Shown: in pieces, positions 1-40,305 of the stretch
Layout: each line of letters starts with the position of its first letter
Numbering within the stretch: the stretch's first letter is position 1
Virus record (IMG/VR): IMGVR_UViG_3300045988_079557
From: a virus
Reading direction: 5' to 3' (one strand)
Length of the DNA: 40,305 nucleotides
Translations under genes and position numbers: made by a program
Notes under the pieces: generated by a model
Databases searched by the model: none
Seen by the model: the letters and a program-made list of their open reading frames with translations, nothing else
Told to the model about the DNA's origin: nothing

Positions 1-89
1 CCTTTTCGACATTACATACAATTGCGATCTTGCGGGCTTAGCACATATGCACAAGGGACATGAGTACATAAAATGCCCGTCACGGCGAG
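1..89. repeat. Left arm of an 89-bp terminal inverted repeat (partner 40217-40305)
   Basis: The reverse complement of 40217-40305 matches 1-89 except at positions 56 and 58 (87/89). The arm starts exactly at window base 1. Confidence 0.9.
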
Positions 90-133
90 TGATTTCAAAA
101 TTTATCATAACGCAATTCTATCTCACCGGGAAC

Positions 134-166
134 AAAAAAAATCCGTCCTACCCAAAGTAAGACGGA
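134..166 (-). terminator. Rho-independent terminator-like hairpin
   Basis: The minus strand reads tccgtcttac-tttgg-gtaggacgga followed by T8. Confidence 0.6.
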
Positions 167-276
167 AATTGGGTGCAGGGTCGAAACTTTCGGAAAAAGA
201 CCAACGATTGGTGCTTGAAGTTTCTGAAAGACTAGGAAAAGAATAATTTTTGAGGCCTCGAACTGCAATATCAAAG

Positions 277-318
277 TAAAAATAAAACAGCGTACCGCAG
301 CCCCCTGCGATACGCTGT
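277..318 (-). terminator. Rho-independent terminator of the surface-protein gene
   Basis: A 14-bp stem with one mismatch (acagcgtaccgcag / ctgcgatacgctgt) lies just 3' of the stop at 331. A T-rich run follows on the minus strand. Confidence 0.7.
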
Positions 319-330
319 TCTCATATAAAA

Positions 331-3300
331 TTATTTCTTAGTAGTAACACTCTTTGAAGCCGACCAAGCACCATAATACTTAGTACCCTTTACAGTTGTG
401 TACGAACGAACACGAACGTAATATTTCTTTTTGCCTGAAAGCTTTGAAACAGTGGTCTTGTCAGTCTTGTTGTTTGTTATGGTAACTTTCTTTGCACTTG
501 TGAACTTTGAGTTGGTGGCATACTGAATCTCGTATCCAGTAGCAGAGCCTTTCTGCGCCCAGTCCACAAAGAATGCCTTGCTCTTTGCCGTGAGCTTCTG
601 TATCTCCTGCTTGGCAGGATTTATCTTGAACGTCTTTGTGATAGTGCCTGCGTAAGAGCCTTTTCCTGTGACTTTTACAGTGGCAGTACCTATATTCTTG
701 TTGCTTGAGTAGGAAACTGTGTAGTCAGTACCATTTTTCAGCGTTTTACCATTGTATTTAACAGTAATGCTCTGCGTGATATTCTTGCCCGTGTATGACT
801 TGTTTGAAATGCCAGAAATGGTAGCTTTCTTGAAGTTATTTTTGATACTGTAGGTCTTAGAAACTGAGCCTGTGTAATTGCCCTTGCCTGTGATAGTGAC
901 CTTTGCTGTGCCTACCTTGGTGTTGTTTGAATAGGAAACTGTGTAATCTGTACCATTCTTCAAAGTTTTGCCGTTTAGCTTGACCGTTACACCAGGCTTC
1001 TTTGCCTTGCCATCATAAGCGTAGGTCGAAGTGGAAAGTGTCACGCTTGCCTTTGAAATGCTAATTCTTGAAAGTGCAGGAATTTCAGCCGTTTCAAGAA
1101 CTTTCTTGCAGACTGTACATTCCTTGTGTTTTGAGCCTTTAACTCCGATAGAAGCCGCCTTGTCAACTATCCAACCGCTTGACTTGTGACCTGTGGCATT
1201 TATCACTGTCTGAACCTTGATAACAGTATTGCAAACTGAGCAATGTGAGCCGTCTGTTTTGCCTGCGGTGGTGCAAGTAGCAGGGTAGCCCTTGTCGGTA
1301 ACTGCAGTGTGACCCTTTGCAGGAAGCTTTTCTGTAACTGTCACATTGCACTTTGTGCAAGTCTTTATTTTTGTACCCTCTGATGTGCAGGTAGGCTGTT
1401 TTGTTACAACAGAATTTCCGTAGCTGTGACCTGTTGCCTTAGTTGTGCTATCCTTGTATGAAGTACCGCAAACAGAACACTTGTGGAGTGTATAGCCGTC
1501 AGTAGTGCAAGTAGGTGCAACAACTGTGTTAGCATATTTGTGTGAAGTCTTCGGTATAGTTTCTGTAACTGTCGCATTGCACTTTGTGCAAGTCTTTATA
1601 GCAGTACCCTCTGATGTGCAGGTCGGTTGTTTTGTTACAACAGAATTTCCATAGCTGTGACCTGTTGCTTTTGTTGTGCTATCCTTGTATGAAGTACCGC
1701 AAACAGAACACTTGTGGAGAGTGTAGCCGTTAGTAGTGCAAGTAGGTGCAACAACTGTGGTTGTGTAGCTGTGGGAAAGCTTTGCAATTGTTTCTGTTAC
1801 TGTTGCTCCGCACTGCGTACAAGTTTTTGTTTTTGTACCTTCCGCTGTGCAGGTCGGCTGTTTTGTGATAACAGCACTGCCATATGTGTGGCTCGTGCAT
1901 CCGCAGGTGAATTTGTATGTCTTTGCTACAGACGGATTGTATGTAGGATAAATTTTTACAGTGAGTGAACCGCCGTTTTTGAATGTGATACGTCTGATAT
2001 CATTAGCATAGTTTTCAAGCTTATTTACACTTACCATACTGCGATCAGAAAATTCAACTGTGTAGTCTGTATCGTCATAAAGCCAGAAATCAATGCTGTC
2101 GCCCACACTGAACTGAGTTTTGCTCAATACGCTTGAAAAGGACGTATTTGAAAGGTCTGTGCGCCAATAAACAGTGGTAGAGGTCGGAACTGTGAACTTA
2201 TTCACATAACCGCAAGACTTGCAGGTCTGTGTTACAGTGCCGTCAGTTTTTGATGCGTACTTTGTTTCGTAGTCATGACCTGTTTTGACGTCAACCGTTT
2301 TGATATCGTCAAGATTTGAAAGGTTCAGGGAGTTGAAGGTCACGTTATTTTTATCGTAAACATACCAAACTGCTCTGCCGTTTTTGATAACAGGCTGGCA
2401 ATCTGAAAGGCTTCCCTCAAAGGTGTGTATACTGCCGTTTACTGTGCCGTCAGCGTTTAGCTTCACACAGCTTACCTTTGTATCTCTGCTCCACAATAGC
2501 AAAAAGCTGTTATTATTTATCTTCACAAGCTGTGGAGCAGAAGCTGAAGCTGTACCCTCTGCATAAGAAGTTATCTTATTGAGCTTGTTTGTGGAAAGGT
2601 CCTTTGAAACAGCGGAAACGTAGACGTTTCGTGTTTCTGACGTATTGATATAATCAAGGTCAACTGTACTCTGTGCCACGATATAGCTTGATGATGACAC
2701 ATCAAAGCCGCCTATAGCCGCACCTGTATAGTTATAGTGACCGGCGGTATATTCAGGGTATGTTACAACGTCGATATTGCTGACCTGTTCAAAATAGCTT
2801 GGGAAGAATTTGCCTGTGGTAAAATCAGAATTATACTTCACCAGAACGGCAGAACGTGGATGAGCGTCACCATGGTCGAGGGCGACTATATGGTTGCCAT
2901 CGGTTTTTATAAACTGATTGAAGGAGTGGCTAACATAGCCATAATCAACGTTCATGATGCCGGTATACGAATCAGTGATAGTCATTGAAGGCATATCCAC
3001 TTCAATGGTAACATTAGCCTGATGATTATTGCCGTCGCTTGATTTATACATTTCATGGCAGGTTCTCACAAGCAGGTGGTCACCGCTATGGGTCATTCTT
3101 GCCGAGCCTGCATCGAATGGAACTGTAGTGTTAGCTCCATACAGACCGCAGGACTTTATTTTGTTCCAATTCTTATCATACTTCGTGATACGGAAAACCT
3201 CGAGGGAGTCGTTTTGTTTCGGATTTTCCTGACCGCTAAGGACATAATAATTATTGCCGGAGTCATAGAAAGCACCAAAGATCGGCAGTTCATTGTCGAT

Positions 3301-3585
3301 AAGTTTAGTGCTGAGCGGTTCAAAATCAGAGCTGTAATATTCCACAAGGAGCTTGCCCTTGATAGCGCCTGACTGGACACGCATATAATTGCCGTTGTCG
3401 CACACTGTCAAGTAAGATTTCACTGTGTCAGACCATTGCACATAGTCCTGATCATTCACATTAGAGCCTGAATACGCAACACATTGCGCCACGGCAAAGG
3501 CACTGAACGATCCAGCAGACACAGCAGTAGAAACAGCCATTGCGCCAGACAGGACAATGCTCAACATTCTTTTCTTCATATTCAT
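331..3585 (-). CDS. Secreted multi-domain cell-surface protein (host gene) with Cys-rich repeats, Ig-like repeats and an FN3-like C-terminus
   Basis: ORF track 331..3606. I moved the start to the ATG at 3585, which has GAGGTG about 8 nt upstream. The product has a signal peptide (MKKRMLSIVLSGAMAVSTAVSAGSFSAFA). It has three ~77-aa repeats of the form TCT..G....C..CG, and two 'GTDYTVSY.N..GTA.V.VTGKGNYTG' repeats. The FN3-like tail reads 'GYEIQYATNSKF...YYVRVRSY'. Confidence 0.8.
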   Translation of the reverse strand: MNMKKRMLSIVLSGAMAVSTAVSAGSFSAFAVAQCVAYSGSNVNDQDYVQWSDTVKSYLTVCDNGNYMRVQSGAIKGKLLVEYYSSDFEPLSTKLIDNELPIFGAFYDSGNNYYVLSGQENPKQNDSLEVFRITKYDKNWNKIKSCGLYGANTTVPFDAGSARMTHSGDHLLVRTCHEMYKSSDGNNHQANVTIEVDMPSMTITDSYTGIMNVDYGYVSHSFNQFIKTDGNHIVALDHGDAHPRSAVLVKYNSDFTTGKFFPSYFEQVSNIDVVTYPEYTAGHYNYTGAAIGGFDVSSSSYIVAQSTVDLDYINTSETRNVYVSAVSKDLSTNKLNKITSYAEGTASASAPQLVKINNNSFLLLWSRDTKVSCVKLNADGTVNGSIHTFEGSLSDCQPVIKNGRAVWYVYDKNNVTFNSLNLSNLDDIKTVDVKTGHDYETKYASKTDGTVTQTCKSCGYVNKFTVPTSTTVYWRTDLSNTSFSSVLSKTQFSVGDSIDFWLYDDTDYTVEFSDRSMVSVNKLENYANDIRRITFKNGGSLTVKIYPTYNPSVAKTYKFTCGCTSHTYGSAVITKQPTCTAEGTKTKTCTQCGATVTETIAKLSHSYTTTVVAPTCTTNGYTLHKCSVCGTSYKDSTTKATGHSYGNSVVTKQPTCTSEGTAIKTCTKCNATVTETIPKTSHKYANTVVAPTCTTDGYTLHKCSVCGTSYKDSTTKATGHSYGNSVVTKQPTCTSEGTKIKTCTKCNVTVTEKLPAKGHTAVTDKGYPATCTTAGKTDGSHCSVCNTVIKVQTVINATGHKSSGWIVDKAASIGVKGSKHKECTVCKKVLETAEIPALSRISISKASVTLSTSTYAYDGKAKKPGVTVKLNGKTLKNGTDYTVSYSNNTKVGTAKVTITGKGNYTGSVSKTYSIKNNFKKATISGISNKSYTGKNITQSITVKYNGKTLKNGTDYTVSYSSNKNIGTATVKVTGKGSYAGTITKTFKINPAKQEIQKLTAKSKAFFVDWAQKGSATGYEIQYATNSKFTSAKKVTITNNKTDKTTVSKLSGKKKYYVRVRSYTTVKGTKYYGAWSASKSVTTKK
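1331..1870. repeat. 231-bp (77-codon) tandem repeat, 2 full copies plus a diverged third copy, inside the surface-protein CDS
   Basis: 'tctgtaactgtc(a/g)cattgcactttgtgcaagtcttta' recurs at 1331 and 1562. A diverged copy starts near 1793. The long near-identical stretches are visible by eye. Confidence 0.8.
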
Positions 3586-3766
3586 CAATTTCATCACCTC
3601 ATACAAAAACTTTTAAACGAGAACACCTTTATATATATAATATCACAACGCAAGGCATATGTCAATGAAAATAAGTTACAATGAGAATGATTTCAATAAA
3701 TTCGTCAAACACCAAAGGTCAACGCAGTAAAAAAGAGCAAAGAGGATACAAAACAAAAAAAACGCC

Positions 3767-3795
3767 TTGACAAGGTTTGATGGGTGTGATATAAT
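3767..3795 (+). promoter_or_regulatory. Consensus sigma-A type promoter of tRNA-Pro
   Basis: TTGACA (3767-3772), a 17-nt spacer, then TATAAT (3790-3795), about 15 nt upstream of the tRNA 5' end. Confidence 0.8.
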
Positions 3796-3810
3796 ATTAC
3801 AGTGGTATTT

Positions 3811-3887
3811 CGAGGTGTGGCTCAGTTTGGTAGAGCGCTGCGTTCGGGACGCAGAGGCCGTGGGTTCAAGTCCCGTCACCTCGACCA
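3811..3887 (+). tRNA. tRNA-Pro (anticodon CGG), CCA encoded
   Basis: Manual cloverleaf. Acceptor cgaggtg/cacctcg, D arm gctc-agtttggta-gagc. Anticodon stem ctgcg/cgcag with loop ttCGGga. T arm gtggg-ttcaagt-cccgt, then A-CCA. Confidence 0.85.
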
Positions 3888-3888
3888 G
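3857..3888 (+). repeat. attL core: 32-bp direct repeat covering the 3' end of tRNA-Pro
   Basis: gccgtgggttcaagtcccgtcacctcgaccag is identical at 3857-3888 and 39998-40029. Confidence 0.9.
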
Positions 3889-3892
3889 CACA

Positions 3893-3939
3893 AAACCGCT
3901 TGTTTACGTCAAATGGCGTAGATAGGCGGTTTTCTTTAT
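3893..3939 (+). terminator. Terminator-like hairpin after the reconstituted tRNA (phage-derived side)
   Basis: The outer stem is aaaccgc/gcggttt and the inner pairing is tacg/cgta. It is followed by tctttat. Confidence 0.5.
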
Positions 3940-3994
3940 GCTCTAAAATGTTAAAATATGCGTAAAAATGATAAAATATCAGCTAAAATAATAA

Positions 3995-4016
3995 ATATAT
4001 GACACGAAATATGACA
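3995..4016 (+). repeat. 22-bp block with two tandem ATATGACA motifs; candidate integrase arm-type site (partner 39932-39953)
   Basis: atatatgacacgaaatatgaca is identical at 3995-4016 and 39932-39953. Both copies are in the same orientation and flank the att core in the reconstructed attP. Confidence 0.55.
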
Positions 4017-4099
4017 CGGAATTTTGCACACACTGAAATTTTGCTCTGAAAATATGCACAAAAAGCAAGCCTATATTTGTGCAATCCTACAAAGTTCAA

Positions 4100-4157
4100 T
4101 GTTATCTATATTTTTGTTATCTAACTACTTGACATTTGCTAGATAACATGGTATACT
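4100..4157 (+). promoter_or_regulatory. Promoter of the cargo operon with three TGTTATCTA operator-like sites
   Basis: TTGACA (4129-4134), 17 nt, TATACT (4152-4157), preceded by TGg as an extended -10. TGTTATCTA occurs at 4100-4108 and 4115-4123. Its inverted copy TAGATAACA is at 4140-4148, so the pair brackets the -35 box. Confidence 0.7.
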
Positions 4158-4217
4158 ATAATCACAGGCAAGAGATGAGACCTGAAATCAAAAATTAATT
4201 TTCGGAGGTACAAAATC

Positions 4218-4475
4218 ATGAAAATCACAGGCGTTAAGAAAGCAGTAGGAACTTACAAGAGAGCAAACAGCGGTGGATATTATCGTTCATCATATGGTGC
4301 TTTGATGGTTGATATGTCAAAAGGTTATGTATGGTGCGACGAATTTTCAGACAGATTTTCGTACATCGCCTATGACGATGAAAACATCGCACGCATAAAT
4401 CTTGAGAGTGAGCCAGCAACCATGCAGAACGTAAAGGCAATTGCCGAAAGAATGTGCGCTGAACATATCGCATAA
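4218..4475 (+). CDS. Hypothetical 85-aa protein (cargo gene A)
   Basis: ORF track. RBS cggaggt lies 8 nt before the ATG. I recognise no motif. Confidence 0.6.
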   Translation: MKITGVKKAVGTYKRANSGGYYRSSYGALMVDMSKGYVWCDEFSDRFSYIAYDDENIARINLESEPATMQNVKAIAERMCAEHIA

Positions 4476-4574
4476 AAACAGCCCTGACGAGTATCTGAAA
4501 ATTGATACGAAACGCCCCACAAAAAAAGGGGCGTCGGCTGGAAAGCAAAATAAAATTTGAAAGGAACTGATAAC

Positions 4575-5282
4575 ATGAGTAATTTGAAAAACATGAGAGA
4601 AAAAAGAGGCATGACACAAGATGAGCTGGCAAAGAGAATAGGTTCTGTCAGAAGCTATATTTGCCGCCTGGAGAGCGGTGCGCAGGATATAAACTTTATC
4701 CAGGCAAGCACGCTGGGACGTCTATGCACGGCACTGGACTGCAAGCCCGAAGATTTGCTGGAAGCTGATAGTTTCGAGTTTGAGGAGATCAACGGCGAAA
4801 AGCGACTGATAGTTGACGGGCTGTATGCCCCTGAAGGAAATTATTTGCTTGTAAAAATCAAAAACAGAACGTATCAGCTGAGCATGATTGATTTTTCAAA
4901 TGTTGATGATATATCCAAACATTTGATACCACGTGGCAACGCAAATATCCCACGAAGCGCAGCAGAGTTCGACAAGAAGGCATACTGGATATATAAAATG
5001 GCGCCACGTGACGGCGTGGAGGTCAAAGTCCTAGACCCTATCAGCCCCGAAGATTGGAAGGCGCTGATTGAAAAACTAGAGCTGACCGATGATGATATCT
5101 CGGACGAATTTGAAGTTGTCAAGGGTAAGAACTATGGTGAAAAGTGTGAGAAACACTACGTTTGCAGACAGATAAGACTTACCACCCCGAAAAATTCGGT
5201 TACGATTGAGCGAGAGTTGAAAAAACATGGCATTGAGGCAATGAACGTAAGTGTTGACCGCATAAACATCAGGGTAAAATGA
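4575..5282 (+). CDS. XRE-family HTH domain fused to an unknown ~170-aa C-terminal domain (cargo gene B)
   Basis: ORF track 4557..5282 opens with TTG. I prefer the ATG at 4575, which has aaagga 9 nt upstream. The N-terminus 'LKNMREKRGMTQDELAKRIGSVRSYICRLESGAQDINFIQASTLGRLCTALDCKPEDLL' is a typical XRE HTH. Confidence 0.7.
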   Translation: MSNLKNMREKRGMTQDELAKRIGSVRSYICRLESGAQDINFIQASTLGRLCTALDCKPEDLLEADSFEFEEINGEKRLIVDGLYAPEGNYLLVKIKNRTYQLSMIDFSNVDDISKHLIPRGNANIPRSAAEFDKKAYWIYKMAPRDGVEVKVLDPISPEDWKALIEKLELTDDDISDEFEVVKGKNYGEKCEKHYVCRQIRLTTPKNSVTIERELKKHGIEAMNVSVDRINIRVK

Positions 5283-5283
5283 C

Positions 5284-6258
5284 ATGGCAAAACAAAAATA
5301 CGAATTGCTGCCAGACAAAGTAGTTGCAGCCAATGCAGAAACCATAAAAGCCATAGGGCATATCGCAACCGATACCGATATAGTGGATTATGTCAGCGGT
5401 CAGCTGATGCGTGACTATATCAAATTCGGTAAGAAAACCCTAGACGAAGCCGCCAAGTTGACCGAACAAACGATAATGTCAGATGATTTTTTAGACAAGC
5501 TGGGTGCTATAAAAAATATGACAAACTGGTACTATAGTGGACGGCAAGTGTATCTATTTGATGATGATTTTGCAGATTTGCTCAGCGGTCAAGGCACAGC
5601 AGATTTGAAAATCAGTGCAGACGTTTTCAAACAATTGCCATGCAACTGTTTTTACGTTCAGCGAAAATACAAAAATAGTGTGGGGTTCTTTTTCGACTTG
5701 CAGGGCGACCGAATGACAATGACAGAATATTTTTTTGACGATTCCAAAAAAGACTACTATTCGGAATCAATCGCTATAGAATTGCAGTATGATATATCAG
5801 TTGAAGACCTGATATATAAAATTCTAGGCAGCTATGCCAAAAAAGACAAGGCAGGCACTAAGGCAATGATATGCGACATAGCCGAAAAATTGCAGTTCAT
5901 CGTCTATTTATCGGCTGTAAACGCAGAAATCGCACCAGTCACGAAACGCCAGGTGCAGAAGAAAACCGCCACACAACGTCCACAGAAGCCGTCTGCACAG
6001 CCACAGAAATCAGCCATAGCCAATGTAGGATACCGCATTGGCATTGCCGTGCGCAAGCATAGGCAGGCTGAAAGCAGTGCTAGTTATCAGCATAGCCCAC
6101 AAGGTCACAGCGCACCGAAAGCACCGCACATCAGGCGTGCGCACTTTCACGGCTACCATACCAACAACGGCTATCAGGTGAAGTGGCTGAATACAATCTT
6201 CGTCAACGCTGAGCGTGATGATAATGATATCAGCACGATTCACAAGGTGCTGCAATAA
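5284..6258 (+). CDS. Hypothetical 324-aa protein (cargo gene C) with an acidic N-terminal region, a Q/P/K-rich linker and a basic His-rich C-terminus
   Basis: ORF track. The ATG lies 1 nt after the stop of gene B (TGAcATG). The C-terminal motif is 'PHIRRAHFHGYHTNNGYQVKWLNTIFVN'. I see no enzymatic motif. Confidence 0.65.
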   Translation: MAKQKYELLPDKVVAANAETIKAIGHIATDTDIVDYVSGQLMRDYIKFGKKTLDEAAKLTEQTIMSDDFLDKLGAIKNMTNWYYSGRQVYLFDDDFADLLSGQGTADLKISADVFKQLPCNCFYVQRKYKNSVGFFFDLQGDRMTMTEYFFDDSKKDYYSESIAIELQYDISVEDLIYKILGSYAKKDKAGTKAMICDIAEKLQFIVYLSAVNAEIAPVTKRQVQKKTATQRPQKPSAQPQKSAIANVGYRIGIAVRKHRQAESSASYQHSPQGHSAPKAPHIRRAHFHGYHTNNGYQVKWLNTIFVNAERDDNDISTIHKVLQ

Positions 6259-6278
6259 CTGTGTACCGCAATAAAAAA

Positions 6279-6307
6279 AGCCGCCAGGGCAAAGCGCTCT
6301 GACGGCT
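6279..6307 (-). terminator. Terminator between the convergent cargo operon and the late (lysis) operon
   Basis: The stem is agccgccag/ctgacggct with one mismatch. An A7 run lies on the plus-strand 5' side, giving a T7 run after the hairpin on the minus strand. Confidence 0.7.
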
Positions 6308-6341
6308 AAATTTATGCGAATTTTATGCGAATTTTATTCGA

Positions 6342-6995
6342 CTATTTTTTGATTTTTTCACGCAGTTTCTTGATGAATTTCTTGCCTGCTATGCCGTTCG
6401 GCTTATAGCCCCATGTTTTCAGCCTTGCATTGATAGCACTGACAGTGCCCTTGCCGATGATTGCATTATCGTCCAGCTTCGCACCGTCAAGGATCAGCAA
6501 CTGTTTCAGGGCATATGACCCGTCTGTGCTCGCACCTTTCTTATAACCCTTTGTCTCCAGTGTAGGCGGATTGATAACGCTCTGATTTTTCGGACGCAGA
6601 ACGCCAAGAACATGGTTATAGTTGTGATAGACACGTGTGCATGGGTCATTCCTGCCCAGCCAGTTCTGATCGTAGCTGTAGAAATATTTTGTGTTGCCCT
6701 CGCCTGTGGCTATGGCAACGTGACCAATACCGCCGTTCAGACTACCGCCCCATACCACGATATCACCCTTTTTCGGAACGAATGACGGCGTGTTTTTAAT
6801 TCTGGTAAAATAGCCCTTGACCGCCTGCTTGTCGAAATCTTCGTAAATCTGTTTCGCATACATACCTGTGAACATACCGCAGCCGACAACATCTCTGTTG
6901 TACTGATTAGCCAGGTCAAAACACTGTACACCGTACAACTTATCGAAATTAATGCCCTTGCCTTTATATTTCTTCACGAACTCATCAAATGTCAT
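6342..6995 (-). CDS. Endolysin: CHAP-domain peptidoglycan hydrolase with a C-terminal PG-binding-like domain
   Basis: CHAP signature 'GVQCFDLANQY ... GDIVVWGG...GHVAIA'. It is the last gene of the late operon, next to the holin. Confidence 0.8.
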   Translation of the reverse strand: MTFDEFVKKYKGKGINFDKLYGVQCFDLANQYNRDVVGCGMFTGMYAKQIYEDFDKQAVKGYFTRIKNTPSFVPKKGDIVVWGGSLNGGIGHVAIATGEGNTKYFYSYDQNWLGRNDPCTRVYHNYNHVLGVLRPKNQSVINPPTLETKGYKKGASTDGSYALKQLLILDGAKLDDNAIIGKGTVSAINARLKTWGYKPNGIAGKKFIKKLREKIKK

Positions 6996-6998
6996 AGT

Positions 6999-7376
6999 TT
7001 AGTCCTCCTTATCTTTGAAAACACCAAATTTTGCCACGATTTTGTTTATCCAACTGGCTTGCGGATTGATTTCACCATAGTTTTCCAGTATGGAAACTAT
7101 TTCCATAGCAAAAATATACCCGAAAACAGCTAGTGCGGTTATAGTGCCTGCAATGCCTGCCAGTTCGCTATGTCCATAGTAGTGACCTAGCTGTTCAAAA
7201 CCTATCTCCGAACCGATAGCCACACCCATGACGACTATTTCGGCTAACTTGTTCAGACCGCCCTTGCGCATTTTCGATGACTGAACGTCGCCTTTGCAAT
7301 AGGCTTTTATCCAGCCTGTGGCAAAATCAGCCAACGCAAGACCTATCACGATCATCAGCATGATTATGTATTTCAC
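6999..7376 (-). CDS. Holin (TcdE/phage_holin_4-like)
   Basis: Three hydrophobic segments, 'DFATGWIKA', 'SSKMRKGGLNKL' and the 'EIVSILEN' motif. It uses a GTG start that overlaps the upstream stop (GTGA). Confidence 0.8.
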   Translation of the reverse strand: MKYIIMLMIVIGLALADFATGWIKAYCKGDVQSSKMRKGGLNKLAEIVVMGVAIGSEIGFEQLGHYYGHSELAGIAGTITALAVFGYIFAMEIVSILENYGEINPQASWINKIVAKFGVFKDKED

Positions 7377-7516
7377 TTCACTACCTCGCTTTCATACTTT
7401 TCTCCTGTGATTTCCTCGTACTGCTCAGGGGTTATTTTCCCCCTGTCAGCAAAGTCCTTGACCTGTTCAGCGGTGTACAAACCTAAATCGTACAAACGTT
7501 TGACCTTTTTATACAT
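7373..7516 (-). CDS. XkdX-family small protein (47 aa, not in the ORF track)
   Basis: Hand translation gives MYKKVKRLYDLGLYTAEQVKDFADRGKITPEQYEEITGEKYESEVVK. This matches the XkdX pattern (Y..G.yT.eqV...v..g.IT.e.Y.eITGe.Y). The start and stop overlap the neighbouring genes. Confidence 0.7.
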   Translation of the reverse strand: MYKKVKRLYDLGLYTAEQVKDFADRGKITPEQYEEITGEKYESEVVK

Positions 7517-7667
7517 TGTCGTCACCCTCCTCAATCAAAGTGTCGGTCATTAGCGCGGTATATAGCACCTGCGCTTCTAGCTCGTCCACCTTTGTGGCTT
7601 TCTTCGGCTGAAAATCTTCGGTGGATAGTCCTAGCTTTTCAGCCATTTTTCTCTGTAAATCTGTCAT
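7509..7667 (-). CDS. Small hypothetical protein (52 aa, not in the ORF track)
   Basis: Hand translation gives MTDLQRKMAEKLGLSTEDFQPKKATKVDELEAQVLYTALMTDTLIEEGDDNV. There is an ATGA overlap with the tail-fibre stop and an ATGTATAA overlap with the XkdX-like start. Confidence 0.55.
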   Translation of the reverse strand: MTDLQRKMAEKLGLSTEDFQPKKATKVDELEAQVLYTALMTDTLIEEGDDNV

Positions 7668-9970
7668 GTTGTACCTCCTACTTCACTCAGCTTCACGATA
7701 TACTCTTCCTCGCTTGGAACTGGTATGCGATAGCTGTCGTTGCTGCTTTTGAATGTCACTGAACCACCTGCTTCGACCTCGATGTTCCGCAGGAAGTCAT
7801 CATCAATCAGGTTTGAAATATCCGTGACGATAGGTGTATCTAACGCTTTGACCTCCGTTCCGTCAACAGCGTTATTCTGCGTATAGGTCTTAGCCTCGTA
7901 GTCTACCACGTTCCCCTCAACGCCATAGCCAGGCAGATTGCGGATTGCCTCTGGAATTTGGTAGGCGGTCTGATAGAATGGAGAATAATTGGTAGCGGTA
8001 TCACCATTTTCTAGCTGAACGTCATAGATCATGCCCGCTATGGTGCACAGTGACACAAAATCAGTGTCGGCTACGAACGTAACTACTGCCTGATATTCTG
8101 TGTTTGCCGCATAACCTACTTCCGACTTTATCAGCGAACTATCATGTGCGTATGATGTGTTTTTCCCTTTTTGCAGTGACCACCGCAAACCGTCTTGATT
8201 AGCTGCATTTGACTTTACTTTGAATGACAGCGTATACTTATTTTCAGCAATAGTCGGAATATTTAGGGCAGTTGTCGTCAACCTCTCTGTGTAAATAACA
8301 CCATTTTCAACCTTGTTTACATTCGCTCCATGATAGGTTTTGTCAGTATAGTCAAACAAATTCTTCCCCTGCTCCACGACCTCTTCCGTGCCTGCACTAA
8401 CAATCTCACCAACATTGTAAGGATAGTAATTATTAGGGAATATAGCTTCGAACTCTTCAACAGTGCTAGGCTCATTTCCCGAGCCGAACATAGCGGTGAG
8501 GTCATAAATCTGTGGGTAGACTACCAAATTATTAACAGTTGCTCCTGACTTAACCATCAGCGGAACTATATATACACGGGTGTCTACATTAATGGGTGCT
8601 ATTACGCCACTTCCGTAGTTGGTGTCCATCACAACGTTACTCCCCGTGATATATGAACGATATGTCTCTGCTGAACCACCTTTAGGACAGGATTTTTCCA
8701 GATATACATGACCTTTAATTGGAACAAAGCTATCTGAAAAATAGGCATCTCCACCAGTTGCAGTGCCGTTTGCTACAAACTTGTAACCATCAACCCTTGT
8801 AATTGTAACACCATTCACTGTATAGCTTGGACGAAAATTGTTAGGGTTAACAATCTGATTAAACACCAAGTTCCTACCACCTATCGACTTAACCGACATC
8901 AGCTTTGCCCCAGTCGGCACTGTCTTTGCATATGCCGTATCTGTGTCCGTTTCAAACCTATGTGTCACACCCTGACCTATATCATATAACGCATTTACCC
9001 TACGTTGCAGTTCTTTGTCCGTTAACTTTACAGCAGAAATTTCAACAGTATTCTCAGCGATTTTTCCGACAGCTGTCACATAATCTTCTGGCAGGCTGTC
9101 AGCTATGGATTGTGCTGTCTGTGCGGCAGTCTCTGCGGCTGTTCTGTCTTCTGCTACCTTAGCGGCATTGTCTGCCACTGTAGTTTTGTCGGCTGTCACC
9201 TGTTCTGCCAATGTCTGCACCGCCTGTCTATCTGCCGTAGTGCTGTCAGCGCAGGTCTTGGCAGTTTTAGCATAGCCTGCTGTTATGGTCTTATCAGCCT
9301 CAGTCTGCTGTGCTGACGTTGACGCCTGGGCTGCGGATACCTTAGCATTATTCTGTGCTGTGACCGCCTCAGCACGTGCGGTTTCGGCACCCTGCATGGC
9401 GGTGCCTGCCTGTGTTGCGGACATTTCAGCCGCTGTCTTTGCGGTTTCCGCACGGCTTGCCGCCTGCGTTGCCGTATCGGCTGATTTCTCTGCGGCTGTG
9501 GCAGATTTTTTTGCGTTTTCTGCCGCTGTAGTAGCCGTTTCTGCGGCGGTGACGGCTTTCTGCATATCTGCGTGCGCCTGTCTGCCTATGGCATCTATAC
9601 GGTCTAGTGCGTCTATCGCCACATCAGGTGACGGTACTGCATTATCGCCGATAGCCGCACCTATTCTCAGGCGGAATATGCGTGATTTTTTCACCAATAT
9701 GTATTCGTTACCTGACAGCTTCTTTGCACATATCTGACACGAAACTGTCTGCGCTGAACGCAGTATGTCTGCTGTAGGTGTCCATGTGCCGCCTGTGATA
9801 TCGACCTCATACTGAACGCCATCACCATAGTCTATCTTCAGCACATAGCGGTCTGCACCGTCTACTGTCAGACCTTCGACAGACACGGGTCTGGCGTTTG
9901 TTTCACCGACGTAGCCCAAAAGGGCTGTTGACGTCATTGCGTTGTAATTTTCGTCCAATCTGATTACCAT
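7664..9970 (-). CDS. Tail fibre / receptor-binding protein
   Basis: 768 aa, located after the Tal gene. It has a long Ala/Thr/Gln-rich coiled-coil segment (AAETATTAAENAKKSATAAEKSADTATQAASRAETAKTAAE...) and a beta-rich C-terminal half. Confidence 0.7.
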   Translation of the reverse strand: MVIRLDENYNAMTSTALLGYVGETNARPVSVEGLTVDGADRYVLKIDYGDGVQYEVDITGGTWTPTADILRSAQTVSCQICAKKLSGNEYILVKKSRIFRLRIGAAIGDNAVPSPDVAIDALDRIDAIGRQAHADMQKAVTAAETATTAAENAKKSATAAEKSADTATQAASRAETAKTAAEMSATQAGTAMQGAETARAEAVTAQNNAKVSAAQASTSAQQTEADKTITAGYAKTAKTCADSTTADRQAVQTLAEQVTADKTTVADNAAKVAEDRTAAETAAQTAQSIADSLPEDYVTAVGKIAENTVEISAVKLTDKELQRRVNALYDIGQGVTHRFETDTDTAYAKTVPTGAKLMSVKSIGGRNLVFNQIVNPNNFRPSYTVNGVTITRVDGYKFVANGTATGGDAYFSDSFVPIKGHVYLEKSCPKGGSAETYRSYITGSNVVMDTNYGSGVIAPINVDTRVYIVPLMVKSGATVNNLVVYPQIYDLTAMFGSGNEPSTVEEFEAIFPNNYYPYNVGEIVSAGTEEVVEQGKNLFDYTDKTYHGANVNKVENGVIYTERLTTTALNIPTIAENKYTLSFKVKSNAANQDGLRWSLQKGKNTSYAHDSSLIKSEVGYAANTEYQAVVTFVADTDFVSLCTIAGMIYDVQLENGDTATNYSPFYQTAYQIPEAIRNLPGYGVEGNVVDYEAKTYTQNNAVDGTEVKALDTPIVTDISNLIDDDFLRNIEVEAGGSVTFKSSNDSYRIPVPSEEEYIVKLSEVGGTT

Positions 9971-9984
9971 TTCTGCGCCCCCCT

Positions 9985-10383
9985 TTATACGATTGCTATG
10001 TAGTCAATGCTATACGTTCCTGCAGGCACGTTGACAGTCACTGCGCCATTGCTAGGACCCATGCAGATTACTGCGAAATATGCGCCCTTGTATACCTGCA
10101 CATGGGTGCAATAGTTCTGAAATGGACTAGGCGTGCCGATATCCCTCAGTGACACGCATATCTGCTTTGGCGTAAAATCCAAATTCAGCGGTATTTGCAC
10201 GCTTGAAGCTGCCTTTTTCAGTGTGTATTCAATCGTGCCGCTTTTTATTTTATTCTGGTTTAGGTCATTTACTGCCTGTTCTGTTGCCGTCAGTGCGTCC
10301 ACCAACGCCTGACGGACATCACGCCCGTAAAATGCGTTTCGGACAGTTTCGATTGCTGCCGCCAAATCAATATTATTTGCCAT
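9985..10383 (-). CDS. Tail-associated hypothetical protein
   Basis: ORF track, with an AGGAGGG RBS. It lies between Tal and the tail fibre. Confidence 0.5.
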   Translation of the reverse strand: MANNIDLAAAIETVRNAFYGRDVRQALVDALTATEQAVNDLNQNKIKSGTIEYTLKKAASSVQIPLNLDFTPKQICVSLRDIGTPSPFQNYCTHVQVYKGAYFAVICMGPSNGAVTVNVPAGTYSIDYIAIV

Positions 10384-10393
10384 TTTATCCCTC

Positions 10394-12268
10394 CTAGTCT
10401 AGTGTGTGGTTTTTTGTAGTGATACTGTTGCACATGATATCACCTGTTTTGCCGTAGCACTGCACTGCGGTTTTTTCATTTTCGTTGTATAGGTACATCG
10501 CCCTGTTATTGGTATCAACTGTAAATACCTTTTTGCCGCTGTCTGTATATGTTGATATGTTACCGCTGTTTGTGTCTAGTGAAAATTTTAATTCGTTATT
10601 CCAATAGCCTGACATAGCGCCAGCCTGCAGGACGATATGACCACCGATTGTGCTGTTGTCAATGCGTATCTCCAGCGGACTGACCTTCAATGTCCATTCG
10701 TTATGGGATAGCTGGATAACACTGGTATTTTGACTAGACGTTTTTATATTTATCGTTCCACCTGTGATAGTTGCTGATTTTGACGACAGCCTATTGGCAA
10801 TAACTGTTCCGTCCTCAGATACCGAAAAGGTACCTGAGCCGTTATTTATTTTCAACCCTGTCAGGGTCAAAGCGGTTATAAAACTAGCCACCAGATTTCC
10901 GTCGATAGTCCACGCATTTGTGTACGGTCCGTCTTTTGCAGAACCGCCGTCCGATGATTTCCAAAAACCTAGTCCGTTTTTGTTTAGTTGGATGCAGGAT
11001 TTGCAGGTATTTATATCAGCCGTATCCATAATCAAAATGCGTTCTGGCTTTTCGGAAGGGTCAAGAATGACATGACCGCCCTCAGCACCTGTTATCAACT
11101 TTGTGGCATTTTCGATTTTGCTGTCTATGACCTGACGATTTCTGAATTCACTATCATCAATCGCTGTCTGCAGACTCTTGGTTTTGGCTGTCATGAACCC
11201 TGTCATGGTTTCAAATTTGTCACCGAATGTCAATTCGGATTGTTCAGGGTTGTCAAGGTTTATAGTAATACCGATTATGCGTAAATCTTCGTCAATTTCC
11301 ATAAGAGGGTTGACCACACGATACCAGCACCCCAGCTCAAACTGTTCAAAATTCATATCAATTGTTGACAAATCGACCGCAGTTATTTTATACTGCTTTT
11401 TGGCTTTGTTTGCGCTTTTCAGGTATGCTGTGGCTTTTGTCTTCAAAATTGATGCCTGTGTCACATCGTCCCACGTTTGTGTGCCACTGATTACGCCATA
11501 CTTAGCAACCAACGCACTATCTTCAATATAGTCTTTGCCGCCGTTTACGCTGCCGATAGTCAACCGCTTTTCGCTGTCTGTAAGCTTTGTGCCGAGAGGA
11601 TAAAGACGTGTTATGACCGCCGTTTCATCCACTTCTCGTGATATGGTTTTAAGGTTGACCGCAAGCTCTATGGTGGTGTCAGTGCCGTGTCCGATATGTT
11701 CCAGATAGTCTATATACACCTTTCCGTCTTTATCACGAAGTTGTATCTCACCACCGAATTTTCCTATAAGCTTGTCGGCGATAACGTCCATTGTCTTGTC
11801 CCAATTTGCAGTATATGTGTAGTTGTTGCTTGCCGTAACAGTGACCTGTCCCAGCTCTATACGCTTATCTGCACCCACCTGTGCATTGTGTTTGGAGAGG
11901 AACGAAGAAAGTACTGTTGATATACCTACCATTTTGTATTCAACATACGGCTGAACGCTGTCATATAGCCAGCCTAAACGCCCCTCGCAGGTAACAGATT
12001 TACAAATCAGCCCTTGTTCGTCCATGCTGTCAGGACATTTCAGCACACGACCGATAAAAATATCTTTGCCTGTGCTATCGTCTGTGACAGTGACCGATGT
12101 TGTCAGCGGTTTCAGTTTGTCATATCCTGCATTGTCTGGGTATATAGTAAACGTGAAACTGTCAACGGCATTGACAGCCTTGACGATTTTTCCGCCCGAA
12201 ATGCGGTCAAGGTTATCACTATGTATCGTGGTTTTTTCAGTACCATTTGTGATAGTGACAGTGTGCAT
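10394..12268 (-). CDS. Tail-associated lysin-like / phage minor structural protein (Tal, prophage tail endopeptidase family)
   Basis: 624 aa, directly after Dit. The N-terminus resembles the phage minor structural protein N-terminal region. Confidence 0.7.
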   Translation of the reverse strand: MHTVTITNGTEKTTIHSDNLDRISGGKIVKAVNAVDSFTFTIYPDNAGYDKLKPLTTSVTVTDDSTGKDIFIGRVLKCPDSMDEQGLICKSVTCEGRLGWLYDSVQPYVEYKMVGISTVLSSFLSKHNAQVGADKRIELGQVTVTASNNYTYTANWDKTMDVIADKLIGKFGGEIQLRDKDGKVYIDYLEHIGHGTDTTIELAVNLKTISREVDETAVITRLYPLGTKLTDSEKRLTIGSVNGGKDYIEDSALVAKYGVISGTQTWDDVTQASILKTKATAYLKSANKAKKQYKITAVDLSTIDMNFEQFELGCWYRVVNPLMEIDEDLRIIGITINLDNPEQSELTFGDKFETMTGFMTAKTKSLQTAIDDSEFRNRQVIDSKIENATKLITGAEGGHVILDPSEKPERILIMDTADINTCKSCIQLNKNGLGFWKSSDGGSAKDGPYTNAWTIDGNLVASFITALTLTGLKINNGSGTFSVSEDGTVIANRLSSKSATITGGTINIKTSSQNTSVIQLSHNEWTLKVSPLEIRIDNSTIGGHIVLQAGAMSGYWNNELKFSLDTNSGNISTYTDSGKKVFTVDTNNRAMYLYNENEKTAVQCYGKTGDIMCNSITTKNHTLD

Positions 12269-13027
12269 TTATAACACCTCCTCATGCAGATCCAGTGTGA
12301 GCGACCCGAAGCCATACGCTGACAAAGTGTTCACGCCAGGCTGTAAAATCAGTTCGTCCATATCGAATGGTTTTTCTGTCGGTCTGTATACCTTTTCGGA
12401 TATATCAACGTTGTTATTTTGAAAATACGTGAATCCCACTTTGTCGGTATCATCAGCAGACCGCCTATATATCAGACGTGGTTTTATCGGCACGTCCGAA
12501 TACAAAAAGATTTTTAAGGTTGCAGGAGGGGCGTATCGTGTCTGCTTAACCGCTGTCAATGTCATATCTGTCAAATTCAGATAGTCATTTTCAAAACTGA
12601 AATCGTCAAAGCCCTTGTCTGAAAAATCGTCAGATATCTTATACGGCTGTGCTTTGAACGTTGCCGTTACCTCAACATGATATCCCTTTTCACTTTCGGT
12701 GCAACTGATTGCTCTTGCCCTATAGTGGTAAATTTCAGCGTCATCATATAGGTCACATTCTCCAGCCGACAAAATCCAGTTTTCAAAATCTGCCACTGCT
12801 TTTCGCAGGGCGGTTTTCGGACAGTCCATAAATACAAATTTGTATGTCAGTGTTCGTGTATCATAGGTAGGTTTACCGCCATTCTGATATGTGAAACATA
12901 TGTCGCCATTGCGGTATGGTATAGTAGCCGATATATCCCTGATACTTGGTGGCGGTGTACTGCGTGATGTCAGCAACGCCCCGAAATCGGTATAGGAATT
13001 TTTGCCATTTATCGTTATACTAGACAT
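12269..13027 (-). CDS. Distal tail protein (Dit, siphovirus tail component family)
   Basis: 252 aa, immediately downstream of the tape measure gene and overlapping it by 8 nt. Confidence 0.7.
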   Translation of the reverse strand: MSSITINGKNSYTDFGALLTSRSTPPPSIRDISATIPYRNGDICFTYQNGGKPTYDTRTLTYKFVFMDCPKTALRKAVADFENWILSAGECDLYDDAEIYHYRARAISCTESEKGYHVEVTATFKAQPYKISDDFSDKGFDDFSFENDYLNLTDMTLTAVKQTRYAPPATLKIFLYSDVPIKPRLIYRRSADDTDKVGFTYFQNNNVDISEKVYRPTEKPFDMDELILQPGVNTLSAYGFGSLTLDLHEEVL

Positions 13028-15413
13028 TGTCCGCCACCCTCCTAGCGTTCAGATTGATTTTTTCAGCCATAGCAACGTCCATGTATGGCGCTGTCACTGT
13101 GGCAAAACGTTTTCCGTCAATGTTCATAACTACTGTCAGATCACCGCTCTTGCCGTGCTGTGTGGTGCTGTCGGTTTCGGTTGATATTTTGTCAGCCGTT
13201 TTCCGAACGTTCTGCCTGCCTATCATGACAGGATCCATTTCAGCCGATACACCTGCAACGCTGTCAACGATAGCCTGTGCCTCGTTCACTGGTTCGTCTG
13301 CTGTATCTTCCATGCCGACCGCAATACCTGACGGCAGATACTGACCGACCTTTTTCGCCATAACCCTTGAAGGGGAATGAATGTCGAAGAAATCGCAAAA
13401 TCCGTCTATAATGGCACTGCTCACGTCTTTCACTACGCTCCAAATTCCGCTGACAGCAGAAACCAAGCCGTTCAAAATGCCTTTGAGGATATTTGCGCCT
13501 AAATCTTTCCAATCAACATCTTTGAAGCCGTCTATAATAGCACTGATTATTTCAGGCAATGCGTCGATAAGGTCAGGCAGAGCCTGTGGCAAGCCCTGTG
13601 CTAATGCGACTATCAATTCCATACCTGCTTTGACCAGCGCAGGCAGATTTTCTGTCAACGAATCTGTTATAACAGGTATCAACGCTATTATTGCGTCGAT
13701 TAAATCAGGTGTGCACTTGGTCAGACCTGTTATCAATCCTGTTAGTAATTGGAAACCGCCCTCAATGATTGCAGGCTGATTTTCAATCAGCATGTCGGTT
13801 ATTTGTTTTATCAAACTAGGTAACATCGGCATCAACTGTTCGATAACATCATTTAGTCCGTCAATCAATCCCAAAAACAGTGTGATTGCACCCTGCACCA
13901 GTTCAGGCACTAGCGTCGGGATAGTTGAGACCAACGCATTTATCAATCCAAAAAAGCCGTTAAGCAATGACGGCAAAATCGAGTTGATTAGTGACGGCGC
14001 TGATTGTGCTAGTGATTGAATGATAGATGTTAAAACTGTAGTTGCCGCCGTGATTAGTGTAGGTGCGTTTTCGGCAAGCGTTTCTGACGCAGAACTGAAC
14101 AGCCCAGATATAACAACAGGAATTTGTTCGGTCAAGCCGTCAAGGCCACCACTGTCATATGCGTCTAGCAAACTAGAAACGCCGTCAAACAGTTGGGTAA
14201 AACCGCCTGACAATTTCTGAACCGCTGGCAACGATTTTGTCAGAAAATCTGCCGCCATTCCCTTTGCACCTGCCATAACAGGTGTGAACGCAGTTCCCAA
14301 AGACGCAAGGGCGTCCTGCAATTCAAAACTAGCACGTTCATAGTCCAGCGTTGATTTATTGGCTGATTGGTATTCGTCATTGATTTCCGACAGACCCGAA
14401 TTTGCCAGCCAATCAAGGGCATACTGCTGACGTTCTGCTTCTGACGTGCAATTCTGTAGACCCGCATTAAAATCATCAACGCTATCACCCATACGCCCGA
14501 TAAGCTCTGAAAACTGACCTGTCGCAGCACCTGTGGCAAGGGTTTCCTGCAAACTGTCCGAAAGGCTCTCAATTTTCAAAGTGTCAGGAAATTTTTCAAC
14601 CGCTCCGCTGAGTGCGTTTATAGCAGGCGTCATTTGTTCATCGCTGAAGCCGACAGCCATAAGGTTTGATAACGCTTCAATACTGGAATCGGATTCGCCT
14701 GTGATAGCCACCAAATCTTGCATTTTTGATTTCATAAAATCAAAATTGTTGCCGCTGGTTTCGGCGTTTGTTTTCAATTTGGTCATATCACTGTTCCATT
14801 CACGGCTAGTTTCGACGTTTGCCGCAAGTGCCGTTGTTACAGCTGCAAGACCAACACCTATGGTCTGTGTGTATTTCTTGAACCCGTCAGCCGCCTTGCC
14901 TATCATGGCCGTGTCTATCTTGCCCAGCGTTGCCGTGAACTTTACGGCTTTGCTTGTCGCACCACCTATGACAGAACCGACTTTTTCAACTTTCTTTATG
15001 ACAGGTTCGACCTTGTCTTTGGCTTCTTTGAATGCCGTGCCGATGACGTGAATATTTTTCTTCTCGTCTTTCAGGCTCGACAGCTTCGACTTTGTCGTTT
15101 CCAACTCTCGCTGAAACGCACGATACTGTCCTGCGTCTATCTCGCCTTTTTTATACTGTGCCGTGACCTGCGATTGTGCTTCTTTCAGCACGTCCAGTTT
15201 TGATTTTGTCTCTTTGATACTGTCTTTCAGCAGGTCTTGCTTTTGCTTGACCAGTGTGACGTTATTTGGGTCTAGTTTCAGGGCTTTATCGACCGCTTTC
15301 AACTCGCTCTCCAGCTCACGGCTCTTTTTGTTTGTTTCTTTCAGTGCCTTGTCAAGGCCTGTGGTGTCGCCGCCTATCTTGATAGTAATGCCCTTTATGC
15401 TACTTTTTGCCAC
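13020..15413 (-). CDS. Tail tape measure protein
   Basis: 797 aa. It has an N-terminal coiled coil (GDTTGLDKALKETNKKSRELESELKAVDKALKLDPNN) and a long hydrophobic helical repeat region. It follows the G/G-T chaperones. Confidence 0.85.
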   Translation of the reverse strand: MAKSSIKGITIKIGGDTTGLDKALKETNKKSRELESELKAVDKALKLDPNNVTLVKQKQDLLKDSIKETKSKLDVLKEAQSQVTAQYKKGEIDAGQYRAFQRELETTKSKLSSLKDEKKNIHVIGTAFKEAKDKVEPVIKKVEKVGSVIGGATSKAVKFTATLGKIDTAMIGKAADGFKKYTQTIGVGLAAVTTALAANVETSREWNSDMTKLKTNAETSGNNFDFMKSKMQDLVAITGESDSSIEALSNLMAVGFSDEQMTPAINALSGAVEKFPDTLKIESLSDSLQETLATGAATGQFSELIGRMGDSVDDFNAGLQNCTSEAERQQYALDWLANSGLSEINDEYQSANKSTLDYERASFELQDALASLGTAFTPVMAGAKGMAADFLTKSLPAVQKLSGGFTQLFDGVSSLLDAYDSGGLDGLTEQIPVVISGLFSSASETLAENAPTLITAATTVLTSIIQSLAQSAPSLINSILPSLLNGFFGLINALVSTIPTLVPELVQGAITLFLGLIDGLNDVIEQLMPMLPSLIKQITDMLIENQPAIIEGGFQLLTGLITGLTKCTPDLIDAIIALIPVITDSLTENLPALVKAGMELIVALAQGLPQALPDLIDALPEIISAIIDGFKDVDWKDLGANILKGILNGLVSAVSGIWSVVKDVSSAIIDGFCDFFDIHSPSRVMAKKVGQYLPSGIAVGMEDTADEPVNEAQAIVDSVAGVSAEMDPVMIGRQNVRKTADKISTETDSTTQHGKSGDLTVVMNIDGKRFATVTAPYMDVAMAEKINLNARRVADNV

Positions 15414-16004
15414 CTATCATTACCCCCTTTCCAAAATTTTCTCGCAAAGCCTGTCTGTCAGGCTTCGTTAAGGTCAGCCTATATGCGTTGTTAAGATATT
15501 CCTGACCGCTCTCACTCTGCCTGAGCCGTGCAATAAATGCGTCACGGCGTATCAGCAGATAGTCATAGTAGTCCATATCATCAACATCATATAGGGATAT
15601 ACCCATATAGTCCGCAACTAACTTTTCCCACGTTGAGGAAATTTCATATTTCTCCCCCTCCCTATCCTGCGGTGGATAGTAGGGGAGTGCTAGTTTTTTG
15701 CGTTTTTGATTTCCAGCAGATAGTCGATATATGTGCGGTAGAATGTTTGAATGTCGTATATGTCCCAATCAGCCAGTGTTTCAGCCGTTATCGGTATTTT
15801 TGCGATATTATGTGACATCAGTTTTGCGCACATTTCGATTGCTTCGTCTAGCTTGTTGCCGCCTAGCTTTGCGGATATTTCCCCGAACGCTTCAATCTCG
15901 CCCTTTGTGGGTGGCATAACAAATATCGTGGTATGCTTTTCGTCAGCCAGCTCAATGCGCAGGCTAGGTTTTTGCATTTTGCTAAAATTCAACGTCTTTG
16001 GCAT
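15400..16004 (-). CDS. Tail assembly chaperone G-T fusion made by a -1 programmed frameshift
   Basis: The -1 frame ORF 15400..15768 overlaps the 3' end of G. A_AAA_AAC lies directly before the G stop. The shifted frame reads ...KK LALPYYPPQ... Confidence 0.7.
15690..16004 (-). CDS. Tail assembly chaperone G
   Basis: 104 aa, between the major tail protein and tape measure genes. It ends at a slippery heptamer. Confidence 0.75.
   Translation of the reverse strand: MPKTLNFSKMQKPSLRIELADEKHTTIFVMPPTKGEIEAFGEISAKLGGNKLDEAIEMCAKLMSHNIAKIPITAETLADWDIYDIQTFYRTYIDYLLEIKNAKN
15693..15699 (-). promoter_or_regulatory. -1 programmed ribosomal frameshift slippery heptamer A_AAA_AAC
   Basis: The zero frame reads GCA AAA AAC TAG. 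The heptamer fits the X_XXY_YYZ rule and lies inside the G/T overlap. Confidence 0.7.
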
Positions 16005-16017
16005 TTTTTACACCTCC

Positions 16018-16051
16018 AAAAAAACAGCCCACTGAAAATCTCAGCAGGCTG
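16018..16051 (-). terminator. Terminator/attenuator hairpin after the major tail protein gene
   Basis: The minus strand reads cagcctgctga-gattt-tcagtgggctg followed by T7. Confidence 0.6.
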
Positions 16052-16065
16052 TGTATTTGTGTTGC

Positions 16066-16635
16066 TTATGTAGCGCTTATCGACTTGTCTTCTTCGATGT
16101 AGGTAATCAGCGTTCCGTCGCTGTCGCTTGGCAGTGCTTTGAACTCTGCGTCGATAACGCTTTCCTTATCCTTTGCAAATGCCAGCTCAATGCCGCTCTG
16201 ATTGTTGCCCACGATCATGACCCATATATCTCCGTCAACTGCGTCAACGTGGTGGAAACACAGGACATACCTCTTGCGACGCATATTCTTTAGACCGCCT
16301 ATCTTGACAGTTCTACGTTTCTTGCTGGTATCTTCTGTAACTCTTGCGGTATCGCAGAGAACATCAAGCGTGTTGCCGTTGAATACCATGATACCAGTTT
16401 TCAGTGTAGCTTCTTCCTCTGTGATGATTGTCTTCTGGTGTGTACCATCATCATCACTTGCGGTATAGAATGTAGGTTTATATGACAGGGTTGCACCGCC
16501 CTGGATATAGCCCAAAACATTGGCTTCCGTGCAGATAGTATCAACATCTGGCACTGTTTCACCGCTGAAATCCTGATAGTAGATATAGCCACTTCCCAAG
16601 ATGATGTTGCTTGGGGCTTTCTTTGTCTCAGCCAT
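16066..16635 (-). CDS. Major tail protein
   Basis: 189 aa, upstream of the chaperone genes. The following terminator is consistent with high expression. Confidence 0.75.
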   Translation of the reverse strand: MAETKKAPSNIILGSGYIYYQDFSGETVPDVDTICTEANVLGYIQGGATLSYKPTFYTASDDDGTHQKTIITEEEATLKTGIMVFNGNTLDVLCDTARVTEDTSKKRRTVKIGGLKNMRRKRYVLCFHHVDAVDGDIWVMIVGNNQSGIELAFAKDKESVIDAEFKALPSDSDGTLITYIEEDKSISAT

Positions 16636-16647
16636 TTCAATCCCTCC

Positions 16648-16980
16648 TTATTTCAAATAATTGGTAAATGAATATCTTATCTGATACTCCTTGCTGTCTT
16701 CTATCCAGCTTTCAGACTTTTCCAAATCAAAATCTGCAAACTGCTTTTCGACAGCCGTTTCTAAATTAACGTCGATTTTCCTTGTATACAATTCAATGAC
16801 TATCGTCTGCTCTCGCAGGCTTGCGGGGTGCATATCGTCTCCGCTGTCTATGGTGCTTTCACGATAGAACACGCAGTATGGCGTTTTCATTTCATCACGT
16901 GATGAATAGTATGCGACTTTGTCTTTCAGTTCGTCGATAGCCGTTAATCGTGAACGTATGTCAGCCAATGTCAAATTCAT
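16648..16980 (-). CDS. Putative tail terminator / neck protein
   Basis: 110 aa. Assigned by position, between the gp10-like and major tail protein genes. Confidence 0.45.
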   Translation of the reverse strand: MNLTLADIRSRLTAIDELKDKVAYYSSRDEMKTPYCVFYRESTIDSGDDMHPASLREQTIVIELYTRKIDVNLETAVEKQFADFDLEKSESWIEDSKEYQIRYSFTNYLK

Positions 16981-17366
16981 TTCTTCAACCTCGTTTCTAT
17001 CAACTCAGGCAGTGCTTTTTGTGCATACTCCTCAACAGGTTTAATATGCACAAATGCTTTTACTCTGCCCTTGCCGCCTTTTTTTGCGTGACCATGCTCC
17101 AACAGATGTGTCAGGTAGTAGTATTTTTTGTTTCGCACAACAACACGTTTGTTGCCCGACTTAGCGTATACTGTTTCGGCTTTCCAGCTTTCGGCATACT
17201 TGCCTGTTCGGCGTGGTGATGTGGTTTTCAGCTTTTCGACACACTGGTCTGCAACCTCGTCGATACAGCCGTCAACTATCTTTGCGGTTTCTTCACTATA
17301 TTCTTTCAGGTCATCAGCGACCTGTTTTGCCAGTTTACTGACATCAATTTCAACCGATTTCATCAA
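16977..17366 (-). CDS. HK97 gp10-family tail/neck component
   Basis: 'SPRRTGKYAESWK ... YYYLTHLLEHGH' resembles the HK97 gp10-family pattern. Confidence 0.65.
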   Translation of the reverse strand: MMKSVEIDVSKLAKQVADDLKEYSEETAKIVDGCIDEVADQCVEKLKTTSPRRTGKYAESWKAETVYAKSGNKRVVVRNKKYYYLTHLLEHGHAKKGGKGRVKAFVHIKPVEEYAQKALPELIETRLKK

Positions 17367-17674
17367 CTATCACCGCCAAAACGTTCAGCCGTCAGTTCAA
17401 TGGCTGTTCCTGCGACATATGTGCGTATGATACGATATTCCCGACCGTTATAGAATAACATATCCTCGTCATCATAGTCATAGTAATCTGCCATTTTGAT
17501 TTTCAACGTAGGTTGAAACCCTGCCTGTGCGGCACTGTAAAATTCAGAACGTGAAATTGATGATACCTGGCAGAACACTTCTTTGGCATTCTCCCAGTCA
17601 ACGACCTTTTCTTGATTTCCTATTTCGTCTGAAACTATCTTCGCTTTGGCAATTTTTACAACATCATTAAACAT
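17363..17674 (-). CDS. Head closure / head-tail adaptor protein
   Basis: 103 aa. Assigned by position and a pattern typical of phage head-closure proteins. Confidence 0.6.
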   Translation of the reverse strand: MFNDVVKIAKAKIVSDEIGNQEKVVDWENAKEVFCQVSSISRSEFYSAAQAGFQPTLKIKMADYYDYDDEDMLFYNGREYRIIRTYVAGTAIELTAERFGGDS

Positions 17675-17676
17675 TG

Positions 17677-17952
17677 TTAAATCCCCTCCGTGTAGTCTTC
17701 GTTCAGGCTTAGTGCGTCTCGCAGACGCTCGTAGTTTTTGCGGAAATCCTCACCTTTGCCGTTGAAATCATACTGCCATTTGACATAGTTTTCGATAGCC
17801 TTTTTTAGAATCGCACTGCAATCGTCAGCGTCAAAGGGAAGGAACACGCCCACACGCTTCAAATCTTCCATGCAGGCGTCAACGTTTGACATAATGTCGC
17901 TATCTAGCTTGTTATGCGATATCCTCAACGAATTTTTCAAACTTTCTAGCAT
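17677..17952 (-). CDS. Head-tail connector protein (gp6-like)
   Basis: 91 aa, immediately after the capsid gene. The N-terminus is typical ('LKNSLRISHNKLDSDI'). Confidence 0.6.
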   Translation of the reverse strand: MLESLKNSLRISHNKLDSDIMSNVDACMEDLKRVGVFLPFDADDCSAILKKAIENYVKWQYDFNGKGEDFRKNYERLRDALSLNEDYTEGI

Positions 17953-17978
17953 TCGTTATGCCCCCTTTATCATCATGA

Positions 17979-19145
17979 TTACTTGCTCTTTTTGGTAAGT
18001 GTCACAAGGCTGTTCTTGTCGACGACCTTGCCGTCTACCAGCATGATACCCTTTATAACCTGATCCTCAGTGTCATTATCCTCATATCTCTTGACTGTCA
18101 TCTGGAGATTTGTGTTGAGGATATAGTCCTCAGGACGGAAAAGGAAAGCGACGATTGTGTCAGCCGATACAGCGTCGGTATAAGCGTCGATATCATCAGA
18201 GAACACAACAGGTCTGCCAAGAACTGATGGCTGCATATCGCCGTTAAGACCATAGTTGACCCTTGCGATAGGCTGTCCCTGAGTATCTGTCATTGCCTGG
18301 ATAGTGCAGAATGTTGACCAGTTCATAAACCACTTAACGCCTGCTCTATAACCTGACGGAATTTTTGACATCATATTCCACAGGGTATCGTATGTAATGC
18401 CGCTTGCCAGTGCAACGTTCACATTCTGACCACTGACAACAGTTTCCGTCAGAATGCCCTTTGGTCTGGTTGTGCCGTCGCCCTTGATGATTGCTGTCTC
18501 GATAGCAGCGATCATTGCATCTGCCACCTGATTAACGAACACAGTTTCAAAGAAATCAAGAGATACTACCGAAACTTCAAGCGACATTGAAATCGGACAT
18601 CTGAGCTTGAAGTAGCTAAAAGTGATTGAGCCTGTAGCCTTCTTCTGTGTGTCAGAGCTTGCACCCTCAGCAACCCATGTTGCAACTGGCTTTGCGCTTG
18701 ATGTAGGGATTGTCACGCCACCTTTGATATTTGTCTTTGTGACCAGTGCATAGATCTGGCCGTGTTCCTCCAGTTTTTCAACGATTCGCTGCATGGTTGT
18801 GGACGGAATGACAGCCGCAACGTCAGTGGTCTTTGTGGACTGTGCCTCGTTCGCAAACTTTGCAGGGATTGGTGTACCCTCGAGAACATTGTGCATAAAC
18901 GCAGTTCTGTATTCGATGCTGTCATAGATGTTTGATGTGGGTGTGATCGCATTCTCGTTCATCTTGTTTTCATTCCTTTCAATGATATTTTTCATAGTAT
19001 CTGACGCATGGTCTTTTGTCATAGCGTTCAGATTTGCCTGTGTCTTTGCCGCTTTTTCAGCGTCATTCATCAGCTTTTCAGCTTCCTCGAAATTGCCCTC
19101 GTCAATGAGAGCCTGAGCCTTGTCAAGCATTTCCTGTCTTGTCAT
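17979..19145 (-). CDS. Major capsid protein, HK97 family
   Basis: 388 aa with an N-terminal coiled-coil delta-like domain. It follows the ClpP-like protease gene. Confidence 0.85.
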   Translation of the reverse strand: MTRQEMLDKAQALIDEGNFEEAEKLMNDAEKAAKTQANLNAMTKDHASDTMKNIIERNENKMNENAITPTSNIYDSIEYRTAFMHNVLEGTPIPAKFANEAQSTKTTDVAAVIPSTTMQRIVEKLEEHGQIYALVTKTNIKGGVTIPTSSAKPVATWVAEGASSDTQKKATGSITFSYFKLRCPISMSLEVSVVSLDFFETVFVNQVADAMIAAIETAIIKGDGTTRPKGILTETVVSGQNVNVALASGITYDTLWNMMSKIPSGYRAGVKWFMNWSTFCTIQAMTDTQGQPIARVNYGLNGDMQPSVLGRPVVFSDDIDAYTDAVSADTIVAFLFRPEDYILNTNLQMTVKRYEDNDTEDQVIKGIMLVDGKVVDKNSLVTLTKKSK

Positions 19146-19809
19146 TTTTATAACCCTCCTTTAGTTTGTCAAGCCTTGCCTGCGCCGTTATCTTTTTGTC
19201 AGCACGCTCAGCTTTCATCTTTTCGATTACGTTCTGTGGTATGATATCGCAGTAGGCCGCCACAAGCTGTGACTTGGCGTTCTTGTTTCCTGCGATTTCG
19301 TCTATCAATCCCAGTCCGACCGCTTCATCAGCCGTCAACCATGTTTCCTTGTCCATGATTTCTAACGCCTTTTCTTTTGCCATGCCCGATTTTGTTATGT
19401 AGGCATTTGCAATGGTTTCATTGGCTTTTTGCAGGATTTCTGACATTTTGTCCATGTCATGGTAATCACCTCTTGTCGCTGATGATACGTTGTGCACCAT
19501 AATTTGTGCCGTCGGTGATATATCTGACTTGCCTGCACACGCTATCACGCTTGCCGCACTTGCCGCAAGACCGACAACGTGTATTTTGACGTCGCCTGAA
19601 TATTCACGGATTGCCGAATAGATTTCGGACGCTGCAAAAATATCACCACCGCCAGAATTGATGTAAACTTCCAACGGCTCGCCTTTTTCAGCCGCAGCAG
19701 TTATATCTTTTAAGACCCTCGCAGGAGAAATGGCGTCAATGTCGAAAAGGTCATAGATCCACTGGTCATCATTCGGAATGATAGTACCTTTGACGTTAAT
19801 TTTCATCAT
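19123..19809 (-). CDS. Prohead (head maturation) serine protease, ClpP/S14-like
   Basis: 'INSGGGDIFAASEIYSAIREYSGDVKIHVVGLAASAASVIACAG'. I placed the start at the ATGATG after GGAGGTG; the ORF track starts at 19824. Confidence 0.85.
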   Translation of the reverse strand: MMKINVKGTIIPNDDQWIYDLFDIDAISPARVLKDITAAAEKGEPLEVYINSGGGDIFAASEIYSAIREYSGDVKIHVVGLAASAASVIACAGKSDISPTAQIMVHNVSSATRGDYHDMDKMSEILQKANETIANAYITKSGMAKEKALEIMDKETWLTADEAVGLGLIDEIAGNKNAKSQLVAAYCDIIPQNVIEKMKAERADKKITAQARLDKLKEGYKNDKTGNA

Positions 19810-20977
19810 TTTCACCTCCCTCACCGCTGTCTATCTTTGCCGTGTCTAGTCTGACATAGTACTGATCGCCCGAAGGAATGTCAGCCAGATTGAACACGCT
19901 TCGGATTTCGTTTGCGTTCATAATGCCTCTGTCGAAAAACTGCACCAGATTCAGCTTGGTTGACATTGACGCAGTACTCAGATTGAACGCTTCAAAAACT
20001 ATCTTATTGCCATACCCTCTTTCGATACGGCTGAATAGTTTTCGTGTGAATTCGCCAGCCAGTTCCATTACCACTGGTTCTATCTCCGATTCGTAGTAGG
20101 CGTTGTATTGGTTTTCGGTGTAGTTCGACTGCACGATATTTGCGTTTGTGTTAAACAGCGAATAAATTCTCTGTGTGGTTTTTTCCATGACCGATGAATT
20201 CGGTACATAGTCTTTTGCGTCAACTTGCTTTGCGTCTGCTTTGCTGTCGACCGCCGCAACACCTGTGCCGTTCTGAACGCTCATGAACTGCTCGCTGAAC
20301 TCCTGCGCTTGCTTTTTCAAATCTTCAGGGCGCAGGGAACTGGTGAACTTCAACAGCCAGCGGATAATTGACGAATTCTTGATAGCCTTGACAATACCCT
20401 GATCTGTAGTTGTCACGATTTCCATTAACGGCGTCAGCGTTTCACTCAGCCGTTCTCCGAAGATATCGTCTTTGTAAAAATCGCTACGCAAATGAATGAT
20501 ATCTGCATACGGAAACGTATATCTTTGACCATTGAAAAACGTGAATTTTAAATACAAATCGTTGCCGATATATACGCACTCTGCGCTGTCTGCAGGGATA
20601 GGATATAGTTCAGTAGGATAGCCGTTGCCGTCGCGGATAATCAAAATAAACGCGTTATTGTTCAAACACAACTGCGTTGCGATTTTTTCTAATAGTTTCT
20701 GCATTGTCATGAACTCGTTTGGCTCTTCTAGCAGCATTCGCATATATGGTTCAGGGTTTATCTCGATACTGCCGTCACCATTTCGACTATATGATTTTCT
20801 GATATGCTTTGCGGTCAGTTTTCCGATAGCCTTGACCTTCGGGCGAATGCAGGCACGCACCAAATCCGACCGATAAACGTTGCCGTCCCAGCTATAGTAG
20901 CCGTTGCCGATTTCCGTCATCATCTTATATCGGGTCACTACCTGTGACCTGTTTTTAAAACGATTTATCAGACCCAT
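19796..20977 (-). CDS. Portal protein, HK97 family
   Basis: 393 aa, between TerL and the protease. Confidence 0.85.
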   Translation of the reverse strand: MGLINRFKNRSQVVTRYKMMTEIGNGYYSWDGNVYRSDLVRACIRPKVKAIGKLTAKHIRKSYSRNGDGSIEINPEPYMRMLLEEPNEFMTMQKLLEKIATQLCLNNNAFILIIRDGNGYPTELYPIPADSAECVYIGNDLYLKFTFFNGQRYTFPYADIIHLRSDFYKDDIFGERLSETLTPLMEIVTTTDQGIVKAIKNSSIIRWLLKFTSSLRPEDLKKQAQEFSEQFMSVQNGTGVAAVDSKADAKQVDAKDYVPNSSVMEKTTQRIYSLFNTNANIVQSNYTENQYNAYYESEIEPVVMELAGEFTRKLFSRIERGYGNKIVFEAFNLSTASMSTKLNLVQFFDRGIMNANEIRSVFNLADIPSGDQYYVRLDTAKIDSGEGGENDEN

Positions 20978-20990
20978 TTTTTCACCCCTT

Positions 20991-22652
20991 TCATATCAAA
21001 CTCTCAAATTCTTCCTGCCGATTATAATAGACCACATATGCGTCTAGCAGTGCCGCAAGTCCGTCTATTCTTTGCGTTCGGTCAGATTTCTTACACGGCT
21101 GAATGTTGCCGTTGACGTCCGTCTTTACAGCCGTATTTAGGAAACACCATTTGTCAATTGGATTGTTGTCGTAAACGATGTTGTGTCGCTGAAACTCAGC
21201 TTTCAAATTCTTCATCGGGTCAGACAGCGTTATAACGCCCTGGCGCACAGGTACTAAAACGCCCTTGCCGAACTCCTCTTCAAACGCCTTTATCAGCTCG
21301 TCCGAAACGTGCCAAGGGTCATAGCCGATAGCCAACGGATAAATATCTTCCTTATCTCTCAGTTCCAAAAACCAGTCTAGGATAACACGCTTGTTGACCT
21401 TGTTTCCCTCGCACGTCCTCAGCAGGCCTTGTGATTTCCACAATTCATACGGCACACTATCTCGTCCACGTCTGTCACCCTTTTCAGCGTCAGCGTCAAG
21501 GACGGCTTGCGGTATCCAGTACATAGATTTTACATACAACCTATCATCGTCAGGCTTTTTGCAGATAGCCTTTGCGGCATTAAGGTCTATATAATCAGCA
21601 GCGTCAAAACCACCGATGAAATATCTGAACGGATAATCCACGACAGTTTCTTCATTGTTCAGCTCGTCCCATCTCAGCCAGCCGCTTTCGGTATTCTGCG
21701 GTAGGTTGAAATCCTTGACCATAACTGTTGCCTTAAAGCTAGGATCGTCTTTGGCTTTCTGCACCATTTGGCGCAGATAGTCTGTTGATTTTATCGTGCC
21801 CAGTCCAGGGTTTGCTTTTAACCAGCATTCTTCCTTGTCCCATTCGTCAGGACTATCCAACTCATAGATAAACGGCAGAAACCTGTTATTGTTTTCCGTC
21901 AGCCGTCCATATAGCAGATTATTTGCATATTCGTATTGGGCGTCAAAGATACCGCCACGAACGAAGCCGTTTGTAGTAATGCAAAATAAAATGGGCTGCT
22001 GTCTAGCGCCCATTGCTTGTTTTATCAAATCATATAGATCTCGATTTTTTATTGCCGCCAGCTCATCAATAACACCGCAGTGAACGTCTAGGCCGTCAAG
22101 GTTGTTTGAATTGCTGGCAAGAGCCTTTATAAATCCCATGTTCAATGGAAAATACAAATCGGCTGCACGCTTGTGAATATGCTTGCTCAACAATGGCGAT
22201 TGTTTTATCATTTTGTAGCAGGCGTTGAAACCTAGCTTTGCCTGATCTAACTTTGTGGCGACGTTATATATCTGCGGTGAACCCTCTCCGTCATTGACTA
22301 GCATATCATTTTCGACCGCCGCAATTTCCGTTGTCTTGCCGTTCTTTCGACCTTCAATTATCAGGCATTCGTTATACTGGCGCAGGTTGTTATCGTCAAC
22401 AAAGCCGAATAATGCTTGCAGTCTTGCTTTTTGAAACAACTCCAGCTTCAACGGCTGACCTAGTTTTCCTGACGGCTGCTTACAGAATTTTTCGATAAAG
22501 TCCGTGTGCCGTGTTGCAATAGCTTCGTCGAAATGAAATTCATCAGGGCTTGCAAATCTGTTCAGCAGCATTTCTGAAACCTTTTTCATTTTCTCGCACG
22601 CAACGATATTTCCGCCATAAATGTCAGTAAAATATTTTTCAAATTCCGTCAA
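20991..22652 (-). CDS. Terminase large subunit
   Basis: 553 aa, Terminase_1-like, with Walker A-like 'IIEGRKNGKT'. It lies after the small subunit gene. Confidence 0.9.
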   Translation of the reverse strand: MTEFEKYFTDIYGGNIVACEKMKKVSEMLLNRFASPDEFHFDEAIATRHTDFIEKFCKQPSGKLGQPLKLELFQKARLQALFGFVDDNNLRQYNECLIIEGRKNGKTTEIAAVENDMLVNDGEGSPQIYNVATKLDQAKLGFNACYKMIKQSPLLSKHIHKRAADLYFPLNMGFIKALASNSNNLDGLDVHCGVIDELAAIKNRDLYDLIKQAMGARQQPILFCITTNGFVRGGIFDAQYEYANNLLYGRLTENNNRFLPFIYELDSPDEWDKEECWLKANPGLGTIKSTDYLRQMVQKAKDDPSFKATVMVKDFNLPQNTESGWLRWDELNNEETVVDYPFRYFIGGFDAADYIDLNAAKAICKKPDDDRLYVKSMYWIPQAVLDADAEKGDRRGRDSVPYELWKSQGLLRTCEGNKVNKRVILDWFLELRDKEDIYPLAIGYDPWHVSDELIKAFEEEFGKGVLVPVRQGVITLSDPMKNLKAEFQRHNIVYDNNPIDKWCFLNTAVKTDVNGNIQPCKKSDRTQRIDGLAALLDAYVVYYNRQEEFESLI

Positions 22653-22990
22653 TGCTTTGCACCACTTAGAAATTCCAACAGCTCGTCGCCCTCAGACTTT
22701 TGCAGGCTGTCAAGGATAATATCCTCAACCGTCTTTGCCATTGCATTGTATTTTCCGATTAACGTTGCATACGCTTTACTTGCAGGGTGCTCTGTCTTGA
22801 CAGTAAAACCATTGCCGTTTGTCGCTTCGATGATTGCGCCCTCTGCTTTTATCTTTTTCTGGTACTCGCTCAGCAGATTTTCCATATACTCCAGCTGATC
22901 TAACAGCTTTATGCCCAGTTCTCTTTTAGCTGGTTCACAGCTATCCACAGCTTTTCGCAACTCACTCAAATTCTTTTTGATTTTTGCCAT
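22649..22990 (-). CDS. Terminase small subunit (P27 family-like)
   Basis: 113 aa. It overlaps the TerL start by 4 nt and follows the HNH gene. Confidence 0.7.
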   Translation of the reverse strand: MAKIKKNLSELRKAVDSCEPAKRELGIKLLDQLEYMENLLSEYQKKIKAEGAIIEATNGNGFTVKTEHPASKAYATLIGKYNAMAKTVEDIILDSLQKSEGDELLEFLSGAKH

Positions 22991-23069
22991 TGTCAGATTA
23001 CACCCCCCTTATGCGATTTTATCGTGCGTAAAAAATGACCTTTGCCCCCTCGGTATCTTAGGAAAAATT

Positions 23070-23396
23070 TCATTCCAAATTTGAGGGGGGCATGGGCATA
23101 CCCGATGCGTCAAATTCACATTTTGTTAATTTTTTAGGTGATTTTTGGTAGAAGTGACCCTCGAAATTATCATGACATTTTTTGCATACAAATTCGAGAT
23201 TGGCATGGTTTAATGATACCTCAGGGTCACGAATGTTCGCTGGTGTCAACAATGTTCGGTGATGAACAATATATCCAGCACGTTCATGACATTCTTCGCA
23301 AAGACCGCCGTCGATTAATATGCGTTTGTCGATGTAGGATTGGCGACACTTCTTCCATGCCGCTGAGCGGTAAAAAGAATATGCAAAGTCTTTCAT
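23070..23396 (-). CDS. HNH endonuclease (packaging-associated)
   Basis: 'CEECHERAGYIVHHRTLL...NLEFVCKKCHDNFEGH'. I moved the start to the ATG at 23396 (MKDFAYSFY), which lies after gggggcgg. Confidence 0.8.
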   Translation of the reverse strand: MKDFAYSFYRSAAWKKCRQSYIDKRILIDGGLCEECHERAGYIVHHRTLLTPANIRDPEVSLNHANLEFVCKKCHDNFEGHFYQKSPKKLTKCEFDASGMPMPPSNLE

Positions 23397-23722
23397 GACA
23401 CCGCCCCCATAAAATAAAAATGCCACACGTGGGACACATTGTTAAGAGGTGTGTGTGGCTGATTGGTATCGGCGTCAACATCATTGCAGTATCGACCGAT
23501 ATATCCGCCATAGCTAATGCCATAGCGGAAGTCAGGAGATCTAAAACAAAAGAAGTAAAAAACATGGAGCAGGTTAAGTGATGGTGCACCGCCCCTGCAC
23601 ATTGCCTGAGGGCTAGCCACTCAGGCGTAAAAAAATGGGGTTGGCTTTTATTGAGGAGATAACCAACTGACCTTTCCACCCTATCGGGCTATTATACAGT
23701 ATAGCAGATTAATAACTGCATT

Positions 23723-24187
23723 TCACTGCATTTCACTGCATTCTTTTGGAACGATGATATGTTTCAGGGCTTCACCGTGAATTTTATAAATCGTGCGTTC
23801 TGAATAGTTCATATAATCAGTGATCCCCATTATGTATTCACCATTTTCTTTATTGAATTTTCCTACCCAGCGTTGATAAAAAAGATACCGTCGTTCAAGG
23901 ACTTCTCGCTGGTCTGCGTCTGCTACTGCGTCAATAGATTGTTCAATTTGCAGACGTTTTTCAATCAGTATCAGTGCCAGTTCCTGCTGTCTGCGTTCGT
24001 ATTCCGCTATGCGTTCTATGGTGCTTGACATCTTGTCGCCATTGCAACTACCATGACTAGCACCTGTATTTTCGTATGAAATACCAGCATATTCTAGCTG
24101 TGACCGCAGTTTCTTGACCTTGTTTTCGATGATTTTTACACGCCGTTCGATTTTATAGGCGTTTTGCAAATATTCTTTTGCTGTCAT
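23723..24187 (-). CDS. Putative late-gene transcriptional activator (sigma-70 region-4-like HTH, RinA/ArpU/DUF1492-type)
   Basis: 154 aa with an N-terminal coiled coil. The C-terminus 'REVLERRYLFYQRW...ITDYMNYSERTIYKIHGEALKHI' looks like a sigma region-4 HTH. It is the last gene before the packaging module. Confidence 0.55.
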   Translation of the reverse strand: MTAKEYLQNAYKIERRVKIIENKVKKLRSQLEYAGISYENTGASHGSCNGDKMSSTIERIAEYERRQQELALILIEKRLQIEQSIDAVADADQREVLERRYLFYQRWVGKFNKENGEYIMGITDYMNYSERTIYKIHGEALKHIIVPKECSEMQ

Positions 24188-24188
24188 T

Positions 24189-24524
24189 TCAACCGCCTTT
24201 CTGCACCCTGTCAGTCATTTCCGTTGATATCAGTTCCGACAGGTCAATGCCGTATGTTTCTTTCAGATAGCTGGCGTTATTGTCGTTATCGAATTCAGCC
24301 GTGTCCATGATGTCAAACGTGCTATTTACTGCGTTGATAAATGCACGCAGGCGTTTGCCTTTCCAGCCGTACCACTTATCCAGCGTCCACAAAACAGTCG
24401 CCATTATCTGTTCTGTGATATCCTGCATTATCTCGCCTTGCAGTTCGCTATATCTTTTCTGCATTTCCTTTGCGACTTCTTTCTTGATGTCGCTTTGTCT
24501 GACGATGTTTGTTCGTGCTTTCAT
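24189..24524 (-). CDS. Hypothetical protein
   Basis: ORF track. Tightly packed in the operon. Confidence 0.5.
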   Translation of the reverse strand: MKARTNIVRQSDIKKEVAKEMQKRYSELQGEIMQDITEQIMATVLWTLDKWYGWKGKRLRAFINAVNSTFDIMDTAEFDNDNNASYLKETYGIDLSELISTEMTDRVQKGG

Positions 24525-24922
24525 GGCATTTCACCAGCTTCCAGCAATTCAGGATTGTCATAAACGTTTCCGACAATCTCAAGTTCACGTCCGTACACAT
24601 TATCAAAATCTATCGTAAACGTAGAAAATGTTATAATAAATTTTGCAATATCACTGTCCCATTGAATTACGCCACGCTCATCTTCGTAATCTATGTAATC
24701 GGATACAACAATATCACCCTCAAAAATCTTATTGCCGTTCGTGTCGGTAAGACCTGTGTACTGACCGACAGTTTCAGGGTCAATTTCGGCTGTATATAAT
24801 GCACTTGCATAATCGGGAATGATATAGTCTTTTTCTTTTCCTATCCAACCATAGCGGCAGGGATAACCCTGAACCCATTCGCCATTGGCAATGCACTTTC
24901 CACGAAATAATATTTCACGCAT
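24521..24922 (-). CDS. YopX-family protein
   Basis: 'MREILFRGK...GEWVQG...QYTGLTDTNGNKIFEGDIV...EIVGNVYDNPELLE' is the classic YopX pattern. I trimmed the start to MREILF. Confidence 0.75.
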   Translation of the reverse strand: MREILFRGKCIANGEWVQGYPCRYGWIGKEKDYIIPDYASALYTAEIDPETVGQYTGLTDTNGNKIFEGDIVVSDYIDYEDERGVIQWDSDIAKFIITFSTFTIDFDNVYGRELEIVGNVYDNPELLEAGEMP

Positions 24923-25091
24923 TGTCTTCATCACTCCTTTTCTCCCACGCATAGCATTTGTTCTTTCTGTTCACTACGAGAAATTTAATCTTTGCGACAT
25001 CACTTCGCTTTGCGCAAAAAGTATATAGTGCCTTGTCATGCTGAGGACCGAAGCCTATTGCGTGTTCGCAGTTTGAACAGGTTTTATCCAT
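24915..25091 (-). CDS. Small Cys-containing hypothetical protein
   Basis: MDKTCSNCEH... The ATG lies inside the upstream stop context (aATGGATAA). Confidence 0.45.
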   Translation of the reverse strand: MDKTCSNCEHAIGFGPQHDKALYTFCAKRSDVAKIKFLVVNRKNKCYAWEKRSDEDNA

Positions 25092-25407
25092 TGTTATCAC
25101 CGTCCATTCTAGCGCCGCAAAGTGGACAATAAGTCGGGAACGTATCGCCGCATATTTCTTCTAAATTGCTTGCATAATATTCTGTTTTACATTCACTACA
25201 TCTTGTACAGCCGTTTTCATACATTAATTCTGTGGCTTCCCACTTTCCGTGCCTTGCTTCCTGCACGTCTGCGGTAGGCTGTTCGTTGATTATATCAGCG
25301 ATACTGCTGTTATCCCCCAGAATGCCTGTTATGCCCTTTTCGTATATCGGCATACACGCCGCCGATAGTTCGTTAATCAGATTGTCTGCATTGATATATT
25401 TTGTCAT
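25084..25407 (-). CDS. Hypothetical protein with a C-terminal zinc-ribbon-like motif
   Basis: 'CTRCSECKTEYY...YCPLCGARM'. Confidence 0.5.
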   Translation of the reverse strand: MTKYINADNLINELSAACMPIYEKGITGILGDNSSIADIINEQPTADVQEARHGKWEATELMYENGCTRCSECKTEYYASNLEEICGDTFPTYCPLCGARMDGDNNG

Positions 25408-25409
25408 CT

Positions 25410-26294
25410 TTATACCTCCAAATCATCAAATGTCAGCTGGTTGAAATCTTCGCCCAACCACCAGCGAAAAACGTCTTGACCTGTTTGCCATGACATTTTA
25501 GCAACTCTTCCAAGTTGTTTTCTACGTTCTAGCATTCTATCAAATGCGTTTATAAAATTTTGTTTGTATTTCGGATATCGTTCAAATTCAACGTATCTAT
25601 GTTTTCCTACCATAGGACAGCCAATGCACCCTATACGATTAAAACCGCATTCATACAGCGGATTTGATTTGCAACCATAGTAATGCAAAAAAGCCCACAC
25701 ATCATAATCAGACCAATCGACTATAGGGTTTACCATAGTTTTCGTAGTGCGATAGCAGTGTTCAACCAACCTACGATTTTTGTCGTTATCATCGTTAAGA
25801 ATTATCCCATCCTGATACGTTTGCTGATACTCTATGCCTATTTCATCAGCAGCTTTCATTGTAGCTTTCGGTTTGCCGATAATTTTTATAACATCAGCCG
25901 TTTCTTTACGGCGTTGACTTTCAGACCACCTAACGCCCGTGACAACAACACGTCCTATGCCGCCACGTTCTTTTAATTCGCTGCAGCAGTATCTTGCAAG
26001 ACGTGTCGGAGGCATTAGTTTTTTTACAATCAAATTCCACATAGTAACATGATTGCCGTTTTTGTCATACGCTTTATCTATTTTTACATCTGGCTGAGAT
26101 TGAACATATCTAACAGTTTCGGGTGCATCAACAGTTGTCAGATTATGTACTGCTTCAAATTTAACGCCTGAAAGTTGTGCCAAAATTTTGATACAGTCAC
26201 TATCTTTTCCACCGCTATACGCTAAATAATATCCGTCCGCAGGTTCAAACGCTTTCAGACGTTCGATAGCCTTTTGTTCTTTTGCACTATCCAT
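25410..26294 (-). CDS. PP-loop / PAPS-reductase-family protein (DndC/IbrA-like) with a C-terminal Cys cluster
   Basis: PP-loop 'YLAYSGGKDSDCI' and C-terminal 'CGFNRIGCIGCPM'. I placed the start at the ATG at 26294, directly after AGGAGG; the ORF track extends it to 26594. Confidence 0.75.
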   Translation of the reverse strand: MDSAKEQKAIERLKAFEPADGYYLAYSGGKDSDCIKILAQLSGVKFEAVHNLTTVDAPETVRYVQSQPDVKIDKAYDKNGNHVTMWNLIVKKLMPPTRLARYCCSELKERGGIGRVVVTGVRWSESQRRKETADVIKIIGKPKATMKAADEIGIEYQQTYQDGIILNDDNDKNRRLVEHCYRTTKTMVNPIVDWSDYDVWAFLHYYGCKSNPLYECGFNRIGCIGCPMVGKHRYVEFERYPKYKQNFINAFDRMLERRKQLGRVAKMSWQTGQDVFRWWLGEDFNQLTFDDLEV

Positions 26295-26302
26295 ATAGCC
26301 TC

Positions 26303-26452
26303 CTAAAACGTTACTGTCACATTCAGCACTGCCGCTGCTAACCAGTAGACAGCCTTTTTGTAATCTTTTTGTATTGCGTATACTACCGCTGCTCCCACGT
26401 CTAGCAGAATCAGCAACAGTGGGAAAATGTATTCGGGTTTGATTTTTGTCAT
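26303..26452 (-). CDS. Small 49-aa two-TM membrane protein (not separately listed in the ORF track)
   Basis: Hand translation gives MTKIKPEYIFPLLLILLDVGAAVVYAIQKDYKKAVYWLAAAVLNVTVTF. The RBS is ggaggtgg, with an ATGA overlap on the upstream stop. Confidence 0.55.
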   Translation of the reverse strand: MTKIKPEYIFPLLLILLDVGAAVVYAIQKDYKKAVYWLAAAVLNVTVTF

Positions 26453-26946
26453 GCCTTGCCACCTCCAAATGTAAACGGAGCATGTAGTCCGATTTTTGTT
26501 TCTTTCGCAACCGCTCTTGCTTTCTCAAGCCATTTGCATGATTCGTCATAGTGTTTCTGACATAGCTTGTGACCCTCGATTGCAGGTTTTCCACAGAGAT
26601 AGCAACGATGTTCTTCTACCCATAGCCATCGTGGGTCCGTTGCATTTTCCAACTTTTTCAGACGTTTTTTCCGATTCTTCTTGTTTGCGCATTTCTGACA
26701 GAAAACTTTGCCCGGAACTGCGGGCTTGCCACAACTTACGCATAACCCCTGTTCTTTATAGCGATAATATCTCTCACGATTTTTCTGATATATCTCATCT
26801 CTGTTCCTGTCAATGCGTTTTTCCTGGTATTCACGATACTTCGCACGGCATTCGTGACAGTACACATGATTGCCGACAGGTTTATTTACCCTGCAAAATG
26901 GACATATATGATGTTCTTTGTACCAGCTGTAATATTCATTTTTCAT
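26449..26946 (-). CDS. Cys-rich protein with repeated CxxC zinc-ribbon-like units
   Basis: 'CPFC...CHEC', 'CVSC...CQKC' and 'CYLC...CQKH', separated by R/K-rich helices. I trimmed the start to MKNEYY. Confidence 0.55.
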   Translation of the reverse strand: MKNEYYSWYKEHHICPFCRVNKPVGNHVYCHECRAKYREYQEKRIDRNRDEIYQKNRERYYRYKEQGLCVSCGKPAVPGKVFCQKCANKKNRKKRLKKLENATDPRWLWVEEHRCYLCGKPAIEGHKLCQKHYDESCKWLEKARAVAKETKIGLHAPFTFGGGKA

Positions 26947-27241
26947 CTGGCAGTACCTGTTCCAATTTGTCAAGACCACCATAAATATACAGCGTAAGAG
27001 CGTCAATAACTACGAAATTAATGTATGTCCCCAATTCGTCGAAATCAATGCAATCTTTGGCACCATCTTTTCGCTGACCTGCATTCTTCTGTGTCAACGC
27101 TATGCGGATATTTTCGCAGTGTTCACGCAATAGCTTCACGTCCTGCTTGGTGCATTCGCATTGCTTTCTCAACTTCAGAAAATTCCACATAGCGTCCAAC
27201 TGACCGCCGTCAAGCTTGGCTAGCCTTTCTTTGTTTGCCAC
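26936..27241 (-). CDS. Hypothetical protein
   Basis: ORF track. Confidence 0.5.
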   Translation of the reverse strand: MANKERLAKLDGGQLDAMWNFLKLRKQCECTKQDVKLLREHCENIRIALTQKNAGQRKDGAKDCIDFDELGTYINFVVIDALTLYIYGGLDKLEQVLPDEK

Positions 27242-27243
27242 TT

Positions 27244-27921
27244 TTATCCCTCCTCAGTTCCCCATTGTTCAGCCATTGCTTGTGCTATGCCTGGAAATGT
27301 TTTGGATTTTGTCTTGCTGTCACGAAATGGCATTCCGCAGTTTGTGCGTGCAGTGCCGTCCGACTTTTTGCTACCGCCTGACACCCATGAACATATGGGC
27401 GTAACAATATTTGTCGGTGTCAATTTAGGCAGATTTTTCAGCCACAAACACGTTTTCTTGCTGTATGGGTGTCCATATTCATACGGTTGTATAGTCTGCG
27501 TATATTTCGGCAGCCGATATACTCCAGACGGGATTGGATTTTCAACAGCTATTCTTTCAACAGGGGCATGAAAAAATTTCAGGAAAAATTCTTTTGCGTC
27601 TTGCCCTTTATTGAATCTTTCAAGGTCAACATAACTTTTTCCATTCATTTTTTTGTACAGACGTGCTGCCCCTGCGTTGCTAAGATATGTACACGGCGGA
27701 TGAGCTATCAGCAAATCCCATTTGTCTACTGTATGCGTCTGCCCGTCACAAGTAGTAAAATCTGCATTGCCGTTGATAACAGCCAGAGCGTCGCCTAAGA
27801 TATGCCACTCAGGGTGACCACCTGAACACATCTGAATGTCGCAGCTATATGCTTCGTGCCCTTTCGCACGAAATGCCTTGCAGACCTCTTGCGACTCTTC
27901 GCACGCTATTAATACCTTCAT
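27244..27921 (-). CDS. C5-cytosine DNA methyltransferase-like protein (atypical, no canonical FxGxG)
   Basis: The motif IV-like 'AHPPCTYLSNAG' and motif VI-like 'IAVENP' are present. The tail 'KSKTFPGIAQAMAEQW' is also typical. The N-terminus 'VLIACEESQ' replaces the SAM motif. The start is the ATG after GAGGAGGG. Confidence 0.55.
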   Translation of the reverse strand: MKVLIACEESQEVCKAFRAKGHEAYSCDIQMCSGGHPEWHILGDALAVINGNADFTTCDGQTHTVDKWDLLIAHPPCTYLSNAGAARLYKKMNGKSYVDLERFNKGQDAKEFFLKFFHAPVERIAVENPIPSGVYRLPKYTQTIQPYEYGHPYSKKTCLWLKNLPKLTPTNIVTPICSWVSGGSKKSDGTARTNCGMPFRDSKTKSKTFPGIAQAMAEQWGTEEG

Positions 27922-27958
27922 GTTATCCCTCCTCAAATTCAGGACATTCCGTCACAGT

Positions 27959-28321
27959 CTACGAATGTATCATACCGCCCTTTTGCGCCTTGTAAATTCT
28001 GTGCTGATGTGTTTTCCAGCCGTCAACAGGCTGTCTGTCTATCGACCAACTGCACCCTGCTATCTGTTCACCTGTCAGCTTGTCCCTCTTTGGCACTGCG
28101 TGTTTGCAGTACCAACATAGTGTTGTAGCAGCACTGCATTTCACAGCTTCTATCTTGTCCTTGAATTCTTCGCAGACAGAGTGCTGATAACCGACTATCC
28201 TCGGGCGAAATCCCTGTCTCACGCCATACCTGCATAGCCCGTATTTTCCGTTCTTTCTGCCGCAGTTGTCAGGCGATTTCTCAAAATATTTACAGCTGGT
28301 GCAGAATTTGTTGTTACCCAT
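27959..28321 (-). CDS. Cys-rich hypothetical protein
   Basis: 'CTSCKYF...C', 'CWYCKH'. I trimmed the start to MGNNKF, just downstream of the upstream TGA stop. Confidence 0.5.
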   Translation of the reverse strand: MGNNKFCTSCKYFEKSPDNCGRKNGKYGLCRYGVRQGFRPRIVGYQHSVCEEFKDKIEAVKCSAATTLCWYCKHAVPKRDKLTGEQIAGCSWSIDRQPVDGWKTHQHRIYKAQKGGMIHS

Positions 28322-28322
28322 G

Positions 28323-28700
28323 TCATTCGTCCTCCTCATACGGACCTAGCCCCGACAGCACATCGAACATATGCTTGATAAACTCTATCAGTTCTTCACG
28401 GCTCTTCTTTTCAAATTTCGCATAGGGTCTGATGAATTTTTCCATTTCACGCATAACACGCACGCTGTCATTGAATGCCGCTATCACGTTCTCGTTAGGT
28501 TCGCTCTGCTTTATCTGCTTGTCTAGTTTCTGTGTCAATGCACTTTTGGCTTTCGCTGCCTGCTCTGCAGGAATGTTGTTCAGCGTAGCGGTTTTGTATA
28601 GATAGTACATAGCCAGCCAGTATATTTCATCAAAGATGTTGCTATCGTTCGGCAACTCTTCACCACGATATGCCAACTTGTCGATTTCTGACCTTTCCAT
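28323..28700 (-). CDS. Hypothetical protein
   Basis: ORF track. I moved the start to the ATG (MERSEIDKL), 8 nt after AAGGAG. Confidence 0.5.
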   Translation of the reverse strand: MERSEIDKLAYRGEELPNDSNIFDEIYWLAMYYLYKTATLNNIPAEQAAKAKSALTQKLDKQIKQSEPNENVIAAFNDSVRVMREMEKFIRPYAKFEKKSREELIEFIKHMFDVLSGLGPYEEDE

Positions 28701-28724
28701 GTTTTTCACTCCTTTTTTTTGATT

Positions 28725-30563
28725 TTAAAATGGCGGTAAATCTTCGCCTTCGGCCGTGTCAACATCTTTGAAACACCCGTAGATTTTGCCCCATTCTGCA
28801 TTGTTACAGCCGATACGTTTACAAATCTGGCTGTAGGCGACCTTGATGTTGTCTGCCACGTTGCCTGTCAATCGGTTTTTTACAATGGCGATTTTGCTTT
28901 GAAAATCGTCCTTGTCGTCGTCGTTATTTTTGCTATATGTTAAAACCAAATCAACCCTATTTGTGATATCACCCGAACCGCTGACACTATCTGCATTCAG
29001 TTCAATGCCGTCTGCGGTTTTGCGTGGGTGCGCTATCAGTATGATAGCTACGTTATATTTGACCGCTATGTATTTCACGGCGTTTACAAAATCGGACTGT
29101 GCCCGATACAGTTCTTTGCTGAGATCAACGTCCAGTGCCGTCATGAGATTGTCAATCAGTATCAGTTTGACGTTAAATCTGCGGATAGCCGTTTCAATCG
29201 TACCCAGCAATGATATCTTGCCGTCACGTTTCGCATTATCGCCGTCAAGCTTGATTTCAGCCGTCACAGCCGTGTTGTCAAAAATGTATGCCCTATCATC
29301 ATACCAGCGGTTGATTTTATCGACCACATCATCAGGAATGTCATAGGTCTCGTCACCATATTCGTTGACCGAACGTATAACATTTTGTTTTCCTGCAATC
29401 TGCAAATCTAGCCAGCGTTTGAAATGATAGTCAGGCAATTCACCCGAATAAACGAAAATCGAATACGGATTGCCGTCTAGGTCTGATTGGTCTAGTGCAT
29501 TTGCGATTATTTGTGACGCTAACGTTGATTTACCCTCGCCACGCTTGCCCGTGATAACCACTACCTGCCCCATATAGATACCGCCGATATATCGGTCAAC
29601 ATCGTATATGCCTGTTTTGATATGCTCCTGCTTATCCAGATTGACCGCTTTGACCTGCGACAGTTTTTTGACAGCCGTGACAGGTATTTCTTCGGCATTG
29701 TTCACGGCATCGCATATCGCTTTACAGCCGTATTTCTGCAGGATTGCGTTTGCGTCCTTTTCACCCAAATAATCTTGTGCCCTGACAACTTTCAATTTTT
29801 TGTGTGGAAATGATGTTGTAAATTGGTCAACCAGTGTTATGTGTCCGTGTTCATGATCTCCGAAAATTACAATTTCGTCGAAGCTGTCCACAAAATCATA
29901 ACAGAACGGCACCCAGGTCTTGTTGCTCTGACCGCCTGGCACTGATACTGCATTATCTATCTGACAATCTGCCACCGACAGACTATCTATCTGCCCCTCC
30001 GTGACTATCAGCCTATCATGCTTTTCTGTACATCGGTTCATGCCGAACAGTATCGGTTTTGTGTTCTTTTCAAACCACTCTTTTTGATTGTCTCTGCCTT
30101 TGACAAAATCTGTCTTGCGATACTTGACTGACGTCAGCACGTTGTTTTCATCAAAAAACGGAAACATCAGCAGATTGTCACGCTTATTGCCAACAGTGAT
30201 GTTGTATTTTCGTGTGGTGATTTCCGAAATTCCCCTTGACCGCAGGTATTCAACCGCCTTATCACGGGTGACTATCTTCACTGGTGGTAATGTGCGGTAT
30301 TTCTTTTTCTGTTCATCGTCAAATTCCAATGGATAGTTGAAATCTCTTGCAAGCTGTACGAAATGACCTGTCATGCCACAACTGCTACGAAAACACTTGA
30401 ATGCTCCCGTGTCAAGATTTACAGAAAATGTATCTTTGTCATGACCGCCCCCATTGCAGTACGGACAGTATTTGAAATACAGTTCACGCCCCTTGCGGTG
30501 CGTTTCTGCATTCAGTGCCACAGCCAGACCAACCACATCATCATCACGCATTGTATATCCCAT
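28725..30563 (-). CDS. Bifunctional primase-helicase (zinc finger, Toprim and DnaB/RecA-like ATPase)
   Basis: Zinc finger 'CPYCNGGGHDKDTFSVNLDTGAFKCFRSSC'. Toprim 'LIVTEGQIDSLSV ... IFGDHEHGH'. Walker A 'ITGKRGEGKST'. Confidence 0.85.
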   Translation of the reverse strand: MGYTMRDDDVVGLAVALNAETHRKGRELYFKYCPYCNGGGHDKDTFSVNLDTGAFKCFRSSCGMTGHFVQLARDFNYPLEFDDEQKKKYRTLPPVKIVTRDKAVEYLRSRGISEITTRKYNITVGNKRDNLLMFPFFDENNVLTSVKYRKTDFVKGRDNQKEWFEKNTKPILFGMNRCTEKHDRLIVTEGQIDSLSVADCQIDNAVSVPGGQSNKTWVPFCYDFVDSFDEIVIFGDHEHGHITLVDQFTTSFPHKKLKVVRAQDYLGEKDANAILQKYGCKAICDAVNNAEEIPVTAVKKLSQVKAVNLDKQEHIKTGIYDVDRYIGGIYMGQVVVITGKRGEGKSTLASQIIANALDQSDLDGNPYSIFVYSGELPDYHFKRWLDLQIAGKQNVIRSVNEYGDETYDIPDDVVDKINRWYDDRAYIFDNTAVTAEIKLDGDNAKRDGKISLLGTIETAIRRFNVKLILIDNLMTALDVDLSKELYRAQSDFVNAVKYIAVKYNVAIILIAHPRKTADGIELNADSVSGSGDITNRVDLVLTYSKNNDDDKDDFQSKIAIVKNRLTGNVADNIKVAYSQICKRIGCNNAEWGKIYGCFKDVDTAEGEDLPPF

Positions 30564-30578
30564 GTTTTTTCACCTCGT

Positions 30579-31064
30579 TCAAAAATCTGTCCTGCCTGGA
30601 TTGTCCGTCCGCCTGCCGTTTGTGTGCGCTGCGGGAGCAGCATATATTTCTTTATCTTTGTTATACTTTGTTGCTTTCTTTTCATTGGTGCCCTTAGCCT
30701 GCCCCTTGCCTGCCCTTAGCCTGCCCTTAGCCTGCCCGACACTCTGCCGCTTGTCTTGATACTTGTCATAGCAAACCACGGTATAAACGCTATATCGTGG
30801 ATATTTTGAGACTGCCACTTCCCCTGTCTCAATTAGATGTTTTATTGCTGTCCTTACGCTTTTTACTGACAAACCCGTGTTTTTGGCAATGCTTGGATAA
30901 CTTGTAGCTATCTGTCCACGCTGAATTGTGATGTTTTCAAAATCATGCGGTTCATAATTTGCCTGCAAAATCAGATATAAAAACACTACCAATGTGTTTG
31001 GTTCACGAAACCAACGCCATGTGCATATTTTTCGTTCTAGTGTTATAAAACCATTTTCCAGCAT
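30579..31064 (-). CDS. Putative replisome organizer / winged-helix replication initiator-like protein
   Basis: 161 aa. 'IATSYPSIAKNTGLSVKSVRTAIKHLIETGEV' looks like a wHTH. It lies directly upstream of the primase-helicase and contains tandem iterons. Confidence 0.5.
   Translation of the reverse strand: MLENGFITLERKICTWRWFREPNTLVVFLYLILQANYEPHDFENITIQRGQIATSYPSIAKNTGLSVKSVRTAIKHLIETGEVAVSKYPRYSVYTVVCYDKYQDKRQSVGQAKGRLRAGKGQAKGTNEKKATKYNKDKEIYAAPAAHTNGRRTDNPGRTDF
30690..30733. repeat. Four tandem 11-bp iterons (gcccttagcct / gccccttgcct) next to an AT-rich stretch; candidate ori
   Basis: The units are 30690-30700, 30701-30711, 30712-30722 and 30723-30733. The flanking AT-rich sequence is 'catatatttctttatctttgttatactttgttgctttcttttc' (30650-30690). 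Confidence 0.6.
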
Positions 31065-31589
31065 TTAATCACCGTCCAATTTCTGAAGATAATCTCGCAA
31101 GGCGTAGTATAGTATCGCCTTTATCAGTGTGCCACTCTCTTGCTTTCTGCACGCTATGATCGTGATGTTATATCGTGCCTGCCACGAACAGAACGTTGCC
31201 AGCAGTGCCTTTGGTGGCATTTTACTGCGGTAATTGTGTAGCAGGATATTTTCCCACAGTCTATCATCTTCGACCAGCAAAAAAACCTTTGCATGGTCTT
31301 CAACCGACCGCTTGAATTCACGGTCAAAACGCTCTCGCCCTTTCGTGAAATTACCCACGATTTCGTCCAAATTCGCCTTACGTTCAATGACAACGCTCTG
31401 AGCAAGGCTCACAGGCTCACTGTTAGGCTTCACGGCTTCGCACGTATAATCGCCATAGTTTAGCTTGTGTTGCGTATATGGCGTTTCTGTAGCTTTCAGA
31501 GCCTTTTCGATATGCCCCCACTTTTGTTCCCGGCTATCAACGATAACCGAGAACGTTTTTAGGGTAGCGTCAATGTCTATCGGGTGCAT
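31065..31589 (-). CDS. ERCC4-type (XPF/Mus81-like) nuclease
   Basis: 'VDSRE', 'GDY' and 'ERKANLDEIVGN' match the ERCC4 signature GDx(n)ERKx3D. Confidence 0.7.
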   Translation of the reverse strand: MHPIDIDATLKTFSVIVDSREQKWGHIEKALKATETPYTQHKLNYGDYTCEAVKPNSEPVSLAQSVVIERKANLDEIVGNFTKGRERFDREFKRSVEDHAKVFLLVEDDRLWENILLHNYRSKMPPKALLATFCSWQARYNITIIACRKQESGTLIKAILYYALRDYLQKLDGD

Positions 31590-32215
31590 CAGAATGGCAC
31601 TGTGTCATTGCCTGCATTGATTTCAACGAAATCTGACAGATTAGCGTTTGGGTCAAAACTGTCATTGCTGGCTGTTGACGGCTTGTTTTTCAGCTCTTCA
31701 CGTTTCGGAATTGTGAAATTACCACTGCGGATATCGTTGACAGGTACGAAGCGCTTGCACTGTGTAAACCAGCCTGTATTGCCGTTCATTTCCCACTCCT
31801 TTTCGTTGAAAAGAGCGCCCACAAGCTTGCCTTTCAGGACGTTTTCATCCCAATCTCTTTCACAGTCGATATGTAGATTAGCATTTGAATTTTCAAACGC
31901 CTGTATCTGGGATTTGAAGTAGCCCAGCGACTTCTTGAACTTGGTCTCATCGCCTGTGTTATGCGGTATGCTCAGGCGCATTGAACCCTTCCACTTTTTG
32001 TTCTCCCACTCGTCAGGGGTTGCCTTATACAGCTTGTCAAAAAAGCCCTTGAATTCGCCCTCTGCGATGTCAAACTGGATTGCCAGCCTGCTTCCCCAGT
32101 CAGTGGGTTCAACCTTGACATTGAGAATTTTTACTACATATCCGCCTGGTTGGAGCTTTGGAAGCTCTGAAAAACTTGTTGCCTCTGCCTGCTTATATCC
32201 TGTAATTCCGATCAT
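31589..32215 (-). CDS. DUF669-like protein (putative ssDNA-binding partner of Sak4)
   Basis: 208 aa, immediately downstream of the Sak4-like ATPase. The N-terminus 'LPKLQPGGYVVKILNVKVE' is typical of the family. Confidence 0.55.
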   Translation of the reverse strand: MIGITGYKQAEATSFSELPKLQPGGYVVKILNVKVEPTDWGSRLAIQFDIAEGEFKGFFDKLYKATPDEWENKKWKGSMRLSIPHNTGDETKFKKSLGYFKSQIQAFENSNANLHIDCERDWDENVLKGKLVGALFNEKEWEMNGNTGWFTQCKRFVPVNDIRSGNFTIPKREELKNKPSTASNDSFDPNANLSDFVEINAGNDTVPF

Positions 32216-32884
32216 TTACTTTTCCTCGCTTTCTATATTGTTTGGAGTTAAATTCCAATACTCTCTGATTTTGGTGTCTACAAATTTCAAATCGTTTTCG
32301 ATTTCATCATCGAACATGTCTTCAGGTGACTTCGCAGTAGAAATGCCTCTCGACTGCGTGATGAAATAGTGGTGGTTCTCATCGGCTGTGCAAAACAGCA
32401 CGATTGAAAACAACCCTTCAACCGTCAACTGATTATCCAGCATCTTGCCGATAGTTTTTGCTTTGTATTTGCCGCCGTCGGTCAGTTCGACGTGGTGCAA
32501 GAAGTACACAATAACATCTGGCGGCAGGTCATTTATAACAAATTCTATCAGCCGTTCAAAACTGACCGCCATATCAGTGAATTTTCCGTACCCTAGTTCT
32601 TTTGCCTTGTCGAAACTATCGAACGCCATGAGATACTGACTATCATCAATAGCAAATGCCTTTGACTTTGATTGAAACATAGCCGCCTTGATAACATCAT
32701 AACGGCTCTTGCCTTTGTTGGCTTTTACAAGTTTTGCCACCGAAAGTGTCGCAAGACCATTGTTCTTGAACGGCAACGGCTTGCCAGCGACGTTAAAAAT
32801 GCTTATCTCGCCTGGCTTGAAATTCTTGAGGGAACGGCTCTTGCCGCTGCCACTTTCACCCTCGATTAGAACTGGTAGTCCCAT
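32216..32884 (-). CDS. Sak4-like AAA/RecA-type ATPase (AAA_24)
   Basis: Walker A 'IEGESGSGKSRS' at the N-terminus. About 220 aa, in a phage recombination context. Confidence 0.7.
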   Translation of the reverse strand: MGLPVLIEGESGSGKSRSLKNFKPGEISIFNVAGKPLPFKNNGLATLSVAKLVKANKGKSRYDVIKAAMFQSKSKAFAIDDSQYLMAFDSFDKAKELGYGKFTDMAVSFERLIEFVINDLPPDVIVYFLHHVELTDGGKYKAKTIGKMLDNQLTVEGLFSIVLFCTADENHHYFITQSRGISTAKSPEDMFDDEIENDLKFVDTKIREYWNLTPNNIESEEK

Positions 32885-32887
32885 GTT

Positions 32888-33112
32888 TCATTCCTCCTCT
32901 TTGATTTCTAGCGGGCACTGAGCGCCCACAAACGTGTCTGGTAAAAATACGATTTCGTCGGTCAGATTGCACCGTCCAGAACGGCGGCTGAAAAATCTGC
33001 AATACTTGCAGGCGGCGTATGTAACACCTTTGTTGTCAACAGGGAATGCGGTTTCAACTACCGCATAGCCCCTGACATATTTCTGAACGCCGTTGTCAAA
33101 ACTAGCACTCAT
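32888..33112 (-). CDS. Small Cys-containing hypothetical protein
   Basis: ORF track: 'CKYCRFF...C...C'. Confidence 0.45.
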   Translation of the reverse strand: MSASFDNGVQKYVRGYAVVETAFPVDNKGVTYAACKYCRFFSRRSGRCNLTDEIVFLPDTFVGAQCPLEIKEEE

Positions 33113-33384
33113 AGCAGGTTCAAATCCTCCTCTTCATATTCAGCCCCTGCCAGTTCGGCAAGGTCATAGATTGAAATATCGTCGTTCTGGTTGATTTCTT
33201 CAATCAGGATTTCACGGAAACAGTCCTTGCAGTAGTCCTTGCCCTGGTAGCAGAAAACATTTTCATTCGCAAGGTCTAACTGTTCTCTGCATTTGTCGCA
33301 TTCGACCACAGTGTAGTTGCGGTCTCTGCCACAACATCTGCACCCGTCAGGGCAGCCGACGCAATCATTAGCCGTGTAACGCAT
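33109..33384 (-). CDS. Small Cys-rich (zinc-ribbon-like) hypothetical protein
   Basis: 'CVGCPDGCRCC ... CDKC ... CKDC'. Confidence 0.5.
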   Translation of the reverse strand: MRYTANDCVGCPDGCRCCGRDRNYTVVECDKCREQLDLANENVFCYQGKDYCKDCFREILIEEINQNDDISIYDLAELAGAEYEEEDLNLL

Positions 33385-33662
33385 TAAACCGCCCCCTTAT
33401 AGCTGAAAAATGCGATATTTCTGTACATGAAATACGATTCAGTTCCGTTTTCCAACACCTCAGCACCGACCTCTTTCGCTACGGCATGAATGTCAGGCGG
33501 AAATATCTGAACACCCAATATTGCTCCGTCAAACGTCCACACGTCGCCTATTATCATAGGGTAAACGCCTTCGGTAACAGTACCATACTCTTGCGTTTTT
33601 TTCATTTTTAGTTCCATTAACGCCATGCCAACCATAGCGTCAAGCCTTTCTTTTACTGTCAT
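33384..33662 (-). CDS. Hypothetical protein
   Basis: ORF track. Confidence 0.5.
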   Translation of the reverse strand: MTVKERLDAMVGMALMELKMKKTQEYGTVTEGVYPMIIGDVWTFDGAILGVQIFPPDIHAVAKEVGAEVLENGTESYFMYRNIAFFSYKGAV

Positions 33663-33778
33663 GTTTTCGACCTCTCCTTTCCAATATCGCTGGTTCTGCT
33701 AGCTGAAAGTATCTGCATGGATAAAGCCTGCTACTTTCCCAGCAGCTTTTTAAGTGCTTGCAGTCAAGGCATGAGTAG

Positions 33779-34078
33779 TTAGTCACTTTGCTCACCTGCT
33801 AGCTTTGTGAGTTGTTTCAACGCCTGATAGCTCTTGCCGACGTTATACGCCTTGAGCTGGTCAGCTGTGAACATTTGGCTGATGTAGTAATCAAAATCGC
33901 TCAGAGTTTCTTGCTCACTGTTAAAATTTACGACACTAGCTATGTAGGTGGCGAAAAGTTTCGCACGACTTTCCTGCCCAGAGAGGCAGTCTGGTGGGCA
34001 ATCGTCTATGCCTGTTCTAACTCCTGTGCAAAATTTTGCTACTCTTACGATTTCCTCGTCCGTGAATTTCTCATCCAT
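33779..34078 (-). CDS. Hypothetical protein
   Basis: ORF track 33779..34087 opens with GTG. I prefer the ATG at 34078 (MDEKF). Confidence 0.5.
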   Translation of the reverse strand: MDEKFTDEEIVRVAKFCTGVRTGIDDCPPDCLSGQESRAKLFATYIASVVNFNSEQETLSDFDYYISQMFTADQLKAYNVGKSYQALKQLTKLAGEQSD

Positions 34079-34481
34079 TGTTGTCACCGCCGTTTCCTAT
34101 CCTCGTAAGCTCCTCTTTCACCTCAAGCATTGCCCGATATGACTGTCCCATGTCAAAGGCTTTCTGTTCTTCATCTTCCATACGTTCGTAAATGTCCAGT
34201 ATCAGCTCGCAAGCCTTGTAAGCCTTTTGAGCTTCTTGACAAATCTGCGTTTTTACGCTATCATCAATGTGTATGTTATCGGTATCTTTTGATACCTCCG
34301 AGCTTGTGCCTGTTGCCGCAGGTGCAGGCTCATTTTCTTTGAGGTAATGCATAACAGCTTTGTTGATCTCTGACTCTGCGCTGCATGCCCATTCCCCTTG
34401 CTCGTCAAATGGACATCCTTCACAGTTATGCGTCATGTAGCAGCATTCAAATGCCTTTATCGTTTCTCCTCTCGTCAGCAT
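34071..34481 (-). CDS. Hypothetical Cys-containing protein
   Basis: 'CCYMTHNCEGCPF'. I trimmed the start to MLTRGE. Confidence 0.5.
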   Translation of the reverse strand: MLTRGETIKAFECCYMTHNCEGCPFDEQGEWACSAESEINKAVMHYLKENEPAPAATGTSSEVSKDTDNIHIDDSVKTQICQEAQKAYKACELILDIYERMEDEEQKAFDMGQSYRAMLEVKEELTRIGNGGDNNG

Positions 34482-35077
34482 TCTTCTTCCTCCCATTCAA
34501 ATCGACCTTTGCCGCTGTTACGCCACTGACCGATACCTCTCAGCCTGCCGTAGTCCAGCCATTCTCTTACGGCTGTTTCCATATCGTCTTTCAGAATCTG
34601 GATTGTGAATTCAACTGTTGCTCCTGCAGGTACTGTCTCAGAATGTGCCAATGCAACACGTTCGCCTTGCGGTGTGCTTGCTCTGAGTGGCCTCTGACAC
34701 TCGCCCATGCCGCCCTTGAATTCGTATGGAATTTTTCGTTCCTCGACGAAGATAAGTCCGTCAATCTCTTTCTTGTACGCCTTGATTTTGGAACTTGCCG
34801 TGCCTGATACCTTTTTCAGAACGCCGCAAGCGTCCTTGAAGAAGCCCTTTACCTGGTAATCCCATAGAAATGGGGTACCGTCTTCCAGTGTCGGGAATAC
34901 CGTCATAGATTTTTCGACCACTTCCGCTACACCAAGTGCGGCTATCTCTTCCTCACGGCTCTTTGCGTCAGGGGCTTTCGATGCGATGTACTCATCGTGG
35001 ATTGTGGCTGTTGCGTTTGCCGTTCCCAAAATCTCTTCGGTGAACGTCAACTTTACTTTGATTTTTTTCATGCTCAT
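34475..35077 (-). CDS. Hypothetical 200-aa protein with a RAMP-like motif layout and a C-terminal glycine-rich loop
   Basis: RBS GGAGGT. The motifs in order are 'KIKVKLTFTEEILG', 'YQVKGFFKDA', 'GLIFVEE', 'SETVPAGATVEFTIQIL' and 'GIGQWRNSGKGRF' (GhGxxxxxGxG). The assignment is from memory of RAMP signatures only. Confidence 0.35.
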   Translation of the reverse strand: MSMKKIKVKLTFTEEILGTANATATIHDEYIASKAPDAKSREEEIAALGVAEVVEKSMTVFPTLEDGTPFLWDYQVKGFFKDACGVLKKVSGTASSKIKAYKKEIDGLIFVEERKIPYEFKGGMGECQRPLRASTPQGERVALAHSETVPAGATVEFTIQILKDDMETAVREWLDYGRLRGIGQWRNSGKGRFEWEEEEC

Positions 35078-35441
35078 GTCTTTTGACCTCCGTTAAACGT
35101 TAAATTTATTTTTTCTTGCTTTTCGACGCCATACTGTGCCGAACTACGCCTTTGCTAGTCACTGCAGTTCCTTTGCTAATCGCTGCTATGCCCTTGCGTC
35201 TCTATGCTTCTCAATGCCTTAGCTAATCAATGCCATTTCTTTGCATGGCACCGCCAATCTGCACCCTGCTATGCCTTTGCCTCTCGTTGCGTGTCAAAAC
35301 TTCGCCTCGCCTTTGCTTGTCGGAACTTAGCTTTGCCTTTGCTTATCTAAACGGTGCTGTGCATACCTAGCCCTAGCTATGCAAAACGTTGCCAGCCTTT
35401 GTATGGCCATGCCGTTGCTTAACAACCCTGAACCGTACTTT
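35078..35441. repeat. Non-coding block 1 of decayed ~21-bp tandem repeats (plus-strand unit ~GCCTTTGCTAATCRCTGCTAT)
   Basis: The motif cores gcctttgct, tcctttgct, gcccttgcg and gccttagct start at about 35148, 35169, 35190 and 35216. More degenerate copies extend to about 35420. No ORF of 60 aa or more exists in any frame. Confidence 0.75.
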
Positions 35442-35648
35442 TTAGAAATCATCTGAAGAAAAACGTTCCAGAAGCTTTTGATGATTGACATTATACAAAT
35501 CAGTCAAGCTAAGCATTGCAGACGTATAACGTTCGCGTAATTCATTCATATCATCAGTAACGCACATACGATTTATAGACCCTTCGAGCATATCAACGGA
35601 ATTCATAGTTTCCTTATGCTTTTGTGCCGTGTAAAATTTATTTTGCAT
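35442..35648 (-). CDS. Hypothetical 68-aa protein between the two repeat blocks
   Basis: ORF track. The RBS aaggggga lies 5 nt upstream. Confidence 0.55.
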   Translation of the reverse strand: MQNKFYTAQKHKETMNSVDMLEGSINRMCVTDDMNELRERYTSAMLSLTDLYNVNHQKLLERFSSDDF

Positions 35649-35901
35649 AATTATCCCCCTTTCTTTTTAGACAGAAAATATTTTTTTTCGCAGTCCTTGC
35701 GATTCATTGCTTATCAAAACTTTGCCGTTGCTTTGCCAGTCTTTGCTAGACCAATCCATGCCTCTGCCTTTCGTTGCTTATCGACGCTAGGCCGTTGCTT
35801 TGCTGTTCAAATCAACACCTTCGCACTTCGCAGTCGTTCACAGGTTCGCTTTGCCATAGCCATAGCCAATGCTATTCATAGCAAATCCGTTGCCTTGCAA
35901 T
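35649..35901. repeat. Non-coding block 2 of degenerate (G)CyTTGC-type repeats
   Basis: gtccttgcg, cattgctt, ctttgccgttgctttgcc, gtctttgct, gcctttcgttgctt, gccgttgctttgct, cgctttgcc and ccgttgccttgc are all present. No minus-strand ORF covers the block. Confidence 0.65.
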
Positions 35902-36060
35902 CTACGAATTGCCATCGCTGTTTTCGTCGTGATTTTCATCGTCATAACTGTGTTCATGTTCCCATTTGTGCTGGTCTATGATGCATGCTATGAACAGTAT
36001 CACGGCATAGAAAACCGCCAGAACCACGATCGTTGCGCCTATTATGCAGGCTATAAACAT
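35902..36060 (-). CDS. Small single-TM protein with an acidic/His-rich tail (52 aa)
   Basis: MFIACIIGATIVVLAVFYAVILFIACIIDQHKWEHEHSYDDENHDENSDGNS. I trimmed the start from the track ORF 35902..36198. Confidence 0.5.
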   Translation of the reverse strand: MFIACIIGATIVVLAVFYAVILFIACIIDQHKWEHEHSYDDENHDENSDGNS

Positions 36061-36073
36061 ACCCTCTGACACT

Positions 36074-36283
36074 TTACCACTTTCCTTTCGTCTGTATCTC
36101 GACCTTGACAACAGGTTTTGAAGCTTCCTTGATCGCCTGCTCCAGCTCCTCACGGATTGCGGTTTCGGCTGTCTCTTTGATATTGCGGTATAACCCATAG
36201 ACCGCCAGTGCGAACAGCGCCGTACATAACGCTATTGCAGCCACGAATCTGACGATCTCCAGCGTTGCTATCATGTTGTTCAT
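36074..36283 (-). CDS. Small N-terminally anchored membrane protein (69 aa)
   Basis: MNNMIATLEIVRFVAAIALCTALFALAVYGLY... There is an ATGA overlap with the upstream stop, and AAGGAG lies 9 nt upstream. Confidence 0.55.
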   Translation of the reverse strand: MNNMIATLEIVRFVAAIALCTALFALAVYGLYRNIKETAETAIREELEQAIKEASKPVVKVEIQTKGKW

Positions 36284-36528
36284 CTTCTTATGCTCCTTTC
36301 TTTGCAATACTCTGCAAAGATTTCTTCGGGGTTCGCCCCGATTATCTTGCAGTACGCTACGATTTGTTCAGCATTCATGGTGCCGAACTGCCGTTCCCAC
36401 CTGCTTACGGCTGTCTGTGCCATGTTCAGCCGTTTTGCGATTTTTGCCTGCGTAATATTGTTATTGGCTCGGATAGACCTCAGCCGTTTGGATATCACGT
36501 CATTGGCTGTCATTTTCTTTGCAGGCAT
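36280..36528 (-). CDS. HTH (XRE-like) DNA-binding protein, second gene of the early operon
   Basis: 'ISKRLRSIRANNNITQAKIAKRLNMAQTAVSRWERQ'. I prefer the ATG at 36528 over the GTG at 36543. Confidence 0.65.
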   Translation of the reverse strand: MPAKKMTANDVISKRLRSIRANNNITQAKIAKRLNMAQTAVSRWERQFGTMNAEQIVAYCKIIGANPEEIFAEYCKERSIRR

Positions 36529-36542
36529 TGTTTTCACCCCCA

Positions 36543-36758
36543 CTATTCTGCATGAACATCACGTGTAAGATAGTCCAGCGTAACGTTCAGCCATTTGGCT
36601 ATCTGCAGAAGTACTGACGCTGGCATATCGTTTTTATCCTGCCATTTAGACCATGTTCTGCGGTCTATTTCGATAGTCTTCGCAAGGTCCTGCTGGGTGA
36701 GATGTCTGCGTCTCAGTTCACCATTGATGTTGTCAAATATCGTTGTCTTTTCAGCCAT
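36543..36758 (-). CDS. Cro-like XRE-family HTH protein
   Basis: 71 aa: 'LRRRHLTQQDLAKTIEIDRRTWSKWQDKNDMPASVLLQIAKWLNVTLDYL'. It is the first gene of the early operon and is divergent from the cI-like gene. Confidence 0.75.
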   Translation of the reverse strand: MAEKTTIFDNINGELRRRHLTQQDLAKTIEIDRRTWSKWQDKNDMPASVLLQIAKWLNVTLDYLTRDVHAE

Positions 36759-36813
36759 TTGTTACACCTCCGTTTTCATTTTGAATTCTCGTACTCGTTT
36801 TGAGTACATTATC

Positions 36814-36842
36814 ATTATATACTCATTTTGGGCATTTGTCAA
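36814..36842 (-). promoter_or_regulatory. Early (PR-like) consensus promoter
   Basis: The minus strand reads TTGACA (36842-36837), 17 nt, TATAAT (36819-36814). The inverted repeat gtactc-gtttt-gagtac (36791-36807) lies in the leader. Confidence 0.75.
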
Positions 36843-36853
36843 CCCCAAATTGG

Positions 36854-36895
36854 GTACAAATATGTACAAATTTGAGATTATATTTTTGTACAAAA
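36854..36895. promoter_or_regulatory. Operator cluster: three (T)GTACAAA sites between the divergent promoters
   Basis: gtacaaa lies at 36854-36860 and tgtacaaa at 36864-36870. The palindrome tttttgtacaaaa lies at 36883-36895. Confidence 0.6.
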
Positions 36896-36928
36896 TACTC
36901 ATTTTGAAAATAATGTGCCCTATTTTCA

Positions 36929-36957
36929 TTGACAAATTCCCATAATGGGTATATAAT
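36929..36957 (+). promoter_or_regulatory. cI-like repressor (PRM/PL-like) consensus promoter
   Basis: TTGACA (36929-36934), 17 nt, TATAAT (36952-36957), followed by the RBS AGGAGGTG. Confidence 0.75.
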
Positions 36958-36980
36958 ATATATAGTAGGAGGTGATAAGA

Positions 36981-37310
36981 ATGTTTGACAACCGCCTGAA
37001 AAAGCTGAGAATGGCGAAAAACCTCACACAAGAGGAAGTTGCAAAAGCCTTAGGCTTGCCGAAAACAACTTACTGCAACTACGAACGTGATGAGAGAGAG
37101 CCGTCAGCAATGACACTTTTGAAGATCTCAGCATACTTTGGCGTGTCCCTCGATTATCTTTGCGGAAACGAGGGCGAAAAAAATTCCCCACCACCACAAA
37201 GTGACGAGGAAGCCAAGATTATCGACGCATTAAAGGTTCTTGAAGATAGCGAAATCAAAGACCTTGACAAATATGTCGATTTTCTCCTATTCAAGAGAGG
37301 GCTGCTTTAA
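36981..37310 (+). CDS. CI-like XRE-family repressor
   Basis: 'LKKLRMAKNLTQEEVAKALGLPKTTYCNYERDEREPSAMTLLKISAYFGVSLDYLCG'. The ATG at 36981 lies after AGGAGGTG; the track ORF starts at GTG 36972. Confidence 0.8.
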   Translation: MFDNRLKKLRMAKNLTQEEVAKALGLPKTTYCNYERDEREPSAMTLLKISAYFGVSLDYLCGNEGEKNSPPPQSDEEAKIIDALKVLEDSEIKDLDKYVDFLLFKRGLL

Positions 37311-37421
37311 GCAGCTCTTTTCTTTTTCTGCTCTTATTTTTTCCCACAATTCGGGGTGCTGTAGTATGTAAATCTTGTGGGCTAGTCTTTTTTCAAATTC
37401 TGTTCGTTCTTCTTTCGTCAT
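37287..37421 (-). CDS. Small 44-aa ORF with its own strong promoter and RBS, convergent with and overlapping the cI 3' end (not in the ORF track)
   Basis: Hand translation gives MTKEERTEFEKRLAHKIYILQHPELWEKIRAEKEKSCLKQPSLE. The RBS is GGAGGAG, and a consensus promoter lies at 37467-37495. Confidence 0.45.
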   Translation of the reverse strand: MTKEERTEFEKRLAHKIYILQHPELWEKIRAEKEKSCLKQPSLE

Positions 37422-37466
37422 TATTTTCTCCTCCTATGATTTATAGAACGTATGTTCGATAAGCCT

Positions 37467-37495
37467 ATTATATATCATGTTATCACGGCTGTCAA
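37467..37495 (-). promoter_or_regulatory. Consensus promoter driving the 44-aa ORF towards cI
   Basis: The minus strand reads TTGACA (37495-37490), 17 nt, TATAAT (37472-37467). The partial palindrome gaacgtatgttcga lies downstream. Confidence 0.65.
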
Positions 37496-37553
37496 TACCC
37501 TTTTTATGTACTGTCCGAAAAATCGGACTGAAATAAAAAGACGTCAAAAAGTA

Positions 37554-37582
37554 TTGCAAAATATGCGTTAAAATGCTATAAT
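37554..37582 (+). promoter_or_regulatory. Strong promoter-like element with no ORF for ~350 nt, antisense to the 66-aa HTH gene
   Basis: TTGCAA (37554-37559), 17 nt, TATAAT (37577-37582). Two perfect 7-bp hairpins follow: acacata/tatgtgt and gcatttt/aaaatgc. Confidence 0.55.
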
Positions 37583-37667
37583 ATATATGAAACACACATA
37601 TATAGGCTATGTGTAAATCATAGCATTTTTATGACATAAAATGCAAGCGTGTTTATAATATCGAACA

Positions 37668-37868
37668 TTATTTGTTGAAACTGAACAAATCATCAAGCCC
37701 ACATTTTAGCGATTTAGCCAATAAGACAACTGTTGAAATGCGTGGGTCAACGTTATAGCGTTCTATCTGGTCTATTTCAGAAAAACTAACGCCTGACAGT
37801 TCAGATAGCTGGCGCAGTGTCAGACGCTGTGTGCGACGTATATCACGCAGATGTGTTTCGTATATCAC
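37668..37868 (-). CDS. Small XRE-family HTH protein (66 aa)
   Basis: 'LRDIRRTQRLTLRQLSELSGVSFSEIDQIERYNVDPRISTVVLLAKSLKCGLDDLF'. The GTG start at 37868 lies 6 nt after GAGGTG. I rejected the track's Pro-rich N-terminal extension. Confidence 0.6.
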   Translation of the reverse strand: MIYETHLRDIRRTQRLTLRQLSELSGVSFSEIDQIERYNVDPRISTVVLLAKSLKCGLDDLFSFNK

Positions 37869-37932
37869 ATATATCACCTCTGTGGCTAGTGTGCCCACAG
37901 GAGCCGTGATTATCAGAAAAGGGGTAGAAAAC

Positions 37933-38793
37933 ATGGGATTACGTTTTAGAAAATCAATTAAACTTGGCGGCGGTGCGAGATTAAACATCGGCAAGAAATC
38001 TGTCGGTATGAGTGTCGGTGGAAAGGGCGCACGATACAGTGTCAACAGCTCAGGGCGGCGCACAAAGTCTGTCGGTATACCAGGCACAGGGCTGTCATAT
38101 GTATCAACATCGGGTGGCAGAAAGTCGTCAAGCCGTAGTTCTCACGGCCGTAAAGCAAGTAGCACGTCAAAGGGCGGTTGCCTACTGGTGATAATCATTT
38201 TCTGTGCTATATCGGTTATAGTCTATGGAATAGCGCACCTATTCGGCTATAGGCGACCGACAAAGGTTGAATGGACTAATGACAACTATTCTATCGCACT
38301 GAATGACTATAATCGTGATTATAGTCACATAATCTATTTGCGAATCACAGGTGAAACCGACGCAGAGGACGTTGATCCGAAAGATATCAAAATTGAAATC
38401 AGCAATCCTGACGTTTGTCAGTTAGAATATGATGATAGCGGTGCATATGTCACCTATGATGTGAAACCCCTGAAAGACGGCTTTGCGGACGTGACCGCCA
38501 CATATGACGGTGTGACATCTGACCCTATAACAATTACAGTGGACATGGGCGAAAAAGTCACCACTACCACCACAACAACTACTACCACCACCGCAGAACC
38601 TGAAACCACCACCGAAGCAATCCCTGTGGCAACCACTGCACAGGATCCAGCCGAAACGATAGTATATATCACGGCTTCGGGCGACAAGTATCACAGCAAA
38701 TCATGCAGATACTATGATGATACCTGCACGCCAATGAACCTACAGGACGCACAAAACGCAGGCTATAAGCCTTGCAAGGTGTGTGGCGGATAA
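37933..38793 (+). CDS. DUF4236-type membrane protein with an extracellular Ig-like domain, a poly-Thr linker and a C-terminal Cys motif
   Basis: The N-terminus 'MGLRFRKSIKLGGGARLNIGKKSVGMSVGGKGARYSVN' looks like DUF4236. The TM segment is 'CLLVIIIFCAISVIVYGIAHLF'. 'TTTTTTTTTT' follows. The C-terminus is 'YHSKSCRYY...GYKPCKVCGG'. Confidence 0.6.
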   Translation: MGLRFRKSIKLGGGARLNIGKKSVGMSVGGKGARYSVNSSGRRTKSVGIPGTGLSYVSTSGGRKSSSRSSHGRKASSTSKGGCLLVIIIFCAISVIVYGIAHLFGYRRPTKVEWTNDNYSIALNDYNRDYSHIIYLRITGETDAEDVDPKDIKIEISNPDVCQLEYDDSGAYVTYDVKPLKDGFADVTATYDGVTSDPITITVDMGEKVTTTTTTTTTTTAEPETTTEAIPVATTAQDPAETIVYITASGDKYHSKSCRYYDDTCTPMNLQDAQNAGYKPCKVCGG

Positions 38794-38938
38794 ACACCCC
38801 ATAATAAAAAAGCCCCCACAGAGCGACCTGTGAGGGTGTGTACAGCCAAACCTAGCAAGAGATGATACTATAGTAGGAAGTACCCTATTATTTTATCATA
38901 AATTGAAAACATTGTCAAGATAATAGGAGGAATTTTAC

Positions 38939-39988
38939 ATGGCAACAGCGAAAAGACTGCCGAGCGGAAGTTATCGTGTGAGAGTGTACGATAAAAACAC
39001 CGGTAAATACAAATCGTTCACGGCCGAAACGAAAAAAGCCACCGAGCTTGCGGCGGCGGAATGGCTGATAAAATGTCAGGACGAAGAAAACCAGCAAATA
39101 ACATTCCAGACCGCAGCTGAAGAATATATCAAAATAAAAACGCCTGTGCTATCACCCACCACGATACACGGCTATCAGACTATCCTGCGCAACAATGTTG
39201 ACAGGCTGAAAGATATTCCGATTGACGAGGTTACGCCGCAGCTAGTGCAGGACTGGGTAAACGGTTTGACCGTTGATAAATCGCCGAAAACTGTTCATAA
39301 CATCTATGGTTTTTTTACAGCTGTTATGTCATACTATGACGTGGATATACGGCTAGGAAAAATTCGTTTGCCGTCCAAAACGAAAAAATTTAAAATTCTG
39401 CCTGATGTTGAAACCGTAGTGGACCTGTTCCGTGGGTCAGATATAGAAATTCCTGTGCTGTTGGCTGTATGGGGCGGTATGCGTATGTCGGAAATACTGG
39501 GTATCCGTCGCAAGGACCTATGTGGTGATGTGTTGACACTGTCGCAGGTGCGTGTCACAGTTGGCAAGGAAATAATTGACAAAGAGCAGGCTAAGACCTA
39601 CAACAGTCGCCGACAGCTACGGCTAGGGCAGCCGATAGTAAATCTAATAGACAGCCTAAACTTGCAACCCGATGATTATGTTGTGGCCTACACCCGAAAA
39701 CAGGTGTACGGCCGTTTCGTCAAAACAATGCGATCGGCAGGCTATCAGATCACATTTCACGATCTACGCCACATCAACGCCAGCGTCATGGCGAAACTAA
39801 ATATCCCTGATGTATACGCTATGGAACGTGGCGGCTGGAGTAACACCAGCACATTGAAATCGGTATATCAGCAAACGTTTGATACAGACCGCCAGCGTAT
39901 TGACCAAACCATTGATGACTATTTTCAGGACATATATGACACGAAATATGACATGAAAAATATAAAACAGCGTAAAAACGTAGTTTGA
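38939..39988 (+). CDS. int: Tyrosine recombinase (phage integrase)
   Basis: 349 aa with 'GGMRMSEILGIRRKDL', 'FHDLRHINAS' and 'GGWSNTSTLKSVYQQ' (R..HxxR..Y). It lies next to attR. Confidence 0.9.
   Translation: MATAKRLPSGSYRVRVYDKNTGKYKSFTAETKKATELAAAEWLIKCQDEENQQITFQTAAEEYIKIKTPVLSPTTIHGYQTILRNNVDRLKDIPIDEVTPQLVQDWVNGLTVDKSPKTVHNIYGFFTAVMSYYDVDIRLGKIRLPSKTKKFKILPDVETVVDLFRGSDIEIPVLLAVWGGMRMSEILGIRRKDLCGDVLTLSQVRVTVGKEIIDKEQAKTYNSRRQLRLGQPIVNLIDSLNLQPDDYVVAYTRKQVYGRFVKTMRSAGYQITFHDLRHINASVMAKLNIPDVYAMERGGWSNTSTLKSVYQQTFDTDRQRIDQTIDDYFQDIYDTKYDMKNIKQRKNVV
39932..39953 (+). repeat. Second copy of the 22-bp ATATGACA-containing block (candidate arm-type site) inside the int 3' end
   Basis: Identical to 3995-4016. 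It lies 45 bp from the att core. Confidence 0.55.
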
Positions 39989-39997
39989 ATAACTTTT

Positions 39998-40029
39998 GCC
40001 GTGGGTTCAAGTCCCGTCACCTCGACCAG
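39998..40029 (+). repeat. attR core: displaced 3' end of tRNA-Pro (32 bp)
   Basis: Identical to 3857-3888. It is followed by the host terminator. Confidence 0.9.
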
Positions 40030-40035
40030 TCACTC

Positions 40036-40069
40036 GCCATGACGGGCATTGTCCGTCATGGCTTTTTTT
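40036..40069 (+). terminator. Original tRNA-Pro rho-independent terminator
   Basis: gccatgacgg-gcattgt-ccgtcatggc followed by T7. Confidence 0.8.
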
Positions 40070-40143
40070 GTTATCAAACTTTAGTCCCGCTCAATAAGTT
40101 TGTTTGTAAACTTTACAATGTAGGGGGCGTGCCACTGCACCCA

Positions 40144-40174
40144 ATCCGCTATCATTTATGGTAGCGGATTTTTT
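40144..40174 (+). terminator. Terminator-like hairpin
   Basis: atccgcta/tagcggat stem followed by T6. It is preceded by ctgcacccaat, the same arrangement as the mirror-image left flank (134-178). Confidence 0.55.
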
Positions 40175-40216
40175 CGCCCCCGCCCATAGGTATGATACGC
40201 TGGGAGGGGTTTGATG

Positions 40217-40305
40217 CTCGCCGTGACGGGCATTTTATGTACTCATGCCACTTGTGCATATGTGCTAAGCCCGCAAGATCGCAATTGTATGTAATGTCGA
40301 AAAGG
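40217..40305. repeat. Right arm of the 89-bp terminal inverted repeat (partner 1-89)
   Basis: See the left arm. The repeat ends exactly at the last base of the window. Confidence 0.9.

Follow-up and report, generated by a model that had tools for sequence, protein, structure and literature searches.

The three plus-strand genes (A, B and C) of a Ruminococcus bicirculans prophage that lie between its left attachment site and its lysis genes probably form an accessory operon of the acr-aca type, serving anti-defence or a conflict between mobile elements. By its sequence, gene C clearly belongs to the known AcrVA2/FinQ family and is not an orphan. Gene B encodes a helix-turn-helix (HTH) fusion protein with the looks of a dedicated autorepressor, and its candidate operator surrounds the -35 box of the promoter of the operon. 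The window, i.e. the whole stretch of DNA that was analysed, comprises 40,305 nt (IMG/VR record IMGVR_UViG_3300045988_079557), and the host name was taken from protein clusters. All features are listed in Table 1.

Table 1. Features of the cassette and of its prophage surroundings; positions refer to the window.
Feature	Position	Strand	Details
tRNA-Pro(cgg)	3811-3887		
attL core, 3' end of tRNA-Pro	3857-3888	.	exact 32-nt direct repeat at 39998-40029
Candidate operator, 3x TGTTATCTA	4100-4148	+	4100-4108 and 4115-4123 direct, 4140-4148 inverted
Sigma-70-type promoter	4129-4157	+	TTGACA-17-TATACT, extended -10 TG; 11/12 consensus positions
Gene A, small variable cassette gene	4218-4475	+	ORF, 85 aa
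Structured intergenic element A/B	4479-4540	+	MFE -25.2 kcal/mol, z = -4.66; no U-tract
Gene B, XRE-type HTH (aa 3-64) fused to uncharacterised ~170-aa domain	4575-5282	+	235 aa
Gene C, AcrVA2/FinQ family	5284-6258	+	324 aa; PF26125 "AcrVA2-like", PHROG 6160
Variable, allele-swapped N-terminal ~200 codons of C	5284-5880	+	sister-prophage comparison
H282-I-R284-R-A-H287 of C	6127-6144	+	equivalent to AcrVA2 H286/R288/H291; aligned with AcrVA2 PHIRRGHWH stretch
Convergent terminator hairpin common to the late (lysis) operon	6279-6307	.	z about -3.8 (+), -4.0 (-)
CHAP endolysin	6342-6995	-	
Holin	6999-7376	-	
Separate HTH_3 repressor candidate	36972-37310		adjoining the integrase (canonical place)
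Tyrosine integrase	38939-39988		

From the positions of the attachment repeat, the integrase and the lysis genes it follows that genes A-C sit in the attL/lysis 'moron' slot, with the attL core as the left edge of both the prophage and the slot. A preliminary description of this DNA had placed three plus-strand genes there, opposed by about 30 kb of minus-strand phage genes, and had assigned to them a near-consensus promoter of their own and a terminator in common with the late operon. The positions could be confirmed, the opposing genes span about 29 kb with the late operon running convergently, and promoter and hairpin were both found. On the minus strand the hairpin is followed by U7, and on the plus strand it is preceded by A7 and followed by a weak U-tract. 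As a terminator it is strong for the late operon, but weaker for the operon on the plus strand. Between 3600 and 6400, Rfam matched nothing but the tRNA. Two other phages, Lactobacillus phage JCL1032 and Moraxella phage Mcat4, carry their C homologues in the same slot close to att, and lysis genes adjoin C homologues in the loci L004-L008.

The preliminary description regarded the genes as ORFans and the whole as a candidate undescribed system. Neither view can be kept, as at least 63 clusters (at 90% identity) of C homologues were detected, down to 32% identity, together with 73 representative clusters for the C-terminal domain of B and 10 for A, and as the family of C is represented in Pfam and by a crystal structure. 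C matched PHROG 6160 with E 7e-19, and a profile of the C family matched the sequence of AcrVA2 from PDB 7CI1 with E 9.5e-15. Alignment of C to the Moraxella phage Mcat4 homologue of AcrVA2 gave a probability of 99% over residues 83-319 in hhalign and E 2e-12 in BLASTP. The Pfam evidence is indirect, because the PF26125 match is precomputed on relatives, namely on P0001, the representative of C's own 90% cluster, and on 60 of 63 homologues, while the Pfam copy that was scanned lacks this model; accordingly, neither C nor the Moraxella homologue of AcrVA2 was matched in that scan. Scans of C against NCBIfam and PADLOC were likewise without a match. When plasmids were searched by tblastn, C matched 396 records, and several among the matches listed are annotated as finQ (enterobacterial plasmids). 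The preliminary description had named confident homology to ordinary phage proteins as an argument against a cargo system; the homology of C is indeed confident, but it leads to an anti-CRISPR/fertility-inhibition family and not to structural or core regulatory proteins.

AcrVA2, the founding member of this family (Moraxella bovoculi prophage; PDB 7CI1/7CI2; PF26125), recognises the nascent peptide of its target, whose mRNA is then lost; H286, R288 and H291 are required for this mRNA down-regulation, and D89 is moderately important (bioRxiv 10.1101/2022.11.29.518452). C and AcrVA2 are of similar length (324 and 322-323 aa), both are encoded by prophages, and the Mcat4 homologue also adjoins attL opposite to tail genes. 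Both proteins have in common the motifs VGYRIG...PHIRRxH(F/W)H...KW...IFVN, including the conserved H-x-R-x-x-H, whose residues H282, R284 and H287 in C are invariant in 34 homologues. This essential motif lies inside the very His-rich tail that had been quoted in the preliminary description beside the statement that no catalytic signature could be seen, a statement which overlooks it. In addition, the aspartate of the GRQxYxFD core of C (D93) was aligned with AcrVA2 D89 by hhalign. W82 was left unaligned and stands 11 residues upstream of D93, versus 10 in AcrVA2 (W79/D89). Apart from these motifs the two proteins are distant, with 28% identity over about 115 residues, a similarity confined mainly to the C-terminal third and a short core, and N-terminal regions unrelated in sequence. 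They also differ in host, a Gram-positive gut Ruminococcus in the case of C, and in partner, an HTH-fusion regulator for C versus AcrVA1/AcrVA3 for AcrVA2. FinQ, from IncI1 and related plasmids, belongs to the same family (tblastn covers residues 82-314) and is also accessory cargo of a mobile element, where it lowers the mRNA of a rival element's genes, the F tra operon. It is however encoded on plasmids of Enterobacteriaceae and not by a prophage, is ~24% identical to C, and its F tra target is irrelevant in Ruminococcus.

Three regions can be distinguished in C, in agreement with the acidic N-terminal part of ~215 aa, the Q/P/K-rich linker and the basic tail described before: residues 1-215 have a pI of 4.8, the linker a pI of 11.5 and the tail a pI of 9.4. 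The AF2 model is confident for residues 1-215 (pLDDT about 90 in the N-terminal ~200) and has a pLDDT below 50 for residues 216-324, and a Foldseek search of this model against PDB gave nothing at E<=0.001, with 7CI1 not among the top matches. When sister prophages were compared, their DNA was 83-91% identical to the window as far as about position 5291; between 5292 and 5880 this identity is lost except for a patch of ~72%, and it returns to 85-94% from 5881. At the protein level, the sister C alleles are 37, 66 and 22% identical at aa 1-75, 76-140 and 141-200, respectively, and 94-100% identical past aa 201. B is ~90% identical regardless of which C N-terminal allele comes after it. We propose the N-terminal ~200 codons as the putative target-recognition part of C.

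Gene B encodes 235 aa from its ATG, or 241 aa if an upstream TTG is used. That it fuses an XRE HTH to a further domain of ~170 aa had been recognised before and was borne out by Pfam, where HTH_26 (E 9e-11, residues 3-64) and also HTH_3 were matched; the HTH matches PHROG repressor and regulator families as well. Of the searches that had been suggested for the cassette, PADLOC-DB 2.0 matched B with generic HTH models only and matched neither A nor C, and Foldseek (PDB and BFVD) with the AF2 model of B (mean pLDDT 81) matched only the HTH, to C.BclI, CapH-N, SinR and P22 c2, with no structural match for the C-terminal domain. Best among the structural matches to the HTH were the controller (C) proteins of restriction-modification (R-M) systems and XRE repressors of the CapH type (C.BclI, C.AhdI and the N-terminal domain of CapH), with an rmsd of 1.2-1.8 A over ~60 residues. 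Repressors of these types autoregulate via repeats at their own promoter. B differs from them in that no R-M or CBASS partner stands beside it and in its unrelated C-terminal domain. Members of the C-terminal domain family occur fused to an HTH or stand-alone, and a stand-alone version was found adjoining a separate HTH gene. A search for B-family loci with a narrower alignment yielded 2 loci.

Three copies of the 9-mer TGTTATCTA occur in the window, all at the promoter of the operon (expected 0.30; three copies were reached in 0 of 100 shuffles). Copies 2 and 3 form a perfect 9-bp inverted repeat that brackets the -35 box, and the remaining copy lies upstream. A comparison of 24 distinct promoter variants that are intact showed no change in half-sites one and two and a single-base change of the third in two variants, while the bases between the sites vary, which amounts to a phylogenetic footprint. 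The -10 box is invariant in related prophages and the -35 box reads TTGACA or TTGACT. A distant B-C locus (L085) carries a TAACA-containing repeat within its promoter spacer. Because the repeat surrounds the -35 box, is absent elsewhere in the window and is conserved in the 24 variants, B looks like an Aca-type autorepressor, and as the repeat is confined to its own promoter, no B targets are evident elsewhere in the phage.

Several features of acr-aca operons (Aca1-Aca13-type) are found together here. The promoter is strong and is overlapped by an inverted repeat that B would bind, small variable genes accompany the Acr homologue, and regulator and cargo have been recombined. The Acr homologue and the HTH gene share a strand, with gaps below 250 bp, as laid down in the AcaFinder paper. 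The gaps are 99 nt between A and B and 1 nt between B and C, the latter as the sequence TGAcATG noted before. Two differences exist: B has 235 aa, with an extra conserved domain of ~170 aa, and it stands in the middle of the operon instead of last. AcaFinder limits its candidate Acas to HTH proteins of <150 aa, so that B would be missed. The acr-aca-type reading is also supported by the linkage of B and C, as relatives of B with 38-56% identity adjoin AcrVA2-like genes in the loci L014, L081/82 and L085, and by XRE genes of other kinds that stand directly beside AcrVA2-like genes in L004, L006 and L074. The swapped N-terminal allele of C, the replacement or loss of A and the deletion of the entire cassette in L075-77 mark the cassette as accessory and quickly evolving.

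Gene A had no family match in Pfam, PHROGs, PADLOC and NCBIfam. In sister prophages it is swapped for, or joined to, an unrelated gene of 144 aa, or deleted, and a lone A homologue lies among the early genes of a phage that is not related. Variants with a deleted gene A keep the promoter, and the A-less variants retain the stem of the structured element between A and B with a different loop. We regard A as a small gene that is readily exchanged within the cassette and that may encode a second inhibitor.

A mechanism for the cassette may be proposed as follows. Transcription of A, B and C would start at the strong sigma-70 promoter, and the XRE HTH of B would bind the three TGTTATCTA sites around the -35 box and thereby repress its own operon in an Aca-like manner. 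C would be the effector, whose variable N-terminal and middle region, by analogy to AcrVA2, may bind one particular polypeptide, most likely a target protein's nascent chain, and whose conserved H-x-R-x-x-H C-terminal region would, by the same analogy, lead to loss of the mRNA of the target protein. If the target is an immune effector of the host, C would act in anti-defence; if it belongs to a rival mobile element, C would act in exclusion as FinQ does. Most members of the AcrVA2 family occur in hosts without Cas12a (Marino et al.), and 'anti-CRISPR' may for that reason be the wrong label for C. More tentatively, and with clearly less confidence than in the acr-aca-type reading as such, C may be a silencer that is triggered by the nascent polypeptide of a target other than Cas12a, with the two N-terminal alleles, which circulate in prophages that are otherwise nearly identical, as alternative specificities and the conserved C-terminal domain of B as a novel domain for regulation or sensing that goes with such cargo only. 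The target might then be the type VI-D effector (Cas13d), some other immune protein of the host or a rival phage; type VI-D has R. bicirculans as its reference species, and Cas13d is named here only as a lead.

The layout of a regulator with an unknown partner and the guess of a conflict function, both part of the preliminary description, fit these results, but the direction suggested there, defence or a toxin-antitoxin (TA) module, has become less likely, as the founding member of the family is an anti-defence protein. We thus think it rather unlikely that the cassette is a prophage exclusion or defence module in which a FinQ-like C silences a gene of an incoming phage or conjugative element, protecting the lysogen under regulation by B. 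Such a module would be in line with the lowering of tra mRNA by FinQ, which inhibits F-plasmid transfer, and with the direct match of C to finQ genes; lysogenic-conversion genes would be expected to have a lysogen-type promoter and to sit in a moron slot, as here, and the N-terminal allele swapping in C fits an arms race against variable invaders. However, PADLOC found no match apart from the HTH, and the sole mechanistically studied phage member of the family acts in anti-defence. Defence and anti-defence would use the same molecular mechanism and differ only in the target, and look alike in sequence.

B and C could also depend on each other as two obligate partners, either TA-like or as sensor and effector. 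In such a system the C-terminal domain of B would bind C and either neutralise or activate it, at a ratio fixed by translational coupling. Co-occurrence of the two genes, proposed earlier as a check, was found across diverged lineages, the uncharacterised domain recurs beside AcrVA2-like genes in four lineages, and the tight coupling seen here (1 nt between stop and start) is matched by a 4-nt overlap in L081/82. The stand-alone form beside a separate HTH gene is likewise frequent for partner domains. Nevertheless, we consider such a system doubtful, even more so than a defence module. The gene order is reversed in L014, and most sampled AcrVA2-like genes stand without B, including C-family genes of at least 10 lineages without any B-family neighbour. 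B-family genes in turn accompany cargo of other kinds, such as an ORF6N antirepressor, a lipoprotein or small genes, and the near-constant B beside either C N-terminal allele also speaks against mutual dependence. Pfam and NCBIfam scans gave no match to toxin families. The TA reading is therefore weak, and an obligate type II TA pair was rejected. Regulator and cargo have been recombined in a mix-and-match fashion across the sister prophages, as in acr-aca operons.

Ordinary phage regulation, with B as a lysogeny or late-gene regulator and A and C as dispensable passengers without conflict function, is very improbable: the HTH of B matches repressor and regulator families, and sister prophages persist after loss of the entire cassette (L075-77), but the family motifs of C are strongly conserved. 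A separate HTH_3 gene adjoins the integrase, where a phage repressor is canonically found, and TGTTATCTA is restricted to B's own promoter, so that B was rejected as the main repressor of the prophage.

The mechanism reported for AcrVA2 is an unusual one. With this locus, the AcrVA2/FinQ family has a member in a species abundant in the human gut, and the locus offers useful handles: C exists as two natural alleles distinguished solely by the putative recognition region, its dedicated regulator has a clear operator candidate, and natural deletion variants occur. It may thus serve as a practical comparative system for what AcrVA2-like proteins target outside Moraxella. It is also an example of how HTH regulators above the 150-aa candidate-Aca cut-off escape Aca finders.

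At other loci the neighbours of C homologues had no Pfam or PHROG function. A gene of 268 aa beside a B-like gene (L086) was considered as a hidden AcrVA2-like protein and rejected, as it looks like a lipoprotein. The exact C protein is present on 426 contigs, and the family assignment supersedes the label 'hypothetical protein' for a Ruminococcus prophage that is very common.

The window contains an entire prophage, about 36 kb long, whose two ends are marked by a perfect 32-nt repeat, and its host according to cluster names is Ruminococcus bicirculans. As stated in the preliminary description, three plus-strand ORFs (A, B and C) lie between attL and the endolysin gene, and their coordinates, the promoter and the terminating hairpin were all found as described, confirming that observation. 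The hairpin is followed by U7 on the minus strand and thus terminates the late operon. A DUF4236 gene is a further accessory gene on the lysogeny side.

Positions of features of the prophage and its surroundings
Feature	Coordinates	Strand	Remarks
Host gene	331-3606	-	1091 aa
Tandem duplication	1329-1790		231 nt
tRNA-Pro(cgg)	3811-3887		contains left att copy at 3' end
att core, left (attL)	3857-3888		3' end of tRNA-Pro(cgg)
ATATATGACACGAAATATGACA repeats	3995-4033; 39932-39958		short way inside both att cores
TGTTATCTA copies	4100; 4115; 4140		direct; direct; inverted
Promoter	4129-4157		TTGACA-17-TATACT with TG extension, upstream of A-B-C
Gene A	4218-4475	+	85 aa
Structured element	4479-4540		stable; lies between A and B, lacks a U-tract (z = -4.66)
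Gene B	4575-5282	+	235 aa
Gene C	5284-6258	+	324 aa; start 1 base past B stop
Stable hairpin	6279-6307	both	z ~-4; downstream end of A-B-C
CHAP endolysin	6342-6995	-	with holin, last in long minus-strand gene run
Holin	6999-7376	-	beside endolysin
TGCCCTTAGCC (11-nt tandem, 4-5 copies) and 39-nt repeat (x4)	30689-30743; 35278-35803		early/lysogeny-switch region
HTH_3 repressor-like gene	36972-37310		lysogeny side
DUF4236 protein	37831-38793	+	320 aa; between HTH_3 gene and integrase
Tyrosine integrase	38939-39988	+	abuts right att copy
att core, right	39998-40029		exact repeat of left copy

The earlier designation of C as an ORFan did not hold. C matches PHROG 6160 (E 7e-19), its homologues form at least 63 clusters with identities as low as 32%, almost all carrying PF26125 ('AcrVA2-like'), and a profile built from 34 homologues matches the sequence of the crystal structure of AcrVA2, a Moraxella anti-CRISPR (7CI1; E 9.5e-15). 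Profile-profile comparison with the homologue of Moraxella phage Mcat4 gave 99% probability over residues 83-319. The empty Pfam scan of C is explained by a Pfam-A library without the PF26125 model, in which a Moraxella phage AcrVA2 homologue was likewise scoreless; hmmscan against such a library is blind to true AcrVA2 homologues, and a negative Pfam result for a recently added family needs checking against precomputed annotations. AcrVA2 is reported to recognise a nascent polypeptide, with loss of the mRNA following; H286, R288 and H291 are essential for this activity, and W79 and D89 contribute (bioRxiv 10.1101/2022.11.29.518452). Their counterparts H282, R284 and H287 in C are invariant among homologues and fall within the 'His-rich tail' of the preliminary description, and D93 aligns to D89. 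Structural modelling did not confirm the family assignment: the AlphaFold model of C is confident for the N-terminal 215 residues; its conserved C-terminal part is modelled at pLDDT <50, and Foldseek with this model did not recover 7CI1. C is a fresh member of an already known family, in a tidy, informative genetic context. Of about 1,800 AcrVA2 orthologues, most are carried by mobile elements of bacteria that lack Cas12a, and the plasmid fertility-inhibition protein FinQ is a homologue (Marino et al., bioRxiv 10.1101/2022.11.29.518452). In this analysis, tblastn of C against plasmids gave 396 records, several among the matches listed being annotated finQ.

The location of C is shared by its homologues in temperate phages unrelated to this one: between lysis and attP in Lactobacillus phage JCL1032, next to attL and opposite the tail genes in Mcat4, and converging on lysis or late genes in three metagenomic Firmicutes phage lineages.

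Compared at the DNA level, the sister prophages form a mosaic. A can be exactly deleted, joining the promoter to the hairpin upstream of B, or an unrelated 144-aa gene replaces A or stands joined to it. In IMG/VR loci L075-L077 nothing is left of the promoter, A and B, and of C only codons 269-324 remain beside the terminator; the cassette is dispensable and decays. The GC stem of the element between A and B is retained with a different loop in A-less variants, and this element may act in mRNA processing or stability, or mark a cassette junction. In a variant C allele the first ~200 codons alone are exchanged (protein identity 37/66/22% across aa 1-200, 94-100% after aa 201; flanks 83-94% identical), and B is ~90% identical with either allele downstream. 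As AcrVA2 contacts the 620-636 peptide through its N-terminal two-thirds (E98, D129, D195) and carries the essential H-x-R-x-x-H residues near the C-terminus (bioRxiv 10.1101/2022.11.29.518452), the natural reading would be that sister prophages swap the target-recognition module of C while the effector module stays constant.

Residues 3-64 of B form an XRE HTH, with R-M controller proteins, the CapH N-terminal domain, SinR and P22 c2 as closest structural matches (Foldseek). The ~170 residues beyond it had no match in Pfam, PHROG, PDB or BFVD. Their family counts 73 representative clusters, with members either HTH-fused (~233 aa) or stand-alone (~163 aa), in one case after a separate HTH gene. 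Across all 40 kb of the window the 9-mer TGTTATCTA has three copies (chance expectation 0.3), all inside 49 bp at the A-B-C promoter, and copies 2 and 3 form a perfect inverted repeat flanking the -35 box. Among 24 intact distinct promoter variants of related prophages, half-sites 1 and 2 never change and neither does the -10, the -35 reads either TTGACA or TTGACT, half-site 3 differs by one base in two, and the bases between are variable. L085, a distant B-C locus, carries three AAAGTAA(T/C)A repeats of its own, and the promoter spacer contains one of them. This layout fits an autorepressor of the Aca type known from acr operons, and B would be expected to bind there.

Within the immediate prophage family (L020-L072 of IMG/VR), B is almost always accompanied by C. 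Beyond it, B relatives (38-56% identity) adjoin AcrVA2-like genes in L014, with C upstream of B, in L081/82, in the order small gene, B, C with a 4-nt overlap, and in L085. Elsewhere B-family genes accompany an ORF6N antirepressor, lipoprotein or small genes, often as last gene facing the lysis cassette, and the family may regulate moron cassettes in general. AcrVA2-like genes lack a B-family neighbour in at least 10 lineages, three of which (L004, L006, L074) have a different XRE gene beside them. A is narrower (ten clusters), and a homologue stands by itself in the early region of a phage of another kind. From this separate occurrence, A-B-C is not obligate as a three-gene system; its parts recombine, as those of acr-aca loci do. 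B-family HTH fusions also end cassettes facing lysis genes in L086 (452-2102) and L087 (63-1233), with a predicted lipoprotein as cargo in one and two small genes in the other. In a Syntrophaceae MAG (L011, 5809-7925) two AcrVA2-like genes are tandem and overlapping, which suggests paralogue expansion with different specificities.

A-B-C is probably an acr-aca-like operon, in which C would be the effector, silencing one target via the AcrVA2 route, and B would autoregulate the operon; any particular target of C is far less certain. The main rival, a FinQ-like exclusion of rival elements in the direction of defence, differs in the target alone, and sequence by itself has no power to separate it from anti-defence. 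Type VI-D CRISPR loci have R. bicirculans as their reference species, which is a lead, not evidence. An obligate toxin-antitoxin or sensor-effector pair of B and C is weakened by their independent distributions. B is unlikely to be the phage's own master repressor, since the separate HTH_3 gene holds that position and TGTTATCTA is found nowhere else in the phage. The earlier interpretation was partly right, on layout and conflict-type function, and wrong on novelty, since C belongs to the AcrVA2/FinQ family.

The ATATATGACACGAAATATGACA repeats, the right-hand copy of which falls within the 3' end of the integrase gene, resemble an array of arm-type sites for integrase binding, and TGCCCTTAGCC and the 39-nt repeats may be origin iterons or operators. 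Directly outside the prophage, the host gene carrying the tandem duplication encodes a protein that is secreted or at the surface and has repeated modules rich in Cys.

What the first reader, a model, noticed from the sequence alone, without database searches (positions are those of the whole stretch)
35078..35901. Two non-coding blocks of decayed ~21-bp periodic repeats embedded in the early operon
The prophage is otherwise tightly packed, with many ATGA or 4-8 nt overlaps. Yet 364 bp (35078-35441) and 253 bp (35649-35901) carry no ORF on the transcribed strand. Both blocks are filled with degenerate copies of a motif that reads GCCTTTGCT on the plus strand and AGCAAAGGC on the transcribed strand.

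The first four copies are phased at about 21 bp, or two helical turns (starts about 35148, 35169, 35190, 35216). A second recurring element, 'gctatgcc', marks the unit borders. The consensus unit is roughly GCCTTTGCTAATCRCTGCTAT.

The same core (GCCCTTAGCC / GCCCCTTGCC) forms the four perfect-phase 11-bp iterons inside the replisome-organizer gene at 30690-30733. The arrays could therefore be extra binding sites for that protein, acting as an origin, handcuffing site or titration site. Alternatively they could be a structured or processed non-coding RNA, since they lie inside the PR-like transcript. I cannot tell which from the sequence alone.
Basis: partly seen in the sequence, partly recalled or inferred. 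Interest (0 to 1): 0.62.

Follow-up and report, generated by a model that had tools for sequence, protein, structure and literature searches.

The report
Phage VIPR guide-RNA repeat arrays
The two "non-coding repeat blocks" are arrays of about 100 five-base units that sit just upstream of a small Cas7-like gene. Together they form a VIPR system, a CRISPR-like, phage-encoded RNA-guided DNA-silencing system first described in 2026 preprints, so they are not replication iterons.

Summary
The repeats are real but were mis-measured. The basic period is 5 nt, not 21 bp.

**The arrays.** On the transcribed (minus) strand both blocks are runs of G-phased pentamers, n-G-(C/A)-N-N.
- G occupies its phase in 91-96% of units.
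- A specific hexamer, GCAANG, recurs every 5-7 units.
- Period-5.2 Fourier power is 17-19 in the blocks, against a window median of 0.68.
- There is no 3-nt periodicity and no RNA structure beyond shuffles.

**The neighbouring gene.** The gene directly downstream (34475-35077, 200 aa) has no Pfam, PHROG or PDB sequence hit.
- Its model folds as a Cas7/Csm3-type RAMP: the top 50 Foldseek PDB hits are nearly all Cas7-family backbone subunits.
- It aligns full-length with the Vipr protein of phage SUSP1 (hhalign E about 9e-5, probability about 60%).

**Conservation.** Nearly every relative examined, down to 45% identity, keeps such an array on the same strand beside the gene, while the other neighbouring genes differ.

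**Reading.** This matches VIPR systems (bioRxiv 10.64898/2026.04.26.720920 and .720927). The consensus is non-canonical, and the arrays are long, tail-less and punctuated by hexamers.

**Limits.** No targets were found in the small databases I could scan.

The iteron/origin reading is not supported. This scan had already flagged the same clade on other DNA (e1-3634290, e1-3133978).

The parts
36814..36842 (-). PR-like early promoter (TTGACA-17-TATAAT) that probably drives the operon containing the arrays and vipr
   Evidence: 12/12 consensus match on the minus strand. No terminator-like site on the minus strand between here and 34400. A divergent 12/12 promoter at 36929-36957 (+) precedes the cI-like repressor gene.
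35690..35901 (-). Upstream vrRNA-like array (block 2 core): about 40-45 G-phased units, including the hexamers GCAACG x3 and GCTATG x2
   Evidence: No ORF in any minus-strand frame. Fold z-score -0.07.
35649..35689 (-). A/T-rich end of array 2 plus the ribosome-binding site of ORF68
   Evidence: Sequence read. Direct repeat D6 shows a similar A-run/T-run element at the end of array 1.
35442..35648 (-). 68-aa ORF lying inside the array. It is a variable insertion of unknown function.
   Evidence: Most close relatives lack the stretch from roughly 35707-35791 down to about 35378-35415 and have one continuous array. L002, L040, L041 and L056 keep the ORF. It is called as a gene on metagenome contigs. 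No Pfam or PHROG hit.
35125..35441 (-). Main vrRNA-like array (block 1 core): about 60-65 G-phased units with the hexamer GCAAAG x5
   Evidence: Stops in all frames. Fold z-score +0.63.
35078..35124 (-). A-rich spacer and GGAGGT ribosome-binding site of vipr
   Evidence: Sequence. GGAGGT lies 8 nt before the ATG at 35077.
34475..35077 (-). vipr: 200-aa Cas7/Csm3-like RAMP protein with G-loop GIGQWRNSGKGRF
   Evidence: AlphaFold2 model: pLDDT 77.6, pTM 0.72. Foldseek PDB: the top 50 hits are nearly all Cas7-family backbone subunits, E down to 8.6e-8, probability 1.00. BFVD top hit is annotated 'Cas system-associated RAMP superfamily protein'. hhalign to SUSP1 Vipr: E 8.4e-5 and 9.4e-5, full length.
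34071..34496 (-). 141-aa fast-evolving protein overlapping the end of vipr. It is only a candidate accessory (vap-like) gene.
   Evidence: It is always directly downstream in the close clade. It is 31-100% identical where Vipr is 96-100% identical. It has a Cys4 N-domain, an invariant linker and two alternative C-domains. No family hit. The AlphaFold2 model is poor, pLDDT 56.8. No sequence homologue was found beside vipr in distant loci.

Best explanation
The two blocks are the guide-RNA (vrRNA) repeat arrays of a VIPR system, and the 200-aa gene just downstream is its Vipr protein.

**Proposed mechanism**
1. The arrays are transcribed from the early lytic promoter as part of the operon. *Inferred: there is no terminator and no internal promoter.*
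2. Vipr protomers polymerise along the RNA, one per 5-nt unit, holding the conserved G (and C/A) and exposing the variable bases. *By analogy with the cryo-EM of the SUSP1 system.*
3. The resulting filament recognises double-stranded DNA of competing mobile elements through a gapped code and silences it. *By analogy only; no target was found here.*

**Local peculiarities**
- The unit is n-G-(C/A)-N-N rather than G-G-Y-N-N.
- The arrays are long (212 and 317 nt) and lack structured tails.
- A specific 6-nt unit, GCAANG, recurs every 5-7 units. It may be a processing or nucleation mark, or a once-per-helical-turn register adjustment. *This is a guess.*
For: **Periodicity**
- Strict pentamer periodicity is confined to the blocks.
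- As a positive control, the same scan recovers three of the four known vrRNA arrays beside the SUSP1 vipr gene. That gene's residues H17, K33, R39, R138, D177, W178 and R179 match the numbering in the cryo-EM preprint.

**The protein**
- The neighbouring protein has a RAMP/Cas7 fold.
- Profile-profile alignment to the SUSP1 Vipr clade is full-length and collinear: E 8.4e-5 and 9.4e-5, probability about 60%.
- The G-loops align: GiGQWRNSGkGRF against GvGDWRPRfGRF.
- W and R, which contact G2 and Y3 in SUSP1, are kept.
- The two residues reported to read G1 (H17, D177) are T19 and Q184 here. This fits the loss of the first G in the repeat.

**Conservation of the pair**
- Array plus gene are conserved together, on the same strand, in all but one of the 29 viral loci scanned (the exception is cut off just past the gene) and in 14 of 15 genome loci.
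- This holds down to 45% protein identity and in different phyla, while the flanking genes are unrelated.

**Constraint and lack of structure**
- The variable phases diverge less among close relatives (0.12-0.18) than synonymous sites of vipr (0.27), so they are constrained.
- There is no RNA structure and no Rfam family.

**Literature**
- VIPR is defined as Vipr RAMP plus pentamer vrRNA, mostly in phages and prophages.
- Alternative consensuses NNNGG, YNNNG and NNNNG and variable array architectures are reported.
Against:
- No target obeying the NN-x rule, or several variants of it, was found. I searched the window plus 80 related loci and ran two exact scans of viral contigs.
- Sequence homology to characterised Vipr is only moderate (probability about 60%).
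- The canonical GGY triplet, discrete roughly 100-nt vrRNAs with structured tails, and a conserved vap gene are all absent or unclear.
Confidence: 0.85

Rival explanations
1. The arrays bind the Cas7-like protein but are not guides. They would act as a cis leader that autoregulates vipr and downstream early genes, or as a decoy or sponge RNA that soaks up a rival phage's Vipr.
For: - The arrays lie in the 5' leader of vipr inside the early operon.
- No targets were found.
- The arrays are far longer than characterised vrRNAs and lack tails.
- Decoy or redirecting solo vrRNAs exist in the E. coli systems (abstract read).
Against: - In some relatives the array lies downstream of vipr (L066, L079, L082, L088), so a leader role is not general.
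- The variable positions are under constraint yet differ between lineages, as expected for sequence-specific guides.
- The databases searched for targets were tiny.
Confidence: 0.08
2. One reading: the blocks are double-stranded DNA iterons bound by the replisome organizer or another initiator (origin, handcuffing or titration site).
For: - The blocks are repetitive non-coding DNA in the early/replication region.
- Real 11-bp iterons exist in the DnaD-like gene at 30690-30733.
- The mean period of 5.15-5.2 is close to half a B-DNA turn.
Against: - There is no 21-bp or 10.5-bp power.
- Neighbouring sites 5 bp apart would face opposite sides of the helix.
- G is conserved on one strand only.
- The array always keeps the strand of the RAMP gene and follows it into phages whose replication genes are unrelated.
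- The 11-bp iterons inside the organizer gene are the more orthodox origin candidate.
Confidence: 0.03
3. The blocks are decayed coding sequence, or are translated under an altered genetic code.
For: Similar peptide-like words (SKG, AKA, QRL) appear in all three frames.
Against: - Those words appear in every frame precisely because the DNA period is 5, not 3.
- Period-3 power is about 0 in the blocks, against 11.2 in vipr.
- TAA, TAG and TGA all interrupt every frame.
Confidence: 0.01

Closest known systems
VIPR systems (Vipr + vrRNA), type II exemplars Escherichia phage SUSP1 and a Pseudomonas fulva prophage (bioRxiv 10.64898/2026.04.26.720920; 10.64898/2026.04.26.720927; 10.64898/2026.10.15.759431)
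   Same: - Small single-RRM RAMP protein with a G-loop containing W-R.
- Adjacent same-strand arrays of 5-nt units with fixed and free positions.
- Phage or prophage location.
- Unstructured repeat tract.
   Different: - The unit is n-G-(C/A)-N-N instead of G-G-Y-N-N.
- The residues that read G1 are replaced: T19 and Q184 for H17 and D177.
- The arrays are 200-800 nt and continuous, instead of roughly 100-nt vrRNAs of 9-16 repeats each capped by a pseudoknot tail.
- A GCAANG hexamer recurs every 5-7 units.
- No conserved vap gene.
- The arrays are embedded in the early lytic operon of a temperate gut phage.
- Targets are unknown.
Non-canonical VIPR arrays: YNNNG/NNNNG consensus (methods of 10.64898/2026.04.26.720920) and 21 period-5 clusters with other triplets (10.64898/2026.10.21.760802)
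   Same: Period-5 arrays whose fixed part is not GGY, co-located with a Vipr-like fold. Read in the register C-N-N-N-G, this locus fits YNNNG.
   Different: - Those reports, as far as the text held here shows, do not describe the regular hexamer punctuation or this gut clade.
- The clusters in the second preprint are said to repeat about 10 times, not 40-150.
Class 1 CRISPR backbone subunits (Csm3, Cmr4, type VII Cas7)
   Same: Best structural matches: Foldseek E 1e-7 to 1e-5, TM 0.5-0.6. They share the RAMP fold, the G-rich loop, and oligomerisation along a guide RNA.
   Different: - No CRISPR repeat-spacer array, no other cas genes and no Cas6, Cas5 or Cas10 nearby.
- RNA period is 5 nt rather than 6.
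- Sequence similarity is insignificant: PDB profile search E 0.5.
Iteron-type origins and the 11-bp repeats inside phage replisome-organizer genes
   Same: Direct repeats in the early region of a temperate phage.
   Different: Iterons are 11-22 bp units in helical phase and work as duplex DNA. Here the unit is 5 nt, is strand-specific, and is linked to a RAMP gene.

Membership tests
VIPR system | Vipr protein: small RAMP with a single RRM core, glycine-rich loop and thumb | tested here: met
   - AlphaFold2 model with pLDDT 77.6.
- The top 50 Foldseek PDB hits are nearly all Cas7-family subunits.
- G-loop GIGQWRNSGKG.
- Full-length hhalign to the SUSP1 Vipr and to its clade profile: E 8.4e-5 and 9.4e-5, probability about 60%.
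VIPR system | Tandem 5-nt repeat RNA gene(s) next to vipr on the same strand | tested here: met
   - Period-5.2 power of 17-19 only in the two blocks.
- Same arrangement in the related viral loci and in 14 of 15 genome loci.
- The method was validated on SUSP1.
VIPR system | Canonical repeat G-G-Y / N-N | tested here: not met
   - The unit is G 91-96%, then C 51-56% or A about 30%, then three weakly constrained positions.
- This fits the 'related consensus' YNNNG/NNNNG that the authors list.
- It therefore argues for a variant type rather than against membership.
VIPR system | Fixed positions conserved and guide positions variable between relatives | tested here: met
   - Information content is 1.4-1.7 bits at G against 0.06-0.28 at phases 2-4.
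- Among close relatives G differs in 6.8% of aligned columns, against 12-18% at the free phases.
VIPR system (type II architecture) | Discrete roughly 100-nt vrRNAs of 9-16 repeats, each ending in a conserved structured tail | tested here: not met
   - The arrays are continuous runs of about 40 and 60 units.
- There is no fold beyond shuffles.
- There is no ribozyme or other Rfam hit.
- GCAANG hexamers are spaced 5-7 units apart instead.
- Whether this equals the authors' 'staggered' arrays could not be judged, because the figure is not held.
VIPR system | Accessory vap gene beside vipr | tested here: inconclusive
   - A 141-aa gene overlaps the end of vipr in the close clade and evolves fast.
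- It has no family hit and only a poor model.
- Distant loci show no shared neighbour.
VIPR system | Viral or proviral location | tested here: met
   - The window is a prophage with an integrase (cluster named 'integrase'), a cI/cro-like switch and replication genes.
- A tRNA-Pro gene lies near the left end.
- The relatives are IMG/VR viral contigs.
VIPR system | vrRNA is expressed and co-purifies with Vipr | not testable with these tools
VIPR system | Natural DNA targets matching the variable bases with a 1-nt skip | tested here: inconclusive
   - No hits above shuffled guides in the window plus 80 loci (665 kb). I tried rules using phases (2,3), (3,4), (1,2), (4,5) and (2,3,4) with skips 0-2.
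- Two 22-base exact scans of viral contigs found nothing.
- No host genome was available.
Iteron-type replication origin | Direct repeats of 11-22 bp in helical phase | tested here: not met
   - Tandem Repeats Finder finds only 2.6 copies of a 21-bp unit at 69% match.
- Fourier power at 21 and 10.4 is about 0-1, against 10-19 at 5.1-5.2.
CRISPR array | Conserved 24-48-nt repeats alternating with unique spacers, with cas genes nearby | tested here: not met
   No such repeat family was found. The only Cas-like gene is the lone RAMP.

The most novel reading that the evidence does not exclude
This very abundant gut-phage clade may be a distinct VIPR architecture rather than a routine member.
- The first-G pocket is lost (T19 and Q184 in place of H17 and D177).
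- The arrays are tail-less and hundreds of nucleotides long.
- A sequence-specific GCAANG hexamer falls once every 5-7 protomers, which is about one filament turn.

The hexamer could set filament register or mark the boundaries of very short guides. Either would imply different assembly, processing or recognition rules from the published 1-nt-skip, 9-16-unit guides.
Probability: 0.3. Interest if true: 0.65.

Novelty: new member of a known kind. Interest (0 to 1): 0.42.

Why it matters
**What changes in the annotation.** A stretch read as origin-like iterons becomes the guide-RNA arrays of an RNA-guided phage-versus-phage silencing system.

**Prevalence.** The system sits in a prophage lineage that is very common in human-gut metagenomes.
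- The exact Vipr sequence is on 598 contigs.
- The family has at least 7,891 homologues in the 90% set and 1,986 clusters at 50% identity.

**Natural experiment on the VIPR code.** The clade departs from the characterised E. coli and Pseudomonas systems in three ways: a single fixed G, hexamer punctuation, and no tails.

**Possible ecological role.** If the guides target co-resident prophages or satellites, they would be a determinant of phage competition in the gut.

Tried and rejected
**Readings rejected**
- *Coding under any frame or code.* Period 5, no period 3, and all three stop codons present.
- *tRNA, Rfam RNA or ribozyme.* Nothing found in the blocks.
- *Structured RNA.* Fold z-scores are about 0.
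- *Type III toxin-antitoxin, a TRAP-like attenuator, CsrA or Hfq sponges, Spo0A boxes, rut sites.* I considered these from memory. I dropped them once the RAMP fold and the pentamer logo were clear.

**Target prediction**
- Brute-force and seeded scans of the window's arrays, and of 97 arrays from relatives, against the window plus 80 loci gave nothing above shuffles. I tried several guide-phase rules and skips 0-2.
- Hits at skip 3 (dinucleotide rules) or skip 2 (trinucleotide rule), i.e. a 5-nt step, are trivial self or homologous arrays.
- An apparent excess for 5-unit segments came from one chance site replicated across near-identical loci.
- Two exact 22-base gapped scans of viral contigs returned nothing.

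**Tools and data that were not available**
- No whole genome is held for the window.

**Other dead ends**
- The 141-aa neighbour gave too poor a model (pLDDT 56.8) to justify a fold search.
- Its exact-sequence clusters and those of Vipr carried no organism names, so the host species was not identified.

Full report
**Setting**

The window is a temperate phage integrated in a bacterial chromosome.
- Strong divergent promoters lie at 36814-36842 (-) and 36929-36957 (+). They separate a cI-like repressor gene from a minus-strand early operon.
- The early operon reads: cro-like HTH, a second HTH, two small membrane proteins, block 2, a 68-aa ORF, block 1, a 200-aa protein, then several small genes.
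- It continues with an AAA_24 ATPase, an ERCC4 nuclease, a DnaD-like organizer and a primase-helicase.
- Relatives come from human faecal metagenomes and gut Clostridia-type genomes.

**Checking the observation**

Both blocks lack an open frame on the transcribed strand. However, the same peptide-like words turned up in all three frames, which showed that the DNA period is not a multiple of three.

I anchored on GCAA[ACG]GG in the window and 12 distant loci (137 copies). G recurred at -20, -15, -10, -5, 0 and then at +6, +11, +16, +21, +26. Motif spacings were 21, 26, 31, 36 and 41, that is 5k+1.

A dynamic-programming parse gave these counts:

| Block | Units | 5-mers | 6-mers | Units starting with G |
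|---|---|---|---|---|
| 1 | 73 | 61 | 11 | 90% |
| 2 | 51 | 41 | 8 | 80% |

- A Fourier scan of the whole 40-kb window finds period-5.2 power of 17-19 only in the two blocks. The median is 0.68 and the 99th percentile is 5.0.
- The blocks have no period-3 signal. The flanking gene has power 11.2 at period 3.
- A parse scored on G alone gives the unit logo. Phase 0 is G at 91-96%. Phase 1 is C at 51-56% or A at about 30%. Phase 2 is A-biased. Phases 3-4 are free.
- The occasional 6-nt unit is sequence-specific: G-C-A-A-N-G.
- Across 36 arrays from the window and its more distant viral relatives there are 1,778 pentamers and 332 hexamers, and the mean unit length is 5.149.
- The hexamers are regularly spaced. 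Gaps of 5, 6 and 7 units dominate, and 78% of gaps fall in 4-7 units against 30% expected for random placement.

**The neighbouring gene**

- The 200-aa protein (34475-35077) has no Pfam, PHROG or PDB sequence match.
- It belongs to a very large unannotated family: at least 7,891 homologues in the 90% set and 1,986 clusters at 50% identity.
- Its AlphaFold2 model (pLDDT 77.6, pTM 0.72) matches, in nearly all of the top 50 Foldseek PDB hits, Cas7-family backbone subunits. These include type VII Cas7, Csm3, Cmr4 and Cas7-11. E-values reach 8.6e-8, probability is 1.00 and TM is about 0.55-0.6.
- The closest viral model is annotated 'Cas system-associated RAMP superfamily protein'.

**Conservation of the pair**

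- In viral contigs whose protein is only 55-71% identical, an array of 300-800 nt with the same G period lies on the same strand next to the gene.
- It is usually upstream, but sits downstream in L066 and L079.
- The same holds for 14 of 15 loci from the species-genome collection. This extends to 45-51% identity in Sedimentisphaerales and Dissulfurispiraceae bins, with the same GCAAAG and GCAACG hexamers.
- The other neighbouring genes are not shared.
- The conserved module is therefore array plus RAMP gene.

**Identification**

- bioRxiv 10.64898/2026.04.26.720920 defines VIPR. It consists of a Vipr RAMP protein plus vrRNAs of alternating GGY/NN pentamers.
  - The systems are mostly in phages and prophages.
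  - They recognise double-stranded DNA through the NN bases with one skipped target base, and they silence competing phages and satellites.
  - The paper lists seven types, alternative repeat consensuses (NNNGG, YNNNG, NNNNG), and variable array architectures including 'staggered' arrays.
- bioRxiv 10.64898/2026.04.26.720927 shows one protomer per repeat. G1 is read by H17 and D177, G2 by R138 and W178, and Y3 by R179.
- A language-model survey reports 99 period-5 clusters, of which 21 have non-canonical triplets.

I fetched phage SUSP1 (KT454805) as a control.
- Its 195-aa gene at 28474-29061 carries exactly the residues named in the cryo-EM paper.
- My periodicity scan recovers three of its four flanking GGTNN arrays.

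I then compared the two protein families.
- A profile of 48 diverse members of the family found here aligns full-length and collinearly with the SUSP1 Vipr. The result is E 8.4e-5 and probability 60.5% over 175 columns.
- It also aligns with a 32-member profile of the SUSP1 clade: E 9.4e-5 and probability 58.9% over 179 columns.
- The G-loops superpose: GiGQWRNSGkGRF against GvGDWRPRfGRF.
- W185 and R186 correspond to W178 and R179.
- The two residues that read G1 are replaced: T19 for H17 and Q184 for D177.
- This agrees with a repeat in which only one G, followed by C/A, is fixed.
- The equivalence of these residues rests on a moderate-confidence alignment, so it is an inference.

**Mechanism proposed**

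*Shown here*
- The periodic array.
- The RAMP fold.
- The conserved linkage and strand.
- The absence of coding potential and of RNA structure (fold z-scores +0.63 and -0.07).
- The placement inside the early operon without an intervening terminator.

*Inferred by analogy with the published system*
- Vipr coats the transcript, one protomer per unit.
- It sequesters the fixed G(C/A) and presents the free bases.
- The filament binds matching DNA of rival elements.

*Speculative*
- The hexamer, which creates a canonical G-G-C after an extra base, may be a nucleation or processing mark.
- Alternatively it may be a once-per-turn register correction. The published filament has five to six protomers per turn.

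**Other evolutionary observations**

- Among close relatives the free phases differ in 12-18% of aligned columns. G differs in 6.8% and synonymous sites of vipr in 27%. The free bases are therefore constrained, as expected for sequence-specific guides.
- The arrays also vary by cassette.
  - In most close relatives, roughly 300-400 nt around the 68-aa ORF is missing, and a single array of about 600 nt replaces the two blocks.
  - That missing stretch runs from about 35707-35791 down to about 35378-35415.

**What remains open**

- *Targets.* I could not find any.
  - The scans used the published NN?NN scheme and variants. They covered the window plus 80 related loci.
  - They used both the window's arrays and 97 arrays from relatives, and gave nothing above shuffled guides.
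  - Two exact gapped scans of viral contigs were also empty.
  - The host genome was not available, so this test is inconclusive rather than negative.
- *Accessory gene.* A 141-aa gene overlapping the end of vipr is a candidate.
  - It is fast-evolving, with a Cys4 N-domain, an invariant linker and two alternative C-domains.
  - It is limited to the close clade and has no usable model.

The iteron/origin idea is not supported. The 11-bp repeats inside the DnaD-like gene are a separate and more orthodox origin candidate.

**Novelty**

- The class is in print (2026 preprints), and this scan had already reached the same reading for the same clade on other DNA (e1-3634290, e1-3133978).
- This locus is therefore a new member of a known kind.
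- Its variant features deserve experimental attention: the single fixed G, the hexamer punctuation, the tail-less long arrays, and the very high prevalence in gut metagenomes.

Noticed in passing
window 30690-30733: Four tandem 11-bp repeats (GCCCTTAGCCT, one variant GCCCCTTGCCT) inside the DnaD-like replisome-organizer gene (30579-31064, minus strand). This is the classical position of a phage origin. The repeats are unrelated in period to the pentamer arrays.
   Followed up: partly
window 34071-34496 (-) and homologues in L001-L057, L097-L100: A 141-aa protein translationally coupled to vipr. It is mosaic: a variable Cys4 N-domain, an invariant linker NEPAPAATGTSSEVSKDTDNIH, and two alternative C-terminal domains. 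It is 31-100% identical among phages whose Vipr is 96-100% identical.
   Followed up: partly
window 35442-35648 (-): A 68-aa ORF with a strong ribosome-binding site sits in the middle of the array. It is present in only a minority of close relatives. The rest have one uninterrupted array, so it looks like an inserted moron of unknown function.
   Followed up: partly
window 35649-35689 and 35078-35124: Both arrays end with a similar element, GCAAG...GAAAAAA(A)TA(W)TTT, before the next gene's ribosome-binding site (direct repeat D6, 74% identity). It may be a shared array terminus or simply similar translation-initiation regions.
   Followed up: no
L093, L094, L092, L095 (genome contigs): Homologues of this gut-phage Vipr (42-53% identity) occur on contigs binned to Planctomycetota-type orders (Sedimentisphaerales, Pirellulales, Planctomycetales) and to Dissulfurispiraceae. 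L093 and L094 have clear adjacent arrays with the same GCAAAG/GCAACG hexamers, while L092 and L095 show only a weak period-5 signal. The clade is therefore far wider than gut Clostridia, unless the bins are contaminated.
   Followed up: partly
L081 (phage SUSP1, KT454805) 28474-29061: The record's Vipr has V at position 175, whereas the cryo-EM preprint names T175. All other cited residues match. This may be a strain or construct difference, or a typographical slip.
   Followed up: no
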